From an uncultured archaeon (GTDB lineage Archaea > Iainarchaeota > Iainarchaeia > Iainarchaeales > JAAZKV01): 42,412 bases of DNA. The position numbers were made by a program, and so were the translations under genes. This document shows positions 1-42,412 of this stretch, one piece after another. A model generated the notes under the pieces. That model searched no databases, was not told the origin of the DNA, and saw only the letters and a list, made by a program, of their open reading frames with translations. Within the stretch, counting starts at the first letter, position 1. The number at the start of each line of letters is the position of its first letter. The DNA is taken from contig CAZIEL010000001.1 of the NCBI GenBank assembly GCA_964538165.1, positions 1 through 42,412 of the forward strand. The letters are read 5' to 3'.

Positions 1-53
1 GGAAACAAATGCACAAACTTTAGTTAAAATTTTTTTAATCAAAAGTGATACTA

Positions 54-230
54 ATGGAAGAAAGAGCACAAGTTTCTTTTGAGTACCTGTTAACATCAGT
101 GTTTGCAATAATGCTCGCAATAAGCGCAGCGATAATTGTTGAAACCCTCCGCTCAATCGCAACAACCGCGCAAACAGATATATTGACAACAAGATCAAAA
201 GTAATAGAAAATATAATGAATAACGCTTAA
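54..230 (+). CDS. small class III signal peptide (archaeal type IV prepilin-like) protein
   Basis: In ORF 45..230 the first ATG at 54 gives MEERA/QVSFEYLL followed by a ~20-aa hydrophobic helix. This matches the archaeal prepilin pattern (K/R)(G/A)-Q-x-S/A-x-E. The gene lies immediately upstream of an A24 prepilin peptidase. Confidence 0.55.
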   Translation: MEERAQVSFEYLLTSVFAIMLAISAAIIVETLRSIATTAQTDILTTRSKVIENIMNNA

Positions 231-298
231 TTGTTTGAAGTAAATGCTAAATAAATCACACAAAAAAACTTTATAAACACAAGAAACCTAATTTTAGA

Positions 299-1414
299 AT
301 GATAGAAAACCTAATTTATTACTCTGCAATAGTTGTATCACTACTTGGATTGCTTGCTGCAACATACACAGATTTAAAGGCAAGAATAGTGCCAAACAAA
401 TTGAATTATGGGCTTGCAATAACAGGATTACTAATTTTTGCAATTCAATCAATACTTGTATCTGATCCAACACCATTAATCTATTCAATATTTGGGCTGA
501 TTTATGGATTTGTATTTGGGTGGATCCTTTGGAAAATAGGTGTGTTTGCGGGAGGAGATGTAAAATTGTTTATGGGGCTTGGCGCACTAAACCCTCTAAC
601 ACCAGCTCTAATAAAAGCAGGATTACTATCAACAGCAATAATCCCCCTATTTCCAATTAGTTTATTTTTATACTCCTTAATTGCATTTTTGCCATACGGA
701 TTGTTTGTAATTTGCATTAAATTAATGCAAAATAAAAAGACCCAAAAAATTATTTTTGAAGAAATGAAACCAAAAATAATACTTGCAATACACTCATCAT
801 TATTTGCAGCTGCAATTTATACAATTCTCTCAACATATCAAATTAACACTTGGATAACAATACTAGCACTAATTATTTGGGGCTTTTTTGGGGCAAACAA
901 AAAGTATGTAACATTACTCTCAATAATTGTAGCAATAATAATTAATTTGACTCTCTTACTTCAAGGAACAATCACTGCAATGCTTGTAAGCGTAATACTT
1001 TACACACTAATCAAACTATTATTCTCAACAAGAAAACTTCTTTCAAAAGAAATTGAAGTGAAAAAACTTCAAGAAGGAATGATTCCTGCAAAAACACTTA
1101 TTTGGAAAGGAAAAAATATAGTAGAAGCTGAAGGATTTAGCTTAAAGCAAATAATTAAGTATATAAAACAACAAAATACAGTAGCACTTAACGAAGTAAT
1201 TAATCCAAAAAACGAGATAATTTCAGCAAGAAAAGCAAGGGGGTTAACAATAGAAGAATTAAAAGAAGTAAAAAAATTGGCTGCAAAAGGGTTAATCCCA
1301 AAAAAAATGTTAATAAAAGATTCAATGCCTTTTGTACCAACAATGCTTCTTGGATACATCCTTTGCTTAGTGTTAGGGGATTTTGCTTTGTTAATAATAA
1401 TGGGGCTGTTTTAA
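299..1414 (+). CDS. A24-family prepilin/preflagellin peptidase (PibD/FlaK-like), extended form
   Basis: Polytopic membrane protein with both catalytic Asp motifs (YTDLKARIVPN and AGGDVKLF) and the C-terminal PFVP...LG helix. At 371 aa it is larger than typical ~230-250 aa archaeal enzymes, owing to extra TM helices and a charged soluble insert. Confidence 0.8.
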   Translation: MIENLIYYSAIVVSLLGLLAATYTDLKARIVPNKLNYGLAITGLLIFAIQSILVSDPTPLIYSIFGLIYGFVFGWILWKIGVFAGGDVKLFMGLGALNPLTPALIKAGLLSTAIIPLFPISLFLYSLIAFLPYGLFVICIKLMQNKKTQKIIFEEMKPKIILAIHSSLFAAAIYTILSTYQINTWITILALIIWGFFGANKKYVTLLSIIVAIIINLTLLLQGTITAMLVSVILYTLIKLLFSTRKLLSKEIEVKKLQEGMIPAKTLIWKGKNIVEAEGFSLKQIIKYIKQQNTVALNEVINPKNEIISARKARGLTIEELKEVKKLAAKGLIPKKMLIKDSMPFVPTMLLGYILCLVLGDFALLIIMGLF

Positions 1415-1866
1415 TGAAAATGAAAGGACAAGTTGCAATAGAATTTATGTTCATAATACTAATAGTAATCGTTTACATAACCACTGTAACAATGCCCCTT
1501 GTAAAAGAATCAAAAGATGCAGTAACGGATGTTGATTCAATAGCAAGAGCGAATAACGAAACACAAAAAATAGTTAATGCAATAAATGATATTTATTTAA
1601 TGGGAGAAGGAAGCAGACAAACCGTCACGGTTTATGTTCCAGAAAACACAACCATATTTTGCGAAGATAAAAACTTTTCATTCCAAACAAAAATGGCCCT
1701 AAAACCATACCCAATTGAATGCAGTAGCGGAACCTGCATAAAAACATTTAACATGCCAAAAAATGTTCAAATAGAATGTAATTTACAATCACTATCAGGA
1801 CCCGCAAAATATATAACCACCATTGAAAAAGGCACTTCAAAAATAACATTTGCACAAGGAGTTTGA
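1414..1866 (+). CDS. prepilin-like protein (class III signal peptide)
   Basis: The in-frame ATG at 1414 overlaps the peptidase stop (TAATG). The N-terminus MKMKG/QVAIEFMFIILIVIVYI is a KG-Q cleavage motif followed by a hydrophobic helix. Confidence 0.6.
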   Translation: MKMKGQVAIEFMFIILIVIVYITTVTMPLVKESKDAVTDVDSIARANNETQKIVNAINDIYLMGEGSRQTVTVYVPENTTIFCEDKNFSFQTKMALKPYPIECSSGTCIKTFNMPKNVQIECNLQSLSGPAKYITTIEKGTSKITFAQGV

Positions 1867-1870
1867 TTAA

Positions 1871-2188
1871 ATGAAAGGCCAAGTTGCTTTTGAAAGCCTA
1901 TTCATAATGCTTGTTGTAATCAGCGCAGGAATCGCAATAACAAGTATTTACCTACAATCCCATGATGAAAGCATTGCCCTAACAATAACAAAAGAAGAAA
2001 CCGTGAAACAATTGTCTGCAAAAGATTCTTTTTCAGTAATACAAAAGCTGGATTTAAATAAAATTAGTTCAAGCGAATTAACTATCGATATTTATCTTTC
2101 TCCAAAAACAACCCTTGATATTGACGCAATTAAATCAAAAATACTCTCAAAAACTACTTACACAACACTTAACATTAACATAAAATGA
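1871..2188 (+). CDS. prepilin-like protein (class III signal peptide)
   Basis: N-terminus MKG/QVAFESLFIMLVVISAGI. It is adjacent to other prepilin-like genes. Confidence 0.6.
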   Translation: MKGQVAFESLFIMLVVISAGIAITSIYLQSHDESIALTITKEETVKQLSAKDSFSVIQKLDLNKISSSELTIDIYLSPKTTLDIDAIKSKILSKTTYTTLNINIK

Positions 2189-2250
2189 TTACAAGTTCGT
2201 CAAGAAACGAAAATAAACAAACCTTTTTTTAAAGCACAAATAAAAAAATC

Positions 2251-2589
2251 TTGATGAATGAAAAAACTATTTCACAAATATGTTTAATCATTATAACAAT
2301 AGGCATGCTAATATTTGTAATAACATATAAAGAAGAATTTTCAAGAAAAACCATTGGAGAAATGATTGAAGTTGGAGAAAAAGGAGAAATAATAGGAAGA
2401 ATTGAGTATGTAATAAAAAATGATCCAATAACGATGTTCGTTCTAACAGATGGAAATAAAGCGCTCATTTATTATCCAAAAGCCACAGACCTAAACAAAA
2501 ATAATATTGTAAAAATCTATGCAGAAACTGAAGAAATAAATCCCACTCAAAAAAAATTTTTTGCCCAAAAAGTGGTGAGGGCTGAATGA
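2251..2589 (+). CDS. hypothetical membrane-anchored protein (single N-terminal TM, small beta-rich domain)
   Basis: 112-aa ORF with the N-terminal hydrophobic segment ICLIIITIGMLIFVI. Its stop overlaps the next gene's start (ATGA). No recognisable catalytic motif. Confidence 0.4.
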   Translation: MMNEKTISQICLIIITIGMLIFVITYKEEFSRKTIGEMIEVGEKGEIIGRIEYVIKNDPITMFVLTDGNKALIYYPKATDLNKNNIVKIYAETEEINPTQKKFFAQKVVRAE

Positions 2590-3749
2590 TACTAATTTAC
2601 TGTGCACTCGGAATAATTGCAGGAACAATTTGCGGACTACTTCCAGGACTCCACTCAAATAATGTTGCAATAATATTTCTTGCAACCCCTCTATTTGGAA
2701 CGGAAGCAACAGTGTTTATGTTATGTCTTTGCACAACACAAGCATTTGTTGAGTTTGTTCCATCCACTTATTTAGGAGCACCAAATCCAAATACTTTTGA
2801 AAGCATTTTACCTGCACAAAGAATGATGCTAGAAGGAAACGCACTTGAAGCAATAACATACGCAGTACTCGGCGGCATAGTCGCAGTACTACTTGGCACA
2901 ATTCTAACTCCTTTTTTCTTTTTATTCATTGAACAAAATTCTGAACAAATAAAACTAATTACGCCCATAATTCTCTTTTTTGCATTAATCCTCTTTATTG
3001 CCCGAGAAAAAGGAACCAGATTAAAAATACTCGCATTTTTCATAATTGCCGCATCAACCACACAAAGTTTGTTATTCAAAGACCAAGTATTCCCCTTAAT
3101 TTGCGGATATTTTGGAACCGCGGGACTAATTTACTCGTTGAAAGAAAAAAAAGCAATGATAAAACAAAAAGAGAATTTCCAAATTGATCCAAAAAAAATC
3201 ATTGATTCACTAAAAGGTCTCATTGGCGGAGCAATTGTGGCTGTAATGCCTGGAATTGGAAGCAACACTGCCGCAGGAATAATAAATGTATTTAGTAAAA
3301 CAAAGGATGAAAAAGGTTATTTGACAATGCTTGGATCAATTAGCCTATCAAACTTCTTTTTTTCATTCTCCACACTAATAGCACTACAAAAAGCAAGAAA
3401 CGGGACAATGCTTGCTTTAAAAGACAAAATATTTTACACCCAAGAAACTCTGTTCTTAGGAACAACAATAATGTTAATTTCTGCAGGAATAGGAGCAATT
3501 ATCACAATATTTATGGCAAAAAAATTCAACAAAATAATCGAAAAAATTAATATAACCAAAATTACAATAGCAAGCATTGCATTTATGATATTTTTAGTTT
3601 GTATTTTTAATGGAGTTATTGGATTTACAACCTTAATTTTTTCAACAAGCCTTGGATTATTTGTACTAAGCAATAAATTAAACAGAAGTACTTGCATGAG
3701 TTCACTTATCGTACCAACTATCCTTTTCTATGTATTCATACTAACATAA
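2586..3749 (+). CDS. DUF112 / TctA-like polytopic membrane protein
   Basis: About 10-12 TM helices with duplicated glycine-rich motifs (GIIAGTICGLLPGLHSN and GGAIVAVMPGIGSNTAAG) typical of the TctA/DUF112 family. Confidence 0.55.
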   Translation: MILIYCALGIIAGTICGLLPGLHSNNVAIIFLATPLFGTEATVFMLCLCTTQAFVEFVPSTYLGAPNPNTFESILPAQRMMLEGNALEAITYAVLGGIVAVLLGTILTPFFFLFIEQNSEQIKLITPIILFFALILFIAREKGTRLKILAFFIIAASTTQSLLFKDQVFPLICGYFGTAGLIYSLKEKKAMIKQKENFQIDPKKIIDSLKGLIGGAIVAVMPGIGSNTAAGIINVFSKTKDEKGYLTMLGSISLSNFFFSFSTLIALQKARNGTMLALKDKIFYTQETLFLGTTIMLISAGIGAIITIFMAKKFNKIIEKINITKITIASIAFMIFLVCIFNGVIGFTTLIFSTSLGLFVLSNKLNRSTCMSSLIVPTILFYVFILT

Positions 3750-3752
3750 GTC

Positions 3753-4121
3753 ATGTGGGAGATAAAAAAAAGTCTCTTAGAAGACCTGTGCAGTACCGCT
3801 AAAAATTATTTGCCTGACGAATTTATGTGTTTTCTATCTGGAGATAAAAAAAAAGAAACAATAACTGAAATTGTTTTATTGCCAAATTATTCAAGCAGCA
3901 CAGCAGTAATGATAAATGAATTAAACATCCCTCTTGATGATACAATTATTGGCACAATGCATTCTCACCCAAACTCAAGCAACCACGCAAGTAGTGCGGA
4001 TAAAAAGATGTTTAAAAAATATAAATTAAACCTGATTTTAGGATACCCTTTTGTCATAGAGAATATTGGATTTTATGACGAAAAAGCAAACCCCATAACA
4101 ATTATGCCAATCAGCGACTAA
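3753..4121 (+). CDS. JAB/MPN (JAMM) domain metalloprotease
   Basis: Exact JAMM motif H-x-H-x7-S-x2-D (HSHPNSSNHASSAD) with an upstream Glu (TEIVLL). 122-aa stand-alone MPN domain. Confidence 0.75.
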   Translation: MWEIKKSLLEDLCSTAKNYLPDEFMCFLSGDKKKETITEIVLLPNYSSSTAVMINELNIPLDDTIIGTMHSHPNSSNHASSADKKMFKKYKLNLILGYPFVIENIGFYDEKANPITIMPISD

Positions 4122-4158
4122 CAAACAAAATTAAAAAGAGAAAAAGCATTATTTAAAC

Positions 4159-4581
4159 ATGAAAAATGGACAAATTAGTCTTGATTTACTATTAACAATT
4201 ATAGTAGTCATTATTGTAGTTACTTCATTTGCATTTGTTAGTCAAAGTACAAGACAATCTCAAGACATAATGATTGCACAAAGCCAACTAAAAGAAATAA
4301 GTTCGAAAACTGCGGCGTTTATTACCACCACAAAAACAATTTCGGACACAAATTATTACATTGAACTAAAAATCAACAAAATTAGATACACTGATTCCAA
4401 AGGAAATAACAAAAGCGCTTATCCCCAAATAAAAATACTTGATGGGAATAAACTTATTACCCTACTTGAAATAGATGGAGTCACACTTGACGCTAATGAT
4501 TACTTTTCAAAGTCCAAAAATACTAACATCAATGTTGATGAAGTAAAAACAATAGGAAAAATGGTGATAAGTAATGCATAA
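4159..4581 (+). CDS. prepilin-like protein (class III signal peptide)
   Basis: N-terminus MKNG/QISLDLLLTIIVVIIVV. Confidence 0.55.
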   Translation: MKNGQISLDLLLTIIVVIIVVTSFAFVSQSTRQSQDIMIAQSQLKEISSKTAAFITTTKTISDTNYYIELKINKIRYTDSKGNNKSAYPQIKILDGNKLITLLEIDGVTLDANDYFSKSKNTNINVDEVKTIGKMVISNA

Positions 4582-5080
4582 AGGGCAAATATTCTCAACA
4601 GATTTTCTTTTTGGAATGATTCTTGTAATACTTGGAGTAGGACTACTTTTAGCTTCATTTGAGATAAACAGTTATAATACAAAAGAAAACGCACTAAGAT
4701 CAATTATGAAAGAAAAAGTAGAAACAGCAGCACTTGTTCTTGTTAATAACATTGATTTTGATTGCAATTATGGAGGAACTGAAATAGCTTATTCAATTAA
4801 CACTGATAAATTAAACTTGGAGACCACAAATTTAATCAAACTAAAAGAAAAACTCGGACTTAGCGATTACAATGTAAACATATCCCTCTCAACACCATTT
4901 GTTGCATACGTAACTGAAATCTTACCAAACGACAATATAATTGGGATAGATCTTAATGTATTAACTTGCACAAACGCAATAAAATATGCGGACATAAATA
5001 AATGCATAAGTACTAGCATAAGCAGTTGCCAAAGCACTGCAATTCAACTTAAGAAACTCTCAATCAAGGTGGCTAAATGA
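4574..5080 (+). CDS. prepilin-like protein (class III signal peptide)
   Basis: N-terminus MHKG/QIFSTDFLFGMILVILGV. It overlaps the upstream gene by 8 nt. Confidence 0.55.
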   Translation: MHKGQIFSTDFLFGMILVILGVGLLLASFEINSYNTKENALRSIMKEKVETAALVLVNNIDFDCNYGGTEIAYSINTDKLNLETTNLIKLKEKLGLSDYNVNISLSTPFVAYVTEILPNDNIIGIDLNVLTCTNAIKYADINKCISTSISSCQSTAIQLKKLSIKVAK

Positions 5081-5352
5081 AAGGATTTATGTTTTCAATT
5101 GAAGGATTATTTTCTATTACAATAATTTTACTCGTCTTATCCATAATTGCACTCAACGCCCCAATGAAACAAACCGAAACAAACATGCTTGAAATGAAGC
5201 TCCAATCAACAAAACAAACTACAATGTACTTTAATTTAGGCGAAAAAACAAATGACATTAATGCAATAACTCAATATTGCGCAAAAACTTACAAATATGA
5301 TACTTTTGCTAAAATAGTTATCGAAAAAACTGTGTGTGAGGGAGTAAAATGA
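5077..5352 (+). CDS. prepilin-like protein (class III signal peptide)
   Basis: N-terminus MKG/FMFSIEGLFSITIILLVL. ATGA overlap with the upstream gene. Confidence 0.5.
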   Translation: MKGFMFSIEGLFSITIILLVLSIIALNAPMKQTETNMLEMKLQSTKQTTMYFNLGEKTNDINAITQYCAKTYKYDTFAKIVIEKTVCEGVK

Positions 5353-5747
5353 AAGGATTCGCAGGATTACTCTTCGTACTAGCAATATTTATTCTTGCGG
5401 GGATACTACTTAGTCTAAACTTTGAGACAAAAGGAGAACAATCAACCAAAGAAATACTTTCTGAAACAAAAATGTTCACTAGCAATTATTCTATAATAAT
5501 GAGCCAAATCGCAGCAGATTGTAATACAAAAATATTTGATATAAATAGATGTATTGATGATAATGGAAGCACAGTACTACAAAAAATCAAGCCTTCATTC
5601 TTAGATTGTAACAAAACCCCTTCAACAAAAAACGGAGTTGACAACAACATGGCTTACTTTGTACTAACTTGTAAAGGAGAAAAATATACGGGGGACGAAA
5701 AAACAGTTTACCTTGACATAAACAAATTTTACAATATTAAAAAATAG
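5349..5747 (+). CDS. prepilin-like protein (class III signal peptide)
   Basis: N-terminus MKG/FAGLLFVLAIFILAGILL. ATGA overlap with the upstream gene. The mature part is Cys-containing. Confidence 0.5.
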   Translation: MKGFAGLLFVLAIFILAGILLSLNFETKGEQSTKEILSETKMFTSNYSIIMSQIAADCNTKIFDINRCIDDNGSTVLQKIKPSFLDCNKTPSTKNGVDNNMAYFVLTCKGEKYTGDEKTVYLDINKFYNIKK

Positions 5748-5791
5748 TGCTGAATTGAGATTTAAAATCCTTTCTTTAACGAAATCTTATT

Positions 5792-7540
5792 ATGAATGCA
5801 AAAAAAAGAATAGCAGTAATCGATTACGATGTTTGCAATTATGACAACTGCGGAAACTACCTTTGCGAAAAAGTATGCCCCTTAAATAGAACTGGAAAAA
5901 AATGCATTGTGCACGAAGTTTTGCAAAAACCCATAATTGCTGAAGAAGTTTGCATTGGTTGCGAAATATGCCAAAACCGGTGCCCTTTCAAAGCAATAAG
6001 CATAGTTAACTTATCATTTAACTTAGATGAGCCAATTCATTCATTTGGAAAAAACTCTTTTAGATTACACGGATTACCAACCCCAAAAGAAAAAGCAGTA
6101 TTAGGATTTGTTGGAAGAAATGGGATAGGAAAAACAACAATTGTAAAAATCCTCTCAGGAAACATCATCCCAAACTTTGGAGAAAAAACAAGCGACAAAC
6201 AAAAAGTGATTGATTATTACAAAGGAAAAGAAGCCCAAGAATATTTCAAAAAATTATATGTTGATGGAATAGAAGTTGCAGTAAAACCACAAAATATTGA
6301 ATTAATCAAACCCACAGGAATTGTAAAAGACATACTAAAAAAAGTTGATGAACGCGGAATGCTTCAAGACGTTGCCAAACAAATGAACATAGAAGGAATA
6401 TTACACCGAGATGCATCAAAGTTATCTGGGGGAGAATTCCAAAAATTGGCAATTGCAGCAACGGGATTAAAAAAAGCGGATCTATATTTCTTTGATGAAC
6501 CAAGCTCATTTTTAGATATAAAAGAAAGATTACGGGCAGCAAAGTTTATCAGAAAACTCGCAGAAACTGCAGCAGTAATAGTTGTTGAACACGACTTAGT
6601 ACTGCTTGATTACTTAAGTGATTATGTAAACCTATTGTATGGAAAACCAAGAGTATATGGATTTGTTTCCCAAGTAAAAACAACAAGAGAAGGGATAAAC
6701 ACATACCTTGAAGGATACTCAAAAGATGAAAATTATAGGTTTAGAGATTATGCAATTGATTTCTTTGGTGGACAAAGAATGGACAAAAAAGAAAGAAAAG
6801 AAAAAATAACTGAATGGCCAAAAATAGAAAAAAAGCTGGGTTCATTCAAATTGTGTGTTGAAGAAAACAGCGTAAGAAAAAATGAAATAATTGGAGTTGT
6901 TGGACCAAACGGAATAGGAAAAACAACATTTATGAAAATACTTGCTGGAGAAATAAAACCAGACAACATAGAAATAATGCAACAAGCCAAAATTTCTTAC
7001 AAACCACAATACATTTCTTATACTGGAGAAAAAACAGTAATAGAACTATTTGAAGGTGCAATTAGTGATATAAAACAAACAATAATTAAACCACTTGAAC
7101 TTGAAGAACTTCTAGAAAAAAAAGCAAAAAACCTTTCGGGAGGAGAACTACAAAGAGTATCAATAGCACTATGTTTAAGCAAAAAAGCTGATTTATACTT
7201 ACTTGATGAACCAAGCGCATATTTAGATGTAGAACAAAGACTGGCAGTTGCAAAAGCAATAAGATCCCACATGGATGTAACAGATTGTTCAGCATTAGTA
7301 ATAGATCACGATTTGACATTTATTGATTTTTTGAGTGACAAAATAATGGTTTTTAGCGGAGAACCCGCAATAGAAGGAAAAGCAGAAGGACCCTTTTCAG
7401 TAGAAGAAGGAATGAACAAATTACTAAAATACTTAGATATTACAGTAAGAAGAGATAAAGACACTAAAAGACCAAGAATCAACAAACACGATTCGGTTCT
7501 GGATAGAGAACAAAAACAAGCGGGAAACTATTATTATTAA
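5792..7540 (+). CDS. abce1: ABCE1 / RNase L inhibitor homologue (ribosome recycling ATPase)
   Basis: N-terminal double 4Fe-4S ferredoxin-like Cys clusters (CNYDNCGNYLCEKVCP, CIGCEICQNRCP) are followed by two ABC cassettes (GRNGIGKTT/LSGGE/FFDEPS and GPNGIGKTT/LSGGE/LLDEPS). 582 aa. Confidence 0.95.
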   Translation: MNAKKRIAVIDYDVCNYDNCGNYLCEKVCPLNRTGKKCIVHEVLQKPIIAEEVCIGCEICQNRCPFKAISIVNLSFNLDEPIHSFGKNSFRLHGLPTPKEKAVLGFVGRNGIGKTTIVKILSGNIIPNFGEKTSDKQKVIDYYKGKEAQEYFKKLYVDGIEVAVKPQNIELIKPTGIVKDILKKVDERGMLQDVAKQMNIEGILHRDASKLSGGEFQKLAIAATGLKKADLYFFDEPSSFLDIKERLRAAKFIRKLAETAAVIVVEHDLVLLDYLSDYVNLLYGKPRVYGFVSQVKTTREGINTYLEGYSKDENYRFRDYAIDFFGGQRMDKKERKEKITEWPKIEKKLGSFKLCVEENSVRKNEIIGVVGPNGIGKTTFMKILAGEIKPDNIEIMQQAKISYKPQYISYTGEKTVIELFEGAISDIKQTIIKPLELEELLEKKAKNLSGGELQRVSIALCLSKKADLYLLDEPSAYLDVEQRLAVAKAIRSHMDVTDCSALVIDHDLTFIDFLSDKIMVFSGEPAIEGKAEGPFSVEEGMNKLLKYLDITVRRDKDTKRPRINKHDSVLDREQKQAGNYYY

Positions 7541-7969
7541 TTAATCAAATATTGATTTTCTTGAAACCGGGGCCAAAGAAGACTTAGCTATGTTTGTTAA
7601 ATTAAAAAACTTTTTCTCACAATGATCCGCGCTAAGAATAATATTCCCCTTCAATTTACAAACAAAAACACTCAAACACACCATGGAAACTTTTCCTCGA
7701 TACCTTTCAACAAACTCAACCTTTTTTTTAAACTCAATAGAATTACAAACACAACCAGTTTCTTCTTTAATTTCTCTACGAATGGCTTGAGTTATAGATT
7801 CTTTGGGTTCTACTTTACCCCCCGGAAGCTGCCATTTTCCAATATAAAGAGAATTTGCCCCACTCCGCTTTAATAGTAATATATCTCCTTTAGAGTCAAA
7901 AACTAGTGCTTCAACAAGATTAACACAATTAGAATTACCCTTATGAGAGAGTTTAGAACTTACTACCAT
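7541..7969 (-). CDS. Nudix hydrolase
   Basis: Complete Nudix box G-x5-E-x7-REUxEExGU (GKVEPKESITQAIRREIKEETG). Confidence 0.85.
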   Translation of the reverse strand: MVVSSKLSHKGNSNCVNLVEALVFDSKGDILLLKRSGANSLYIGKWQLPGGKVEPKESITQAIRREIKEETGCVCNSIEFKKKVEFVERYRGKVSMVCLSVFVCKLKGNIILSADHCEKKFFNLTNIAKSSLAPVSRKSIFD

Positions 7970-8023
7970 GCAGAGATAACACTTGAAAGTTAATTTAAAA
8001 CTATTTCCTGACTACAAATTCTT

Positions 8024-9058
8024 ATGAAAGTACTAAAAATTGACAAAAGAGAGAACGAAATAATCTGTGTCCCTGATAGCCTTGATGACCTTTGGCATCT
8101 TGAAAAAATAATTGATAAAAACGACCTTGTTTATGGTTCAGTAGATAGAAAAATAAAACCAAAAAAAGAAGGAGAAAAAGCCCAAAGAATAAAACTTTAT
8201 GTGGAACTCCAAGTTGAAGATGCACACTTTCAAGAATTCAGCGAAAATTTGAGAATCAACGGAATAATACTTAGCGGACGACCTGAAGAATATATTGAGA
8301 TAAAAAGCCACCAAAGTTTAGAACTAACTCTTGGAGAAAAACTGAAAATAAAAAAACAAATTCTTAACAAATGGCAAATAGATAGAATAAAAAATGCAGA
8401 AAAAGCAAGCGCGGCTAGCGGACTTTTAGTAATCTTACTAGATGACGAAGTCGCAGAACTGGCATTTGTTAATCAATATAGTATAAATAAAAAGGCCACC
8501 ATAAAAGAAGATAAAAAAGGCAAGAGATTTGAAACAGAAAAAAGTGATTATTTTGATAAAATACTTGAGAAAATAAAATTACTTGAAGTAAAAAAAATAT
8601 TGATTGCGGGTCCAGGATTTGTCAAAGAAAATTTAAAAAAATTCATTGAAGATAAAAAAATAAAAGGAATACCTCAAATAGTAATTGAAAACACTAACTC
8701 GATTGGAGATACTGGGTTTAATGAACTTGCAACACAAGGAAAACTAGAAAAAGTTGAAAAAGAATTGCAAATAAGTAAAGAAGCAAAAACAATTGAAGAA
8801 TTTTTGGCGCTTCTTGCCAAAGGAAAAGCAGAATACGGATTTGATAAAGTAAAGGAAGCAATTGAAAACGGAGCTGTGGCAAAACTAATTGTCTCAGAAA
8901 CATTCCTAATGCAAAATAGAGACAAAACCGAAAGCATACTTTTAATTGCAGAAAAAAACGGTTGCGACACCCAAATAATTTCTTCAAAAAACCCCCAAGA
9001 AAAACAAATATTTAGTTTTGGCGGAATAGTTGCTACCTTAAGATACAAAATAGAGTGA
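8024..9058 (+). CDS. pelA: Pelota (Dom34) mRNA surveillance / ribosome rescue factor
   Basis: 344 aa. The N-terminus MKVLKIDKRENEIICVPDSLDDLWHLEKII and the eRF1-like central and C-terminal domains (ILIAGPGFVKE..., GGIVATLRY) are typical of archaeal Pelota. Confidence 0.9.
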   Translation: MKVLKIDKRENEIICVPDSLDDLWHLEKIIDKNDLVYGSVDRKIKPKKEGEKAQRIKLYVELQVEDAHFQEFSENLRINGIILSGRPEEYIEIKSHQSLELTLGEKLKIKKQILNKWQIDRIKNAEKASAASGLLVILLDDEVAELAFVNQYSINKKATIKEDKKGKRFETEKSDYFDKILEKIKLLEVKKILIAGPGFVKENLKKFIEDKKIKGIPQIVIENTNSIGDTGFNELATQGKLEKVEKELQISKEAKTIEEFLALLAKGKAEYGFDKVKEAIENGAVAKLIVSETFLMQNRDKTESILLIAEKNGCDTQIISSKNPQEKQIFSFGGIVATLRYKIE

Positions 9059-9062
9059 GCTT

Positions 9063-9719
9063 ATGCAAATAAGAGCAATTAAAAAAAAAGATTATTCTTT
9101 AATCTTAAAGCTTGACAAAGCAGTTTATCCAACAAACACTCCCGTAACTAAACTAATAATTAAGGAGTGGTATAAAAACAATCCTGAGTTTGGGCTAGTC
9201 TTTGAAGAAAATAATAAAATTGTTGGAGTTTGCATCATAATTCCATTGAACAAAAAAGGGTGGGATGAGTTTACAAACGGAAAGCTTAATGAATCCCAGC
9301 TTAAAGAGGAAAAAATCTTTTCTAACAAAACTCACACAAAAATTGGCTTACACATCTACCACATAGAAAAAATTAACAAAAAAGTAAAGAGTATTTCTAT
9401 TCAATCGCTAAAAAAAATTAAAAAAATAATAAAAAATTTAAGGAAAAAAAATGCTGAATTAAAAATAATTGGGTTTTCCGGACTTTGTGTAACCCAAAGT
9501 GGAATAAATTTATTCAAAGAAAAGTATGGGTGTAAAGAAAATAGAATGAAAAGCAAAGAATACATCTTAAGAAAAAAAGGAAAAAAAATTGTGGCAATAT
9601 TAAAAAATGCCAAAGAAGTAAAAAAGAAAATGAAAAATGGATTTATTTTTGAAAATCGCTGCGAATTATTACTAACCCAACCAAAAGACAATAATCTCGT
9701 TTGGAATTACTTAAATTAA
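9063..9719 (+). CDS. hypothetical protein, possibly GNAT-like
   Basis: The ORF is intact and well placed. The N-terminus (IRAIKKKDYSLILKLDKAVYP) only loosely resembles acetyltransferase-fold proteins, and no clear acetyl-CoA motif is seen. Confidence 0.3.
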   Translation: MQIRAIKKKDYSLILKLDKAVYPTNTPVTKLIIKEWYKNNPEFGLVFEENNKIVGVCIIIPLNKKGWDEFTNGKLNESQLKEEKIFSNKTHTKIGLHIYHIEKINKKVKSISIQSLKKIKKIIKNLRKKNAELKIIGFSGLCVTQSGINLFKEKYGCKENRMKSKEYILRKKGKKIVAILKNAKEVKKKMKNGFIFENRCELLLTQPKDNNLVWNYLN

Positions 9720-9722
9720 TAA

Positions 9723-10091
9723 CTATTCAGCCCTCAACTCAAACCATTCGATTCTTTTGTCTTTAACAAGTTCTTTTACTTTCTTTTGAGACTCATTAAG
9801 CTGAGATTTGTTTGTTTTAAACTCAACAAAAACGATTTTATCTTCTTCAAAAGCAACTCCATCAATTGGTTTTCCAATAAAACGAAAATTTTGCGAATTG
9901 TATGGAAATTTATCACTAAAGGGAATCCACTGTTCGGTTAGTTGACCATATTTAACACTTTGGGATTGTTTTGAAAAACGAAGAGATTCGGTTTCATTCT
10001 TAAGCGCAATAAAAGCCTTGCCCAAAAGAAAAAGAACAATTAAAAGAATTAAAATTATTCCAATAAAAAGTATTTCAAACAAAACAATCAC
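9723..10091 (-). CDS. membrane-anchored endonuclease related to archaeal Holliday junction resolvase (COG4741-like)
   Basis: N-terminal TM helix followed by ...GKPIDGVAFEEDKIVFVEFKTNKSQLNESQKKV, which fits the D...(E/V)xK restriction-endonuclease-like core of the Hjc-related secreted/membrane nuclease family. Confidence 0.5.
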   Translation of the reverse strand: MIVLFEILFIGIILILLIVLFLLGKAFIALKNETESLRFSKQSQSVKYGQLTEQWIPFSDKFPYNSQNFRFIGKPIDGVAFEEDKIVFVEFKTNKSQLNESQKKVKELVKDKRIEWFELRAE

Positions 10092-10123
10092 TACTCCAAT
10101 AGAACTCCAAAGAATTTAAACAA

Positions 10124-11731
10124 TTACTTTAGGGTTTTCACCATATAAGGTTCTTTCTTCTTAAAACCAAAATTTTTTTTGTAATATTCCCTAACACCAA
10201 GTCCAGAAATAACAGCCATTCGTTTTGAATCAAATCTCTCTTTTGCGATTTTTTGGGCTTCATTCATTAACTCTTTTCCTAACCCTTGATGTTGAGCTGC
10301 AAGAGAATCCTTCTCCCCCAAAGAAAGAGACTTACCATAAACATGCAATTCTCTAATTAGAGCAGTTTTTTTTGTAAGACCAAAAACAAATGGATCTTGG
10401 GGTTTACGCAAACGAACAAAACCAAACAAATGGTTTTTTGATTCAAAAGAAATAAATGCTTCCTCTCCCATTGAAGCATCGTAAAATTCAGTATTTAATT
10501 TTGCTTTACTTAATTCTTCTTCAAAACTAAAATCGTGTGGTTTAAATCGCATTCCAAGCCCAATTTCTCTACACCTAATACAATTACATTTTTTCCTTTG
10601 CAATTCTAATTCTTTTTCAACAAGTTGACGCAAATTTGTTCTCTTTACTCCCGCTTCAATTACGTTACTAGGAATATCTCTATCAACACGCATTACCCGC
10701 ACCCATTTTGGCAGAAAAGATTTTATTTCAACAAGAAGTTTAATTGCATCATCTTCTGTTAAAGGAACATAATCACCTTTTTTCCAATCTTCATACAGTT
10801 TAGTGCCTTTAATTACCAAACAAGGATAAAATTTTACCATATCAGGCATAAAATTTGAATCAGAAAATATTTTTTTAAAATTTGCTAAATCGATTTTATA
10901 ATTAGAGCCTGGCAACCCGGGCATTAAATGATACAACACTTTGAACGCTGAATCTTTTAAGAGTTTTGTTGAATCAACAACATCTCTAACAGAATGACCT
11001 CGATTTATTCTTTTGTAAATCTCGTCACTTGGATTTTGAACTCCAAGTTCTACTCTTGTTCCCCCCAAAAAAAGCATTTCTTTAACATCTTTTTTTGAAC
11101 AAAGATCGGGTCGTGTTTCAAAAGTAATTCCAACAACCCTTCTTTTTGAACTCTCCGCAAATCTTTTTGCAGAAACAATACTATTTGTTTTCTTTTGAGT
11201 AATTGCATTCAAACTTTTTAATACAACATTTTCTTGTTTTCTTTTGGGCAAAGCTGTAAAAGAACTTCCTTGAAAAATTAGTTCTATTTTTTCCGCAGTG
11301 TTACCAGTCAAATCAAGTTGTTTTATTCTATTAGAAACAATTTCATAAGGATCATAATTTAGACGTTGAGCACGCAAAGCGGAAGGTTCAAACCCAGTAT
11401 ATGATTTAGGAGAAATGTTTCCTTCTAAAGAAGAAGGACAATAAGTACATTTGCCAGGACAAGGAAATGGGGGCAGCATCACTGCAATCACTTGCACACC
11501 AGAAAGACTCCTTGTGGGTTTAATGGAAAGCAAGTTTCGTACCTTAAGCGAAGCATTTTTTGTGCAAGACAAAACAAAAGGAAAAGAGGGCATTTCGCTT
11601 AGTTTTAATTTCTTACTCCAAAAAAAGCGTCTTTCTTCAAGTTCCTTTGGAGTATTAATTGCATTTGAATTAATCTCTTCAATTAACTTCTGGGCAAACA
11701 ACACTTCTGCAGAAGAATGTTTATTATGCAT
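10124..11731 (-). CDS. elp3: Elp3-family radical SAM / GNAT tRNA U34 modification enzyme
   Basis: 535 aa. It has a radical-SAM Cys cluster (FPCPGKCTYCP), a central TIM-like region and a C-terminal GNAT motif (QHQGLGKELMNEAQKIA). Confidence 0.9.
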   Translation of the reverse strand: MHNKHSSAEVLFAQKLIEEINSNAINTPKELEERRFFWSKKLKLSEMPSFPFVLSCTKNASLKVRNLLSIKPTRSLSGVQVIAVMLPPFPCPGKCTYCPSSLEGNISPKSYTGFEPSALRAQRLNYDPYEIVSNRIKQLDLTGNTAEKIELIFQGSSFTALPKRKQENVVLKSLNAITQKKTNSIVSAKRFAESSKRRVVGITFETRPDLCSKKDVKEMLFLGGTRVELGVQNPSDEIYKRINRGHSVRDVVDSTKLLKDSAFKVLYHLMPGLPGSNYKIDLANFKKIFSDSNFMPDMVKFYPCLVIKGTKLYEDWKKGDYVPLTEDDAIKLLVEIKSFLPKWVRVMRVDRDIPSNVIEAGVKRTNLRQLVEKELELQRKKCNCIRCREIGLGMRFKPHDFSFEEELSKAKLNTEFYDASMGEEAFISFESKNHLFGFVRLRKPQDPFVFGLTKKTALIRELHVYGKSLSLGEKDSLAAQHQGLGKELMNEAQKIAKERFDSKRMAVISGLGVREYYKKNFGFKKKEPYMVKTLK

Positions 11732-11775
11732 AATTAGAACGTAATGCGCTCAATTAAAAAGAATATAGAAAGTGC

Positions 11776-12573
11776 TTAGTTTAAAAAAACCAGAGAAAAT
11801 AAACCATTTACAAAGTAACTTGGAAGCAAAGAAAAAGAAAAGAAAGGAAAACCATGAGTTACAGTTTCAAGTTTACTTTTAAGAGTAGGAATGGCAATTA
11901 CTGAAAAAGAAAAATCTTTTGAAGTGTTTGCATAATCAACTGAAATAGTAAAATCTCTTGTTCCTTGCATTCTTGGATAAACCGTAAAAGATTCTTCTAA
12001 AGTTTGATTTTGCTCAAGATAAACTTCTTTTACAAATTCCTTATTTGAAAGTTTATCCACACTCATCCAAGAAGTAGGAAGGCTAGAGGTAATTATAAAA
12101 GTTGCATCCCCATCAGAGTTGTTCACAAAAAATAAACTATAAGTCACAGAACCATCCACATTTGTTGTTTCCACATATTTAGTTGAAGGAGACACAGCTA
12201 AACCAGTCTCAATAACCCTAAAGTAAAAAGAAACTTTTTCTGAAGCACTTGGCCCTTTAAGAATAATCGTTAAAGGATATTCTCCAATAACAGCATCTTT
12301 TGGAGTATGAATAAAAAGTTTAACTGTTTCAAGCTCCGAACTAACATCATAAGTAAAACCATTAGGCAAAGTTGAAACAACATCAATATCATTGTACTTA
12401 TTAGTCAATTCTTTTGAAAACATTAACTCAATTGTGTTACCCACAACAACAGAACCAACATAATCTCCGCCACCAGAAGTTAATTCTTTTGAAAAAGGAT
12501 CAACTAGTCTTGCTGAAAATACTATTGAAAATAGAAGCACTAAAGTCACAAAAATGAATGCCTTTTTAAACAT
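11776..12573 (-). CDS. hypothetical surface protein (signal peptide plus C-terminal TM anchor)
   Basis: N-terminal signal-like helix (FIFVTLVLLFSIVFSA), a beta-rich body and a C-terminal hydrophobic tail. Confidence 0.4.
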   Translation of the reverse strand: MFKKAFIFVTLVLLFSIVFSARLVDPFSKELTSGGGDYVGSVVVGNTIELMFSKELTNKYNDIDVVSTLPNGFTYDVSSELETVKLFIHTPKDAVIGEYPLTIILKGPSASEKVSFYFRVIETGLAVSPSTKYVETTNVDGSVTYSLFFVNNSDGDATFIITSSLPTSWMSVDKLSNKEFVKEVYLEQNQTLEESFTVYPRMQGTRDFTISVDYANTSKDFSFSVIAIPTLKSKLETVTHGFPFFSFSLLPSYFVNGLFSLVFLN

Positions 12574-12621
12574 ACCAAATCAAACAGATTAATAAAAGAA
12601 TAGAATAAAAAGGTTATTCTC

Positions 12622-13296
12622 ATGCAAAAAAAAATCACTATTTTAGAGAAAAAAACTGTTTTTAGACATAAAGGAGCTCAAAAAGAGAGTGCCAAACAAA
12701 CACAAACCCTTGAAGAACTAAGCAGATTTGAAATGATAAAAAAACACCATAAAAAAACGTATGAAGAAGCAAAAAAAATGGGAAGAATGGATGAAGATTT
12801 CATTCCTTTTTGTGATTATATTGGAGATACTCAAAATTATTTCACTTCAAGTTCTTGTGCAGGAAGAATCGCTTTAATTGGATTGGGAGAAGAAGAAACA
12901 AAACAAGAAAGTGCATTTTATAGAAAATGGCACAGAAAAGTAAAAATAAGAGAAGCGCTTGAGGCGGTAAAAGATTTTAATGGAAAAGTTCTTTGGTTCA
13001 AACAAGAACCAATAATATTACATCTTGGAACAAACACACTTGACAACGCCCGAAAAATACTTTCATTTTGTGAACAAGTGGGAATAAAACGCGCAGGAAT
13101 AAAAGTTGCAAAAGAAGGAAAATTTATTGTTGAAATGCTTGGCACACAAAGCATTAATGCCCCAATAAAAGAGGGCAAAATGATTGCTGATGAAGGATAT
13201 ATCAAATACCTTATAAAAAAAGGAAATGAAAAGTTTGAAAGAAACCAAGAACTAATCAAAAAAATGGAAAAGGTTGCACAACAAGAACTCAAATAA
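12622..13296 (+). CDS. taw3: tRNA wyosine-derivative methyltransferase Taw3/TYW3-like
   Basis: TYW3 family hallmarks are present: YFTSSSCAGRIALI (SSCxGRI), FKQEPIILHL and GIKRAGIK. Confidence 0.7.
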   Translation: MQKKITILEKKTVFRHKGAQKESAKQTQTLEELSRFEMIKKHHKKTYEEAKKMGRMDEDFIPFCDYIGDTQNYFTSSSCAGRIALIGLGEEETKQESAFYRKWHRKVKIREALEAVKDFNGKVLWFKQEPIILHLGTNTLDNARKILSFCEQVGIKRAGIKVAKEGKFIVEMLGTQSINAPIKEGKMIADEGYIKYLIKKGNEKFERNQELIKKMEKVAQQELK

Positions 13297-13344
13297 CTCT
13301 CTTTGTTGGACACAATTTGTATTTGGTTATTTAGTAATAGACAG

Positions 13345-13863
13345 ATGATTAAAATGAAAAGATTGTTTGTTGCAATTGAAATTCCAACGAAAATTAAAGA
13401 CAAAATATTTGAAGAAATAATTAAACCCTTAAACAATGTAAAAAAGACTGATCAAAATAATTTACATATAACCTTGTGTTTTATTGGGGACACACTTGAA
13501 CAAAAAGAAAAACAAATAATCCAAGCGCTAGAAAAAGTTGAATTTAAAGAATTTAATATCCTTATAGGACGACCAGGACAATTTAATGAAAAAGTGTTTT
13601 GGGTTAGCGCAGAATCTATTGAATTATATGATTTGGCTCAAAAAATTAGTGCGGCAATTTGTAAGGATAACGAATTTAACGGACACATAACTGTTGCTAG
13701 ATCAAACGAGTTAACAATTTTTGAAAAAGAATTTGCACTTATTAAAAACAAAAAAGTTAATTCAACAATAAAAGTAAAAAAATTTGTGCTCTTTGAAAGT
13801 AAACCCTCTACAAAAGGAAGCATTTATGTTAAAGTAAAAGAATTTAGCAAAAAAAAGAAATAA
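13345..13863 (+). CDS. 2H phosphoesterase (LigT/ThpR-like RNA 2',3'-cyclic phosphodiesterase / 2'-5' RNA ligase)
   Basis: Two H-x-T/S motifs (HITLCF and HITVAR) at the expected spacing. The start is uncertain: ATG at 13345 or 13354, and the ORF opens at TTG 13303. Confidence 0.75.
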   Translation: MIKMKRLFVAIEIPTKIKDKIFEEIIKPLNNVKKTDQNNLHITLCFIGDTLEQKEKQIIQALEKVEFKEFNILIGRPGQFNEKVFWVSAESIELYDLAQKISAAICKDNEFNGHITVARSNELTIFEKEFALIKNKKVNSTIKVKKFVLFESKPSTKGSIYVKVKEFSKKKK

Positions 13864-13864
13864 A

Positions 13865-15394
13865 CTACTGTAACTCTGAAATTGTTGACATAACTTTTTC
13901 TGGATTATAATAATAACTCTCAATTACTTCAAGAACCTCAAGAGGTTTTCTAATATTTTGCTTTAGCATCCAATCAAGAATAACTTTTCTAACACTAACT
14001 TCTTTACTCAGTTCGTTTTTTGTCATCGAATTTTTTTTAGCAATTTCTTCTAAAATTTGACTTTGAATCTCAGTTCGCTTTAAATAATTTAATTTGTCGT
14101 CAAATTCAAATAAAGTCCCAAAAAGAACCTTGTCCTCCATTCGAGACAATTCTACTATTTGAGTAACCCTTCTTTGCATTCCAGTTTCTTTTGAATAATG
14201 CCGCTCCATAATAACAATAAAATCAAGTAAAGGAAGCATTGCTTGAGGAACTTCAAGGGGTCGCTCTTGGAGTTTAACAATTGCTTCTCTCGCATTATTT
14301 GCATGAATAGTACCCAAACAACCTTGATGCCCAGTATCCATAGCAGTAAAAAGAGTCAACGCTTCAGGGCCCCTGACTTCTCCAACTATCACTCTATCTG
14401 GACGCATTCTCATCGCATTTTTTAACAAAGAATCCATTGTTATTTCTGAACCAACGGAATTCCTTGCTTCAAGAGCAACCCAATTCTCTCGCCCAAGTAA
14501 AGCAAGTTCAATTGTATCCTCGATTGAAACAACTCTCTCATTTAATCTAATAAAATTTGATAAAACATTTAACATTGTTGTTTTCCCCGAAGCAGTTCCC
14601 CCCGCAACAAGAATATTTTGGGGATGAGTTCCAAGTCCATCAACAACAGTCCACAAAAAAGCCGCAGCTTCAGAAGTAATTGTTTTATTTTGAATAAGAT
14701 CAAGAATTGTCATTGGGATTGAAGAAAATTTTCTAATCGTTAAAGTTGCCCCCGTCGGTGCAAGGTCAGCTAAAGTAGCATTAACACGGGATCCATCTGG
14801 CAAACGAGCATCAAGTAAAGGATTTTTTGGGTCAAAATTACGCCCAATAGTTAAAGCAATTCTTTGAATAATATCCGTAAGAGTTTTTTCATCAATCACC
14901 ACATTTGTCTTGCACATCCCGTGTTTTCTATGAAAAACAAATATATCTTCAGGCCCATTAACCATTAACTCTTCTAAATCATCATCAAGAGAAAAAAAAG
15001 CAAGTTGTTTAAGCCCAATTGAATTATGCAAAACATACTCCGAAAAAACTGCTTTATCTTGAATAAACTTTATTTTTGAAGTAATTTTTACTAAAGATTC
15101 AAGCAATTCAACAAAAACCTTTTTTGGAGGAAGTTTGTCAATCAACTCATCCATTTGAACTATCGAAACAATCATATCCACAAAATTATCATTAAAATCG
15201 TCAGGAGCTCCCTCAAAATCCTTTCTTGAAACACCTCCCTTTAGGATCTGCTTAATCAAAAATGTTGCAAAAGCCTTTTCTTTCTCAGAAAAAGAGGATT
15301 GTTTTACGTCATAAAAGTTTGATGAAAGTCCTTGATAAATATCTGCAAAAGGGCTTGATTCGATCTTTTTTAACTTCATTTCTGTGAACTGCAT
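13865..15394 (-). CDS. type IV pilus / archaellum-type secretion ATPase (FlaI/PilB/VirB11 family)
   Basis: Walker A GGTASGKTT, Asp box VSIEDTIEL, Walker B DRVIVGEVRG and His box GHQGCLGTIHA. 509 aa. Confidence 0.9.
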   Translation of the reverse strand: MQFTEMKLKKIESSPFADIYQGLSSNFYDVKQSSFSEKEKAFATFLIKQILKGGVSRKDFEGAPDDFNDNFVDMIVSIVQMDELIDKLPPKKVFVELLESLVKITSKIKFIQDKAVFSEYVLHNSIGLKQLAFFSLDDDLEELMVNGPEDIFVFHRKHGMCKTNVVIDEKTLTDIIQRIALTIGRNFDPKNPLLDARLPDGSRVNATLADLAPTGATLTIRKFSSIPMTILDLIQNKTITSEAAAFLWTVVDGLGTHPQNILVAGGTASGKTTMLNVLSNFIRLNERVVSIEDTIELALLGRENWVALEARNSVGSEITMDSLLKNAMRMRPDRVIVGEVRGPEALTLFTAMDTGHQGCLGTIHANNAREAIVKLQERPLEVPQAMLPLLDFIVIMERHYSKETGMQRRVTQIVELSRMEDKVLFGTLFEFDDKLNYLKRTEIQSQILEEIAKKNSMTKNELSKEVSVRKVILDWMLKQNIRKPLEVLEVIESYYYNPEKVMSTISELQ

Positions 15395-15467
15395 ACCGGC
15401 ACCAAAGCACTTATATATAAAGAAAAGGAGTATAATAATTTAATCAACAACAAAAGAAAGTGATTTA

Positions 15468-16829
15468 ATGAAAGCATTATATAAAAAGATTTTGGAAAAA
15501 ATCACTCCCTCAAAACAAGAACTGCTCGCAGAAAAAAAGCAAGTTGAAGAAATAAAGAAAAAAGTAAAAAAAATTGAAGGAAAACATTCACACATTGAAT
15601 GGTGCGGCAGTAGCGCAAGAGGAACTCATCTAAAAGGAGACAGAGACCTTGATTTGTTTTTAATGTTTAACAAAGAACTCTCTTCAAAAGAACTTGAAGA
15701 AGAAGGACTAAGAATAGGAAAAGAAGTATTTGATGGACAAAAATGGGAAATTGCATATTCACAACACCCTTACATAAGAGGAGAAATAAAAGGGTTTGAA
15801 ATTGAAATTGTTCCCAGTTATATTGTAAAAAGCGGGGAGGAAAAACAAAGTGCTGTGGATAGAACTCCTTTTCACAACAAATATTTATTAAAAAACATGA
15901 AAGTTTCACAAAGAGCTCAAGCCAGATTACTAAAACAATTCCTAAAAGGAATTAATGCATATGGAGCAGATCTAAAAAACCAAGCTCTCCCAGGATATGG
16001 AGTAGAATTACTAATATTACATTATTCAACTTTTGATAAAACAATAAAAGCAATGTCAAAATGGAAAGAAAAAGAAGTAATTACTTTTTCCAAACAAGAA
16101 AGAGACCCAGCAAACGAATTTTTTAACCCATTAATAATAATTGATCCGGTGGATAAAAATAGAAATGTTGCATCAGCATTATCACAAGAACAATACAATA
16201 AAATGAAAAACGCCGCAATAAAATTTATTAAAGAGCCGTCAGAAAAATTCTTTTTTGGGAGCGAAATAGATGTTTGGCCCAAAGAAAAAGTAATTTTAGA
16301 ATTAAAGAAAAAAGAATTTATTGCAATACAAGCAAATTTCCCAAAAGACATCCTATCAGATCTTGTTTGGGGACAATTAAGAAGATATTTACGAAAAGCA
16401 GCAAACCAACTTGAGGAAAAGGATTTTGTTGTAAAAAAATCAGATCTTTGGAGCGATGAAAACAAAATATTTTTTATGTATGAATTATCAACATTAGATT
16501 TACCAAAAATAAAAAAAATAATTGGGCCAAATGCACTTGATGCCGAGAATGTTAAAAAGTTTTTAGAGAAAAAGAGAAAAGTCGTTAAGGGCCCAAGAGT
16601 AGAAAATAACAAACTTGTAATAGAAGTCGAGAGAGTCGAGACTAACGCAAAAAGAGTGCTTGAAAGTTTCATCAAAACTTGCCAAATCAATGAAAAGGAC
16701 GGAATCAAAGAATGCTTAAAAGAAGCGGAAGTTTTAAGCGAAACAGAAATACTAAAACACTACAAAGGCGATTTTGCCAAACACTTGACAAAATACTTGG
16801 AAGGAAAAGAATTTTTTGAGTTAAAATAA
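15468..16829 (+). CDS. cca: archaeal class I CCA-adding enzyme (tRNA nucleotidyltransferase)
   Basis: GSSARGTHLKGDRDLDLF nucleotidyltransferase motif, plus RTPFHNKYL and LLKQFLKG, typical of archaeal CCA enzymes. 453 aa. Confidence 0.9.
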   Translation: MKALYKKILEKITPSKQELLAEKKQVEEIKKKVKKIEGKHSHIEWCGSSARGTHLKGDRDLDLFLMFNKELSSKELEEEGLRIGKEVFDGQKWEIAYSQHPYIRGEIKGFEIEIVPSYIVKSGEEKQSAVDRTPFHNKYLLKNMKVSQRAQARLLKQFLKGINAYGADLKNQALPGYGVELLILHYSTFDKTIKAMSKWKEKEVITFSKQERDPANEFFNPLIIIDPVDKNRNVASALSQEQYNKMKNAAIKFIKEPSEKFFFGSEIDVWPKEKVILELKKKEFIAIQANFPKDILSDLVWGQLRRYLRKAANQLEEKDFVVKKSDLWSDENKIFFMYELSTLDLPKIKKIIGPNALDAENVKKFLEKKRKVVKGPRVENNKLVIEVERVETNAKRVLESFIKTCQINEKDGIKECLKEAEVLSETEILKHYKGDFAKHLTKYLEGKEFFELK

Positions 16830-16843
16830 AAAAAGCGATTATA

Positions 16844-17080
16844 ATGGAACAAGAAATAAAAACGGGCCAAATTTGGAGTCATTACAAAAATCCATCGCAC
16901 CATTATGAAATAATTTGTATTGCAAGAAACTCAGAAAACCTTGAAGAAATGGTTGTTTACAAAATATTATATAAATCCGAAACGGGAATGGGAGCATATT
17001 GGGCCAGACCCAAAAAAATATTCTTGGAAAGTGTTAATGTTGAAGGAAAAGAAGTTAAGAGATTTAGTTTGGTGAAATAA
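16844..17080 (+). CDS. DUF1653-family protein
   Basis: The pattern W.HYK....YEI..IARNSE.LEE.VVYK.LY......WARP...F matches the DUF1653 consensus. Confidence 0.65.
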   Translation: MEQEIKTGQIWSHYKNPSHHYEIICIARNSENLEEMVVYKILYKSETGMGAYWARPKKIFLESVNVEGKEVKRFSLVK

Positions 17081-17095
17081 TTTAGTGTGAGACAC

Positions 17096-17678
17096 ATGAG
17101 TTTTTTAAACAAAATAATTCTTGACATAAAAGCAGTGAAAAAAAAATGATCCTGCTGCAAAAAATTATTTTGAAGTACTCCTTTGCCACACTCCGCTTTG
17201 GACAATTATTATATACAGAATAATGCACCCTCTAGCAAAAATGGGGCTCCCAATATTGCCACGATTTAAAATGACTTTGATGAAGGTAATAACAGGTGTC
17301 GAAATACACCCCCAAGCAGAAATAGGAAAAAGTTTTTTTATTGACCATGGAATTGGAACAGTAATTGGAGAAACCGCCAAAATTGGAGACAATTGTATTT
17401 TGTTCCACAACGTTACACTTGGGGGAACAGGAAAACACACTGGAAAAAGACACCCTACGTTAGGAAATAATGTTTACGTTGGAACGGCTGCAACTATTCT
17501 TGGACCAGTAAAAATCGGAAACAATGTAAAAATTGGAGCGGAAACAGTAATTATAATGCATGATGTGCCTAATGATTGTACAGTTGTTGGAGCACCAGGA
17601 AAAATTGTTAAAATAAATGGGAAAAAAACAAACCTTGCCCTAAAAAAAACAAAAAGCAACCAAAATAAGGAAGATTAA
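17096..17678 (+). pseudogene. cysE: serine O-acetyltransferase (CysE) interrupted by a +1 frameshift in an A9 run
   Basis: The frame starting at 17096 reads MSFLNKIILDIKAVKKK and hits TGA at 17147. The next frame continues (K)NDPAAKNYFEVLLCHTPLWTIIIYRIMHPLAK... into ORF 17223..17678, which carries the hexapeptide-repeat core GVEIHPQAEIGKSFFIDHGIGTVIGETAKIGDNC..TLGGTG. Joined, the two parts are collinear with short bacterial/archaeal CysE. The slip site is the homopolymer at 17138-17146. Confidence 0.8.
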
Positions 17679-17712
17679 TATTTGTAAAAGAACTTAATTG
17701 AAAGGTGAAATT

Positions 17713-18024
17713 ATGGGAAGAATGGCTGGACTTAGAAGTGCAATGAAAAAACAAAGAAAAAAAATGGCACAAAGAATGGGAGTGGCAATAAGTAGAGTGA
17801 GCCCCAGAAGAACACTTGATACTTTAGGGCTAAGACGAGAAGCATCTTTACAAATGGGAAACCCAAAAAAACAAGCTAAACCAGGGTTTGCTGTAAAAAT
17901 AAGGCCAATTAGTTCTTTTGACAGAAGAGGAAATGAATTAGTCGCAGCGGATGTTGAAAAAGGAATAAAACTAATGAGAAAATATGACCCCAAATTAGAA
18001 CAAATACCCAGAAGAAAAAAATAA
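17713..18024 (+). CDS. hypothetical highly basic protein
   Basis: ATG at 17713 is preceded by AAAGGTGA. About 104 aa and rich in R/K. No family recognised. Confidence 0.4.
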   Translation: MGRMAGLRSAMKKQRKKMAQRMGVAISRVSPRRTLDTLGLRREASLQMGNPKKQAKPGFAVKIRPISSFDRRGNELVAADVEKGIKLMRKYDPKLEQIPRRKK

Positions 18025-18369
18025 TCAAAGTTCAATTAACGTTACACTAATTATCCCAAGTGCGATTCCAATTTTATTTAATAGTGTCAAATCTTCTTTA
18101 AAGTAAAGAACTCCCACCAAAACAACTGCAATTAAGTTTAGTATAGTTAACACAGAAATTGCTTTTGATAAATACTCATATCTTAACGAAAAAGCCCAAA
18201 GAATAGTTCCAATAAAATAAATAACAAAACCAAAAATAAGAATAATATTATTATTTTCTATTACCCACTTTTTGAAAAAAATATCCCCTATCACTTCCAA
18301 TGCGGTTGCACCAAGAATTAGAGCAAAAAAAACAACTTTCAAATCAATTCCACTACTCATACTATTCAC
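18025..18369 (-). CDS. small 4-TM membrane protein, SMR/EamA-like
   Basis: 114 aa with four hydrophobic helices and a charged residue in helix 1 (ALEVIGDIFFK), reminiscent of small multidrug resistance-type transporters. Confidence 0.5.
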   Translation of the reverse strand: MNSMSSGIDLKVVFFALILGATALEVIGDIFFKKWVIENNNIILIFGFVIYFIGTILWAFSLRYEYLSKAISVLTILNLIAVVLVGVLYFKEDLTLLNKIGIALGIISVTLIEL

Positions 18370-18374
18370 TAAAG

Positions 18375-18463
18375 CGGGCCTAGAGGGAATCGAACCCTCA
18401 TCTCGGGATTACTTCACTTTTAAATACCGAAGTCCCGCCGGTTATCCATTGCCACATAGGCCC
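18375..18463 (-). tRNA. tRNA-Arg (anticodon UCG) with a 17-nt intron at the canonical 37/38 position
   Basis: The reverse complement folds as acceptor GGGCCUA/UAGGCCC, T arm GAGGG-UUCGAUU-CCCUC and anticodon stem CGGGA/UCCCG, with loop CU-UCG-G[UAUUUAAAAGUGAAGUA]A. Exon ACUUC pairs with intron GAAGU, as expected for a bulge-helix-bulge splice site. No encoded CCA. Confidence 0.8.
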
Positions 18464-18494
18464 AAATTAAAATGAATAGTGCTAACCAAAGAAT

Positions 18495-18511
18495 AAAAGC
18501 CTTGGGCTTTT
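18495..18511. promoter_or_regulatory. perfect palindrome AAAAGCC-TTG-GGCTTTT between divergent tRNA-Arg and the Zn-ribbon gene
   Basis: 7-bp arms with a 3-nt centre, 32-48 nt upstream of the tRNA-Arg 5' end. Confidence 0.3.
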
Positions 18512-18583
18512 CGGTTTTTGGGCATTTTGGGAACGTTTAAAAAGCTTCCAGAAGCAAATTCTATTAGATACTTGGTGAGAAAA

Positions 18584-18739
18584 ATGAAGACATGTACATC
18601 ATGCAATAAAGTTGTAACAACAAAGCACTTAGAGTTCAAGTGCCCAGCTTGCGGAAAAAACACTATCGTTAGATGCGATCACTGCAAAGAAACAGCAAAA
18701 GTATACAAGTGCAAAGAATGCAGTTTTGAAGGCCCATAA
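18584..18739 (+). CDS. Zn-ribbon protein (COG2888-like, conserved partner of aEF-1beta)
   Basis: ATG at 18584 follows GGTGA. The 51-aa protein has four CxxC pairs (CTSC, CPAC, CDHC, CKEC) and lies immediately upstream of EF-1beta, as in many archaea. Confidence 0.7.
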   Translation: MKTCTSCNKVVTTKHLEFKCPACGKNTIVRCDHCKETAKVYKCKECSFEGP

Positions 18740-18774
18740 ATTAAACTTATTTTGAACACACTTTGGTGAAAAAA

Positions 18775-19035
18775 ATGGGAAAAGCAATGGTAATATTTAA
18801 AGTATTCTGTGATCCAGATAAATTGGATGCGGTAGAAGCACATTTGAGAACTATTACTGCTGGAGACTTTAAGGACCTTAAAAGAGAACCAATTGGATTT
18901 GGAATAGAGGTTATTAGAGTAGGATATGTTATCCCTGACAAAGTGGATGGCGCAATGACAAAATTAGAAGAAGCCGTAAAAGCAACACCAAACATTAACG
19001 AAGCAGAAGTAGAAATGGCAACCCTAATTGGATAA
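18775..19035 (+). CDS. ef1b: translation elongation factor aEF-1 beta
   Basis: MGKAMVIFKV...REPIGFGIEVIRVGYVIPDKVDG...AEVEMATLI matches the archaeal EF-1beta pattern (~86 aa). ATG at 18775 follows GGTGA. Confidence 0.85.
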   Translation: MGKAMVIFKVFCDPDKLDAVEAHLRTITAGDFKDLKREPIGFGIEVIRVGYVIPDKVDGAMTKLEEAVKATPNINEAEVEMATLIG

Positions 19036-19103
19036 GCCCCACAACTACTACTTTTTTTAACAAACCAAATAGTAATTTATTACTTATCCTATAGAAACTA
19101 CTT

Positions 19104-21152
19104 ATGATAACTTCCCTAACTTTACAAAACTGGAGAACGCACTCTCAAACAACACTAGAGTTTGGAAAAGGAACAAACGTAATTGTTGGAGTAATGGGCT
19201 CAGGAAAAAGCTCAATAGTTAACGCAATTAGTTATACTCTTTTTGGAAGCTTCCCCTCGCTAAAAAACAGAAGTGTTACGCTTGAAGAAATAATAATGAA
19301 TAAACCAAACCAACAAACAAGAACAGAAACCGGACTTACTTTTGAACAAGATGGAAAAAAATACAAAATTGAAAGAATAATAAAAAAAGATGGAACAAAC
19401 GAAGCAAAACTATATGAAGATGCTAAATTAATTGCGGGCCCAAAACAAAAAGATGTTAATGAAAAAGTTGAAAACCTACTCGGGCTTAATTATGAATTGT
19501 TCTCAAGAGCAGTTTATTCTGAACAAAATGAAATGGACTTCTTTTTGAAACTATCTCCAAGCGAAAGAAAGAAAAAATTTGATGAATTGCTTGAACTTGA
19601 AAAATATGAAGAAGCAAGAAAAAACTCTGTGACACTCCAAAATGACATTCTTAAAGAAAATAAACAAAGAAAAGAATTTATTGAACAACAAAAACAAACA
19701 ATCAAAAGCCACGAAGAAGAAAAACTACTAAAACAAATAGAAGAAGAAAAAAGAGCAATAGAAGAACTCCATAAGGAAATTGAACAAGTAAAAAAAGAAA
19801 GTTTGTTTATCGAAAAAGAATACACTTCTCTTTTTGAAAAAGAAAAGCAAAACAAAATGCTTGAAGACCTTTTTATTAAAATTAATTCAAAATTAGAAAC
19901 CCTAAAAGAAGATATTGCAAAAAGTGAAAAGATTTCCCTAAATGAAGTGGAAGAAGAAAGCAAAAAACTAAAACAAGAACTTATTGTTCTTAGAGAAAAA
20001 CAAATCACAATTGAAAAAACCCACAAAGAGCTGGATATGCTAGTTAAAAAAAACGGAGAAGAAAGAAAAGTTAATGAATATGAGAAAAACAAATTGATTA
20101 TTGAAGAAAAAGGATTAGCAGGATTAAAAGGAAAATGTCCGACTTGCAAACAAGAAATGGATGAAAACCATAAAGGACACTTAATTAAAGAAATTAAAGA
20201 AAAACTAACAATTTGCGAAACGAACATAAAAGAATTTGAAGAACAAAAAAAAGAACTTGATGAAAAAACCAGTAAAGCTGAAAGAGAAAGGGACACATTA
20301 AGAAAAGATATTGATGAAAAAAACAGGATTTTGTTTAAACTAGAGGCCAGCACAAAACAAGCAATGGAAACTGAGATTAAAAAGAAACAATTTATCGAGC
20401 TTAGTGAAGAAATACCCAAAGTAAAAAAACAACTTAACGAACTTGGATTTGATAAAAAGAAACTTGAGACGATTCGTGAAGAATTTTACAAAAAAAAGAG
20501 AGTCTTAGAAGTGGCCGAAATCAAAGCCAAATCAAAAGAGGAAATAAAAAAGAGTTTTGAAGATATCCTGCAAAAAACCTCCAAAATAAAGAAAAGCATA
20601 GAAGAACAAGAAAAACAAGTACTACGCGCAGAAGAAGCGGCAAAAAAAATGAGCGTATTTGGAAACTGCTTAATTGCTACCCAAGTGGAACTAAGAGAAT
20701 CAATGCTTGAAACAATAAATCAAGCAATGACCAATATTTGGGGAGCAATTTACCCTTATAATGATTTTACTGACGCACGACTTTGTGTTGTTGAAGAAGG
20801 GTATGATTTACAAGTACAAACCAGATCAAACGGGTGGGTAAGAGTGGAAGGAATACTTTCTGGAGGAGAAAGAAGTGCTGCGGCATTATGCATTAGAATT
20901 GCCTTTGCACTTGTTCTTACCAAAAAACTATCTATGATAATACTTGATGAACCAACACACAACCTTGACTCAAATGCAGTTACAAAATTAAGTGAAATGT
21001 TAAGAGAAGAAATGCCAAAACTTGTAGAACAAATATTTGTAATAACTCATGATAAACAACTTGAAAATGCAGCAAGCAGTAATCTTTACTTGTTAACAAG
21101 AAACAAAGATAATGATGAATCAACGAAAGTTGACCAAATTCAAACTTACTAA
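19104..21152 (+). CDS. rad50: Rad50 DNA double-strand break repair ATPase (compact, 682 aa)
   Basis: N-terminal Walker A GVMGSGKSS, a long heptad/charged coiled coil with a central CxxC zinc hook (KCPTCKQ, nt 20136-20147), and C-terminal signature LSGGE plus Walker B IILDEPT. Confidence 0.9.
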   Translation: MITSLTLQNWRTHSQTTLEFGKGTNVIVGVMGSGKSSIVNAISYTLFGSFPSLKNRSVTLEEIIMNKPNQQTRTETGLTFEQDGKKYKIERIIKKDGTNEAKLYEDAKLIAGPKQKDVNEKVENLLGLNYELFSRAVYSEQNEMDFFLKLSPSERKKKFDELLELEKYEEARKNSVTLQNDILKENKQRKEFIEQQKQTIKSHEEEKLLKQIEEEKRAIEELHKEIEQVKKESLFIEKEYTSLFEKEKQNKMLEDLFIKINSKLETLKEDIAKSEKISLNEVEEESKKLKQELIVLREKQITIEKTHKELDMLVKKNGEERKVNEYEKNKLIIEEKGLAGLKGKCPTCKQEMDENHKGHLIKEIKEKLTICETNIKEFEEQKKELDEKTSKAERERDTLRKDIDEKNRILFKLEASTKQAMETEIKKKQFIELSEEIPKVKKQLNELGFDKKKLETIREEFYKKKRVLEVAEIKAKSKEEIKKSFEDILQKTSKIKKSIEEQEKQVLRAEEAAKKMSVFGNCLIATQVELRESMLETINQAMTNIWGAIYPYNDFTDARLCVVEEGYDLQVQTRSNGWVRVEGILSGGERSAAALCIRIAFALVLTKKLSMIILDEPTHNLDSNAVTKLSEMLREEMPKLVEQIFVITHDKQLENAASSNLYLLTRNKDNDESTKVDQIQTY

Positions 21153-21862
21153 AAACCCAAAATGTTTCTAACTCTTTTTAATTCATCTTTAATTTCACTA
21201 ACTTTTGAGAAAGGCATGTCTTCCTCAATTACAATTGGAACATCTAACTCCAAAATTGGCTCAATGGAACTTAAAAATGAGCGACCAACTTTTTTGAACG
21301 GAAAGTGATCCCTATGATATCGATTGTTACTAAAATGAACTTGCTTTATTCTACTCTTCCACTTGCCAACAATATATTCGGTTTCTCTTGTTGACCAATC
21401 ATAAGCATGACTAACATCCAAACACAAGCCTAAATCTGAATTATCACGTAATGCGAGCTCAAATCCAAGTCGGGGCCTATTTTTTCCTTTCTTGGGATTA
21501 AGATTCTCTGTTAAAAAATTCAAAGAAGAAATTTTTATAAAATCTTTTGGAAAAATTTGAACTGGATGAGTTATAATGTGTGAAGACCTAATTTTTTTAG
21601 AATAATCCTTTAAGATATTTAACCCATCAATCATTTCTTGCTCAGACATATATTTTAAACTAAAAAGAAAAGGAGAATGAATGCCATTAAATTTAAAACT
21701 TTTCAAAATATCAAATTGAGAGTCATTTAATTTTCTTTCATTAAAATCTTTTCCAAGAGTTAACTCAACCCCATCAACATCCAAAGAACTAATTATCTGA
21801 AAAATATCTTGCTTTTTGATAAGTTGACGCAAATTTCCTGTCGCAAAACAAAGCGCTCGCAT
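21149..21862 (-). CDS. xylose isomerase-like TIM-barrel protein (sugar phosphate isomerase/epimerase / AP endonuclease 2 superfamily)
   Basis: The spacing of conserved His/Glu/Asp segments (GIHSPF, HIITHP, LTENL, LCLDVSHAY, VHFSNN..DH) is typical of this fold. Its stop overlaps the rad50 stop by 4 nt on the opposite strand. Confidence 0.55.
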   Translation of the reverse strand: MRALCFATGNLRQLIKKQDIFQIISSLDVDGVELTLGKDFNERKLNDSQFDILKSFKFNGIHSPFLFSLKYMSEQEMIDGLNILKDYSKKIRSSHIITHPVQIFPKDFIKISSLNFLTENLNPKKGKNRPRLGFELALRDNSDLGLCLDVSHAYDWSTRETEYIVGKWKSRIKQVHFSNNRYHRDHFPFKKVGRSFLSSIEPILELDVPIVIEEDMPFSKVSEIKDELKRVRNILGF

Positions 21863-21902
21863 AGCTAAGCCCCAAAAAAGAAAAATAAGAAATAGAAATT
21901 AT

Positions 21903-22109
21903 TTATTTTAATTTATCTGCTTCTTTTCTTTTTGCAAGTCTAACAATATAGCCTGCTAAAATATTTCTATTAGTTTTTGAAAGCTTAAGATCTTGCATTG
22001 TGTTTAATTCTTTTTTATTCTTATCAAACTTGTCCCCAAACTTTTCTGGAAACTCTTCAAGAAGAACTTCTCCTTCATACTTTATTTTCTTTGCAATTGA
22101 CTTACCCAT
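21903..22109 (-). CDS. rps17e: 30S ribosomal protein S17e
   Basis: MGKSIAKKIK...EEFPEKFGDKFDKNKKEL......RNILAGYIVRLAKR matches the archaeal S17e pattern. 68 aa. Confidence 0.8.
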   Translation of the reverse strand: MGKSIAKKIKYEGEVLLEEFPEKFGDKFDKNKKELNTMQDLKLSKTNRNILAGYIVRLAKRKEADKLK

Positions 22110-22124
22110 TATATCACCAAAAAA

Positions 22125-22334
22125 TTATTCAAATAATTCTATTCTCTTTAACTTACCATTAGGATATTTTCTCAGAATACTTAAAGGCAAAACTTTTTGA
22201 GCCATCTCTTTTTCTGCTACTTCAAGCATATCGAGTTCGCTAGTTCTTTTTACTAAAGGGGGTGCCCCTAAAGATAATTGTAGAGCTCTAGCTGAGAGAA
22301 CCCTAGTAACCTCAAATCTTGTAAACCTTACCAT
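22125..22334 (-). CDS. rpoK: DNA-directed RNA polymerase subunit K (Rpo6/RpoK)
   Basis: MVRFTRFEVTRVLSARALQLSLGAPPLV is the conserved Rpb6/RpoK core. The ORF extends to 22367, but the Met at 22334 (preceded by GGTGG) matches family N-termini. Confidence 0.8.
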   Translation of the reverse strand: MVRFTRFEVTRVLSARALQLSLGAPPLVKRTSELDMLEVAEKEMAQKVLPLSILRKYPNGKLKRIELFE

Positions 22335-22416
22335 TAAGCCACCAGTAACATAATTCATCAAAAACAACCTTTAAAAACTTAGCTCCAAAGGGTCAAAAAT
22401 TGCTAAAAAGAGAATT

Positions 22417-24024
22417 TTAGGCAAAACCCTTAACTAGGTGGCTACTAAACCCAGCTATTTGGGGCTGAGGAAGGTTTTGAGCCATAGCAAAAGATTTAGC
22501 CAATTTTAGAGAAGAAGTGCCTTTTATAAAAGCACTTTGTTTATTTGCATGCAAAACCCTATAACCTTCATTTTCTGAGAATTCTTTAAACTTAGAAAGA
22601 GTGGCTTCTTGAATGGAAATAATGGATCGAGCCAATTGAGTAGAAAAAAAGGATGAACTTTGGCTAGTTAATTGATTAGGAAGTTCACTTAACACTTGCG
22701 AAATCACAGAATACAAAGCAACATCATAATAATAACCAAATTCTTTAATTGAAAACAAATTTGATTCATAAAAATCAATTCTTTTTCTTAAATTAAATAA
22801 ACTAGAATTTGACTCTCTAACTTCTCTTGAAAAAAAACTTTCTTTGTTTAAGCAAAACCAATTTAGTTTGTGATTTGCATCATCTGAATTCCTGCTTGAA
22901 ACCAAAATTGCTTTATTCTCAGAAATTAACCTTTTAGCATCCATTAGCGGAACTAAAACAAAATCGTTCCTAAAAAAAGGGCCAACAGGAAAAGAATTTA
23001 AAAAAAAATCTCTTTTCTTTTGAACTCTGAGTTCTTTCATTTCATTTTCTTCGTGGTAATCTCTCGCAAAACTTTCTGAAGAAGACTCAAAAAAAGAATT
23101 GTCTTCATTAAACTTAATTTTTATTAATGAAGAAGGAAGTAAATTCTTTGAATCCAAAGTAACTGGTTCACAACAAGAACAATTTTTTGTTTCAGGCCCA
23201 ATATTGAAAAAATTGTTTGAGAAAAGATCGGCCCAAATTCTTGAAAAATCAATTTTTGAAAGAACTTCATTCTTACTTCCAATTGGCTCAAACCCAACAC
23301 TTGAAAATATCTTCTCGGATTTATCAAAAGTGATTGGTTCTCCGTGTTTAAAGAAACATTTTTCCAAATACAATTCTACTTTTTCTTCTCTTGATTTGGG
23401 AATTTGTTCCATTGAAACAGAAAGCAAATGACTCCATGCCGCAAGTTCAACTAAATATAATGAATCTTCTTTATTTACCCTTAATGCTTCTTGAAATGAA
23501 ATTTCTTTTGTGAGAAAAAAGCCAAGATCTGCACCCTCCCCAATTTTTTGCACTAAATCTTGACTGTTTTCATCACAAAGAGGATTAGTATAATAAAGCA
23601 CGCCGTCTATTTTTTTAAAAGAATCAAAATAAGACCAATTTTTTTCAACTAAAAAAGATTTTTCTGGCCCAATCACAACAAATTTTTTGTTAATATGCAA
23701 AGCTAAGGCATTACTAATCTTTTTTAAATCCGAAAAATTTAGGGTCCTTAATTTTAGGAAATTATTGTCCTCCTCAACACTAAAACCCTTAAAACCCAAA
23801 GATAAAATTAAAGTTGAAAGCTTTTCTTTTTCAATTGAGCTTGAAATCAAAATAAAAGGAAAAAACTTGTGTCGTTGAACCATTCTTTCTTTTGAATTAG
23901 AAAATTCTACTAAAACCTCATGTTTGGATTCATTGTAAGAAACTTTTGTTAAGTAAAGCAAATCATTTTCTTTTGATTGAGCTTGCGTAACGCTATCTAG
24001 ATTACTCTCTATGTGTTGGGACAT
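22417..24024 (-). CDS. family B DNA polymerase-like protein, truncated and predicted catalytically inactive
   Basis: By-eye alignment to archaeal PolB finds four matching segments. The N-terminal domain pattern is LYLTKVSYNESKHEVLVEF...HKFFPFILI. A motif A-like segment is KIDFSRIWADLFSNNFFNIGPET, versus [20 protein letters not shown]. A motif B remnant is EFGYYY. The pre-motif C helix plus motif C is ARSIISIQEATLSKFKEFSENEGYRVLHANKQSAFIKG, versus [41 protein letters not shown], so DTD becomes NKQ. The protein ends about 40 aa later, so there is no thumb and no KKRY. No Exo I-III motifs are seen. Confidence 0.5.
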   Translation of the reverse strand: MSQHIESNLDSVTQAQSKENDLLYLTKVSYNESKHEVLVEFSNSKERMVQRHKFFPFILISSSIEKEKLSTLILSLGFKGFSVEEDNNFLKLRTLNFSDLKKISNALALHINKKFVVIGPEKSFLVEKNWSYFDSFKKIDGVLYYTNPLCDENSQDLVQKIGEGADLGFFLTKEISFQEALRVNKEDSLYLVELAAWSHLLSVSMEQIPKSREEKVELYLEKCFFKHGEPITFDKSEKIFSSVGFEPIGSKNEVLSKIDFSRIWADLFSNNFFNIGPETKNCSCCEPVTLDSKNLLPSSLIKIKFNEDNSFFESSSESFARDYHEENEMKELRVQKKRDFFLNSFPVGPFFRNDFVLVPLMDAKRLISENKAILVSSRNSDDANHKLNWFCLNKESFFSREVRESNSSLFNLRKRIDFYESNLFSIKEFGYYYDVALYSVISQVLSELPNQLTSQSSSFFSTQLARSIISIQEATLSKFKEFSENEGYRVLHANKQSAFIKGTSSLKLAKSFAMAQNLPQPQIAGFSSHLVKGFA

Positions 24025-24064
24025 GACAATAGAGCAATTTTAGAGACTTAAAAAGACCAAACCA

Positions 24065-24081
24065 ACCAATTTGCCGGTGAT
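24065..24081 (-). promoter_or_regulatory. shared promoter-proximal element (ACCAA-T-TTGCCGGTGAT) upstream of the PolB-like gene
   Basis: 41-57 nt upstream of the start codon at 24024, just distal to a TATA-like box (coding strand CTTTTTAAGT). The 11-mer TTGCCGGTGAT is identical to the one upstream of herA. Confidence 0.45.
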
Positions 24082-24091
24082 GAATAAAAAC

Positions 24092-25630
24092 TCACAAGAA
24101 GGCATTTATTTCGTCTTCCTTTTTCTTTTCATCAGATTGGAAGGCTTTTGCAGCATCTTCTAAAGTGGATTCATGACGACTTGGTTGAGATTTACGCAAT
24201 CTCACTTTAAAGAAAGTTGGGGCACTAACTGCTTCACCAACAATTAATGCTTCTCCAACCCTAAGTGAAGAAATAATTCCAATGCTTGATTTATCTAAAC
24301 CTTCAGAGGATTGAGAAATGTGATCAAGATCGTAAGGGTTAGTAATTCTTAGAATAATATTTGTGTTACAATTTGCAAGAGTTGTTGTATCAAGTCTTTT
24401 TGGTCGTTGAGAAATTACTACAAGTGAGGCTCCAAACTTTCTACCTTCTCTTGCAATAGTTCGTAAGTATGAACGCGCAACTGCATGATCGGCTGCAACC
24501 CCCTCAGGAATAAAATTATGCGCTTCTTCAACAAAAAGAGCAAACGGAGGAATCTTCCTAGAGTGCCCTCTCCTCTCATGAAATAATTTATTTGATAAAT
24601 AAGCAACAAGCACCTGCTTTTTCTTTTCAGAAACAACATTATTCAAATCAATCACAAGCAAATTGCCCGGTTTTACTAAATCAATTACACTAGGCTCATC
24701 AATTTTTGAAAAAAGATTTAATTCTTCAAGTTCTGCAAGCACACCAAATAATGAACTCTGAGTCTTTTCATTTTCAATTGTTTTAATCTCTGCTCTAATT
24801 GCACTCAAGTCAAACGGGCCTGCACCAGAACGCATTTCATCATTTAATCTTGAAAGAATTACTGCAAGCGCCCTTTTTTGGGTAGGGGAGAGTTCAACAA
24901 TACTTGAAAGCATGTGAACATTCACCTTTGAACAAGCAATTTTAATTTTTGACCCATCAATAATTTTTGTAACTGAAGAAAAATCCTTAAACTTTGAAGA
25001 ATCACTTTGTTTTACTGGCTCACCAAAACAAGTATATTCTCCATGCGTATCAATAACTACTACTCCAATTTGACCCTGTTCTTTTTTTCTGGAGAGAAGC
25101 TCTTCTAAAAGAACACTAACAAAATAAGATTTTCCTGCTCCACTAGTTGCAACAATTGCTAAGTGTTTTTGAAGCATTTTAGAAAGATTTACTTTAAGAT
25201 CAACATCATGAAACTGAAGTTTGCCAAGCTCAAGCCCATCAATTTGTAACCCCAAAAATTTCTTTATCTTTTCATTATCAGCAGTATAAATTTTTGTTCC
25301 AGGAGAGGGAGGAAAAGTGGGTCTTTGAATCAAGTTATCTTTAAACACACCAAGTGGTTTGGCATTTGCAATTAAAAATTCCCATTCAGCAGCAGGAAAA
25401 TTCTTTTCAAGTTCTTCTCCCATCACTTTAACTGAATCGGGTCGCTCAAAATAACGGTTTGTTTTTATTACATCCTCAACTAAAAGCATCATTGTTCCTT
25501 CAGAATATTCTAATTCCACAAACATTCCTTTGTGAGCTTTGCCAGCATTAATTACAAAAGAAACTGTTGAAGGAGAAGGACCTTCCATTGTTGAAACAAC
25601 TGTTCCTAATTGATCACGCATAAACATCAA
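24092..25630 (-). CDS. herA: HerA DNA helicase/translocase (FtsK-HerA superfamily ATPase)
   Basis: N-terminal HAS-barrel-like region, Walker A ATSGAGKSY and Walker B LFVEEAHNFIP, with REGRKFG and ISQRP segments typical of HerA/DUF87. 512 aa. Confidence 0.9.
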   Translation of the reverse strand: MMFMRDQLGTVVSTMEGPSPSTVSFVINAGKAHKGMFVELEYSEGTMMLLVEDVIKTNRYFERPDSVKVMGEELEKNFPAAEWEFLIANAKPLGVFKDNLIQRPTFPPSPGTKIYTADNEKIKKFLGLQIDGLELGKLQFHDVDLKVNLSKMLQKHLAIVATSGAGKSYFVSVLLEELLSRKKEQGQIGVVVIDTHGEYTCFGEPVKQSDSSKFKDFSSVTKIIDGSKIKIACSKVNVHMLSSIVELSPTQKRALAVILSRLNDEMRSGAGPFDLSAIRAEIKTIENEKTQSSLFGVLAELEELNLFSKIDEPSVIDLVKPGNLLVIDLNNVVSEKKKQVLVAYLSNKLFHERRGHSRKIPPFALFVEEAHNFIPEGVAADHAVARSYLRTIAREGRKFGASLVVISQRPKRLDTTTLANCNTNIILRITNPYDLDHISQSSEGLDKSSIGIISSLRVGEALIVGEAVSAPTFFKVRLRKSQPSRHESTLEDAAKAFQSDEKKKEDEINAFL

Positions 25631-25662
25631 CTAATCCAAATGTCATATAAAAATACCTCTTA

Positions 25663-25680
25663 GGTAACTTGCCGGTGATC
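25663..25680 (-). promoter_or_regulatory. shared promoter-proximal element (GGTAA-C-TTGCCGGTGAT) upstream of herA
   Basis: 33-50 nt upstream of the herA start at 25630, just distal to a TATA box (coding strand GGTATTTTTATATGA). Confidence 0.45.
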
Positions 25681-25882
25681 ACTTCAACCCAAATTTAATT
25701 TGTCTTTTTTTAACATTCCTTTTTCTAGTATTAACCATTCTTAATTGTCTTAAAGACTTAGCATCTTTAAGCAGTTTTAGGGCAAGTTGTTTTCTTTTAA
25801 TTGACATCCCTGAACGCATGAGTATTGCGTCAGCATCCAAAAGGGTTTGCCGAACCCGATTCTCTAAATTATTTTCTACCAT
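25679..25882 (-). CDS. hypothetical small basic protein
   Basis: The 67-aa ORF overlaps the HAD gene stop by 14 nt and ends 48 nt before herA. Its position in the operon is the only support. Confidence 0.3.
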   Translation of the reverse strand: MVENNLENRVRQTLLDADAILMRSGMSIKRKQLALKLLKDAKSLRQLRMVNTRKRNVKKRQIKFGLK

Positions 25883-26540
25883 TTAACACACCAACCACTT
25901 TTGGCAACTCAAAGAGGGATTTAATTTCAAATTCGGGTTTTATACTTGCATAATCAATTACTTTTCCATTTCTATTAATTAAACAATTGTGCATTCCAAC
26001 ATTTTTTGAGCCGGTTATATCACTACGTAAAGAATCCCCCACCATTATTGCTTCGTTTGGTTTAACTTTAAGTTTATTCAAAATTGTATTAAACGCCACC
26101 GGATCAGGTTTGATTGTTTTTATCTCAAAGCTATAAACAATTTTGTCAAAATAAGTCGGCAAAGAAAGTTTGTTTTCAAGTTCTTTTGATTTAAGACTCT
26201 CAGTATTTGAAAGCAAACCAAGTTTAAATCCATCCGACCTAAGCTTTTTTAGAAATTCCCTAACATCAGGAAAAAAGTTTATTTTATCAAAACGATTAGT
26301 ATAAATTTCATTAATCTCTTCTTGCAACAATACGTTGGGTTCCTCACTAAAAGCATTAAAAAAATCTCCTTTTAACTCTTCAAAAGATTTATATTGTTTT
26401 AATTGAGTGGCAAGTTCATATCGTTCAATAAATTCTGGGAGAGACGCGTGATCTTTTTTTGCTAACTCTGTTAACCTTCCAAAATCAACTGTTGCAGGAA
26501 TTAAGGTATTCCACAAATCAAAAACAATTGCTTTAATCAT
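25869..26540 (-). CDS. HAD-superfamily (subfamily IA-like) hydrolase
   Basis: Motif I VFDLWNTL (nucleophile Asp present, but the D+2 position is Trp), motif II LLSNT and motif IV VGDSLRSDITG. 223 aa. Confidence 0.8.
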   Translation of the reverse strand: MIKAIVFDLWNTLIPATVDFGRLTELAKKDHASLPEFIERYELATQLKQYKSFEELKGDFFNAFSEEPNVLLQEEINEIYTNRFDKINFFPDVREFLKKLRSDGFKLGLLSNTESLKSKELENKLSLPTYFDKIVYSFEIKTIKPDPVAFNTILNKLKVKPNEAIMVGDSLRSDITGSKNVGMHNCLINRNGKVIDYASIKPEFEIKSLFELPKVVGVLNGRK

Positions 26541-26670
26541 CTTTTGCCCCTCTTTAATTTTCTTGCAATTCTTGCCTTTTTCTTTTCAGTTCGACCTCTT
26601 AACACAGAACCCAAATTGTTAAGCAAATATTTTCTATTGGCAGCAATAACTGCTTCAGGTTCTTTAGACT

Positions 26671-27296
26671 GCATAAAATGAATCCTTGAAAGTTCTTGCA
26701 TATCTTTTGCAAAGTATGCTCTTCTTCTTTCTGCTTCAAGTTTAGAGTTAGATAAAAATACTTTACGCGGAAGAGCACTCATAAATCTTCTATTAACTAT
26801 TGTTCTTTCTCCCTTTGAAGAAAGAATTTGCCCAAGTGCATTAGCATGCATTGAACCAACAACAACATAAACTGGTTTTCCTTTTTTTGCATTAATTGTA
26901 TTACGAATAATTGAAGCCATATTCTCTTCACGCTTAATGCTTGCGCTTGTAACCCAAAGGAAACGATCAAAATCAGATTTTATTCTATTTACTCCTTTCA
27001 TGAAAGAATATTCTGAAGAAAAAGTTTCAAGGTTAATTACCTTAAATGCTTTTGATCTTGCAACATCAGCAAGTTCAATTAACGAAGAAAAATTTGAGAA
27101 CAAAACATTCAAGTACTTGTCACCATACATTCGTTTTGCCCTTGCAACATTCTCAGCCAAATACTTTGGAGGAGAAACTTTAAGCAAGCTATTATTTGCA
27201 TGAGCCTCCCCAACCGCAAGAGCAAAATCAAAAAGTTCTTTACTCCCTTCAACACAAACCGTAGATCCATTCGGGAGAGAATGCAAGTACGAAAGT
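26671..27296. repeat. tandem direct repeat, copy 1 (626 bp)
   Basis: Identical base-for-base, by eye, to 27297..27922. The antisense ORFs 26937..27203 and 27563..27829 give identical 88-aa translations. Confidence 0.9.
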
Positions 27297-27922
27297 GCAT
27301 AAAATGAATCCTTGAAAGTTCTTGCATATCTTTTGCAAAGTATGCTCTTCTTCTTTCTGCTTCAAGTTTAGAGTTAGATAAAAATACTTTACGCGGAAGA
27401 GCACTCATAAATCTTCTATTAACTATTGTTCTTTCTCCCTTTGAAGAAAGAATTTGCCCAAGTGCATTAGCATGCATTGAACCAACAACAACATAAACTG
27501 GTTTTCCTTTTTTTGCATTAATTGTATTACGAATAATTGAAGCCATATTCTCTTCACGCTTAATGCTTGCGCTTGTAACCCAAAGGAAACGATCAAAATC
27601 AGATTTTATTCTATTTACTCCTTTCATGAAAGAATATTCTGAAGAAAAAGTTTCAAGGTTAATTACCTTAAATGCTTTTGATCTTGCAACATCAGCAAGT
27701 TCAATTAACGAAGAAAAATTTGAGAACAAAACATTCAAGTACTTGTCACCATACATTCGTTTTGCCCTTGCAACATTCTCAGCCAAATACTTTGGAGGAG
27801 AAACTTTAAGCAAGCTATTATTTGCATGAGCCTCCCCAACCGCAAGAGCAAAATCAAAAAGTTCTTTACTCCCTTCAACACAAACCGTAGATCCATTCGG
27901 GAGAGAATGCAAGTACGAAAGT
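27297..27922. repeat. tandem direct repeat, copy 2 (626 bp)
   Basis: Head-to-tail with copy 1, offset exactly 626 nt. At most 1 nt (T) of junction microhomology. Confidence 0.9.
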
Positions 27923-27998
27923 AAGTCATGATGAAGAGCTTTCTCTATAGCATGACTCCAAGGAAGAATTTCAATACTTGTTCTAATTGTCATTAACT

Positions 27999-29096
27999 TC
28001 ACCCAAAAGGACGATTACTTCTTCGCATTCTAACTTTTGACCCCAATCGATCAACCAATCTATCATAAACAATACTAATATCCTGTTCATTTAAACCTGC
28101 CCTAAGGTCGGCTTCAATTAAAACGCTTGGAAAAGAATATTCTTTATGCAAAGAACTCAAAGAATACACAATACTTGCAATATTTTGGACACACTCAAGA
28201 AAGTGTCCAGCATTTTGAGAATTATTACAAAGAAATTCCACTCTTAAGGGTTTATCAAATTCAGTAGATTTAATATAAAAAACAAAAATGTTTTCAGCCC
28301 ACTTTTTATCATAATCTTTTAGAATAGCATGACTAACAATTTTATTTGTATACGGAAAAGCAAATGTTCGTTCACCCGCCCGCAAATAATAATCCAACAA
28401 AGAAGCATCAAAAGAATTTTTTAATAAACTTGCATCAACCTTTAATGCAGAATTTGGGAGAATTTCTTCTTGAAGAATTTGTTTAAATCTTGCCCCCCTA
28501 GAATCTTCAACACAAGCAACCAAAGAACAAGAATATTCTTGAGCAACACCATACAACTTCTCAAAAAGATCAATAATTGAATAATACTCATCATTAAGTT
28601 CAGACTCAGTTCTGGGTTTATCTTGATATTGCGGAACAATACTCCCATCAATAAACATAAACTTTGGTTTATACTTTTGTATCATTTCAATTGAACACGA
28701 AACCTCTGCCTTTAACCTAACAAGAGAAAGACTTTGAGTTTCTTCATCAGCTTCAAGACCCGAACCAAGCAAAACTGGTTCCGGCAAAGAAAATGCAGCA
28801 GGATAATAATCAGTTTTAACTAATTTACCCCCTTCATAAGTAAATAAAACCCCCGCGGTTTTTATTATTGCAAGATCAATAAAAGAAAGTTTTTTGTGAA
28901 TAAAACCAGAATCCACTCCAGCAACAGCCCCAAAACAATCTTTTTTATTGACTCCAACTACAATCGTCTCGAGTTTGTTTGGAGCACTCACACTTTTCAA
29001 CCCCTGCAAAAGAAGAGAAAGTCGCTCATTATAATTGTGTCTTTGGTTAATAGCAGAAACTGCAGTTTCAAAAAAATCTTTAAACACTAATCTCAC
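27999..29096 (-). CDS. nurA: NurA 5'-3' nuclease
   Basis: 365 aa with a GTG start. It has NurA-type catalytic segments (AGVDSGF, MFIDGSIVPQ, ACVEDSRG) and lies in the same neighbourhood as herA and rad50. Confidence 0.85.
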   Translation of the reverse strand: MRLVFKDFFETAVSAINQRHNYNERLSLLLQGLKSVSAPNKLETIVVGVNKKDCFGAVAGVDSGFIHKKLSFIDLAIIKTAGVLFTYEGGKLVKTDYYPAAFSLPEPVLLGSGLEADEETQSLSLVRLKAEVSCSIEMIQKYKPKFMFIDGSIVPQYQDKPRTESELNDEYYSIIDLFEKLYGVAQEYSCSLVACVEDSRGARFKQILQEEILPNSALKVDASLLKNSFDASLLDYYLRAGERTFAFPYTNKIVSHAILKDYDKKWAENIFVFYIKSTEFDKPLRVEFLCNNSQNAGHFLECVQNIASIVYSLSSLHKEYSFPSVLIEADLRAGLNEQDISIVYDRLVDRLGSKVRMRRSNRPFG

Positions 29097-29135
29097 TAAA
29101 TAAACTAAAGTTTTTAATATTTAAAGACATTCCGA

Positions 29136-29146
29136 GGCAATTTGCC
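29136..29146 (-). promoter_or_regulatory. shared promoter-proximal element, perfect palindrome GGCAA-T-TTGCC upstream of nurA
   Basis: 40-50 nt upstream of the nurA GTG at 29096, just distal to a TATA box (coding strand TCTTTAAATATTAAAAA). Confidence 0.45.
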
Positions 29147-29257
29147 GACAAAAAAGTTGACTTAAGAGCAAGGTTTATAAAGAAAATACGCTTTCTACTT
29201 GTTGGAAACTAGGCTTAATGAGCTAGGTTTAATTTCTTGCGAAAAAGGTGTTTTTTT

Positions 29258-29581
29258 ATGAAAGCTAAATTTGAAGTGCGTACAATAAAAAGCTCTTGGA
29301 AACCCCCATTCAAAAAAGATATAACTGATGAAGCGTTTGAAGTAGAAGAAGGACAAGAGTTTGATAGAGTAAGAGGAAACGGAAATGATGAAGTAGTATA
29401 CCAACTGCTAAAACTTTCTGGGGACCGAGCAGTAGTTAAATTCTCAAAACTATTCACATTAAAAATAGCAAATCCAGGAGACAAACAAATAGTTTTAGAA
29501 AAAGACAAACCAGTAGACATGACTTACATGTGGGGAGAAGACGGAACCACAAAAAAAATAACTTACAAAGGAACCGTATAA
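29258..29581 (+). CDS. hypothetical protein
   Basis: ATG at 29258 is preceded by AAAGGTG. About 107 aa and beta-rich. No family recognised. Confidence 0.4.
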   Translation: MKAKFEVRTIKSSWKPPFKKDITDEAFEVEEGQEFDRVRGNGNDEVVYQLLKLSGDRAVVKFSKLFTLKIANPGDKQIVLEKDKPVDMTYMWGEDGTTKKITYKGTV

Positions 29582-29595
29582 AAATAAACTTATTC

Positions 29596-29621
29596 TTGGC
29601 GTTGCTAAAAAGCAATGCCAA
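29596..29621. promoter_or_regulatory. 26-nt inverted repeat TTGGCGTTGCT-AAAA-AGCAATGCCAA upstream of the ArsR-family gene
   Basis: 11-nt arms with one G:T mismatch. It lies 60-85 nt upstream of the arsR-like start and distal to a TATA-like AAGATTAAAAAG. It could be an operator or the terminator of the upstream gene. Confidence 0.35.
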
Positions 29622-29681
29622 AATCGTTCCAAAAGTACCCATACGTTAAGATTAAAAAGACAAACATGAATACTAATTCAT

Positions 29682-29999
29682 ATGAATCAGGGCACGGAAC
29701 AACCATTTAAGTGCATGGAAGTACTTGGAAACAGACTTAGAGTGGAAATAATTTGTTTATTACAAGAAAAACCAAGAACTGTACAAGAAGTATGCCACGT
29801 ACTTGGACGAGAACAGAGTTTAATTAGTCACTCACTAAAACAACTTAGAGAATGCAATTTTGTCGATTATAGAAAAGAAGGAAAAAAAAGCGTGTATTAT
29901 ATAAAATCAGAAATTTTTAATAAAAAAAACAAAACAATATTTGAAATGTTTGAAGAACATGCAAAAACATATTGCAAAAATAAGCACAAAGAAGAATAA
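29682..29999 (+). CDS. ArsR/SmtB-family winged-helix transcriptional regulator
   Basis: LGNRLRVEIICLLQEKPRTVQEVCHVLGREQSLISHSLKQLRECNFVDYRKEGKKSVYY is a typical ArsR HTH-plus-wing pattern. Confidence 0.8.
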   Translation: MNQGTEQPFKCMEVLGNRLRVEIICLLQEKPRTVQEVCHVLGREQSLISHSLKQLRECNFVDYRKEGKKSVYYIKSEIFNKKNKTIFEMFEEHAKTYCKNKHKEE

Positions 30000-30026
30000 A
30001 ATAATCTCTTTGGAAGGTGAGCAAAG

Positions 30027-31226
30027 ATGGTGAAAGAAATCTATTTAGACTACGCTTCAACTACCCCCATTAGAAAAGAAGTACTAAAAGAAGCGATGCC
30101 ATACCTAACAGAAAAGTTTGGAAACGCTTCAAGCTTTCATTCAAGCGGACTAATTGCAAAAAAAGCGATAAAAAACGCAAGAGAAAATATTGCAAAAATT
30201 CTAAATTGTGAACCTGAAGAAATAATTTTCACTGGAAGCGGAACAGAAAGTATTAATCTAGCGATAAAAGGAATTGCATTTAAAGAACTTCTTCAAAACA
30301 AAATGCAACCAAAAGGAATATTTATTACCCAAAAAACAGAGCACCATGCGGTAATAGAAACAATGCAGTGGATAAAAAAAATGGGTTTTGAAATAATTGA
30401 ACTAGAGGTTAATGAAGAAGGGTTAGTTGACTTAAATGAAATGCGAAAAATAATTGGAAAAAAACAAAGCGAAGGAGAAAAAGTCCTTTTAGTTTCAATA
30501 ATGTATGCAAATAACGAAATTGGAACAATCCAGCCAATCACAGAGATTGCTAAAACATGCCATGACCACAAAGTAATATTCCACACAGATGCCTGCCAGG
30601 GCGCAGAATATTTGAATATTGATACAAAAAAACTTGGAGCGGACTTAATGACACTAAATGGAAGCAAAATTTATTCATTCAAAGGAACTGGAATCTTATA
30701 TAAAAGAAAAGAAATACAGCTAGAACCATTAATTCATGGAGGCGCACACGAAGGGGGAATGAGAGCTGGCACAGAAAATGTTGCAGGAATAGTTGGAATA
30801 AATAAAGCACTCGAACTCGCTGAAAAAGAAAAAAAGAAAGAAAAAAAAAGACTTGAAAAACTAAGAGACTACTTTATCAATAAAACAAAAAAAGAAATTC
30901 CTTACACCATTCTGAATGGGAGCGCAAAACAAAGGCTCCCAAATAATGTTAATCTTTCATTTGAAGGAGTAGAAGGAGAAAGTATCTTGCTCAGATTAAA
31001 TGAAGCAGGAGTACGAGTAAGCACTGGAAGTGCTTGTTCTTCTCAATCACTAGAACCAAGCCACGTCTTACTAGCAATTGGACGACCACATGAACTAGCG
31101 CATGGAAGCATTAGATTCACACTAGGAAAAAATACTACAAAAAAAGAACTAAATTACACAATAAAAGTTTTAAAAGAAACAATAAAATTTTTAAGAAACA
31201 TTTCACCAATTTGGAAGAAAAAATAG
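30027..31226 (+). CDS. cysteine desulfurase (NifS/IscS class V aminotransferase)
   Basis: IYLDYASTTP, SGTESINLA, HTDACQG, a PLP-Lys region (NGSKIYSFKGTG) and the active-site loop SACSS. 399 aa. Confidence 0.9.
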   Translation: MVKEIYLDYASTTPIRKEVLKEAMPYLTEKFGNASSFHSSGLIAKKAIKNARENIAKILNCEPEEIIFTGSGTESINLAIKGIAFKELLQNKMQPKGIFITQKTEHHAVIETMQWIKKMGFEIIELEVNEEGLVDLNEMRKIIGKKQSEGEKVLLVSIMYANNEIGTIQPITEIAKTCHDHKVIFHTDACQGAEYLNIDTKKLGADLMTLNGSKIYSFKGTGILYKRKEIQLEPLIHGGAHEGGMRAGTENVAGIVGINKALELAEKEKKKEKKRLEKLRDYFINKTKKEIPYTILNGSAKQRLPNNVNLSFEGVEGESILLRLNEAGVRVSTGSACSSQSLEPSHVLLAIGRPHELAHGSIRFTLGKNTTKKELNYTIKVLKETIKFLRNISPIWKKK

Positions 31227-31239
31227 GGTGCGAGAAAAA

Positions 31240-31848
31240 ATGAAAAGAAAGATAATTTTAGCAAGCACTAGCCCCAGAAGAAAAGAACTTGCAGGACAAA
31301 TGGGACTTGAATTTGAAGTTATACCTAGTAATTATGAAGAGAATATGAATCAAAATTTGTCCTCAAAAGAACTTGCTAAAACATTGGCGTATGGAAAAGC
31401 AAAAGAAGTAGCAACCAGAGTAAATAAAGGAATTGTTATTGGAATAGACACATTTGTTGTTTTAGAAGGAAAAAAAATGGGAAAACCAAAAAACAAAGAA
31501 GAAGCATTTCTGATGCTAAAAAAAACATCAGGAAAAACACAAAAAGTTTACTCAGGAGTAGCAATGATTGATTGCGAAAATGGAAAAGAACTCAAAGACT
31601 GCGCGATTACAGAACTAAAATTTAGAAAAATGAGTGATGAAGAAATAAAAAAATATATAGAAACAGGCGAACCAATGGATAAAGCTGGCGCTTATGCAGT
31701 ACAAGGATTAAGTTCAATTTTCATTGAAAAAATTAATGGGTGTTATCACAACATTGTTGGCTTCCCAATATATACCATTTATAAAAATTTGAAAAAACTC
31801 GGAGTAAATATATTTGAGTATGAAAAATGGAAAATGAAAGGTGATTAA
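31240..31848 (+). CDS. maf: Maf-family nucleoside triphosphate pyrophosphatase
   Basis: IILASTSPRRKEL, IGIDTFVVLEGKKMGKP and DKAGAYAVQG motifs. The ATG at 31240 is preferred over the GTG at 31228. Confidence 0.85.
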   Translation: MKRKIILASTSPRRKELAGQMGLEFEVIPSNYEENMNQNLSSKELAKTLAYGKAKEVATRVNKGIVIGIDTFVVLEGKKMGKPKNKEEAFLMLKKTSGKTQKVYSGVAMIDCENGKELKDCAITELKFRKMSDEEIKKYIETGEPMDKAGAYAVQGLSSIFIEKINGCYHNIVGFPIYTIYKNLKKLGVNIFEYEKWKMKGD

Positions 31849-32289
31849 ATGAAAGTAGAAGGAAATGATTGGTTCTATTCAGACAAAGTAAAACAACACT
31901 TCATGAAGCCAAAAAACTTTGTCCACTCTCAAAAAGATGTTAAAGGTTTTGATGGATATGGAAAAGTAGGAAATGTTAAGTGTGGAGACTTAATGGAAAT
32001 GTGGATTTGGGTAAAAGATGAAAAAATAAAAGGCTGCAAATGGAAAACATTTGGTTGTGCAAGTGCAATAGCTAGCACAAGTATGCTCTCAGAAATGTTA
32101 CTTGAAAAGGGCGGAATGAAAATAGAAAAAGCCTTAAAACTAACTGGAAAAGATATCATGGATAGACTTGGAGGGCTACCCGCAATAAAAGTACACTGCT
32201 CAGTACTAGGAGACCAAGCACTAAGAGCAGCAATAAAAGATTACGAAAAAAACAGTCAAAAAACCCCAAAAGAAAGAAAGAAAAAGTAA
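31849..32289 (+). CDS. IscU/NifU-like Fe-S cluster scaffold
   Basis: Three conserved Cys in context (NVKCGDLMEMWI, FGCASAIASTS, HCSVLG). Confidence 0.85.
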   Translation: MKVEGNDWFYSDKVKQHFMKPKNFVHSQKDVKGFDGYGKVGNVKCGDLMEMWIWVKDEKIKGCKWKTFGCASAIASTSMLSEMLLEKGGMKIEKALKLTGKDIMDRLGGLPAIKVHCSVLGDQALRAAIKDYEKNSQKTPKERKKK

Positions 32290-32307
32290 AACTAACTCAA
32301 TTTTGTT

Positions 32308-32655
32308 ATGCAATCAATTTTCAAAAGAAAGGGCCGAGAAAACTACTTAAAAGCAAAAAAAGAACTTGAAGTTGCAAGAAAAATTGCTGAAAGAGCACAA
32401 AAAGACGAAGAAATACATGATTTGATGGCAAGATATGCTACTTTAAAAAAATCAAGAAACTTTTTAGAAGAACGATTCAAACGAACAACCGCAATTTTAA
32501 GACAATTACTCGCCCAAAAGAAACGAAACCCAAAAAGAGAAATAAAATGGATTTTTGAAATACAAAAAATAGATGAAGACATCAATTTTACTGAAAGCAG
32601 ACTTTCTTCCTTAGAAGAAATACTAAAACAAATAACTTCAAAAAAGCAAAAATAA
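32308..32655 (+). CDS. hypothetical coiled-coil protein
   Basis: 115 aa, highly charged with heptad-like periodicity. Good intergenic spacing on both sides. Confidence 0.35.
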   Translation: MQSIFKRKGRENYLKAKKELEVARKIAERAQKDEEIHDLMARYATLKKSRNFLEERFKRTTAILRQLLAQKKRNPKREIKWIFEIQKIDEDINFTESRLSSLEEILKQITSKKQK

Positions 32656-32700
32656 AATCAAGCACTAGATTAAAAAAGGAAAAGATCTAATACTAGTAGT

Positions 32701-33042
32701 ATGGAACTAGTGCAATACATAGTTGTAAACACCTCGCTTGGAATGAACAAAGGTAAAATTGCTGCACAAGTAGCACACGCAGCAGTTTCGGTGCTAGACA
32801 AGGTAGATGAAGACACTGTTGAAGAATGGAAACAAACAGGAATGAAAAAAATAGTACTAAAAATAGCCTCAACTGAAAATCTAATTGAACTATTTGAAAA
32901 AGCAAAAAAAAGAGCACCCTGCGCACTAATTATGGATGCTGGACGAACCCAAATTGAATCAGGAAGCAAAACTTGTTTTGCTTGCGGACCAATCAATGAA
33001 GAAGAAGGAAGCAAATTATTCAAAGAATTAAAGCTATTATAG
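32701..33042 (+). CDS. pth2: archaeal-type peptidyl-tRNA hydrolase (Pth2)
   Basis: QYIVVNTSLGMNKGKIAAQVAHAAV, KIVLK and DAGRTQIESGSKTCFACGP match the Pth2 family. 113 aa. Confidence 0.85.
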   Translation: MELVQYIVVNTSLGMNKGKIAAQVAHAAVSVLDKVDEDTVEEWKQTGMKKIVLKIASTENLIELFEKAKKRAPCALIMDAGRTQIESGSKTCFACGPINEEEGSKLFKELKLL

Positions 33043-33071
33043 TAAGAATATTTTCCACAAAGTTGATAAAA

Positions 33072-33851
33072 ATGAAATCAGGTTTTCTTAAACACGTAAA
33101 TTCATTAATAACCCAATCTGATCTTGTGATTGAAGTAGTGGACGCAAGAAGACCAAGCGAAACACGAAATTATTCATTAGAAAAGTCAGTTCTAAAAAAC
33201 AGAAAAAATCTTCTAATTGTAATGAATAAATCTGACCTTGTTGAAGACAAAAAACTATTAGAACAAAGAAAAGAAATCCTCTCAAAAGAATCAAGAGCAA
33301 AAGTAGTATTCATCTCAGCAAAAGAAAGAGACGGAATAAACATGATAAGAAGAGAAATGGGAGTAATCTCACAAAGAAAAACTATGGGCGACTTTGTAGT
33401 AGGAATAATCGGTTATCCTAATGTTGGAAAAAGTACTTTAATTAATGCCCTTGCCGGAAAAGGAAGAGGAAGAGTCGCAACAAGTAAAAAAGCCGGGCTT
33501 ACTCGAGGAATAGCAAAAGTAAAAGTAACTGACGGAGTATATCTAATTGATTCTCCAGGAATAATTCCTATGGGAGATGAAGAATTTGAATTATATTTAG
33601 TCGAATCAAAAAATCCCAACCAATTAAAAGATGTTGACACTGCAGCAGTAAGATTAATTCAAATGCTTGGAAAAGATAAGGTTACAGAATTTTATGGAAT
33701 TGATAAAGAAACAGCAGAACAACTAGATGAAGATGAACTACTTGAGGAAATTGCAAAGAAAAAAAATTTATTAATGAAAGGCGGAAAAGGAGACCCACTT
33801 AAAGGAGCAAGAGATTTACTTGAAAGATACCAACGACACGAGTTGAAATAA
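33072..33851 (+). CDS. circularly permuted ribosome-biogenesis GTPase (YlqF/RbgA/MJ1464-like)
   Basis: Motif order G4 (MNKSDL) -> G1 (GYPNVGKSTLINAL) -> G3 (DSPG). Confidence 0.8.
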   Translation: MKSGFLKHVNSLITQSDLVIEVVDARRPSETRNYSLEKSVLKNRKNLLIVMNKSDLVEDKKLLEQRKEILSKESRAKVVFISAKERDGINMIRREMGVISQRKTMGDFVVGIIGYPNVGKSTLINALAGKGRGRVATSKKAGLTRGIAKVKVTDGVYLIDSPGIIPMGDEEFELYLVESKNPNQLKDVDTAAVRLIQMLGKDKVTEFYGIDKETAEQLDEDELLEEIAKKKNLLMKGGKGDPLKGARDLLERYQRHELK

Positions 33852-33886
33852 ATGCCAAAAAAGTAAAACAATTCAATCTAACTCAC

Positions 33887-34210
33887 GTGGAAAAAATTGG
33901 GCTTGATCCAAAATCTGCAAATTATGCAATAGTAGATGGAAAAGTTGTACAAATTGATTTTTACCCCCCACAAATAAAAGGGAACCAAAGTACAACTCCT
34001 TATGATTTAACACAAAGACTTAGATCAAAAACACTAAAAGTACTTGCAAATTTAATGAATGGGAGAGTAAGAAAAAGAATTAATCAAGAATTAGATAAAC
34101 ATTATGATGGAGACTTTTTGGCGAGAAGAATACTAAGTCACTTCAAAAGAGCAAAACCACAAATGAGACAAGAATTCGAAGAAATTTATTTGAGGATTAA
34201 ATCGCTTTAA
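33887..34210 (+). CDS. hypothetical protein resembling only the C-lobe of a protein-kinase-like fold (possible gene remnant)
   Basis: GTG start. GLDPKSANYAIVDGKVVQIDFYPPQ resembles the catalytic-loop (D....N) plus metal-binding (IDF) segment of RIO/APH-type kinases, but no N-lobe is encoded. Confidence 0.3.
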   Translation: MEKIGLDPKSANYAIVDGKVVQIDFYPPQIKGNQSTTPYDLTQRLRSKTLKVLANLMNGRVRKRINQELDKHYDGDFLARRILSHFKRAKPQMRQEFEEIYLRIKSL

Positions 34211-34369
34211 TTAAATCAATTAATTGTTTAAGTTGAACTTTCTTTTTTAGGGACTTTTCTTTATCCAAGCGAACCTTTAACTCGCCAATCATGTCATCAG
34301 TAGTTATTCGCATAAAGAATACTCGCAAAAAAAGGTGTTTAAATGTTTGGATTTGATTCGACCATTATT

Positions 34370-34765
34370 TCATACTATTTGGGTAATAAGAACATCAAGC
34401 GAAACACTTACTTTTTTTGCTTCCTCAAGTGAAATCATAAAGTTTTTTCCAGCATTATGAAAATTTTCTTCTTTGACAAAAAGCCAGCCCTCTCGAGGAA
34501 TTTTCCATGCAACAAAAAATTCTGCTCCGGCAGTTTTTGCCCAATTAACTTCATCATTAAAAGTAATAATTGGAATTGCTAAATGCGCACCTTTCCAAGC
34601 TTTGCACTCAAAAGCAAGAATTCGCCCATTTTTTAATGCAACAACATCAGGGGACGGCAGAGGAGACACTCCCGAACCCGCCACACGAAGAACAGCAAAA
34701 CCTAAATCGGACAGAGTGTGAATTAACTCTCTCTCTGCATTAGCACCTTTGTTATAATGAGCCAT
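34370..34765 (-). CDS. hjc: Holliday junction resolvase Hjc
   Basis: KGANAERELIHTLSDLGFAVLRVAGSG...PDVVALKNGRILAFECKAWK is the canonical Hjc E...D...ExK core. 131 aa. Confidence 0.85.
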   Translation of the reverse strand: MAHYNKGANAERELIHTLSDLGFAVLRVAGSGVSPLPSPDVVALKNGRILAFECKAWKGAHLAIPIITFNDEVNWAKTAGAEFFVAWKIPREGWLFVKEENFHNAGKNFMISLEEAKKVSVSLDVLITQIV

Positions 34766-34827
34766 TACTTATCACAAAAACATAATGAAAATAAAGAAAA
34801 ATTATTATAAAAAACTTTACAAAAGAA

Positions 34828-35340
34828 TTACTTTTTTTTTAATTTTGATTTTACCTTATTCACCTTAACTTCTTGAAGAATGGCTTTATCAGCAAGTTTT
34901 CTGACAAGTAAAATTACTACTACTAACGCTAACCCTGAAGCAAATGCCAAAAACATCGGAGAGGCAATTGAAAAAATAACTGAAAACAATATCAATAAAA
35001 GCGAACCCACAACAACCCCATATTTTATTATTTCTTCTTTAACACTCTTAAGTGCAATAAAAATCAGAGCAATTCCTGCAAGCATATACAAAACCATTCT
35101 ATAGGTGTCAGCAGATTTTGTAGCTTGATCATAATTTTCAAAAGCTAAATCCGTTGCATTACAATATTTATAATCACTAGACCCAATCCACTCCCCATCA
35201 GAAGCAATACACTTTTCCTCTGATTTAATCAGTGAATAATCCATTGCGGGAGGAGAAGGAATAATAAAACCAAGCAAGGAAGAGACAAAAATAAACAAAA
35301 GCAATCCAATTAGCAAAGAAAAAACAGCTTTAAATTTCAT
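34828..35340 (-). CDS. hypothetical membrane protein
   Basis: N-terminal TM, a Cys-containing extracellular segment, several C-terminal TM helices and a lysine-rich tail. Confidence 0.4.
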   Translation of the reverse strand: MKFKAVFSLLIGLLLFIFVSSLLGFIIPSPPAMDYSLIKSEEKCIASDGEWIGSSDYKYCNATDLAFENYDQATKSADTYRMVLYMLAGIALIFIALKSVKEEIIKYGVVVGSLLLILFSVIFSIASPMFLAFASGLALVVVILLVRKLADKAILQEVKVNKVKSKLKKK

Positions 35341-35498
35341 ATAACTTAATTACTAATTTGAACTATTTAAAGCTTCTGGGAAAGAAAGCTTTGCACTTTA
35401 AGTAAGGAAAAAACAGGACTAAAAAAGCAAGTAAAATACTAAACGTGCAGGTCATTTTCCATGGAAAGCTTTAATTATGCCTGGGCATTAATAGTTAC

Positions 35499-35723
35499 AT
35501 GGCTGTAAGGAGAGAGATAAAAAGACAAAGACGAAGCGCCATTCGTCGAGAACAACGCAGGATGGGAATAGAACCAGAATTAAAACCTATATTGCCTGCT
35601 AGAGGAGATGTTCTTACAGGCCCATTACGTTGGCCTGGTATTGAGGGAAGACTTGTAAGAAAAATTGATGAAGCATGGAGACTTAATGAACTTAAGAAAA
35701 GAAAACCAAAACTCCCAAAATGA
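35499..35723 (+). CDS. hypothetical arginine-rich small protein
   Basis: 74-aa ORF that is visibly more GC-rich than its surroundings. No family recognised. Confidence 0.35.
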   Translation: MAVRREIKRQRRSAIRREQRRMGIEPELKPILPARGDVLTGPLRWPGIEGRLVRKIDEAWRLNELKKRKPKLPK

Positions 35724-35751
35724 CTTTAGGTGCAACGCTGGGAAAGAAAAA

Positions 35752-35934
35752 TTAAACATAAAGCCCTTTTGGAGAAATACTATCTTTTGAAGAAAGATCC
35801 ACAATCTTTTCTTTATCCTCATCCTTCTTTTTTGAACCTAAATTAACTCTAGTTTTTGCTTTCTTAGTATTACGTTCATTTTCTGCTTTTCTCCTCGCTT
35901 TTCTTGCTTCATTAAAAGGATTCTTTTGTTCCAT
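35752..35934 (-). CDS. hypothetical lysine-rich small protein
   Basis: 60-aa ORF in tandem with 35945..36127. Supported only by ORF integrity and spacing. Confidence 0.25.
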   Translation of the reverse strand: MEQKNPFNEARKARRKAENERNTKKAKTRVNLGSKKKDEDKEKIVDLSSKDSISPKGLYV

Positions 35935-35944
35935 ACAACTTCAC

Positions 35945-36127
35945 CTACTTTAGAGCTCTAGAGATGTGTCTTGCTGATTCAAGCTCATCTTCTTTATTAG
36001 AAGTTAAATTAACCTTCAAATTATAAATTGCTTTCTTTAGCCTTTTCTTTAAAGGAAGCTTATTTCCATTACCTGCACTGCTTTCACCTTCAAAACCGAA
36101 TTTCGCCATTTTTAACCACCTAAACAA
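35945..36127 (-). CDS. hypothetical small protein
   Basis: 60-aa ORF with an alternative start at 36109 (MAKFGFEG). No family recognised. Confidence 0.25.
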   Translation of the reverse strand: MFRWLKMAKFGFEGESSAGNGNKLPLKKRLKKAIYNLKVNLTSNKEDELESARHISRALK

Positions 36128-36226
36128 CTTTTCTTAAGGGCAGTAAGATTTAAATGCCCTTTTGATGAATAAGTTTTTGTAAATAATGACCTTAAATGGT
36201 GATTAGTGGCACTAGATGCCAAAATA

Positions 36227-36243
36227 GCGCTAAAAATTAGCGC
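36227..36243. promoter_or_regulatory. perfect 17-nt palindrome GCGCTAA-AAA-TTAGCGC overlapping the likely TATA region of the DUF167 gene
   Basis: It ends 20 nt upstream of the ATG at 36264. The GC-rich arms stand out in an AT-rich spacer. A second hairpin, AAGGGCA-N12-TGCCCTT, lies at 36136-36161. Confidence 0.3.
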
Positions 36244-36263
36244 ATTAAAATGGTTTGTGTTTC

Positions 36264-36527
36264 ATGGAAACAATACTGAAAGCAAAAATTTTGACTGGAA
36301 AAAAAGAATTTAAAGTAGGTTTTGATAAAGACAATGATTTTTTAATTGTTCAAACTACTAAAAGACCAGAAAAAGGAAAAGCTAACACAGAAATTGTGAA
36401 AGAATTGAAAAGATTCTTTAAAAGTGATGTAATAATTGTTTCCGGACTTGCGAGCAAAGAAAAAAAGATTGCAGTTGATTTATCAAAAGAGCAAATATTA
36501 CGAATGCTCGAAAATAGCACAAACTAA
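36264..36527 (+). CDS. DUF167 (YggU/UPF0235) family protein
   Basis: KRPEKGKANTEIVKELKRFFKSDVIIVSGLASKEKKI matches the DUF167 consensus (P..GkAN..l...l...l......i..G..s..K). Confidence 0.7.
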   Translation: METILKAKILTGKKEFKVGFDKDNDFLIVQTTKRPEKGKANTEIVKELKRFFKSDVIIVSGLASKEKKIAVDLSKEQILRMLENSTN

Positions 36528-36621
36528 TTCTAAAAACCGTAAAAGGAAAATTTTGCAAATAAATTAATGACAGACTTTAAAAAAGTCTTATTTAATGCCA
36601 AAATTCAGGAGAAGTGAAATC

Positions 36622-38061
36622 ATGGCAAAGACATATTTGAGCGCAGTTAAATACGAAGTGCTCGCAAATTACGAAGTACAAGGAGTTGTAGAAAAACCAG
36701 ACATAGTGGGAGCAATCTTTGGTCAATGTGAAGGACTTTTAGGAGAAGACATGGATCTAAAAGAACTACAACAAGCAGGAAAAATTGGGAGAATAGAAAT
36801 TACTGTAACTAAAGGAAAAGGAACAACATTTGGAGAAGTAACAATCCCAAGTTCGCTTGATCAAATCAAAACAAGTATTCTAGCAGCAACAGTGGAAACA
36901 GTTGAAAAAGTTGGTCCATTTGAAGCAAAAGTTAAAGTAACAAAAATCCAAGACACAAGAAAAGAAAAAAGAGATGTAATTACTGACAGAGCAAAAGAAT
37001 TACTAAAACACTTACAACAAAACGAAGGAGTAGAAAGCTCTGAAATGGCTGACTCAATAAAATCAGATATTCGAACAGAAAAAATAATTGATCTCAATGG
37101 ATTACAAGCTGGACCAGAAGTAGCAACTTCACCAGAAATAATTGTTGTTGAAGGAAGAGCAGACGTACTAAAACTATTAAGTTATGGAATAAACAACGCA
37201 GTAGCAATGAATGGAGGAAACATTGATCCCCCACTAATTGGACTATGCAAAGAAAAACTAGTAACGGTTTTAATTGATGGAGACAGAGGAGGAGAATTAA
37301 ACGCTAAAAAGTTAGCTTCATTAACAAAAGTAGATTTTGTTTGTGTTGCACCTGATGGAAAAGAAGTTGAAGAATTAACTCAAAAAGAAATACTTCAAGC
37401 ACTAAAAAGAAAATTACCATTCGCAGAAGCATTTAATGGAAAAGAAAACTCACAAACTCCAGCGTTTGAAGCTAGACAAGAATTCCAACCAAGACCATTT
37501 GGACAAGGCGGATACAGAAACGATAGACCACAATACAACAATGGTTCACGCTATCCAAATAACAGACCACAATTTGGAAACAATAGACCGGATGGACGAA
37601 GAGACTTTGGCAACAGACCACAATTTGGACACAACAGGCCATTTGGACAAAGTGGATTTGGAGGAAGAGACCGCCCACAATTTGGAGGAAACTTTCAACG
37701 AAACGAGTTCAGACCAAGATTTGAGGGAAGAAGAGACTTCGCCCCACAAGGACAAGCGTTTGTTCCAAAAGAAGAACCCGTACCACAAGAAGTACTTGAT
37801 CTAAAAAAAGAATTTGACAAACTAAAAGGCAAGTCAAAAGCAAGATTAATTGATGAAAAGAAAAAGAAAATCAAGGATGTTGAAGTAAAAGACCTCCTTG
37901 AATCAATACAAAAACAAAAGAAAAAGATAGCAACCATAATGTTTGATGGAATAATTACAAACAGACTTGTGGAAGCTGCCGAAAGCAAAGGTGTTGCAAC
38001 AATAGTAGGAGTAAAAAAAGGAAACATTACTTCAACTAAAGTTAAGACATTCACATTATAA
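36622..38061 (+). CDS. dnaG: archaeal DnaG primase-like Toprim protein (exosome-associated DnaG)
   Basis: Archaeal DnaG N-terminus KYEVLANYEVQGVVEKPDIVGAIFGQCEGLLG, Toprim core IIVVEGRADVLKLLSYGINNAVAMNG...DGDRGGE and conserved C-terminal MFDGIITNRLVEAAESKGVATIVGV. The ATG at 36622 is preceded by AGGAGAAGTGA, and the ORF opens at 36595. Confidence 0.9.
   Translation: MAKTYLSAVKYEVLANYEVQGVVEKPDIVGAIFGQCEGLLGEDMDLKELQQAGKIGRIEITVTKGKGTTFGEVTIPSSLDQIKTSILAATVETVEKVGPFEAKVKVTKIQDTRKEKRDVITDRAKELLKHLQQNEGVESSEMADSIKSDIRTEKIIDLNGLQAGPEVATSPEIIVVEGRADVLKLLSYGINNAVAMNGGNIDPPLIGLCKEKLVTVLIDGDRGGELNAKKLASLTKVDFVCVAPDGKEVEELTQKEILQALKRKLPFAEAFNGKENSQTPAFEARQEFQPRPFGQGGYRNDRPQYNNGSRYPNNRPQFGNNRPDGRRDFGNRPQFGHNRPFGQSGFGGRDRPQFGGNFQRNEFRPRFEGRRDFAPQGQAFVPKEEPVPQEVLDLKKEFDKLKGKSKARLIDEKKKKIKDVEVKDLLESIQKQKKKIATIMFDGIITNRLVEAAESKGVATIVGVKKGNITSTKVKTFTL
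37465..37765 (+). repeat. degenerate in-frame repeats encoding an R/G/Q/F/P/N-rich (RPQFG-type) low-complexity linker inside dnaG
   Basis: AGACCACAATTTGGA-type units recur (about 37564, 37615 and 37669). They encode NRPQFGNNRPDGRRDFGNRPQFGHNRPFGQSGFGGRDRPQFGG. Confidence 0.8.
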
Positions 38062-38073
38062 GACTAAAAAATT

Positions 38074-38117
38074 AGAAGAGTGAAGGAAATTCCTTCACTT
38101 CTTTTTTTTAAAAAAAA
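38074..38117. terminator. bidirectional hairpin plus T8/A8 tract between convergent dnaG and a membrane protein gene
   Basis: AGAAGAGTGAAGGAA-A-TTCCTTCACTTCT forms a roughly 14-bp stem with one bulge. It is followed by TTTTTTTT AAAAAAAA, giving an oligo-U tail in both orientations. Confidence 0.5.
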
Positions 38118-38738
38118 TTATTTTCTTTTATGAAATGGCCTAGCAGCTGTTTCAACTTCTTCAAATGGAATAACCACTGTCTTGTTAAACAACAAGAACA
38201 AAGAGAACATGAACAAAACAGCCCAAATAAAGAACCAAGCGATTGGCTCAACAAGTGCAGTAGCAGCTTGTCTTGAAGTCATGTTAGTTTGAAGAGAAGG
38301 TATCTGTGCACCTGTTATTTCGTACAAAGAATCCTTACAATCCTGGAACTTCAATTCAGCCAATAATTGTTCTGAACTAGTTAAATTAGCCAAGTCCTTT
38401 ATCCCAGAGTACTCAACACACTTACTATAATCTCTTACACTTTGCCAAGAATCAAACATTACTGCTGCAGATTTAACTAGCATCAATACTGTAATTATTG
38501 CCAAAAAGATTCCTAGTACTTGAGTCCACTGAAAATCTTTAGTGCCAAGTCTCAATAATATCGTTTTATGCAAAAAGCACCACCTTGCACTAAATAAGTC
38601 AAAAACCACTATATAAGCTTTCTTGCCCAAAAAATAAAAGAAAAAAACACTAAAGTTTAAATAGTTCTCACTCCTAATCATCAATATGGTTACAAAAAAT
38701 ACTAAAACAAGCGATGAAAGAACAATGATGATAATCAC
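38118..38738 (-). CDS. hypothetical membrane protein
   Basis: About 4 TM helices. The start is uncertain (38738 or Met at 38681), and the longer form overlaps the divergent DUF4870 gene start. Confidence 0.4.
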   Translation of the reverse strand: MIIIIVLSSLVLVFFVTILMIRSENYLNFSVFFFYFLGKKAYIVVFDLFSARWCFLHKTILLRLGTKDFQWTQVLGIFLAIITVLMLVKSAAVMFDSWQSVRDYSKCVEYSGIKDLANLTSSEQLLAELKFQDCKDSLYEITGAQIPSLQTNMTSRQAATALVEPIAWFFIWAVLFMFSLFLLFNKTVVIPFEEVETAARPFHKRK

Positions 38739-39093
38739 TCACATACTAGGACTATTCTTAGGCTTTATTGGACCACTAATAATATTACTTGTAGCTAAAG
38801 ACACTGAAACAAAAAACCACGCAAGAAAAGCTCTAAATTGGCAAATAACAATGGCAATAATAGGAATAATTCTTTTTGGGGTTTTCTTTACAATTGGAAT
38901 GGGCTCAATGCTTCTAACAATGGTTAACCCCTTATTCATGATAGTTTATTTTGTGTGCTTTTTCTTACTGTGGATTCCAATTATGGGACTTGGAATTGCA
39001 AACTTGGTATTTTGTATCATGGCTGCAATAAAAGCAAAAGATGGAATCCTTTGGACTTACCCATTCTCTATTCCTTTATTAAAAACTGAATAA
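38686..39093 (+). CDS. DUF4870-family membrane protein
   Basis: HILGLFLGFIGPLIILLVAKDTETKNHARKALNWQITMAI matches the DUF4870 pattern (H...l....gPLI.wl..kd......h.keALNfQi). A TATA-like AAAGTTTAAATAG lies about 25 nt upstream of the ATG. Confidence 0.6.
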   Translation: MVTKNTKTSDERTMMIITHILGLFLGFIGPLIILLVAKDTETKNHARKALNWQITMAIIGIILFGVFFTIGMGSMLLTMVNPLFMIVYFVCFFLLWIPIMGLGIANLVFCIMAAIKAKDGILWTYPFSIPLLKTE

Positions 39094-39154
39094 AACCCCA
39101 AAAAAAGCCAAAAGTCAAGGTTTAAAAAAACACTGCGAAACTCTTTCTTTAACA

Positions 39155-39169
39155 AGCTGCAAAGCAGCT
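39155..39169. promoter_or_regulatory. perfect palindrome AGCTGC-AAA-GCAGCT upstream of tRNA-Val
   Basis: It ends 26 nt before the tRNA-Val 5' end and shares the core TGCAAAGCA with the palindrome upstream of tRNA-Gly. Confidence 0.3.
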
Positions 39170-39195
39170 AGTAATAAAGAAGACAAATAAATGGT

Positions 39196-39268
39196 GGGCC
39201 GGTGGTCTAGCGGTTATGACATCACCCTTACAAGGTGAGAGTCGCCGGTTCGAATCCGGTTCGGCCCA
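39196..39268 (+). tRNA. tRNA-Val (anticodon UAC)
   Basis: Cloverleaf with acceptor GGGCCGG/UCGGCCC, anticodon arm UCACC-CUUACAA-GGUGA and T arm GCCGG-UUCGAAU-CCGGU. Followed by a T-run. No encoded CCA. Confidence 0.9.
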
Positions 39269-39321
39269 TTTCTTTTTTTTATCTAAAAAACCTTATTAAG
39301 CAGAAAACAAATAAATAATGC

Positions 39322-41091
39322 ATGAAAAAAATAATTCTAATACTACTCCTGCTCTTAATTACAACAATTACTTTCTCTGAAGAAGCAATGTACCCCACAA
39401 CCATTGGACAAATGAATGCAGAAGCAAAACTATTTGGACACGGAGAAATTAGCGGATTAAAAAATGGAGAAGAAGTTAAGTTTCAAACGCTAACCTTTCA
39501 AGAAACGGATTACCAAAAACTAAATCAAATAAAAGAAGAGCTTCAAATAAACGGGACAATAATTTATCCAAAATATATTCTTGATGAATTTGGAAACAAA
39601 TATGCTGTATTTAGCATAAAAGAAAATGGGGATTTCAATTACACAATAACTGCAGATCTAACCATTACTTCGTTAATATTTGAGCTAACCGATTACAATA
39701 TTGGAAATTCCCCCGAAGAAGTAAAAAACTTTTTAGAACCAACCGAAAAAATTGAGAGTAGTTCAACACAAATTGCAGTAGTTGAAAAAAACAAACTTAC
39801 AACCCAAAGTTTCTTAGACTCATTAAACAGCACAATAGCTTGGACAAATGATTACGTAGAATATGCCCAAGGAACAGATTTCCAAAAATATTATTTGTTA
39901 CAAAAATCCGCACTTGAAACACTACTAACTAGAAAAGGAGTTTGTGATGAATTTGCAAATCTTGGTGCCGCACTATTGCGCTCAAAAAAAATTCCAACAA
40001 GACTTGCAATAGGAATTACCTTTGATGGAAAAGAGTGGGGAAACCACGCGTGGATAGAAATATACCACAACAAATTTGGGTGGCTACCAAGCGACCCAAC
40101 GTTTAGAGAAAGTGGATTTGTTGATGCAACTCACATAAAAATGGGTTCATTTAGCGACGTGACTCTATCACTAGCAAAATCTTCTTTTCCAAGTACAGCA
40201 AATGTAACCTTTGACACACAAGGAACTCTCCCGGAAGTAAAAGTAAAAAACAGCCAATACTTTAATGACATAGAAATACAAACAACTGCAAGTGAACTAA
40301 AAACACAACAATGGAACAATGTTACCTTAAAACTAAAAAATAAAACAAAAGGGACTATAGTTACTCCAATTAAAGTGGCTGGCCCCAGCACAAATTACCT
40401 TGGAGTAGTTGCGTGCGTAAAAGACAAAGAAGAATGCTTAATTGTTGATGAAAGCAAACAATCAGTAATTTTAGGACCTGAAGAAACAAAAGAAATCACT
40501 TTCAAATTTTTCCCAAACATAAACTTGGACAATGAACACAAGATTGAAACAAAAATATCTTTCTTTTCGCTTGCAGAACCTTATTCAAAAGATATTACAA
40601 TAATTAAAGGCAGTCCAAACAATAATTCAGAACTTAGAATAAAAGATGTAACCCAATTAGTAGACATTGGAAAAGTAACACTGCAAATAACTGCTTTAAA
40701 TCTTTTTACAGAAGACAAATTAATTGACATAAATATTAACACCGAAAACCAACTAATAAACTATCAAGAAATAATTCCTGCACTCAGCACAAAAATTATA
40801 AATAAAGAAATAATGCAAGAAGATGAAAATTGGACATACCACTTGACAATATCAACCCCCAGTGCGATTTACTCTCAAATAATAGTTGGGCCGGACAAAA
40901 CAAGCGGATCCATAATAGTTAGGCCAATTGAAATTAAACCTACAGTAGTAGAACAAAAGGTACAAACAAACCAAGAAAAAAGCATGTTCACAACACTACT
41001 AGAAAACCCAATAGTGCTAGTAATCGCACTCCTCTCAGGAATAGCCATAATGCTATTTGGACTATTCATGGTAAACAAACACTACTTATAA
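39322..41091 (+). CDS. secreted, membrane-anchored transglutaminase-like cysteine protease-fold protein
   Basis: Signal peptide, a transglutaminase core triad in context (GVCDEFANLGAALLRS ... GNHAWIEIY ... WLPSDPT), beta-rich C-terminal domains and a C-terminal TM helix. Confidence 0.75.
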   Translation: MKKIILILLLLLITTITFSEEAMYPTTIGQMNAEAKLFGHGEISGLKNGEEVKFQTLTFQETDYQKLNQIKEELQINGTIIYPKYILDEFGNKYAVFSIKENGDFNYTITADLTITSLIFELTDYNIGNSPEEVKNFLEPTEKIESSSTQIAVVEKNKLTTQSFLDSLNSTIAWTNDYVEYAQGTDFQKYYLLQKSALETLLTRKGVCDEFANLGAALLRSKKIPTRLAIGITFDGKEWGNHAWIEIYHNKFGWLPSDPTFRESGFVDATHIKMGSFSDVTLSLAKSSFPSTANVTFDTQGTLPEVKVKNSQYFNDIEIQTTASELKTQQWNNVTLKLKNKTKGTIVTPIKVAGPSTNYLGVVACVKDKEECLIVDESKQSVILGPEETKEITFKFFPNINLDNEHKIETKISFFSLAEPYSKDITIIKGSPNNNSELRIKDVTQLVDIGKVTLQITALNLFTEDKLIDININTENQLINYQEIIPALSTKIINKEIMQEDENWTYHLTISTPSAIYSQIIVGPDKTSGSIIVRPIEIKPTVVEQKVQTNQEKSMFTTLLENPIVLVIALLSGIAIMLFGLFMVNKHYL

Positions 41092-41159
41092 ATAATAATT
41101 TTCCAAATAAGAGAGATTTTTAAACAATACTAAATCCAAAATAATTAAACAACAAAAGA

Positions 41160-41172
41160 AGTGCAAAGCACT
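41160..41172. promoter_or_regulatory. perfect palindrome AGTGC-AAA-GCACT upstream of tRNA-Gly
   Basis: It ends 13 nt before the tRNA-Gly 5' end and is followed by CTCTTTAACA, a string also present next to the tRNA-Val palindrome. Confidence 0.3.
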
Positions 41173-41185
41173 CTTTAACACAAAA

Positions 41186-41342
41186 GCGATCGTTGTCTAG
41201 TGGTTATGATTCGTCCTTGCCAGAACCTTATTAAGGTTCACGAAAGAATTTGCCCTTTGCTTCAAAAAGAGCAGAAAACTTAGTGTGCTTAAAACAAAGC
41301 AGCAGATAGGACGGGGCCCGGGTTCAATTCCCGGCGGTCGCA
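41186..41342 (+). tRNA. tRNA-Gly (anticodon GCC) with an 85-nt intron (41223-41307) at position 37/38
   Basis: Acceptor GCGAUCG/CGGUCGC, D arm GUCU-AGUGGUUAU-GAU, anticodon stem CGUCC/GGACG with loop UU-GCC-A[intron]A, and T arm CCGGG-UUCAAUU-CCCGG. The exons sum to 72 nt. Confidence 0.8.
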
Positions 41343-41498
41343 CTCAATTTTTATTCTTTATTTTACTAGACATGCTTATGGAAAAAAAGTAATTATTTCC
41401 CAAACAACCTCAAACCAAACAAGGTTACCTAAAAAATAGGATAAAAACCAAATGAGAATCTTGCGAGAAGTAAGGTTTAAGTGAATAAGAAAATTATT

Positions 41499-42389
41499 TT
41501 ATCTTCTCTTTTTGTTATGGTTTTGTTTCTTTGCTAATTTTCTTGCAGGAGTTTTCTTCTTTGCAAACTTTCTTACAGGAGTAAGAACCTTATGAGCAAG
41601 TATTCTCTTAATTGAAGTTGAAGTTTCTCTATGGAAATTAAGTTGAGAATAAACCTCAGTAACGGCATAATGGTAAGCAATTATTGCAGGGGCTAAAGCA
41701 AACAAAGTTGCTGCTCTAAAACCAAGACTAACTGCAACTGGATTAATAAAAAAGAAGCCAAGAATAAGACTAGTTATTGTTCCAAGAACAAGCACTGCAA
41801 AAGAAAACAAAACAAACACCAAAATTAATACTAACAAAATTGAAGTTATTGCTTCGGGAAATTTATTGTGAGTCATTGCCCAAGAATCTTCAACAGCTTT
41901 TTTTACTCCCACAGTTTTATTACAAAAAAGAGTGGTGGTGAAAAATAATCTTACTGAATTATAAATTACAAGAACAAAATAAGCTGTAGTGCAAAGAGCA
42001 AAAAGATTCATCACAAAATTGGTTGAAACCAAAGTGTAATAATAATACAATAGCCCGGTTGAAATTAAAAGTAAAACTTGAATATATCTAAAAGAAGCAT
42101 GCAAATTCCAAACAAAAATATAATACATTTCAGTAAAAACAAGTAAAACGATATCAATTAGCTTTGTTGGATGAAAATCAGGGGCTTTAATATTTCTTTC
42201 AGAAAGACAATATTGAGTCAGCGCAATAAAACCAACTATTAAAGCTAAGTACAAAACATCATATAAGAAAAAAACTATCGGCAATAACTCGGGAGTAAAC
42301 AAATTATATTCTTGAATCGCTTGAGGCAAAAGCAAAATCACTGGGAGTGAAATCCAAAAGAAAACCAAAAACCAAACCACTTTATTCAA
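41499..42389 (-). CDS. hypothetical polytopic membrane protein with a basic repeat tail
   Basis: About 8 TM helices. The C-terminus is TPVRKFAKKK-TPARKLAKKQ-NHNKKRR, encoded by two tandem ~30-nt units. Confidence 0.4.
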   Translation of the reverse strand: MNKVVWFLVFFWISLPVILLLPQAIQEYNLFTPELLPIVFFLYDVLYLALIVGFIALTQYCLSERNIKAPDFHPTKLIDIVLLVFTEMYYIFVWNLHASFRYIQVLLLISTGLLYYYYTLVSTNFVMNLFALCTTAYFVLVIYNSVRLFFTTTLFCNKTVGVKKAVEDSWAMTHNKFPEAITSILLVLILVFVLFSFAVLVLGTITSLILGFFFINPVAVSLGFRAATLFALAPAIIAYHYAVTEVYSQLNFHRETSTSIKRILAHKVLTPVRKFAKKKTPARKLAKKQNHNKKRR

Positions 42390-42412
42390 TGAAATCCACG
42401 AATAAGCCGAAG

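Follow-up and report, generated by a model that had tools for sequence, protein, structure and literature searches.

Gene X, which lies beside the helicase gene herA in a 42,412-nucleotide stretch of DNA from an uncultured archaeon of the Iainarchaeota (the whole stretch analysed is called the window here), almost certainly encodes a homologue of family-B DNA polymerases (PolBs). As a whole, the explanation that is tentatively favoured is that this protein may be a pseudo-polymerase serving as a binding module and a non-catalytic accessory factor of end resection. The gene and the neighbours on which this explanation bears are as follows.

22417-24024, minus strand, stop codon included: gene X, a 535-aa, apparently inactivated, thumbless family-B DNA polymerase homologue (open reading frame, AF2 model and Foldseek)
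24092-25630, minus strand: herA, encoding a HerA/DUF87 helicase, directly upstream of X (Pfam PF01935, 8e-31; NCBIfam HerA, 6e-49)
27999-29096, minus strand: nurA, encoding a nuclease, the first gene of the nurA-...-herA-X array (Pfam PF09376, 6e-5, over the gathering score)
19104-21152, plus strand: rad50, convergent with X (Pfam AAA_23, SMC_N and Rad50 zinc hook)

The reading frame of X begins with ATG, and its initial 'MSQH' is kept in orthologues. It starts 67 bp downstream of herA and is followed by rpoK (22125-22367), so that the placement between herA and rpoK given in a first-pass annotation of this DNA agrees with the coordinates.

The AF2 model of X (pLDDT 85.4, pTM 0.84) gave 234 matches in the PDB with E ≤ 0.001 by Foldseek, and all 50 matches listed are PolBs. 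The best is 5mdn_A (E = 5e-12, TMq about 0.5), Pol epsilon ranks 29th among those listed, and the global match to PolBs extends over about 690 columns; the N-terminal domain, palm and fingers of the PolB fold are thus detectable in the predicted structure. A profile of the X family aligned motifs A and C with the PolBs 5mdn, 1q8i and 3k57 in the PDB (HMMER, E = 0.04-0.07). NCBIfam DNA Pol II (NF004421) matches aa 451-520 with E = 3.6e-4 and 18.9 bits against a curated cut-off of 570, and NCBIfam Pol II families match 10 and 9 of 37 family members, with a best E of 3.3e-5. With hhalign, residues 176-288 were aligned to 304-432 of Pfu PolB (E = 0.0088) and residues 390-499 to 442-546, in blocks collinear with the Thermococcales enzyme. 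These alignments were made against either one Pfu sequence or a Thermococcales alignment of low diversity, with pairwise E-values of 0.009-0.18 and a low 'probability', while the alignments themselves look correct; a search for homologues that started from Pfu yielded close Thermococcales relatives only and hence no diverse PolB profile. Pfam PolB (PF00136 / PF03104) matched none of the 37 family members nor any of 10 distant members, and DNA_pol_B_exo1 did not match X, which therefore falls below the database thresholds of both Pfam and NCBIfam for PolB membership. The first-pass annotation had found no obvious family at first glance, which holds for Pfam, although NCBIfam gives a weak Pol II signal. 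Its proposal of PolB homology is borne out by the structural match, the family profile with both motifs, the Pol II signal and the collinear hhalign blocks taken together.

The family to which X belongs has at least 190 full-length members, all from Iainarchaeia or from unclassified archaeal MAGs; among the classified relatives found, it appears to be confined to the Iainarchaeia, which are DPANN archaea. Within this class it occurs lineage-wide as a single, full-length gene. Clustering of the homologues gave 86 sequences at 90% and 160 representatives at 50%, the median length being 501 aa. The relatives are annotated as 'hypothetical' or left without a name, none matches a Pfam family, and no description of the family was found in the literature. 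Related loci were collected by a search seeded with a 10-sequence alignment of X. X diverges much faster in these genomes than HerA, NurA or Rad50 do (27-59% against 38-83% identity), and identity among the members goes down to 20-30%; 31 columns are nevertheless conserved in at least 90% of the 190 members. The domains of the protein, over which these columns are unevenly distributed, are listed below in N- to C-terminal order.

23635-23967, minus strand: PolB-type N-terminal domain, aa 20-130 (Foldseek match; 10 of the 31 conserved columns)
23500-23634, minus strand: remnant of the 3'-5' exonuclease domain, aa 131-175, with a single beta-hairpin and short helices (AF2 secondary structure)
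23275-23499, minus strand: helix equivalent to that of Exo III and linker into the palm, aa 176-250 (hhalign, X 176-288 against Pfu 304-432)
23182-23274, minus strand: palm strand pair with degenerate motif A, 'KIDFSRIW...FFNIGPET' (profile and hhalign alignments)
22852-23181, minus strand: putative four-Cys metal site, C282, C284, C285 ... C391, with H324, clamping a 105-aa inserted domain (column conservation)
22666-22851, minus strand: fingers, two long helices, H397-421 and H429-453 (AF2 secondary structure; hhalign, X 390-499 against Pfu 442-546)
22444-22665, minus strand: C-terminal palm segment with an apparently dead motif C (profile and hhalign alignments)

In the N-terminal domain, F124 and L125 are each found in 188 of 190 members, and the conserved 'PER.FL.EKNW' resembles Pfu 'AKRYLIDKGL', a likeness read by eye and not from a tool alignment. 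The exonuclease core has lost about 125 aa, and what is left is the gappiest and least conserved region of the family. Read by eye, the invariant F136 of its 'FDSF' stands at the position of the Exo I Glu, D134 being present in 162/190, and the column aligned to Exo III D315 is variable (E 47, K 29, S 27, N 18, D 10). The absence of Exo I, II and III motifs, noted at first pass, is confirmed.

As for the polymerase motifs, 'KIDFSRIW...NIGPET' of X aligns with 'LDFRALYP..NVSPDT' of motif A. D259, the first Asp of this motif, is retained (Asp in 151 of 190 members, Asn in 21), and SLYPS including the steric-gate Tyr has become 'SRIWA', just as had been read from the sequence at first. K488, N492, Y495 and G496 of motif B are replaced by S442, S446, P449 and N450 (hhalign), and these columns are unconstrained in the family except for P449 (143/190). 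The loss of the Lys and Asn had been recognized correctly, although the 'EFGYYY' (aa 428-433) that was taken for the tail of this motif lies about 17 residues N-terminal of the true KxxxNSxYG position. D541, T542 and D543 of motif C correspond to N494, K495 and Q496 in the segment 'GYRVLHANKQS' (codons at 22537-22545), which reproduces the DTD-to-NKQ replacement proposed in the first-pass annotation. The columns of the 190 members do not restore the Asp residues of motif C: the first is occupied by N (59), G (26), D (24) and others, and the second by N, S, K, R, E and others, Asp not being among its eight commonest residues. The fingers and the motif C palm segment contain none of the 31 conserved columns. 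Positions of motifs B and C thus drift freely throughout the family, and X is probably dead as a polymerase; selection seems to act on the N-terminal domain, the four-Cys site and the inserted domain and not on the polymerase remnants. The protein ends about 40 aa past motif C without a thumb, as had been stated, and neither the window nor the flanks of 15 related loci contain a detectable thumb or other PolB fragment. A PIP box at the C-terminus, 'LPQPQIAGF', was considered and rejected; its Gln is present in only 69/190, the second aromatic residue is missing and the conserved core is [LI]PxPx[IV].

The degradation of all polymerase and exonuclease catalytic motifs and the loss of the C-terminal third of PolB might be taken as signs of a functionless, decaying, pseudogene-like relic, the word used at first pass. 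This reading is effectively refuted by conservation: an intact reading frame of conserved length is kept in at least 190 members in spite of their divergence, the strongly constrained columns and a conserved promoter of its own accompany it, and the predicted fold is confident (pLDDT 85). The length of X (about 500-535 aa) and its end soon after motif C also resemble the large fragment of the split PolB of Nanoarchaeum equitans. X might then be the N-terminal piece of an active PolB completed by a thumb partner or by intein trans-splicing. The segment from motif A to motif C lies within the one reading frame, which has no intein-like extension, and no thumb or PolB fragment was detected in the window or the 15 loci. 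Nor would a thumb partner restore activity, since the whole family lacks the catalytic residues of motifs B and C and the exonuclease core has been lost. A split active polymerase, which the first-pass annotation had named as an outcome contrary to its own proposal, can for these reasons be practically dismissed.

The best-conserved part of X, which the first-pass annotation had missed, is an invariant CxCC...C site together with the domain that it encloses. C282, C284, C285 and C391 are each present in 189 of 190 members, the sole exception, P0200, lacking all four, and in the form CxCC(x105)C they stand at the entry and exit of the 105-aa domain that is inserted after motif A and before the fingers. 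This site and the inserted domain hold 16 of the 31 highly conserved columns, among them G348 (190/190), P349 (189), D362 (185) and H324 (178). The domain has the topology b-b-a-a-b-b-a-b with an invariant 'P.GPF...PL.DA..L' motif, and is modelled with a pLDDT of 91 in isolation. By hhalign, C285 aligns with C429 and C391 with C443 of Pfu PolB, which has a 13-residue loop where X has the insertion. C429 and C443 are presumably the disulfide pair of Thermococcales PolBs. From their pattern of conservation, the four Cys of X may be supposed to bind one metal centre, either Zn or Fe-S.

Since the four Cys, H324 and D362 are invariant or nearly so, they could instead serve some new catalytic function unrelated to polymerisation; X might for example be a nuclease, or an enzyme that processes DNA and senses redox state, and might even fill the role of the Mre11 missing beside rad50. 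In thermophilic archaea, herA, mre11, rad50 and nurA form an operon in this order, so that X, following herA, occupies the slot of mre11; no mre11-type metallophosphatase gene adjoins rad50 in the window or in related loci L001-L003, where the locus only was examined. On the other hand, no recognisable nuclease motif or fold was found in X, the DEDD exonuclease residues are gone, all the whole-protein Foldseek matches listed are polymerases, and Cys clusters at the foot of inserted domains are as a rule structural. A new enzymatic activity is therefore regarded as very improbable.

When the insertion alone was compared with the PDB by Foldseek, the top matches were GINS subunits, including the C-terminal domain of Gins51 (5ghr_B, E = 0.067, TMt 0.70), and many GINS chains had E = 0.2-3, all below significance. 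Pfam Gins51_C (E = 0.032) and PSF2_N (E = 0.099) each matched one family member, likewise below significance. In BFVD, small uncharacterised phage proteins match equally weakly, indicating a common small motif, and an HMM of the insertion found no GINS-like paralogous reading frame in 276 kb of related sequence. The modelled insertion thus resembles GINS B-domains only weakly; the signals are consistent with one another, and the likeness is kept as a lead, none of the scores being significant. It is the basis of an alternative in which X is a replisome scaffold whose insertion mimics Gins51C to bind GAN/RecJ, PolD DP1 or MCM, its adjacency to herA being incidental. Inactivated PolB modules such as the C-terminal half of Pol epsilon are known in this role (PMC7544198, PMC2669801), and Gins51C is the docking domain for GAN and DP1 (PMC9023282). 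What weighs against it, besides the insignificance of every GINS signal and the commonness of the fold, lies in the surroundings of the gene, which render this alternative unlikely.

The order nurA-(HAD)-herA-X is kept in all related loci that reach far enough on that side, even where identity in X falls to 27%, with nurA orthologues at the same position; rad50, whose upstream neighbour is the gene for aEF-1beta, lies beyond rpoK and the S17e gene in 14 related loci. Locus L013 is rearranged; there X is directly beside rad50 and the rpoK and S17e genes are displaced, which counts against a replisome scaffold. The adjacency of X and herA is itself weak evidence, because gene order is broadly conserved over the whole region in these genomes (the genes for CCA enzyme, T2SSE, aEF-1beta and others included), a point in favour of the replisome alternative; X also adjoins rpoK and rps17e. 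A common promoter element is more specific. The pattern YCGGCAARTT is matched perfectly at just three sites in the window, one each upstream of X, of herA and of nurA, as had been claimed of an element shared by these three genes.

24047-24080, minus strand: promoter of X, 'TCACCGGCAAATT', with a TATA-like 'TTTTTAAG' about 13 nt and the ATG about 45 nt downstream of it (exact match at 24068-24077)
25666-25675, minus strand: copy of the element upstream of herA, 'TCACCGGCAAGTT', then a TATA-like 'TTTTTATAT' (pattern match)
29139-29148, minus strand: copy of the element upstream of nurA, 'TGTCGGCAAATTGCC', then 'CTTTAAATAT' (pattern match)

The element precedes X in nearly all of the 15 related loci and is carried by the nurA promoters of L001, L006, L010 and L011; a CACCGGCA element about 13-19 nt upstream of a TATA box is thus common to X and nurA throughout the lineage. 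In 276 kb there are 15 occurrences of C[AG]CCGG[CA]A-N12-24-TATA, compared with 0.37 in shuffled sequence, and 11 of the 15 occurrences are upstream of X, two of nurA and one of herA. A CACCGGCA-plus-TATA site also precedes the gene for the CCA-adding enzyme in the window, so that the element is not confined to genes of repair. It is absent upstream of rad50/aEF-1beta and of rpoK, and no replication gene was seen with it in the window and the related loci, a further point against a replisome scaffold.

The conserved gene order, the proximity of rad50 and the common promoter element support the link to end resection that had been suggested at first pass. The structural or DNA-binding accessory role proposed along with it may also apply to X. 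According to the favoured explanation, X would not polymerise and would be a non-catalytic DNA- and protein-binding subunit co-expressed with NurA-HerA. A DNA strand or end would lie in the groove of the N-terminal domain, palm and fingers derived from PolB, a metal centre of the four Cys would staple the inserted domain to the palm, and this domain, a small GINS-B-like beta-sheet with a helix, might dock HerA, NurA, Rad50 or a RecJ/GAN-type nuclease. In this manner X could assist or regulate the resection of double-strand-break ends; this resection-accessory part is possible, and is offered with reserve. To our knowledge, the CysX Fe-S/P-domain arrangement has so far been considered unique to Pol epsilon. 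A bolder version, which is improbable, would make X a core component, so far overlooked, of an archaeal break-resection machine that has been remodelled in a lineage without mre11 beside rad50, with the dead PolB holding the DNA end and the GINS-B-like, metal-clamped domain recruiting HerA-NurA, Rad50 or a RecJ/GAN nuclease; the four-Cys site and insertion would then represent that arrangement in archaea, either as its counterpart or as a second, independent invention.

As far as we know, inactivated polymerases exapted as scaffolds are rare and informative, the C-terminal half of Pol epsilon, PolB2 and poxvirus F12 being examples, and the regulation and accessory factors of the archaeal NurA-HerA-Rad50 system are poorly known. 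X is a testable candidate partner for this system, in a locus where rad50 has no mre11 beside it. That it is kept throughout a DPANN class whose genomes are very small speaks for an important role. The family, without thumb and without exonuclease core, is the most reduced cellular PolB derivative that was found described, and it fills an annotation gap of at least 190 relatives that are nameless or called 'hypothetical protein'.

Compared with archaeal PolBs of the PolB3/PolB1 type (PDB 5mdn, 1tgo, 3a2f, 1s5j), X as modelled has the same N-terminal domain, palm and fingers fold, the segments of motifs A and C run collinear with theirs, and C285 and C391 align with the Pfu Cys pair; it differs in lacking the thumb, the exonuclease core, the K/N/Y/G of motif B and the DTD of motif C, and in having the 105-aa insertion. 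Archaeal PolB2 has disrupted exonuclease and polymerase centres, and a role in repair or regulation has been proposed for it (Rogozin 2008; Makarova 2014, PMC4104785; Kazlauskas 2020, PMC7544198). X is likewise an archaeal PolB paralogue disrupted in both centres. PolB2 keeps one Asp of motif C, is described as otherwise a complete PolB-type protein and is encoded with inactivated RadA paralogues and arCOG07300 (PMC4104785, PMC7544198), whereas X has neither a conserved motif C Asp nor a thumb, possesses an extra domain clamped by a putative metal, and neighbours herA, rpoK, rps17e, nurA and rad50; context and motif C set the two apart. PolB folds without catalysis have also been exapted as scaffolds in the C-terminal module of Pol epsilon, in poxvirus F12 (PMC4304020) and in Polinton-like helicase-PolB fusions (PMC5499653). 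The Pol epsilon module and the viral inactivated PolBs belong to other lineages and contexts, and none is reported with the domain make-up of X or a link to nurA-herA.

The core of the X insertion, modelled as a small antiparallel beta-sheet packed on a helix, may resemble the three-stranded antiparallel sheet and helix of the GINS B-domain and the PriS C-terminal domain (PMC2861644; Gins51C, PDB 5ghr), and by eye the GINS B-domain signature resembles 'GPF...(V/I)PL.DA..L' of X. In contrast to a GINS B-domain, the insertion sits in a polymerase palm and has two extra helices and the Cys4 clamp, and the fold scores are E ≥ 0.067. The insertion was also considered as a homologue of the Pol epsilon P-domain, which was rejected, as no Pol epsilon is among the 50 PDB matches listed and none was found with a profile of aa 250-400. 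Their likeness is one of position. In Pol2 of Pol epsilon, D640 is presumably the motif A Asp. C665, C668 and C677 precede, and C763 follows, an insertion between motif A and the fingers (PMC6582351), so that in CysX as in X three of four Cys stand before the insertion and one after it. The three leading Cys come 25-37 residues after the motif A Asp in Pol2 and 23-26 after D259 in X, which by these offsets places the X insertion in the slot of CysX and the P-domain as a positional analogy only; Pol epsilon differs in its active core and its thumb, and the insertion of X has no P-domain among its listed fold matches. With the outer Cys of X aligned to C429 and C443 of Pfu, this loop is suggested to be a recurrent site of metal or disulfide stapling and of domain acquisition in PolBs.

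Gene X exists as the ORF that the first-pass annotation described, and its position relative to nurA in the window is as follows.

22417-24024, minus strand: X, 535-aa ORF with an ATG start
27999-29096: nurA, farther upstream of X, on the other side of the gene for a HAD hydrolase and of an unknown gene that is duplicated

The end of herA, whose product matches Pfam PF01935 (8e-31) and the NCBIfam HerA model (6e-49), lies 67 bp upstream of X. Downstream, rpoK begins after 49 bp; next come rps17e, a TIM-barrel gene and the convergent rad50. The G+C content of the window is about 32%, and the names of relatives place the source in Iainarchaeia/'Diapherotrites' (DPANN archaea). Within the unknown gene that separates nurA from the HAD hydrolase gene (ORFs 26537-27286 and 27109-28002), a tandem direct repeat of 100% identity and 626-bp period (26670-27595) copies part of the ORF and generates two identical 88-aa antisense ORFs. 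The orthologue in the related locus L001 (5950-6819, 289 aa) is a single copy, and the repeat is an artefact of the assembly or else a duplication of very recent date. Small ORFs of about 58-68 aa occupy the interval from the HAD gene to herA in the window (25679-25882, minus strand), in L001 (7494-7700) and in L003 (8238-8414), the one in the window having no family match. The TIM-barrel protein (237 aa) is found between rps17e and rad50 in some loci only (window 21149-21862, minus strand; L004 8157-8858; L009 4405-5115), with weak AP_endonuc_2/xylose-isomerase-like and CbiR-like matches.

X is almost certainly a homologue of the family-B DNA polymerase (PolB) fold. Pfam shows no PolB match for X, nor for any sequence in a set of 37 family members and a set of 10 distant ones, whereas the NCBIfam DNA polymerase II models match residues 451-520 of X (E = 3.6e-4) and recur in 10/37 and 9/37 family members (best E = 3.3e-5). 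When the profile of the 37-sequence family alignment is searched against PDB sequences, the top matches are PolBs only, namely 5mdn from Pyrobaculum calidifontis (E = 0.042) and Pol II of E. coli (E = 0.07). The motif A and motif C matches read earlier by eye reappear in these alignments, with 'idFskvw...Nigfet' over 'LDFSSMYP..NLSPDT' and 'gyrvlhankk' over 'GIEVIYGDTDS', respectively. The proposed structural comparison also returns PolBs: a confident AlphaFold2 model built from the same alignment (mean pLDDT 85.4, pTM 0.84) gives 234 Foldseek matches in the PDB at E <= 0.001, and the 50 matches listed are all family-B polymerases, the best being 5mdn_A (E = 5e-12, TMq 0.51).

Residues were mapped by hhalign of the X family against Pfu polymerase (sequence 100% identical to PDB 3a2f_A) and against a Thermococcales PolB alignment. 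The local blocks are each weak alone (pairwise E 0.009-0.18); they are collinear, mutually consistent and in accord with HMMER and Foldseek. X176-288 corresponds to Pfu 304-432, a stretch that runs from the Exo III helix through the linker into motif A, with D259 at Pfu D405 and C285 at C429. X390-499 corresponds to Pfu 442-546, with C391 at C443. Motif B residues K488, N492, Y495 and G496 of Pfu are aligned with S442, S446, P449 and N450. The earlier match of 'EFGYYY' to motif B is about 17 residues out of register, while the rest of that alignment holds. D541, T542 and D543 of motif C are aligned with N494, K495 and Q496, in agreement with the motif C replacement (DTD to NKQ) already proposed. 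The resulting layout of X is as follows.

Residues 20-130: N-terminal domain
Residues 131-175: exonuclease vestige made up of one hairpin with short helices, the core having lost about 125 aa
Residues 176-250: Exo III-equivalent helix and linker
Residues 251-281: motif A strands
Residues 282-391: insertion
Residues 392-453: finger helices
Residues 454-527: motif C palm segment, after which the protein ends

X is catalytically dead and lacks both the thumb and the exonuclease core; the first-pass annotation had read a dead motif C, a missing thumb and no visible Exo I/II/III motifs from the ORF. It had left room for X being one part of a split, active PolB. No PolB fragment turns up in the window or in 15 related loci when full-length Pfu polymerase, the Pfu thumb and the Pfu exonuclease domain are used as queries in tblastn and profile searches, and the catalytic columns of the family are unconstrained, which effectively excludes a split gene.

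The X family is conserved and lineage-specific. A word-indexed search finds 86 homologues and an exhaustive phmmer search 160 cluster representatives, nearly all of 480-550 aa. Wherever the sources supply a name, it is 'hypothetical' or 'uncharacterised' protein, and the organisms named are Candidatus Iainarchaeum, ainarchaeum, Diapherotrites and unclassified 'archaeon' MAGs. In an alignment of 190 full-length members, C282, C284, C285 and C391 are each kept in 189. The single exception, P0200, has lost all four together, the behaviour expected of one single metal site, and the Cys4 site around the inserted domain co-evolves. Other residues are strongly conserved too (G348 190/190; P349 189/190; F124, L125 and F136 188/190 each; D362 185/190; H324 178/190). 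Of the 31 columns conserved at 90% or more, the N-terminal domain holds 10 and the metal site together with the insertion 16; the fingers and the motif C palm segment hold none. The catalytic columns of motifs B and C vary freely: the first-Asp column of motif C holds N in 59 members, G in 26, D in 24 and others, and the second holds N, S, K, R, E and others, Asp being outside the eight commonest residues. Selection therefore keeps the N-terminal domain and the metal-clamped insertion, not the polymerase active site. The view of X as a relic, taken in the first-pass annotation, is effectively excluded by this conserved family and its pattern of constraint.

Some members deviate at their ends. 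P0194, P0199, P0206 and P0211, distant members of about 425-430 aa, stop after the finger helices and have no motif C palm segment; truncation at contig ends is possible, and some sublineages appear to be losing still more of the PolB remnant. The C-terminus of X (residues 510-535, window 22417-22500) carries a conserved '[LI]PxPx[IV]' motif (P519 144/190, P521 156/190). After it comes a basic tail, in which an aromatic residue often stands close to the C-terminus. The motif looks PIP-like; a PIP box was rejected, as only 69/190 members have the Gln and there is no second aromatic.

The insertion takes the place of a 13-residue loop between Pfu C429 and C443, two cysteines that form a disulfide in the Tgo and KOD structures. 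Three cysteines precede it and one follows, an arrangement that would bind Zn or an Fe-S cluster. The CysX arrangement of Pol epsilon is described as absent from other PolBs (Kazlauskas et al., PMC7544198); in X, the Cys4 clamp with its inserted domain sits at the CysX-equivalent site. A model of the insertion alone (residues 280-394, pLDDT 91) matches nothing in the PDB at E <= 0.001, the 50 matches listed include no Pol epsilon, and a profile of residues 250-400 finds no Pol epsilon sequence; homology is rejected, and the likeness is positional only. The weak top fold matches are consistently GINS subunits, led by the Gins51 C-terminal domain 5ghr_B (E = 0.067, TMt 0.70) and followed by Tko, Sso, yeast and human GINS chains. 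In Pfam, weak matches to Gins51_C (E = 0.032) and PSF2_N (E = 0.099) come from two family members, and to the eye the invariant 'P.GPF...PL.DA..L' motif is similar to the signature of the GINS B-domain. A BFVD search gives equally good matches to many unrelated small proteins, so the GINS likeness is a lead, not a finding. A replisome scaffold, either Pol epsilon-C-like or a GINS mimic, is the main rival to a resection role, and a rather unlikely one. P0200, a distant member of 428 aa devoid of the CxCC...C cysteines, still carries 'PVGPFF...IPLIDALEL', and the weak PSF2_N match (residues 268-306) also belongs to it.

X is syntenic with nurA, herA and rad50; the window was compared with 15 related loci, in which X has 27-59% identity. 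The order nurA-(HAD)-herA-X, or herA-X on shorter contigs, is kept in every locus covering the upstream side, herA being absent only from the short upstream flanks of L007 and L013. X is followed by rpoK, rps17e and a convergent rad50 in 14/15 loci; L013 is rearranged, with a co-directional rad50 directly after X and with rpoK and rps17e elsewhere. Adjacency by itself is weak evidence, since synteny in these genomes extends over the entire region. The herA orthologue is split by about 1.7-1.8 kb in L004 (1415-1921 and 3728-4765) and L012 (1349-1924 and 3644-4726), where the interruption may represent an intein or some inserted element; for L014, two adjacent tblastn pieces (2065-2664 and 2654-3577) suggest a frameshift. 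In the window and L001-L003, no metallophosphatase (mre11) gene flanks rad50, whose upstream neighbour is aEF-1beta (window 18763-21152). A new enzymatic activity of X, possibly making up for the absent neighbouring mre11, is improbable. L002 has a Metallophos gene (19158-19802) whose 214 aa fall short of a typical Mre11, and the window ORF 13303-13863 adjoining TYW3 encodes an RNA 2',3'-cyclic phosphodiesterase, not Mre11.

Promoter evidence for a link to resection is stronger than adjacency. X, herA and nurA have a CCGGCA-type motif in common (CACCGGCA), as claimed in the first-pass annotation: the pattern YCGGCAARTT is matched perfectly at exactly three places in 42 kb, each on the minus strand and about 45-55 nt upstream of one of these genes. 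Across the lineage, C[AG]CCGG[CA]A with a TATA-like box 12-24 nt on occurs 15 times in 276 kb versus 0.37 in shuffles, 11/15 being upstream of X, 2/15 of nurA and 1/15 of herA, and relaxed variants precede nurA in further loci. The element was not found in the rad50/aEF-1beta and rpoK upstream regions of the window. The herA-type element of the window sits just within the 3' end of the small ORF 25679-25882. Another site, 'ACCGGCACCAAAGCACTTATATATAAAG' (15396, plus strand), with the same CCGGCA-plus-TATA arrangement, stands ahead of the CCA-adding enzyme gene (15468-16829), so the element may define a small regulon beyond repair genes. On the favoured reading, X would be a non-catalytic binder of DNA and protein and would act with NurA-HerA(-Rad50) in end resection, a role that we consider quite possible, if tentative.

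No published description of the X family was found in literature searches. Inactivated PolBs are already known, namely PolB2 (PMC4104785), the C-terminal half of Pol epsilon (PMC2669801) and poxvirus F12 (PMC4304020), and X is therefore not new in kind. It differs from all of them in lacking both the thumb and the exonuclease core, in having a Cys4-clamped inserted domain, and in being encoded with nurA, herA and rad50 under shared regulation.

What the first reader, a model, noticed from the sequence alone, without database searches (positions are those of the whole stretch)
24065..29146. Shared GC-rich palindromic element just upstream of the TATA boxes of nurA, herA and the PolB-like gene
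Three separate minus-strand promoters have the same architecture: start codon, then about 15-25 nt, then a TATA-like box, then about 8-12 nt, then a GC-rich element.
- Upstream of nurA the plus strand reads GGCAATTTGCC (29136-29146), a perfect GGCAA-N-TTGCC palindrome.
- Upstream of herA it reads GGTAACTTGCCGGTGAT (25663-25680).
- Upstream of the PolB-like gene it reads ACCAATTTGCCGGTGAT (24065-24081).

The herA and PolB-like sites share an identical 11-mer, TTGCCGGTGAT. That is improbable by chance in such AT-rich spacers. Scanning by eye, I found TTGCCG/CGGCAA in no other intergenic spacer of the window. It is absent upstream of rad50, hjc and dnaG. The other occurrences are inside CDSs at about 26157, 28783 and 33450.

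This looks like an operator or activator site defining a small DNA-repair regulon. It functionally ties the dead polymerase to NurA/HerA.
Basis: seen in the sequence. Interest (0 to 1): 0.7.

Follow-up and report, generated by a model that had tools for sequence, protein, structure and literature searches.

The report
Shared promoter box of DNA-break-repair genes
A 16-base sequence sits at a fixed distance upstream of the TATA box of nurA, herA and a dead-polymerase-like gene in this small DPANN archaeon and its relatives, which marks these genes, and in relatives a LAGLIDADG nuclease gene, as one co-regulated DNA-break-processing set.

Summary
On the coding (minus) strand all three promoters read box, then 8 nt, then TATA box, then about 22 nt, then start codon. 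The box consensus, built from relatives, is cRCCGGCAawTTRCTy.

A weight matrix built only from relatives scores the three window sites at 20.5, 20.0 and 17.2 bits. The next best hit in the window is 12.6 bits. Random sequence gives 0.16 hits of 17 bits or more per window.

In 411 kb from about 34 related Iainarchaeota/Diapherotrites loci, 54 of 74 box hits lie 37-80 nt upstream of four gene families: nurA, herA, the 535-aa gene and a free-standing double-LAGLIDADG nuclease gene. In 398 kb of more distant archaeal herA loci there were no hits.

The 535-aa protein has a family-B polymerase fold, and its motif C aspartates appear to be lost.

The left half (CCGGCA) is strongly conserved and the right half (TTRCT) only weakly. 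The shared 11-mer is not significant on its own.

The most likely mechanism is a binding site for an unidentified sequence-specific transcription factor directly upstream of BRE/TATA on leaderless promoters. Activator or repressor is unresolved. This is a new member of a known kind.

The parts
29135..29150 (-). Box C, upstream of nurA. The minus strand reads TTGTCGGCAAATTGCCT. It contains the perfect dyad GGCAAATTGCC.
   Evidence: Scores 17.2 bits with the matrix built from relatives only.
29118..29125 (-). TATA box of the nurA promoter (TTTAAATA). It lies 17 nt after GGCA.
   Evidence: Spacing across relatives is summarised.
27999..29096 (-). nurA. The GTG start is 50 nt after the first G of GGCA. 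It is the first gene of a co-directional run: nurA, the duplicated gene, the HAD hydrolase gene and the 67-aa ORF.
   Evidence: Pfam NurA match. Gene order.
25662..25677 (-). Box B, upstream of herA. The minus strand reads TCACCGGCAAGTTACCT. It overlaps the TGA stop codon of the 67-aa ORF.
   Evidence: Scores 20.5 bits.
25646..25653 (-). TATA box of the herA promoter (TTTTTATA). It lies 16 nt after GGCA.
24092..25630 (-). herA. The ORF starts at TTG 25630. The likely true start is ATG 25621 (MRDQ...), 52 nt after GGCA, which matches the MREQ starts of relatives.
   Evidence: Pfam DUF87/HerA and NCBIfam HerA matches. Relatives' starts.
24064..24079 (-). Box A, upstream of the PolB-like gene. 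The minus strand reads TCACCGGCAAATTGGTT. It begins 12 nt after the herA stop codon.
   Evidence: Scores 20.0 bits.
24047..24054 (-). TATA box of the PolB-like gene promoter (TTTTTAAG). It lies 17 nt after GGCA.
22417..24024 (-). 535-aa PolB-like gene. The ATG is 51 nt after GGCA. The protein has a family-B polymerase fold, and its motif C catalytic aspartates appear to be replaced.
   Evidence: AlphaFold2 pLDDT 85.8. Foldseek best match 5mdn_A, E 2.9e-12. Profile alignment of YGDTDS against LHaNKkkAF. No Pfam hit. Family confined to Diapherotrites/Iainarchaeota MAGs.

Best explanation
The box (consensus cRCCGGCAawTTRCTy, 16 bp) is most likely a cis-regulatory site bound by one sequence-specific transcription factor, which has not been identified.

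It sits with fixed spacing directly upstream of the BRE/TATA core promoter of a small set of genes:
- the nurA operon;
- herA, wherever it has its own promoter;
- a catalytically dead-looking PolB-like gene;
- in relatives, a free-standing double-LAGLIDADG nuclease gene.

The start codon lies about 50 nt after GGCA and about 29-30 nt after the first T of the TATA box. The transcripts are therefore probably leaderless, and the box covers roughly -54 to -39 relative to the transcription start. That places it upstream of the transcript, not in a 5' UTR.

From this position the bound factor would most plausibly help or hinder TFB/TBP recruitment. I favour activation or a dual role, because the site flanks the BRE/TATA and start site rather than overlapping them.

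Shown here: the sequence, its spacing, its conservation, its gene specificity and its co-variation within genomes. Inferred: the transcription start position, protein binding and the direction of regulation.
For: 1. **Independent matrix test.** The window sites score 17-20 bits, the next best hit scores 12.6, and random sequence gives 0.16 hits of 17 bits or more.
2. **Conservation.** Among 37 aligned sites, GG is invariant, C at -1 is present in 31, C at +2 in 32, A at +3 in 37, C at +9 in 32 and T at +10 in 32. The spacer to the TATA box is 16 +/- 1 nt.
3. **Specificity, first set.** In 318 kb, 48 hits had a box plus a TATA box at the right distance. Of these, 46 lie upstream of nurA, herA or PolB-like orthologues, and one more lies before a truncated PolB-like gene.
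4. **Specificity, larger set.** In 411 kb of non-redundant sequence there were 74 box hits: 22 PolB-like, 14 nurA, 9 herA, 9 LAGLIDADG and 20 other. About 13 of the 20 would be expected by chance; this is my extrapolation from the shuffle counts, not a shuffle run at 13 bits.
5. **Negative controls.** There were no hits in 398 kb of distant archaeal herA loci. The other promoters of the window lack the box.
6. **Geometry.** The distance from GGCA to the start codon is 48-51 nt in 18 of 22 PolB-like genes and 49-52 nt in 9 of 9 LAGLIDADG genes.
7. **The box follows the gene, not the neighbourhood.** It is kept where the PolB-like gene is separated from herA (L004, L006, L009, L022). It is also kept upstream of the LAGLIDADG gene in varied contexts.
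8. **Operon logic.** Where herA abuts the small upstream ORF without its own promoter, it has no box and lies downstream of the boxed nurA promoter.
9. **Within-genome co-variation.** The GC-rich relative L075 has the variant GCACCGGAAATC(C)ACCC before both its PolB-like and its LAGLIDADG gene.
10. **Precedents.** The same architecture is documented for TFB-RF1 (PMC5937170). The same kind of target set is documented for Csa3a (PMC5587795).
Against: - No binding protein has been identified.
- The only obvious regulator in the window, the ArsR-type gene at 29682-29999, has a different conserved palindrome over its own start codon: CATGAA-N6-TTCATG.
- There are no transcription start or expression data.
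- The TATA boxes are near consensus, so activation may not be needed.
- The box is asymmetric. The left half carries about 10 bits and the right half about 4, which is unusual for a symmetric dimer site.
- Only about 4% of this genome, and loci chosen around member genes in relatives, were scanned. Genome-wide frequency is therefore unknown.
- Five high-scoring boxes in relatives do not fit the 50-nt geometry.
Confidence: 0.75

Rival explanations
1. The site is the same, but it acts as a repressor operator. A factor bound at about -54 to -39 would keep the DNA-break-processing genes off until a signal such as DNA damage or a cell-cycle stage releases it.
For: The core promoters look strong, with consensus TTTAAATA or TTTTTAAA TATA boxes, so they may not need help. 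Damage regulons are often built on repression; this rests on my own knowledge of bacterial LexA.
Against: According to the introduction of PMC5937170, archaeal repressors usually overlap BRE/TATA or the start site. This box ends 8 nt before the TATA box and does not overlap it.
Confidence: 0.3
2. The box is the recognition site of the co-regulated double-LAGLIDADG protein. That protein would act either as an autoregulating DNA-binding regulator, like the domesticated endonuclease scaffold of bacterial WhiA, or as a nuclease that cuts there.
For: The LAGLIDADG gene carries the box before its own start in 9 of 9 orthologues. The family is single-copy, syntenic and strongly conserved, with 55% mean column identity. 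LAGLIDADG proteins read long asymmetric sites, which would fit the box's asymmetry; this rests on my own knowledge.
Against: No homologue was found in the 42-kb window. Its syntenic slot at 17679-18760 holds other ORFs, yet the window boxes score highest. Both catalytic aspartates are invariant (D23, D126/D128), which points to a working nuclease rather than a regulator. Cutting one's own promoters would be harmful.
Confidence: 0.1
3. The box is not a site for a dedicated regulator. It would be a promoter-class element read by the basal machinery, for example an upstream extension recognised by an alternative TFB paralogue, as TFB3 marks damage-responsive promoters in Sulfolobales.
For: The spacing to the TATA box is strictly fixed and the orientation is strictly single. 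This is what direct contact with the pre-initiation complex would produce.
Against: The box is separated from the TATA box by 8 nt that include the BRE position. TFB-DNA contacts that far upstream are not known to me; this rests on my own knowledge. TFB paralogues of this organism could not be examined because none is in the window.
Confidence: 0.1
4. The similarity is chance, or simply shared ancestry of orthologous upstream regions, and has no function.
For: Repeated GC-rich 11-mers are common in the window: 30 observed against 21 expected. Loose pattern searches are at chance level.
Against: Four non-homologous genes share the box within each genome. It persists at protein identities of 30-45% while the flanking bases diverge. 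A matrix that excludes the window recovers exactly the three sites. There were no hits in 398 kb of control loci.
Confidence: 0.02

Closest known systems
TFB-RF1 binding motif (TRBM, TCTGAANTTCAGA) of Pyrococcus and other Thermococcales (PMC5937170)
   Same: A short (semi-)palindromic box lies at a conserved distance just upstream of BRE and TATA. It is conserved across a whole order, marks a very small regulon, and was found or confirmed by aligning orthologous upstream regions.
   Different: The sequence is different. TRBM is a symmetric 13-mer, whereas this box is asymmetric. The targets there are transporter genes with a weak BRE, not DNA-break-processing genes. The binding protein there is known and has been tested; here it is unknown.
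Csa3a regulon of Sulfolobus islandicus (PMC5587795)
   Same: [quoted passage not shown] The PolB family review PMC7544198 says the B2 group of PolBs has been considered inactivated; that dpo2 belongs to B2 rests on my own knowledge. So a HerA/NurA pair and an atypical PolB share one regulator there too.
   Different: Csa3a is a CARF-HTH protein tied to CRISPR adaptation. No CRISPR-cas genes or CARF protein were seen in the window. The Csa3a motif sequence was not compared. The lineage is different (Thermoproteota versus DPANN).
Orc1-2 / TFB3 DNA-damage response of Sulfolobales, with promoter motif ANTTTC (PMC6061795, PMC6101594)
   Same: A short promoter motif defines a set of DNA-damage-related genes in an archaeon.
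   Different: At the equivalent place the box reads A-w-T-T-R-C, and T occurs at the R position in only 1 of 37 sites. The strongly conserved part of the box is CCGGCA, which the Orc1-2 motif lacks.
Ptr2 upstream activating sites of Methanocaldococcus jannaschii (own knowledge, not checked here)
   Same: Sites upstream of the TATA box through which a bound factor recruits TBP.
   Different: Ptr2 is an Lrp-family protein with paired palindromic sites. Here there is a single asymmetric box.

Membership tests
Archaeal transcription-factor binding site upstream of the core promoter (UAS/operator) | Conserved in orthologous promoters across species while the flanking bases diverge | tested here: met
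   37 aligned sites from about 20 species. The core columns carry 1.4-2.4 bits each and the flanks less than 0.3 bits. Also seen in distant relatives L063, L062 and L075.
Archaeal transcription-factor binding site upstream of the core promoter (UAS/operator) | Shared by several non-homologous genes in one genome and absent from most other promoters | tested here: met
   Three genes in the window and four gene families in relatives. The other window promoters lack it.
Archaeal transcription-factor binding site upstream of the core promoter (UAS/operator) | Fixed position and orientation relative to TATA/BRE | tested here: met
   The spacer from GGCA to the TATA box is 16 +/- 1 nt and the orientation is always the same.
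Archaeal transcription-factor binding site upstream of the core promoter (UAS/operator) | Dyad symmetry, as expected for a dimeric factor | tested here: inconclusive
   The dyad GGCAA-n-TTRCT is imperfect. The right half is weak: T at +7 in 25 of 37 sites, G at +8 in 15 of 37, and T rather than C at +10 in 32 of 37. It is perfect only at the window's nurA site.
Archaeal transcription-factor binding site upstream of the core promoter (UAS/operator) | Specific binding by a protein, and an effect on transcription | not testable with these tools
   Needs EMSA, DAP-seq or in vitro transcription.
Archaeal transcription-factor binding site upstream of the core promoter (UAS/operator) | Lies upstream of the transcription start, not in the 5' UTR | tested here: inconclusive
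   Inferred only. The first T of the TATA box lies 29-30 nt before the start codon, which by general archaeal promoter geometry predicts leaderless transcripts. No transcription start data are available.
BRE (TFB recognition element) | Directly abuts the 5' side of the TATA box (about 6-7 nt) | tested here: not met
   The box ends 8 nt upstream of the TATA box. A separate purine-rich stretch occupies the BRE position.
Orc1-2 DNA-damage motif (ANTTTC) | Conserved ANTTTC hexamer in the promoter | tested here: not met
   At the corresponding column, T occurs in 1 of 37 sites; A or G occurs in 34.
Csa3a regulon | A CARF-HTH Csa3a regulator and CRISPR-cas context | not tested
   None seen among the window genes annotated, but the rest of the genome is not available.
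Family B DNA polymerase (the 535-aa gene) | PolB fold | tested here: met
   AlphaFold2 pLDDT 85.8, pTM 0.85. 235 PDB matches with E of 0.001 or better; the matches listed are archaeal, viral, bacterial and yeast family-B polymerases. Best match 5mdn_A, E 2.9e-12, TM 0.52.
Family B DNA polymerase (the 535-aa gene) | Catalytic aspartates of motif C (YGDTDS) | tested here: not met
   The profile alignment places LHaNKkkAFV opposite YGDTDSLFV. The alignment itself is weak, with E 0.08-0.14.
LAGLIDADG homing endonuclease (fourth member, in relatives only) | Two LAGLIDADG motifs with conserved acidic residues | tested here: met
   Invariant G22-D23-G24 and D126, D128-G129 in 25 sequences. The Pfam LAGLIDADG_3 match is weak for the query, but the domain is precomputed for many family members.
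LAGLIDADG homing endonuclease (fourth member, in relatives only) | Resides in an intron or intein, or is mobile | tested here: not met
   The gene is free-standing and single-copy. In two genomes it occupies a conserved slot between the aEF-1beta gene and the CCA-adding enzyme gene.

The most novel reading that the evidence does not exclude
The box is read by the co-regulated, domesticated double-LAGLIDADG protein. This protein autoregulates and switches on a self-contained DNA-break module: the LAGLIDADG nuclease, the HerA-NurA resection machine and a catalytically dead PolB-like scaffold. The module would be a lineage-specific programmed break-and-repair or genome-defence system in Iainarchaeota, rather than general repair.
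Probability: 0.08. Interest if true: 0.85.

Novelty: new member of a known kind. Interest (0 to 1): 0.55.

Why it matters
Nothing is known experimentally about gene regulation in these uncultivated, small-genome DPANN archaea, and I found no described promoter motif for them in the searchable literature.

The box gives a concrete and easily testable regulon. It also makes two functional predictions:
- An orphan protein family of about 500 aa, confined to this lineage, has a polymerase-B fold without the motif C aspartates and works with HerA-NurA.
- A conserved, non-mobile LAGLIDADG nuclease belongs to the same pathway.

The pairing of HerA/NurA with an atypical PolB under one promoter element echoes the Csa3a regulon of Sulfolobus. 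That hints at a recurring functional link across distant archaea.

Tried and rejected
1. **The shared 11-mer as evidence in itself.** Rejected, because repeated GC-rich 11-mers are at the chance level.
2. **The extra hit at +15397.** The sequence ACCGGCACCAAAGCAC... lies before the CCA-adding enzyme gene and was picked up by the loose regex. It lacks TTRCT, scores below 6 bits, has the wrong spacing, and is not seen in the corresponding intergenic regions of L062 and L063. I treat it as chance.
3. **ArsR-type regulator next to nurA as the binding factor.** Its own promoter has a different conserved palindrome, and it sits in a NifS/NifU operon. Unlikely.
4. **The 67-aa basic ORF between the HAD gene and herA as a regulator.** No family hit and no detectable sequence conservation. 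Relatives have only similarly placed small basic ORFs. Left open but unsupported.
5. **CCGG as a restriction-modification or methylation-linked site.** CCGG is not depleted, with 28 observed against 29 expected. No support.
6. **A known RNA family overlapping the sites.** None found.
7. **Other DPANN and Thermoplasmatota herA loci.** No box found.
8. **A DNA-pattern scan of the metagenome collection for the box.** Not run. A pattern of 14 specified bases would give thousands of chance hits.

Full report
**Organism and gene setting**

The window has about 32% G+C. It comes from a DPANN archaeon of the Iainarchaeota/Diapherotrites group. The closest HerA loci are MAGs labelled Candidatus Iainarchaeum, Forterrea or simply archaeon.

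The relevant genes lie on the minus strand:
- nurA, 27999-29096 (Pfam NurA)
- a gene carrying an internal exact tandem duplication
- a HAD hydrolase gene, 25869-26540
- a 67-aa basic ORF, 25679-25882
- herA, 24092-25630 (DUF87/HerA)
- a 535-aa ORF, 22417-24024, with no Pfam hit

rad50 (19104-21152), hjc (34370-34765), an Hjc-related endonuclease (9723-10091) and dnaG (36595-38061) are also in the window.

**Checking the observation**

Read on the coding strand, the three promoters are:
- PolB-like gene: tcaTCACCGGCAAATTGGTTggtttggtcTTTTTAAG, then 22 nt, then ATG
- herA: gtgaTCACCGGCAAGTTACCTaagaggtaTTTTTATA, then the start codon
- nurA: ttTTGTCGGCAAATTGCCTcggaatgtcTTTAAATA, then GTG

The window holds 30 repeated 11-mers with 6 or more G+C, against 21 +/- 6 in shuffles. 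TTGCCG occurs 11 times, not 6, with the extra copies inside ORFs. The real test of significance had to come from elsewhere.

**Conservation in relatives**

I fetched 55 herA loci from reference genomes. Nineteen of them (L004-L022, HerA 67-85% identical) belong to the same clade. A loose search for CGGCA-N13-19-TATA in these loci hit almost only upstream of orthologues of nurA, herA and the 535-aa gene.

Aligning 37 such sites gives the consensus c-R-C-C-G-G-C-A-a-w-T-T-R-C-T-y. GG is invariant. C(-1), C(+2), A(+3), C(+9) and T(+10) are each present in 31-37 of the 37 sites. The TATA box follows 16 +/- 1 nt after GGCA.

The flank ATCAC, which makes up the rest of the shared 11-mer, is specific to this organism. 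Relatives have CCAC, CGCC or GGCC in that position.

**Significance and specificity**

A matrix built from relatives only, with no window site included, scores the three window sites at 20.5, 20.0 and 17.2 bits. The next best position in 42 kb scores 12.6 bits and lies inside rad50.

Markov-random windows give 0.16 hits of 17 bits or more. None of 300 random windows had three.

Results across larger sets:
- **318 kb from 23 related loci.** 48 positions had a box of 9 bits or more plus a TATA box at the right distance. 46 precede orthologues of the three genes, and one more precedes a PolB-like gene cut off by the locus end.
- **398 kb of more distant archaeal herA loci** (other DPANN, Thermoplasmatota, Nitrososphaerota). 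The 32-column matrix found nothing at 16 bits or more.
- **The window's other promoters.** Their TATA boxes can be read, and none carries the box.

The box follows the gene rather than the neighbourhood. It is present before the PolB-like gene where other genes separate that gene from herA (L004, L006, L009, L022).

herA lacks its own box exactly in those genomes where it abuts the small upstream ORF. In those cases it can be transcribed from the boxed nurA promoter.

**A fourth member**

One relative (L059) had a box before an unannotated start of a 285-aa protein with two LAGLIDADG motifs. Using that protein as the query in the metagenome collection gave eight further loci with varied upstream sequence. 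A look-up of one homologue's contig (L074) added one more. Every locus with sequence upstream of the gene carries the box, a TATA-like element, and the ATG 49-52 nt after GGCA.

The family has more than 299 members, mostly from Diapherotrites. In the two genomes examined it occupies the same slot, between the aEF-1beta gene and the CCA-adding enzyme gene, a few genes from the PolB-like gene. Both catalytic aspartates are invariant. It therefore looks like a domesticated, working nuclease rather than a mobile one.

No homologue is present in the window, and its syntenic slot holds other ORFs.

In the GC-rich relative L075, both the PolB-like and the LAGLIDADG promoters carry the same variant box, GCACCGGAAATC(C)ACCC. 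This is the pattern expected if one factor and its sites evolve together.

In the pooled non-redundant set of 411 kb there are 74 box hits of 13 bits or more. They divide into 22 PolB-like, 14 nurA, 9 herA, 9 LAGLIDADG and 20 other. About 13 of the 20 would be expected by chance; that figure is my extrapolation from the shuffle counts. A few high-scoring ones remain unexplained.

**Identity of the 535-aa protein**

Sequence searches give only weak hits to PolB palm regions. A model built on 43 homologues is confident, with pLDDT 85.8 and pTM 0.85. It matches family-B polymerases throughout the PDB; the best match is 5mdn_A at E 2.9e-12.

In the profile alignment, motif A keeps its aspartate-containing DFS, but motif C YGDTDS faces LHaNKkkAF. 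A polymerase-dead protein is therefore likely, although that alignment is weak.

All 86 homologues found are unnamed, and the few source labels that name a lineage say Diapherotrites or Candidatus ainarchaeum. The synteny nurA...herA-PolB-like-rpoK-rps17e-rad50 holds down to 31% identity.

**Mechanism**

The first T of the TATA box lies 29-30 nt before the start codon. By the general geometry of archaeal promoters (TATA centred near -26/-27; own knowledge), transcription should begin at or next to the start codon. The box would then span roughly -54 to -39, just beyond the BRE position.

That placement matches the TFB-RF1 motif of Thermococcales. This is a palindrome at conserved distance just upstream of BRE/TATA, through which TFB is recruited (PMC5937170). 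According to the same paper's introduction, repressors usually overlap the core promoter or the start site.

I therefore favour a sequence-specific factor that modulates TFB/TBP recruitment, with activation somewhat more likely than repression. The near-consensus TATA boxes argue for caution on that point.

The binding factor is unknown:
- The neighbouring ArsR-type gene has its own, different, conserved palindrome over its start codon and belongs to a NifS/NifU operon.
- The 67-aa ORF has no recognisable fold or conservation.
- The LAGLIDADG protein itself is a long-shot candidate.

**Comparison with known systems and novelty**

The closest functional parallel is the Csa3a regulon of Sulfolobus islandicus. 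There an imperfect palindrome just upstream of the promoters of nurA-herA operons and of the atypical PolB gene dpo2 mediates joint activation (PMC5587795).

The Orc1-2 damage motif ANTTTC does not match the box.

My literature searches found no description of this box, of regulation in Iainarchaeota, or of a PolB-like protein linked to HerA-NurA in DPANN.

The finding is a new member of a known kind: a promoter-proximal regulatory site defining a small regulon. Its added value lies in the two functional predictions it makes.

**Limits**

- All sampled loci were chosen around member genes.
- Only about 4% of this genome is in hand.
- No expression or binding data exist.

Noticed in passing
window 26670-27595 (gene region 26537-28002): There is an exact tandem duplication with a period of 626 nt inside the gene between nurA and the HAD hydrolase gene. 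It produces two overlapping ORFs with identical protein segments. A sister assembly of the same organism (L001) has one intact 276-aa gene, so this is probably an assembly artefact or a very recent duplication.
   Followed up: partly
window 18375-18463 (-): Rfam finds an 89-nt tRNA here (47.8 bits) that ARAGORN did not report. It is probably an intron-containing archaeal tRNA. It lies in the slot that holds the LAGLIDADG gene in relatives.
   Followed up: no
window 29662-29684; L059 and L063 upstream of the HTH_5 gene: A palindrome CATGAA-N6-TTCATG overlaps the start codon of the ArsR-type regulator gene and is conserved in three species. It is probably that regulator's own operator. A second palindrome, TTGGCGTTGCT-AAAA-AGCAATGCCAA, lies at about 29592-29619 in the window.
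   Followed up: partly
L059 -9932, L009 -4003, L012 -2861: A second, inverted copy of the box lies about 38-40 nt upstream of the PolB-like box. In L059 an RHH/RelE-like toxin-antitoxin pair lies between herA and the PolB-like gene; the neighbouring genes in L009 and L012 were not identified. In L059 and L012 the copy adjoins ACTTCCAAAAAGAAGTTAAA (a related AACTTTTTTGAAGT in L009), the same sequence found in several LAGLIDADG promoters. The nearest ORF start is 90-160 nt away, so its role is unclear.
   Followed up: partly
L067 18135-18150 (+): A high-scoring box (20.8 bits) precedes a 95-aa ORF followed by an Hjc-related endonuclease gene. The equivalent window gene (9723-10091) has no box. 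This may be a lineage-specific extra regulon member.
   Followed up: partly
window 22417-24024 (protein residues 282-391): The PolB-like family has invariant C282, C284, C285, H324 and C391. This suggests a metal-binding site.
   Followed up: no
LAGLIDADG family proteins P0102, P0106, P0116, P0118 and others: Public gene calls often start these genes too far upstream, so the promoter box and TATA box are translated as a spurious, non-conserved N-terminal extension.
   Followed up: partly
window 25621-25630: The herA ORF opens at TTG 25630. Relatives begin with MREQ, so ATG 25621 (MRDQ) is the likelier start. That start also fits the roughly 50-nt distance from box to start codon.
   Followed up: partly
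window 25679-25882 and the same position in L004-L016, L059, L063: A small, very basic, poorly conserved ORF of 55-75 aa sits between the HAD hydrolase gene and herA in many relatives. It has no family hit and its function is unknown.
   Followed up: partly

Follow-up and report, generated by a model that had tools for sequence, protein, structure and literature searches.

A D-x-W HAD hydrolase gene as a probable accessory of the NurA-HerA gene cluster of Iainarchaeota

Results

The region around nurA and herA in a 42,412-nucleotide contig of an uncultured archaeon (the window) is probably the standard DNA-end-resection cluster of the Iainarchaeota (Diapherotrites), consisting of an inherited backbone and a slot that gains and loses genes, with a HAD-family gene as a dedicated accessory; we put the probability of this reading at roughly 0.6. 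The backbone (nurA, slot, herA, a PolB-like gene, then rpoK and rps17e) would have been inherited throughout the phylum, with rad50, preceded by the EF1-beta gene, converging on it ~2-3 kb from herA. NurA and HerA would form a nuclease-translocase pair resecting DNA ends. Three genes would occupy the slot in the window's clade: the HAD gene, a gene for a small basic protein and, in a few lineages only, a third gene, here called gene X. The features of the window are as follows.

19104..21152, plus strand: rad50, 682 aa with a CPTC zinc hook; Pfam AAA_23, SMC_N and Rad50_zn_hook; NCBIfam Rad50, 194 bits
21149..21862, minus strand: TIM-barrel gene, 237 aa; weak Pfam AP_endonuc_2; variable insert between rps17e and rad50
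21903..22109, minus strand: rps17e; Pfam Ribosomal_S17e; conserved synteny
22125..22367, minus strand: rpoK (RNA polymerase subunit Rpb6/K); Pfam RNA_pol_Rpb6; conserved synteny
22417..24024, minus strand: p535, a conserved 535-aa PolB-like gene directly downstream of herA
24092..25630, minus strand: herA, 511-512 aa; Pfam DUF87/HerA, E 8e-31
25679..25882, minus strand: 67-aa basic ORF flanked by the HAD gene and herA; predicted as a gene in contigs L001 and L088
25869..26540, minus strand: HAD-IA hydrolase gene, 223 aa; Pfam HAD_2, 90 bits, and Hydrolase, 87 bits; motif I FDLWNT
26537..28002, minus strand: gene X, TraB/Tiki-like, 276-279 aa if intact, here split into two ORFs
28002..27109, minus strand: gene X ORF 1, 297 aa
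27286..26537, minus strand: gene X ORF 2, 249 aa
26670..27921: perfect tandem duplication inside gene X, 2 x 626 bp (26670-27295 = 27296-27921)
27999..29096, minus strand: nurA, 365 aa; Pfam NurA, 23 bits against a 21-bit cutoff

Conserved backbone of the cluster

The identities and positions given to nurA, herA and rad50 in a first-pass annotation held up, as did the presence of rps17e, rpoK and the TIM-barrel gene between herA and the opposite-strand rad50, which is convergent with the herA gene string; p535 was overlooked there. The nurA product has 419 homologues, many of them called NurA, including that of Ca. Iainarchaeum, and it has all the residues that are invariant across 29 homologues. 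The best NCBIfam matches of HerA were double-strand-break-repair HerA models, and the gene is free of an intein. By homology, HerA would be a hexameric DNA translocase that resects DNA ends together with NurA, its 5'-3' nuclease partner.

A survey of 80 species-level loci from Iainarchaeota, a DPANN phylum, showed that the layout, which had been read as non-canonical, is the norm across the phylum and no oddity of the window. The order in essentially all loci was nurA, slot, herA, p535, rpoK and rps17e, followed in the opposite orientation by rad50 and the EF1-beta gene. herA lay downstream of nurA in 70 of the 80 loci, the remaining 10 being cut less than 1 kb past nurA; p535 came after herA in 56 of these 70, and in 51 loci a convergent rad50 lay further downstream, with a median of 2.74 kb between the herA and rad50 stop codons.

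p535 is probably an inactivated family-B DNA-polymerase-like protein, judging from sequence profiles: the NCBIfam DNA polymerase II model was matched by 5 of 20 family members (best E 1.5e-4), and the top PDB profile matches were all to PolB, in the motif B/C region (E 0.2-0.6).

Certain features might suggest instead that the cluster is a HerA-based island for defence against phages, comparable to HerA-associated defence systems, in which the variable genes would be effectors or sensors. HerA matches PADLOC HerA models (177 bits), the TIM-barrel protein encoded beside rad50 matches the PADLOC candidate PDC-M70B (E 2.4e-16), and a toxin-antitoxin pair occurs in the variable slot of relatives. 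However, NurA, gene X, the HAD protein, the 67-aa ORF and p535 gave no PADLOC matches, the top scores of HerA are to repair models, and the cluster belongs to the core synteny of the phylum, amid housekeeping genes, rather than to an island. We therefore regard the defence reading as very improbable. The TIM-barrel gene was found elsewhere in only three nurA-seeded loci (L012, L019 and L022).

A variable slot between nurA and herA

The nurA-herA slot ranged from 0 to 3555 nt, the two genes being directly adjacent in 6 loci. Its cargo comprised the D-x-W HAD gene of the type seen in the window (27 loci), a zinc-ribbon gene (25), a PTP-like gene (8), a PIN gene (7), a second type of HAD gene (4), an HGSNAT acyltransferase gene (3), gene X (2) and a thymidylate synthase gene (1). 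A VapBC-like toxin-antitoxin pair, the membrane acyltransferase and the thymidylate synthase are plainly unrelated cargo; three phosphatase folds (D-x-W HAD, second HAD and PTP-like) recur.

Such a mixture speaks for pure hitch-hiking, i.e., an insertion-tolerant site in a compact genome, where the HAD gene and gene X would share no more than a transcript with nurA and herA. Their products would then be housekeeping or accessory enzymes with no part in DNA repair, such as phosphatases of the nucleotide pool or of sugar phosphates. Consistent with this, rpoK, rps17e and the EF1-beta gene are as syntenic as the nurA-herA genes while being clearly unrelated to them, and among named NCBIfam models the HAD protein comes closest to generic phosphatases and nucleotidases, in each case with a score under the cutoff. 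Coding density is also ~91%, and 16 of the window's 35 same-strand neighbor pairs, unrelated genes among them, are ≤20 nt apart, so that tight spacing, previously taken as a sign of joint function, is a weak one. Against hitch-hiking, the HAD subfamily, which has an invariant motif of its own and was not found elsewhere, has kept its exact slot position while its members diverged to 29-33% identity, and it persists there while other cargo turns over. On balance we consider hitch-hiking unlikely, if still a serious alternative.

The D-x-W HAD gene

The protein encoded at 25869..26540 is a HAD-fold hydrolase, as the first-pass annotation had it: it scores above the NCBIfam HAD-SF-IA cutoff as well as matching Pfam, and alignment to PH1655 (motif I FDLDDT) places its motif I Trp at D+2. 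The Asp nucleophile, the Thr/Ser, the Lys and the acidic motif IV are retained. Every D-x-W-type slot orthologue preserves the D-x-W motif and motifs II-IV without change, and thus always has Trp instead of the general acid at D+2; with this acid lost, the protein may not be a phosphatase at all.

A HAD-seeded metagenome scan compared 39 D-x-W HAD loci with 41 loci of other HADs. Among informative D-x-W loci, 28 of 29 had nurA upstream and 33 of 36 had herA downstream, as against 0 of 28 and 1 of 33 for the other HADs. The D-x-W subfamily is thus essentially confined to the nurA-herA slot. Linkage to nurA, which had been proposed for both inserted genes, does recur in other genomes; it is strong for the HAD gene and patchy for gene X, which is present in 2 of 70 species-level loci and has some homologues at a distance from nurA.

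From this pattern we infer that the D-x-W HAD probably serves the NurA-HerA operon as a dedicated accessory. Its context and motifs suggest that it most likely acts on DNA-end phosphates or on nucleotide products of resection, with an aspartyl-phosphate turnover that may be slowed or cap-assisted. All D-x-W HAD loci appear to fall within one phylum, and the association could arise without a functional link if the gene had been inserted once, long ago, and then passed on vertically in genomes of high synteny. The three phosphatase folds in the slot and the distant gene X copies at the same position fit a functional module better than pure hitch-hiking.

The 67-aa basic ORF overlaps the HAD gene, as had been noted, by 14 nt. 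A K/R-rich ORF of ~47-109 aa occupies the same position in most HAD-clade loci that have both the HAD gene and herA, and these small pre-herA ORFs share no detectable sequence similarity across the HAD-clade loci. The small basic protein would accordingly be conserved in position, just upstream of herA, and not in sequence. The separate promoter once assigned to herA comes down to a TATA-like string in a 48-nt spacer; the small ORF of relatives runs up to the start of herA or into it.

Gene X

Gene X had been described as a single 279-codon gene. Such an ORF is absent from the window because the 626-bp duplication, whose length is not a multiple of 3, shifts the frame and splits the gene into ORFs of 297 and 249 aa. 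Collapsing the duplication in silico gave exactly 279 codons, and the collapsed gene was identical to a 276-aa gene in contigs L088 and L001. Although these contigs, which come from two other JGI samples, match the window at 99.97-100% identity, neither has the duplication, which is specific to the window's assembly. The reported 4-nt overlap with nurA holds only if translation starts at a GTG; an ATG at 27993, preferred by gene callers and by the family alignment, leaves a 5-nt gap.

No Pfam model reached threshold on gene X; matches below it were to TraB_PrgY_gumN, ChaN, DUF5682 and DUF5694. In structure comparisons of the AF2 model (pLDDT 89.9), the one significant match (E 5.1e-4) was a TraB family protein, which backs the earlier Tiki/TraB-like assignment. 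On this model, gene X encodes a divergent TraB/Tiki-fold protein, a putative hydrolase. The family (21 representatives) has invariant P11, W12, P32, R146, G171 and H174, and the C-terminal tail is K/R-rich.

Copies of gene X accompany nurA and the HAD gene in five lineages or more; other homologues are unlinked. The nurA-linked copies are 23-28% identical to one another, compared with 59-65% for NurA and 67-80% for HerA, which marks gene X as fast-evolving. The L001 copy has a His-to-Tyr change at a near-invariant His. Given this change and the frameshifting duplication, gene X looks dispensable or decaying in the window's population, and its link to resection is weak.

Mre11

As the first-pass annotation had stated, the window shows no sign of an Mre11 gene: there was no Metallophos match among ORFs of ≥200 aa, and a six-frame translation contained no GNH[DE] motif. 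Nor was Mre11 found within 10 kb of nurA in the 80 Iainarchaeota loci. The missing neighborhood mre11 is a phylum-wide gene-order trait and not evidence that slot genes replace Mre11. Because the search covered the window and the 10 kb around nurA, replacement of Mre11 by the HAD protein or gene X is speculation.

A more specific form of this idea is that the HAD and TraB/Tiki-like proteins are an Mre11-independent end-cleaning module for NurA-HerA (and Rad50) that replaces or supplements Mre11, for instance with a hydrolase or protease stripping end adducts and a phosphatase stripping blocking phosphates. PNKP and T4 PNK have 3'-phosphatase domains of the HAD fold, which speaks for this idea, as do the lack of a nearby mre11, the specificity of the D-x-W HAD gene for the slot, the recurrence there of three phosphatase folds and the diverged gene X copies at one position in several lineages. 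On the other hand, gene X is rare among species and is represented in this population by a broken copy and a near-invariant-His mutant, the HAD protein lacks the general acid used by DNA 3'-phosphatases, and unrelated cargo also enters the slot. Moreover, the slot is devoid of a HAD gene in ~60% of loci, and these likewise have no nearby mre11. Together these points make an end-cleaning module improbable.

Comparison with known systems

The window resembles the archaeal NurA-HerA system of Sulfolobus and Pyrococcus in that one strand encodes both a NurA-domain nuclease and a HerA (DUF87) ATPase, with a zinc-hook Rad50 nearby, and a role for its NurA, HerA and Rad50 in 5'-3' resection is presumed from this homology. 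Unlike the herA-mre11-rad50-nurA operon of those organisms, the cluster begins with nurA, and herA follows it; the two are separated by one to four accessory genes, rad50 is convergent ~3 kb away behind the PolB-like gene, rpoK and rps17e, and none of the 80 related species has a neighborhood mre11. The premise that most archaea have the four-gene operon was too broad, the operon being described in the literature for hyperthermophiles (PMC2288612, PMC7690668).

The closest solved structures to the slot HAD (4ygq, 2hoq and 1x42) belong to the HAD-IA TIGR02253 / PH0459 / 2-haloacid-dehalogenase-like group. Shared features are the HAD fold, the C1 cap, the Asp nucleophile, the motif II Ser/Thr, the motif III Lys and a motif IV GDSxxxD. 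The slot HAD differs in its invariant Trp in place of Asp at D+2, in scoring below all named equivalog and subfamily NCBIfam cutoffs, and in its confinement to the slot. Other HAD members without Asp at D+2 are dehalogenases (DxYGT), phosphonatase (DxAGT) and P-type ATPases (DKTGT).

Gene X shares with the TIKI/TraB/PrgY/ChaN/erythromycin-esterase superfamily a predicted alpha/beta fold with five beta-strands, and its conserved His, Glu, Arg and GxxH occur in the order expected for the superfamily's 2His/2Glu site (PMC6254334). However, the PDB members EreC and BcR135 were non-significant Foldseek matches, PWxH stands in place of the usual N-terminal GT(x)H, and gene X adds a C-terminal helical region to its basic tail.

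Inactivated PolB groups are known (PMC7544198), and p535 resembles the PolB2-type proteins of archaea in its weak but repeated similarity over motif B/C and in the loss of the catalytic DTD. It differs from them in that the similarity is far under family thresholds and in having an invariant CxCC...C cluster.

A stable nurA–herA layout in Iainarchaeota

In the window, nurA and herA lie on the same strand, 2.37 kb apart (1.74 kb without a duplication between them), and rad50 is convergent, ~2.9 kb from herA, rather than sharing one operon with mre11.

Genes of the nurA–herA–rad50 region
29096..27999, −: nurA, 365 aa; NurA domain (PF09376), 23 bits against a 21-bit cutoff
28002..26537, −: gene X, between nurA and the HAD gene
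26540..25869, −: HAD hydrolase, 223 aa; HAD_2 90 bits, Hydrolase 87 bits (Pfam)
25882..25679, −: basic ORF, 67 aa (ORF list); 14-nt overlap with the HAD gene
25630..24092, −: herA; DUF87/HerA, E 8e-31 (Pfam)
24024..22417, −: p535, an ORF of 535 aa directly downstream of herA; no Pfam match
22367..22125, −: rpoK (Pfam and NCBIfam scans)
22109..21903, −: rps17e (Pfam and NCBIfam scans)
21862..21149, −: TIM-barrel gene; weak AP_endonuc_2 and CbiR matches
19104..21152, +: rad50, 682 aa, with zinc hook; converges on the herA gene string and is preceded by EF1-beta

The ORF and its Pfam match place nurA where the first-pass annotation had it, and a homologue search returned 419 relatives, many of them named NurA. 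For herA, the top NCBIfam matches were double-strand-break-repair HerA models, below their equivalog cutoffs, and the Walker motifs GAGKS and EEAH are visible in its translation. Judged by homology, NurA and HerA would resect DNA ends. Between herA and the opposite-strand rad50, the rps17e, rpoK and TIM-barrel genes were present as first described, but p535 had gone unmentioned.

Rad50 keeps its Walker A, CPTC hook, signature and Walker B motifs; at 682 aa it is shorter than the reference archaeal Rad50 models (about 880 aa), so its coiled coil would be short. The TIM-barrel gene, whose stop overlaps that of rad50 by 4 nt, matches PDC-M70B, a defence candidate in PADLOC, from end to end (E 2.4e-16), and among the nurA-seeded loci it adjoins rad50 elsewhere only in L012, L019 and L022.

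NurA homologues number in the hundreds at 42–69% identity, and those with names come from Candidatus Iainarchaeum/ainarchaeum or unclassified archaeal MAGs. We compared 80 species-level genome loci around nurA, seeded with NurA and annotated with profiles of the window proteins. On the same strand, herA followed nurA in 70 of the 80, the other 10 contigs ending less than 1 kb past nurA; the two genes were thus co-oriented in all 70 informative related loci. After herA came p535 in 56 of 70, and rad50 was convergent downstream in 51 (median distance from herA stop to rad50 stop, 2.74 kb), usually with rpoK and rps17e before it and EF1-beta after it. An arrangement initially called non-canonical is, over these 80 loci, the norm for Iainarchaeota. 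EF1-beta is also the upstream neighbour of rad50 in most related loci that reach beyond rad50. Many relatives have herA ORFs of 2.5–4.4 kb (e.g., L012 7970–11323, L037 12306–15755, L089 7714–11091); the L089 product contains Intein_splicing and LAGLIDADG domains, and the window herA is intein-free.

Variable cargo between nurA and herA

The nurA–herA gap ranges from 0 to 3555 nt, with direct adjacency in six species. Clustering and Pfam scans of the ORFs in this slot yielded the following families, counted over 70 species-level loci; several carry no annotation.

Gene families in the slot between nurA and herA (loci out of 70)
HAD with motif I D-x-W: 27/70
Zinc-ribbon protein, ~60 aa, just before herA: 25/70
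PTP/DSP-like phosphatase fold: 8/70; CX5R loop intact in 3/9 members
PIN-domain protein, 135 aa, with an 81-aa partner in most loci (VapBC-like): 7/70
Second HAD, motif I DxGGV: 4/70
HGSNAT-type membrane acyltransferase: 3/70
Gene X: 2/70
Thymidylate synthase: 1/70

The slot plainly admits cargo foreign to repair. Genes are moreover tightly spaced throughout the window: in 16 of its 35 same-strand neighbour pairs the gap is ≤20 nt, and about 91% of the sequence is coding. The earlier argument from translational coupling loses force accordingly.

Several slot families have features of their own. The VapBC-like pair lies between nurA and herA in ~7 species (L042 1269–1893, L051, L053, L057, L081 and others). 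The PTP/DSP-like gene directly follows nurA in 8 species (L050 11011–11550, from AR10; L005 7442–7987; seven other loci), and all its products terminate in a conserved RRR-type basic tail, the Arg of CX5R being kept in 3 of 9. The zinc-ribbon protein (CPxCGS...CxxC) is encoded immediately upstream of herA in L040, L050, L054 and about 24 more loci, a feature of the Iainarchaeota clade without the HAD gene. K/R-rich C-terminal tails are common to otherwise unrelated slot proteins, namely gene X (window 26537–26600), the PTP-like and zinc-ribbon proteins, and the small ORFs after the HAD gene (window 25679–25882); they could represent a shared binding peptide or plain compositional bias.

A HAD subfamily tied to the nurA–herA context

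The HAD protein belongs to HAD subfamily IA (HAD-SF-IA-v1 in NCBIfam, 54 bits against a 23.3-bit cutoff). Its motif I reads FDLWNT instead of the phosphatase-type DxDx(T/V), which has Asp at D+2, and alignment to PH1655 (FDLDDT) agrees with the first assignment of Trp to that position. Motifs II (LLSNT), III (KP) and IV (GDSLRSD) are kept, and F-D-x-W-x-T, SNT, KP and GDSxRxD occur in the respective motifs of all D-x-W-type slot orthologues. Since the general acid is missing, an altered HAD chemistry seems indicated. The closest solved structures, 4ygq, PH1655 and PH0459, are generic archaeal HAD-IA proteins, and no equivalog-level NCBIfam model matched at its cutoff.

An independent metagenome scan was seeded with the HAD alignment and not with NurA. 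Among 39 D-x-W-type loci, nurA lay upstream in 28 of the 29 whose flank sufficed, and 33 of 36 had herA downstream, a strong linkage. For 41 other HADs recovered with the same pattern, mostly with DxDDT, DxGDT or DxGNT and 26–42% identical to the window HAD over partial matches, the corresponding counts were 0/28 and 1/33, the lone case being a 5'-truncated HAD fragment. D-x-W HADs at only 29–33% identity (L129, L130, L132) remain in the slot. This persistence, set against the turnover of the other slot genes, speaks most strongly for a functional tie to the operon; alternatively, it may go back to a single old insertion in a lineage with strongly conserved gene order. Going by genomic context, the HAD protein would work with NurA and HerA, most plausibly on DNA-end phosphates or nucleotide products.

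Small basic ORFs, the herA promoter and p535

The 67-aa basic ORF reported to overlap the HAD gene was recovered. Where HAD-clade loci contain both the HAD gene and herA, most also encode a K/R-rich ORF of some 47–109 aa that overlaps the HAD gene end and stops at or just before herA. An iterative search with the 67-aa ORF found no sequence relatives among ORFs at the same position, and it proved unrelated to the zinc-ribbon proteins encoded ahead of herA in distant loci. For the proposed separate herA promoter, the window offers only a TATA-like TTTTTATAT in a 48-nt spacer. In several relatives the small ORF and the beginning of herA share 4 nt, which argues against a universally separate herA promoter.

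In twenty p535 orthologues a CxCC...C cluster never varies, nor do several aromatic and charged residues. NCBIfam DNA polymerase II models match five of the 20 (best E 1.5e-4), and the top PDB profile matches are all to family-B polymerases, over motifs B and C (E 0.2–0.6), with the catalytic Asp-Thr-Asp lost. A single-sequence structure model was uninformative (pLDDT 35). These matches lend weak support to p535 being probably an inactivated PolB-like protein, a class reviewed elsewhere (PMC7544198).

Gene X: integrity, fold and distribution

Two overlapping ORFs, of 297 and 249 aa and with ~200 identical residues in common, occupy the space between nurA and the HAD gene. Gene X contains a perfect 626-bp tandem duplication (26670–27295 = 27296–27921, with a 1-nt junction overlap), which shifts its frame because 626 bp is not a multiple of three. 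Deleting one copy in silico restores exactly the 279-codon gene of the first-pass annotation, which in the window is split in two. Two near-identical contigs from other JGI samples, L001 (11.2 kb, 99.97–100% identical) and L088 (14.6 kb compared, of an 18.5-kb contig, 100% identical), are free of the duplication and encode an intact 276-aa gene X. Its lack from two otherwise identical contigs makes the duplication a likely assembly artefact or rare variant; in practical terms, the gene calls of this contig are wrong at gene X. The supposed 4-nt overlap with nurA gives way to a 5-nt gap, the family alignment and gene callers favouring the ATG at 27993.

Over 7.5 kb, L001 and the window differ by two SNPs, one of which (window 27954) replaces the near-invariant PWxH His of gene X by Tyr in L001. 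Taken with the duplication, this change hints that gene X may be under relaxed constraint, and the gene looks dispensable in the window's own population. The first 176 nt of L001 are without a match to the window, perhaps because of an artefact at the contig end or because the DNA is locally rearranged.

Run in full over 1.84 billion representatives, HMMER recovered only 21 relatives of gene X, sharing the pattern PWxH...H...E...R(E)...GxxH and a K/R-rich C-terminus; beyond near-identical proteins, a word-indexed protein search with gene X and the family profile yielded just two more. No TIKI, TraB, ChaN or Ere family profile reached its gathering score, and the sub-threshold Pfam matches were TraB_PrgY_gumN (E 0.0011), DUF5682 (0.0054), ChaN (0.013) and DUF5694 (0.02). 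The AlphaFold2 model built on the family alignment (pLDDT 89.9) has five strands. Its sole significant match among viral models (BFVD) was a TraB family protein (E 5.1e-4, probability 1.0), with TM-scores of just 0.34 and 0.42. Foldseek gave no PDB match below E 0.1, and the highest-probability ones, EreC and BcR135 of the erythromycin-esterase branch, had E values of just 0.5–0.6. By alignment, H14, H21, E40, R146 and G171-x-x-H174 are invariant or nearly so, in the order expected for 2His/2Glu plus Arg; these residues would fit the catalytic set described for the TIKI superfamily (PMC6254334). Going by the model, gene X is probably a divergent TraB/Tiki-fold protein; its distribution is patchy. 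Searches of PDB chains with the single protein and the family profile produced nothing significant (ribose-5-phosphate isomerase, E 1.4). The C-terminal three-helix region (residues about 194–273, window about 26537–26800) gave a non-significant profile match to the Vps4B MIT domain (E 0.4–0.7).

Gene X does co-occur with nurA in other genomes, as had been asked of it: at least five lineages (window/L001/L088, L005, L019, L039 and L089) carry it with nurA on one side and the D-x-W HAD gene on the other, and it is found in the slot of further metagenome loci (L094, L102–L105), some duplicating the same lineages. The slot copies are only 23–28% identical to each other, versus 59–65% for NurA, 49–57% for the HAD protein and 67–80% for HerA. 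Away from the slot, homologues sit beside methyltransferase, RtcB and archease genes (L007), among lysine-biosynthesis genes (L091) and next to an AsnC-type regulator (L004). The window's nearest NurA relatives are without gene X.

Mre11 and end processing

The Pfam scan covered all window ORFs of ≥200 aa, directly or via hits on identical L001 genes, and found no calcineurin-like phosphoesterase (Metallophos) among them; GNH[DE] did not occur in any of the six frames. The initial observation that Mre11 motifs are missing from the window accordingly stands. A regular-expression search over all ORFs of 88 loci with 10-kb flanks gave no ORF with Mre11 motifs, the sole two GNH[DE] ORFs being cysteine desulfurases. 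Gene X, the HAD protein and p535 had no Metallophos match, and the conserved residues of gene X and p535 do not fit DxH, GDxxH/D and GNHD/E, so none of the three qualifies as an Mre11-type phosphoesterase.

Nothing supports the idea of Mre11 being replaced by the HAD protein and gene X, because most loci without a nearby mre11 carry neither gene and because gene X appears dispensable. A broader scheme is that Iainarchaeota wholly lost Mre11 and kept Rad50, NurA and HerA. Blocked ends would then be cleaned by accessory phosphoesterases of the nurA–herA operon (D-x-W HAD, second HAD, PTP-like protein), helped in some lineages by a TraB/Tiki-fold hydrolase whose tail would bind DNA, to provide an Mre11-independent route into homologous recombination; we regard this as improbable. 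Should these genomes prove to have no Mre11, the cluster would lend itself to asking how Rad50, HerA and NurA operate without it; were mre11 located elsewhere in the genome, the gain would be a modest one in annotation, a context-specific HAD subfamily and a TraB-like branch, both new.

An anti-phage HerA defence island was rejected after a PADLOC scan, in which NurA, gene X, the HAD protein, the 67-aa ORF and p535 had no match and none qualified as an anti-phage partner gene; a defence-island reading of the cluster is unlikely.

Comparison with known NurA–HerA operons

The first-pass annotation took a herA–mre11–rad50–nurA operon to be present in most archaea, whereas the literature describes it for hyperthermophiles, not for archaea generally (PMC2288612, PMC7690668). 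According to one comparative study, repair genes are generally scarce in DPANN (PMC8407392). Full-text literature searches found no account of the present cluster, nor specific work on Mre11, NurA or HerA, in DPANN, Diapherotrites or Iainarchaeota/Iainarchaeum. The thermophile-type operon includes mre11 and rad50; in the window, rad50 is detached and convergent, and mre11 is missing. The locus is thus the known NurA–HerA system, with a layout specific to the lineage and a HAD subfamily particular to this context.

Prior NurA–HerA work has been almost confined to hyperthermophiles, with Mre11–Rad50 in the same operon. A whole DPANN phylum with a different, stable layout offers concrete leads: Rad50 without adjacent Mre11, a conserved PolB-like gene beside herA, recurrent phosphatase-fold genes at one position, and a HAD subfamily confined to nurA–herA in which Trp stands in for the general acid.
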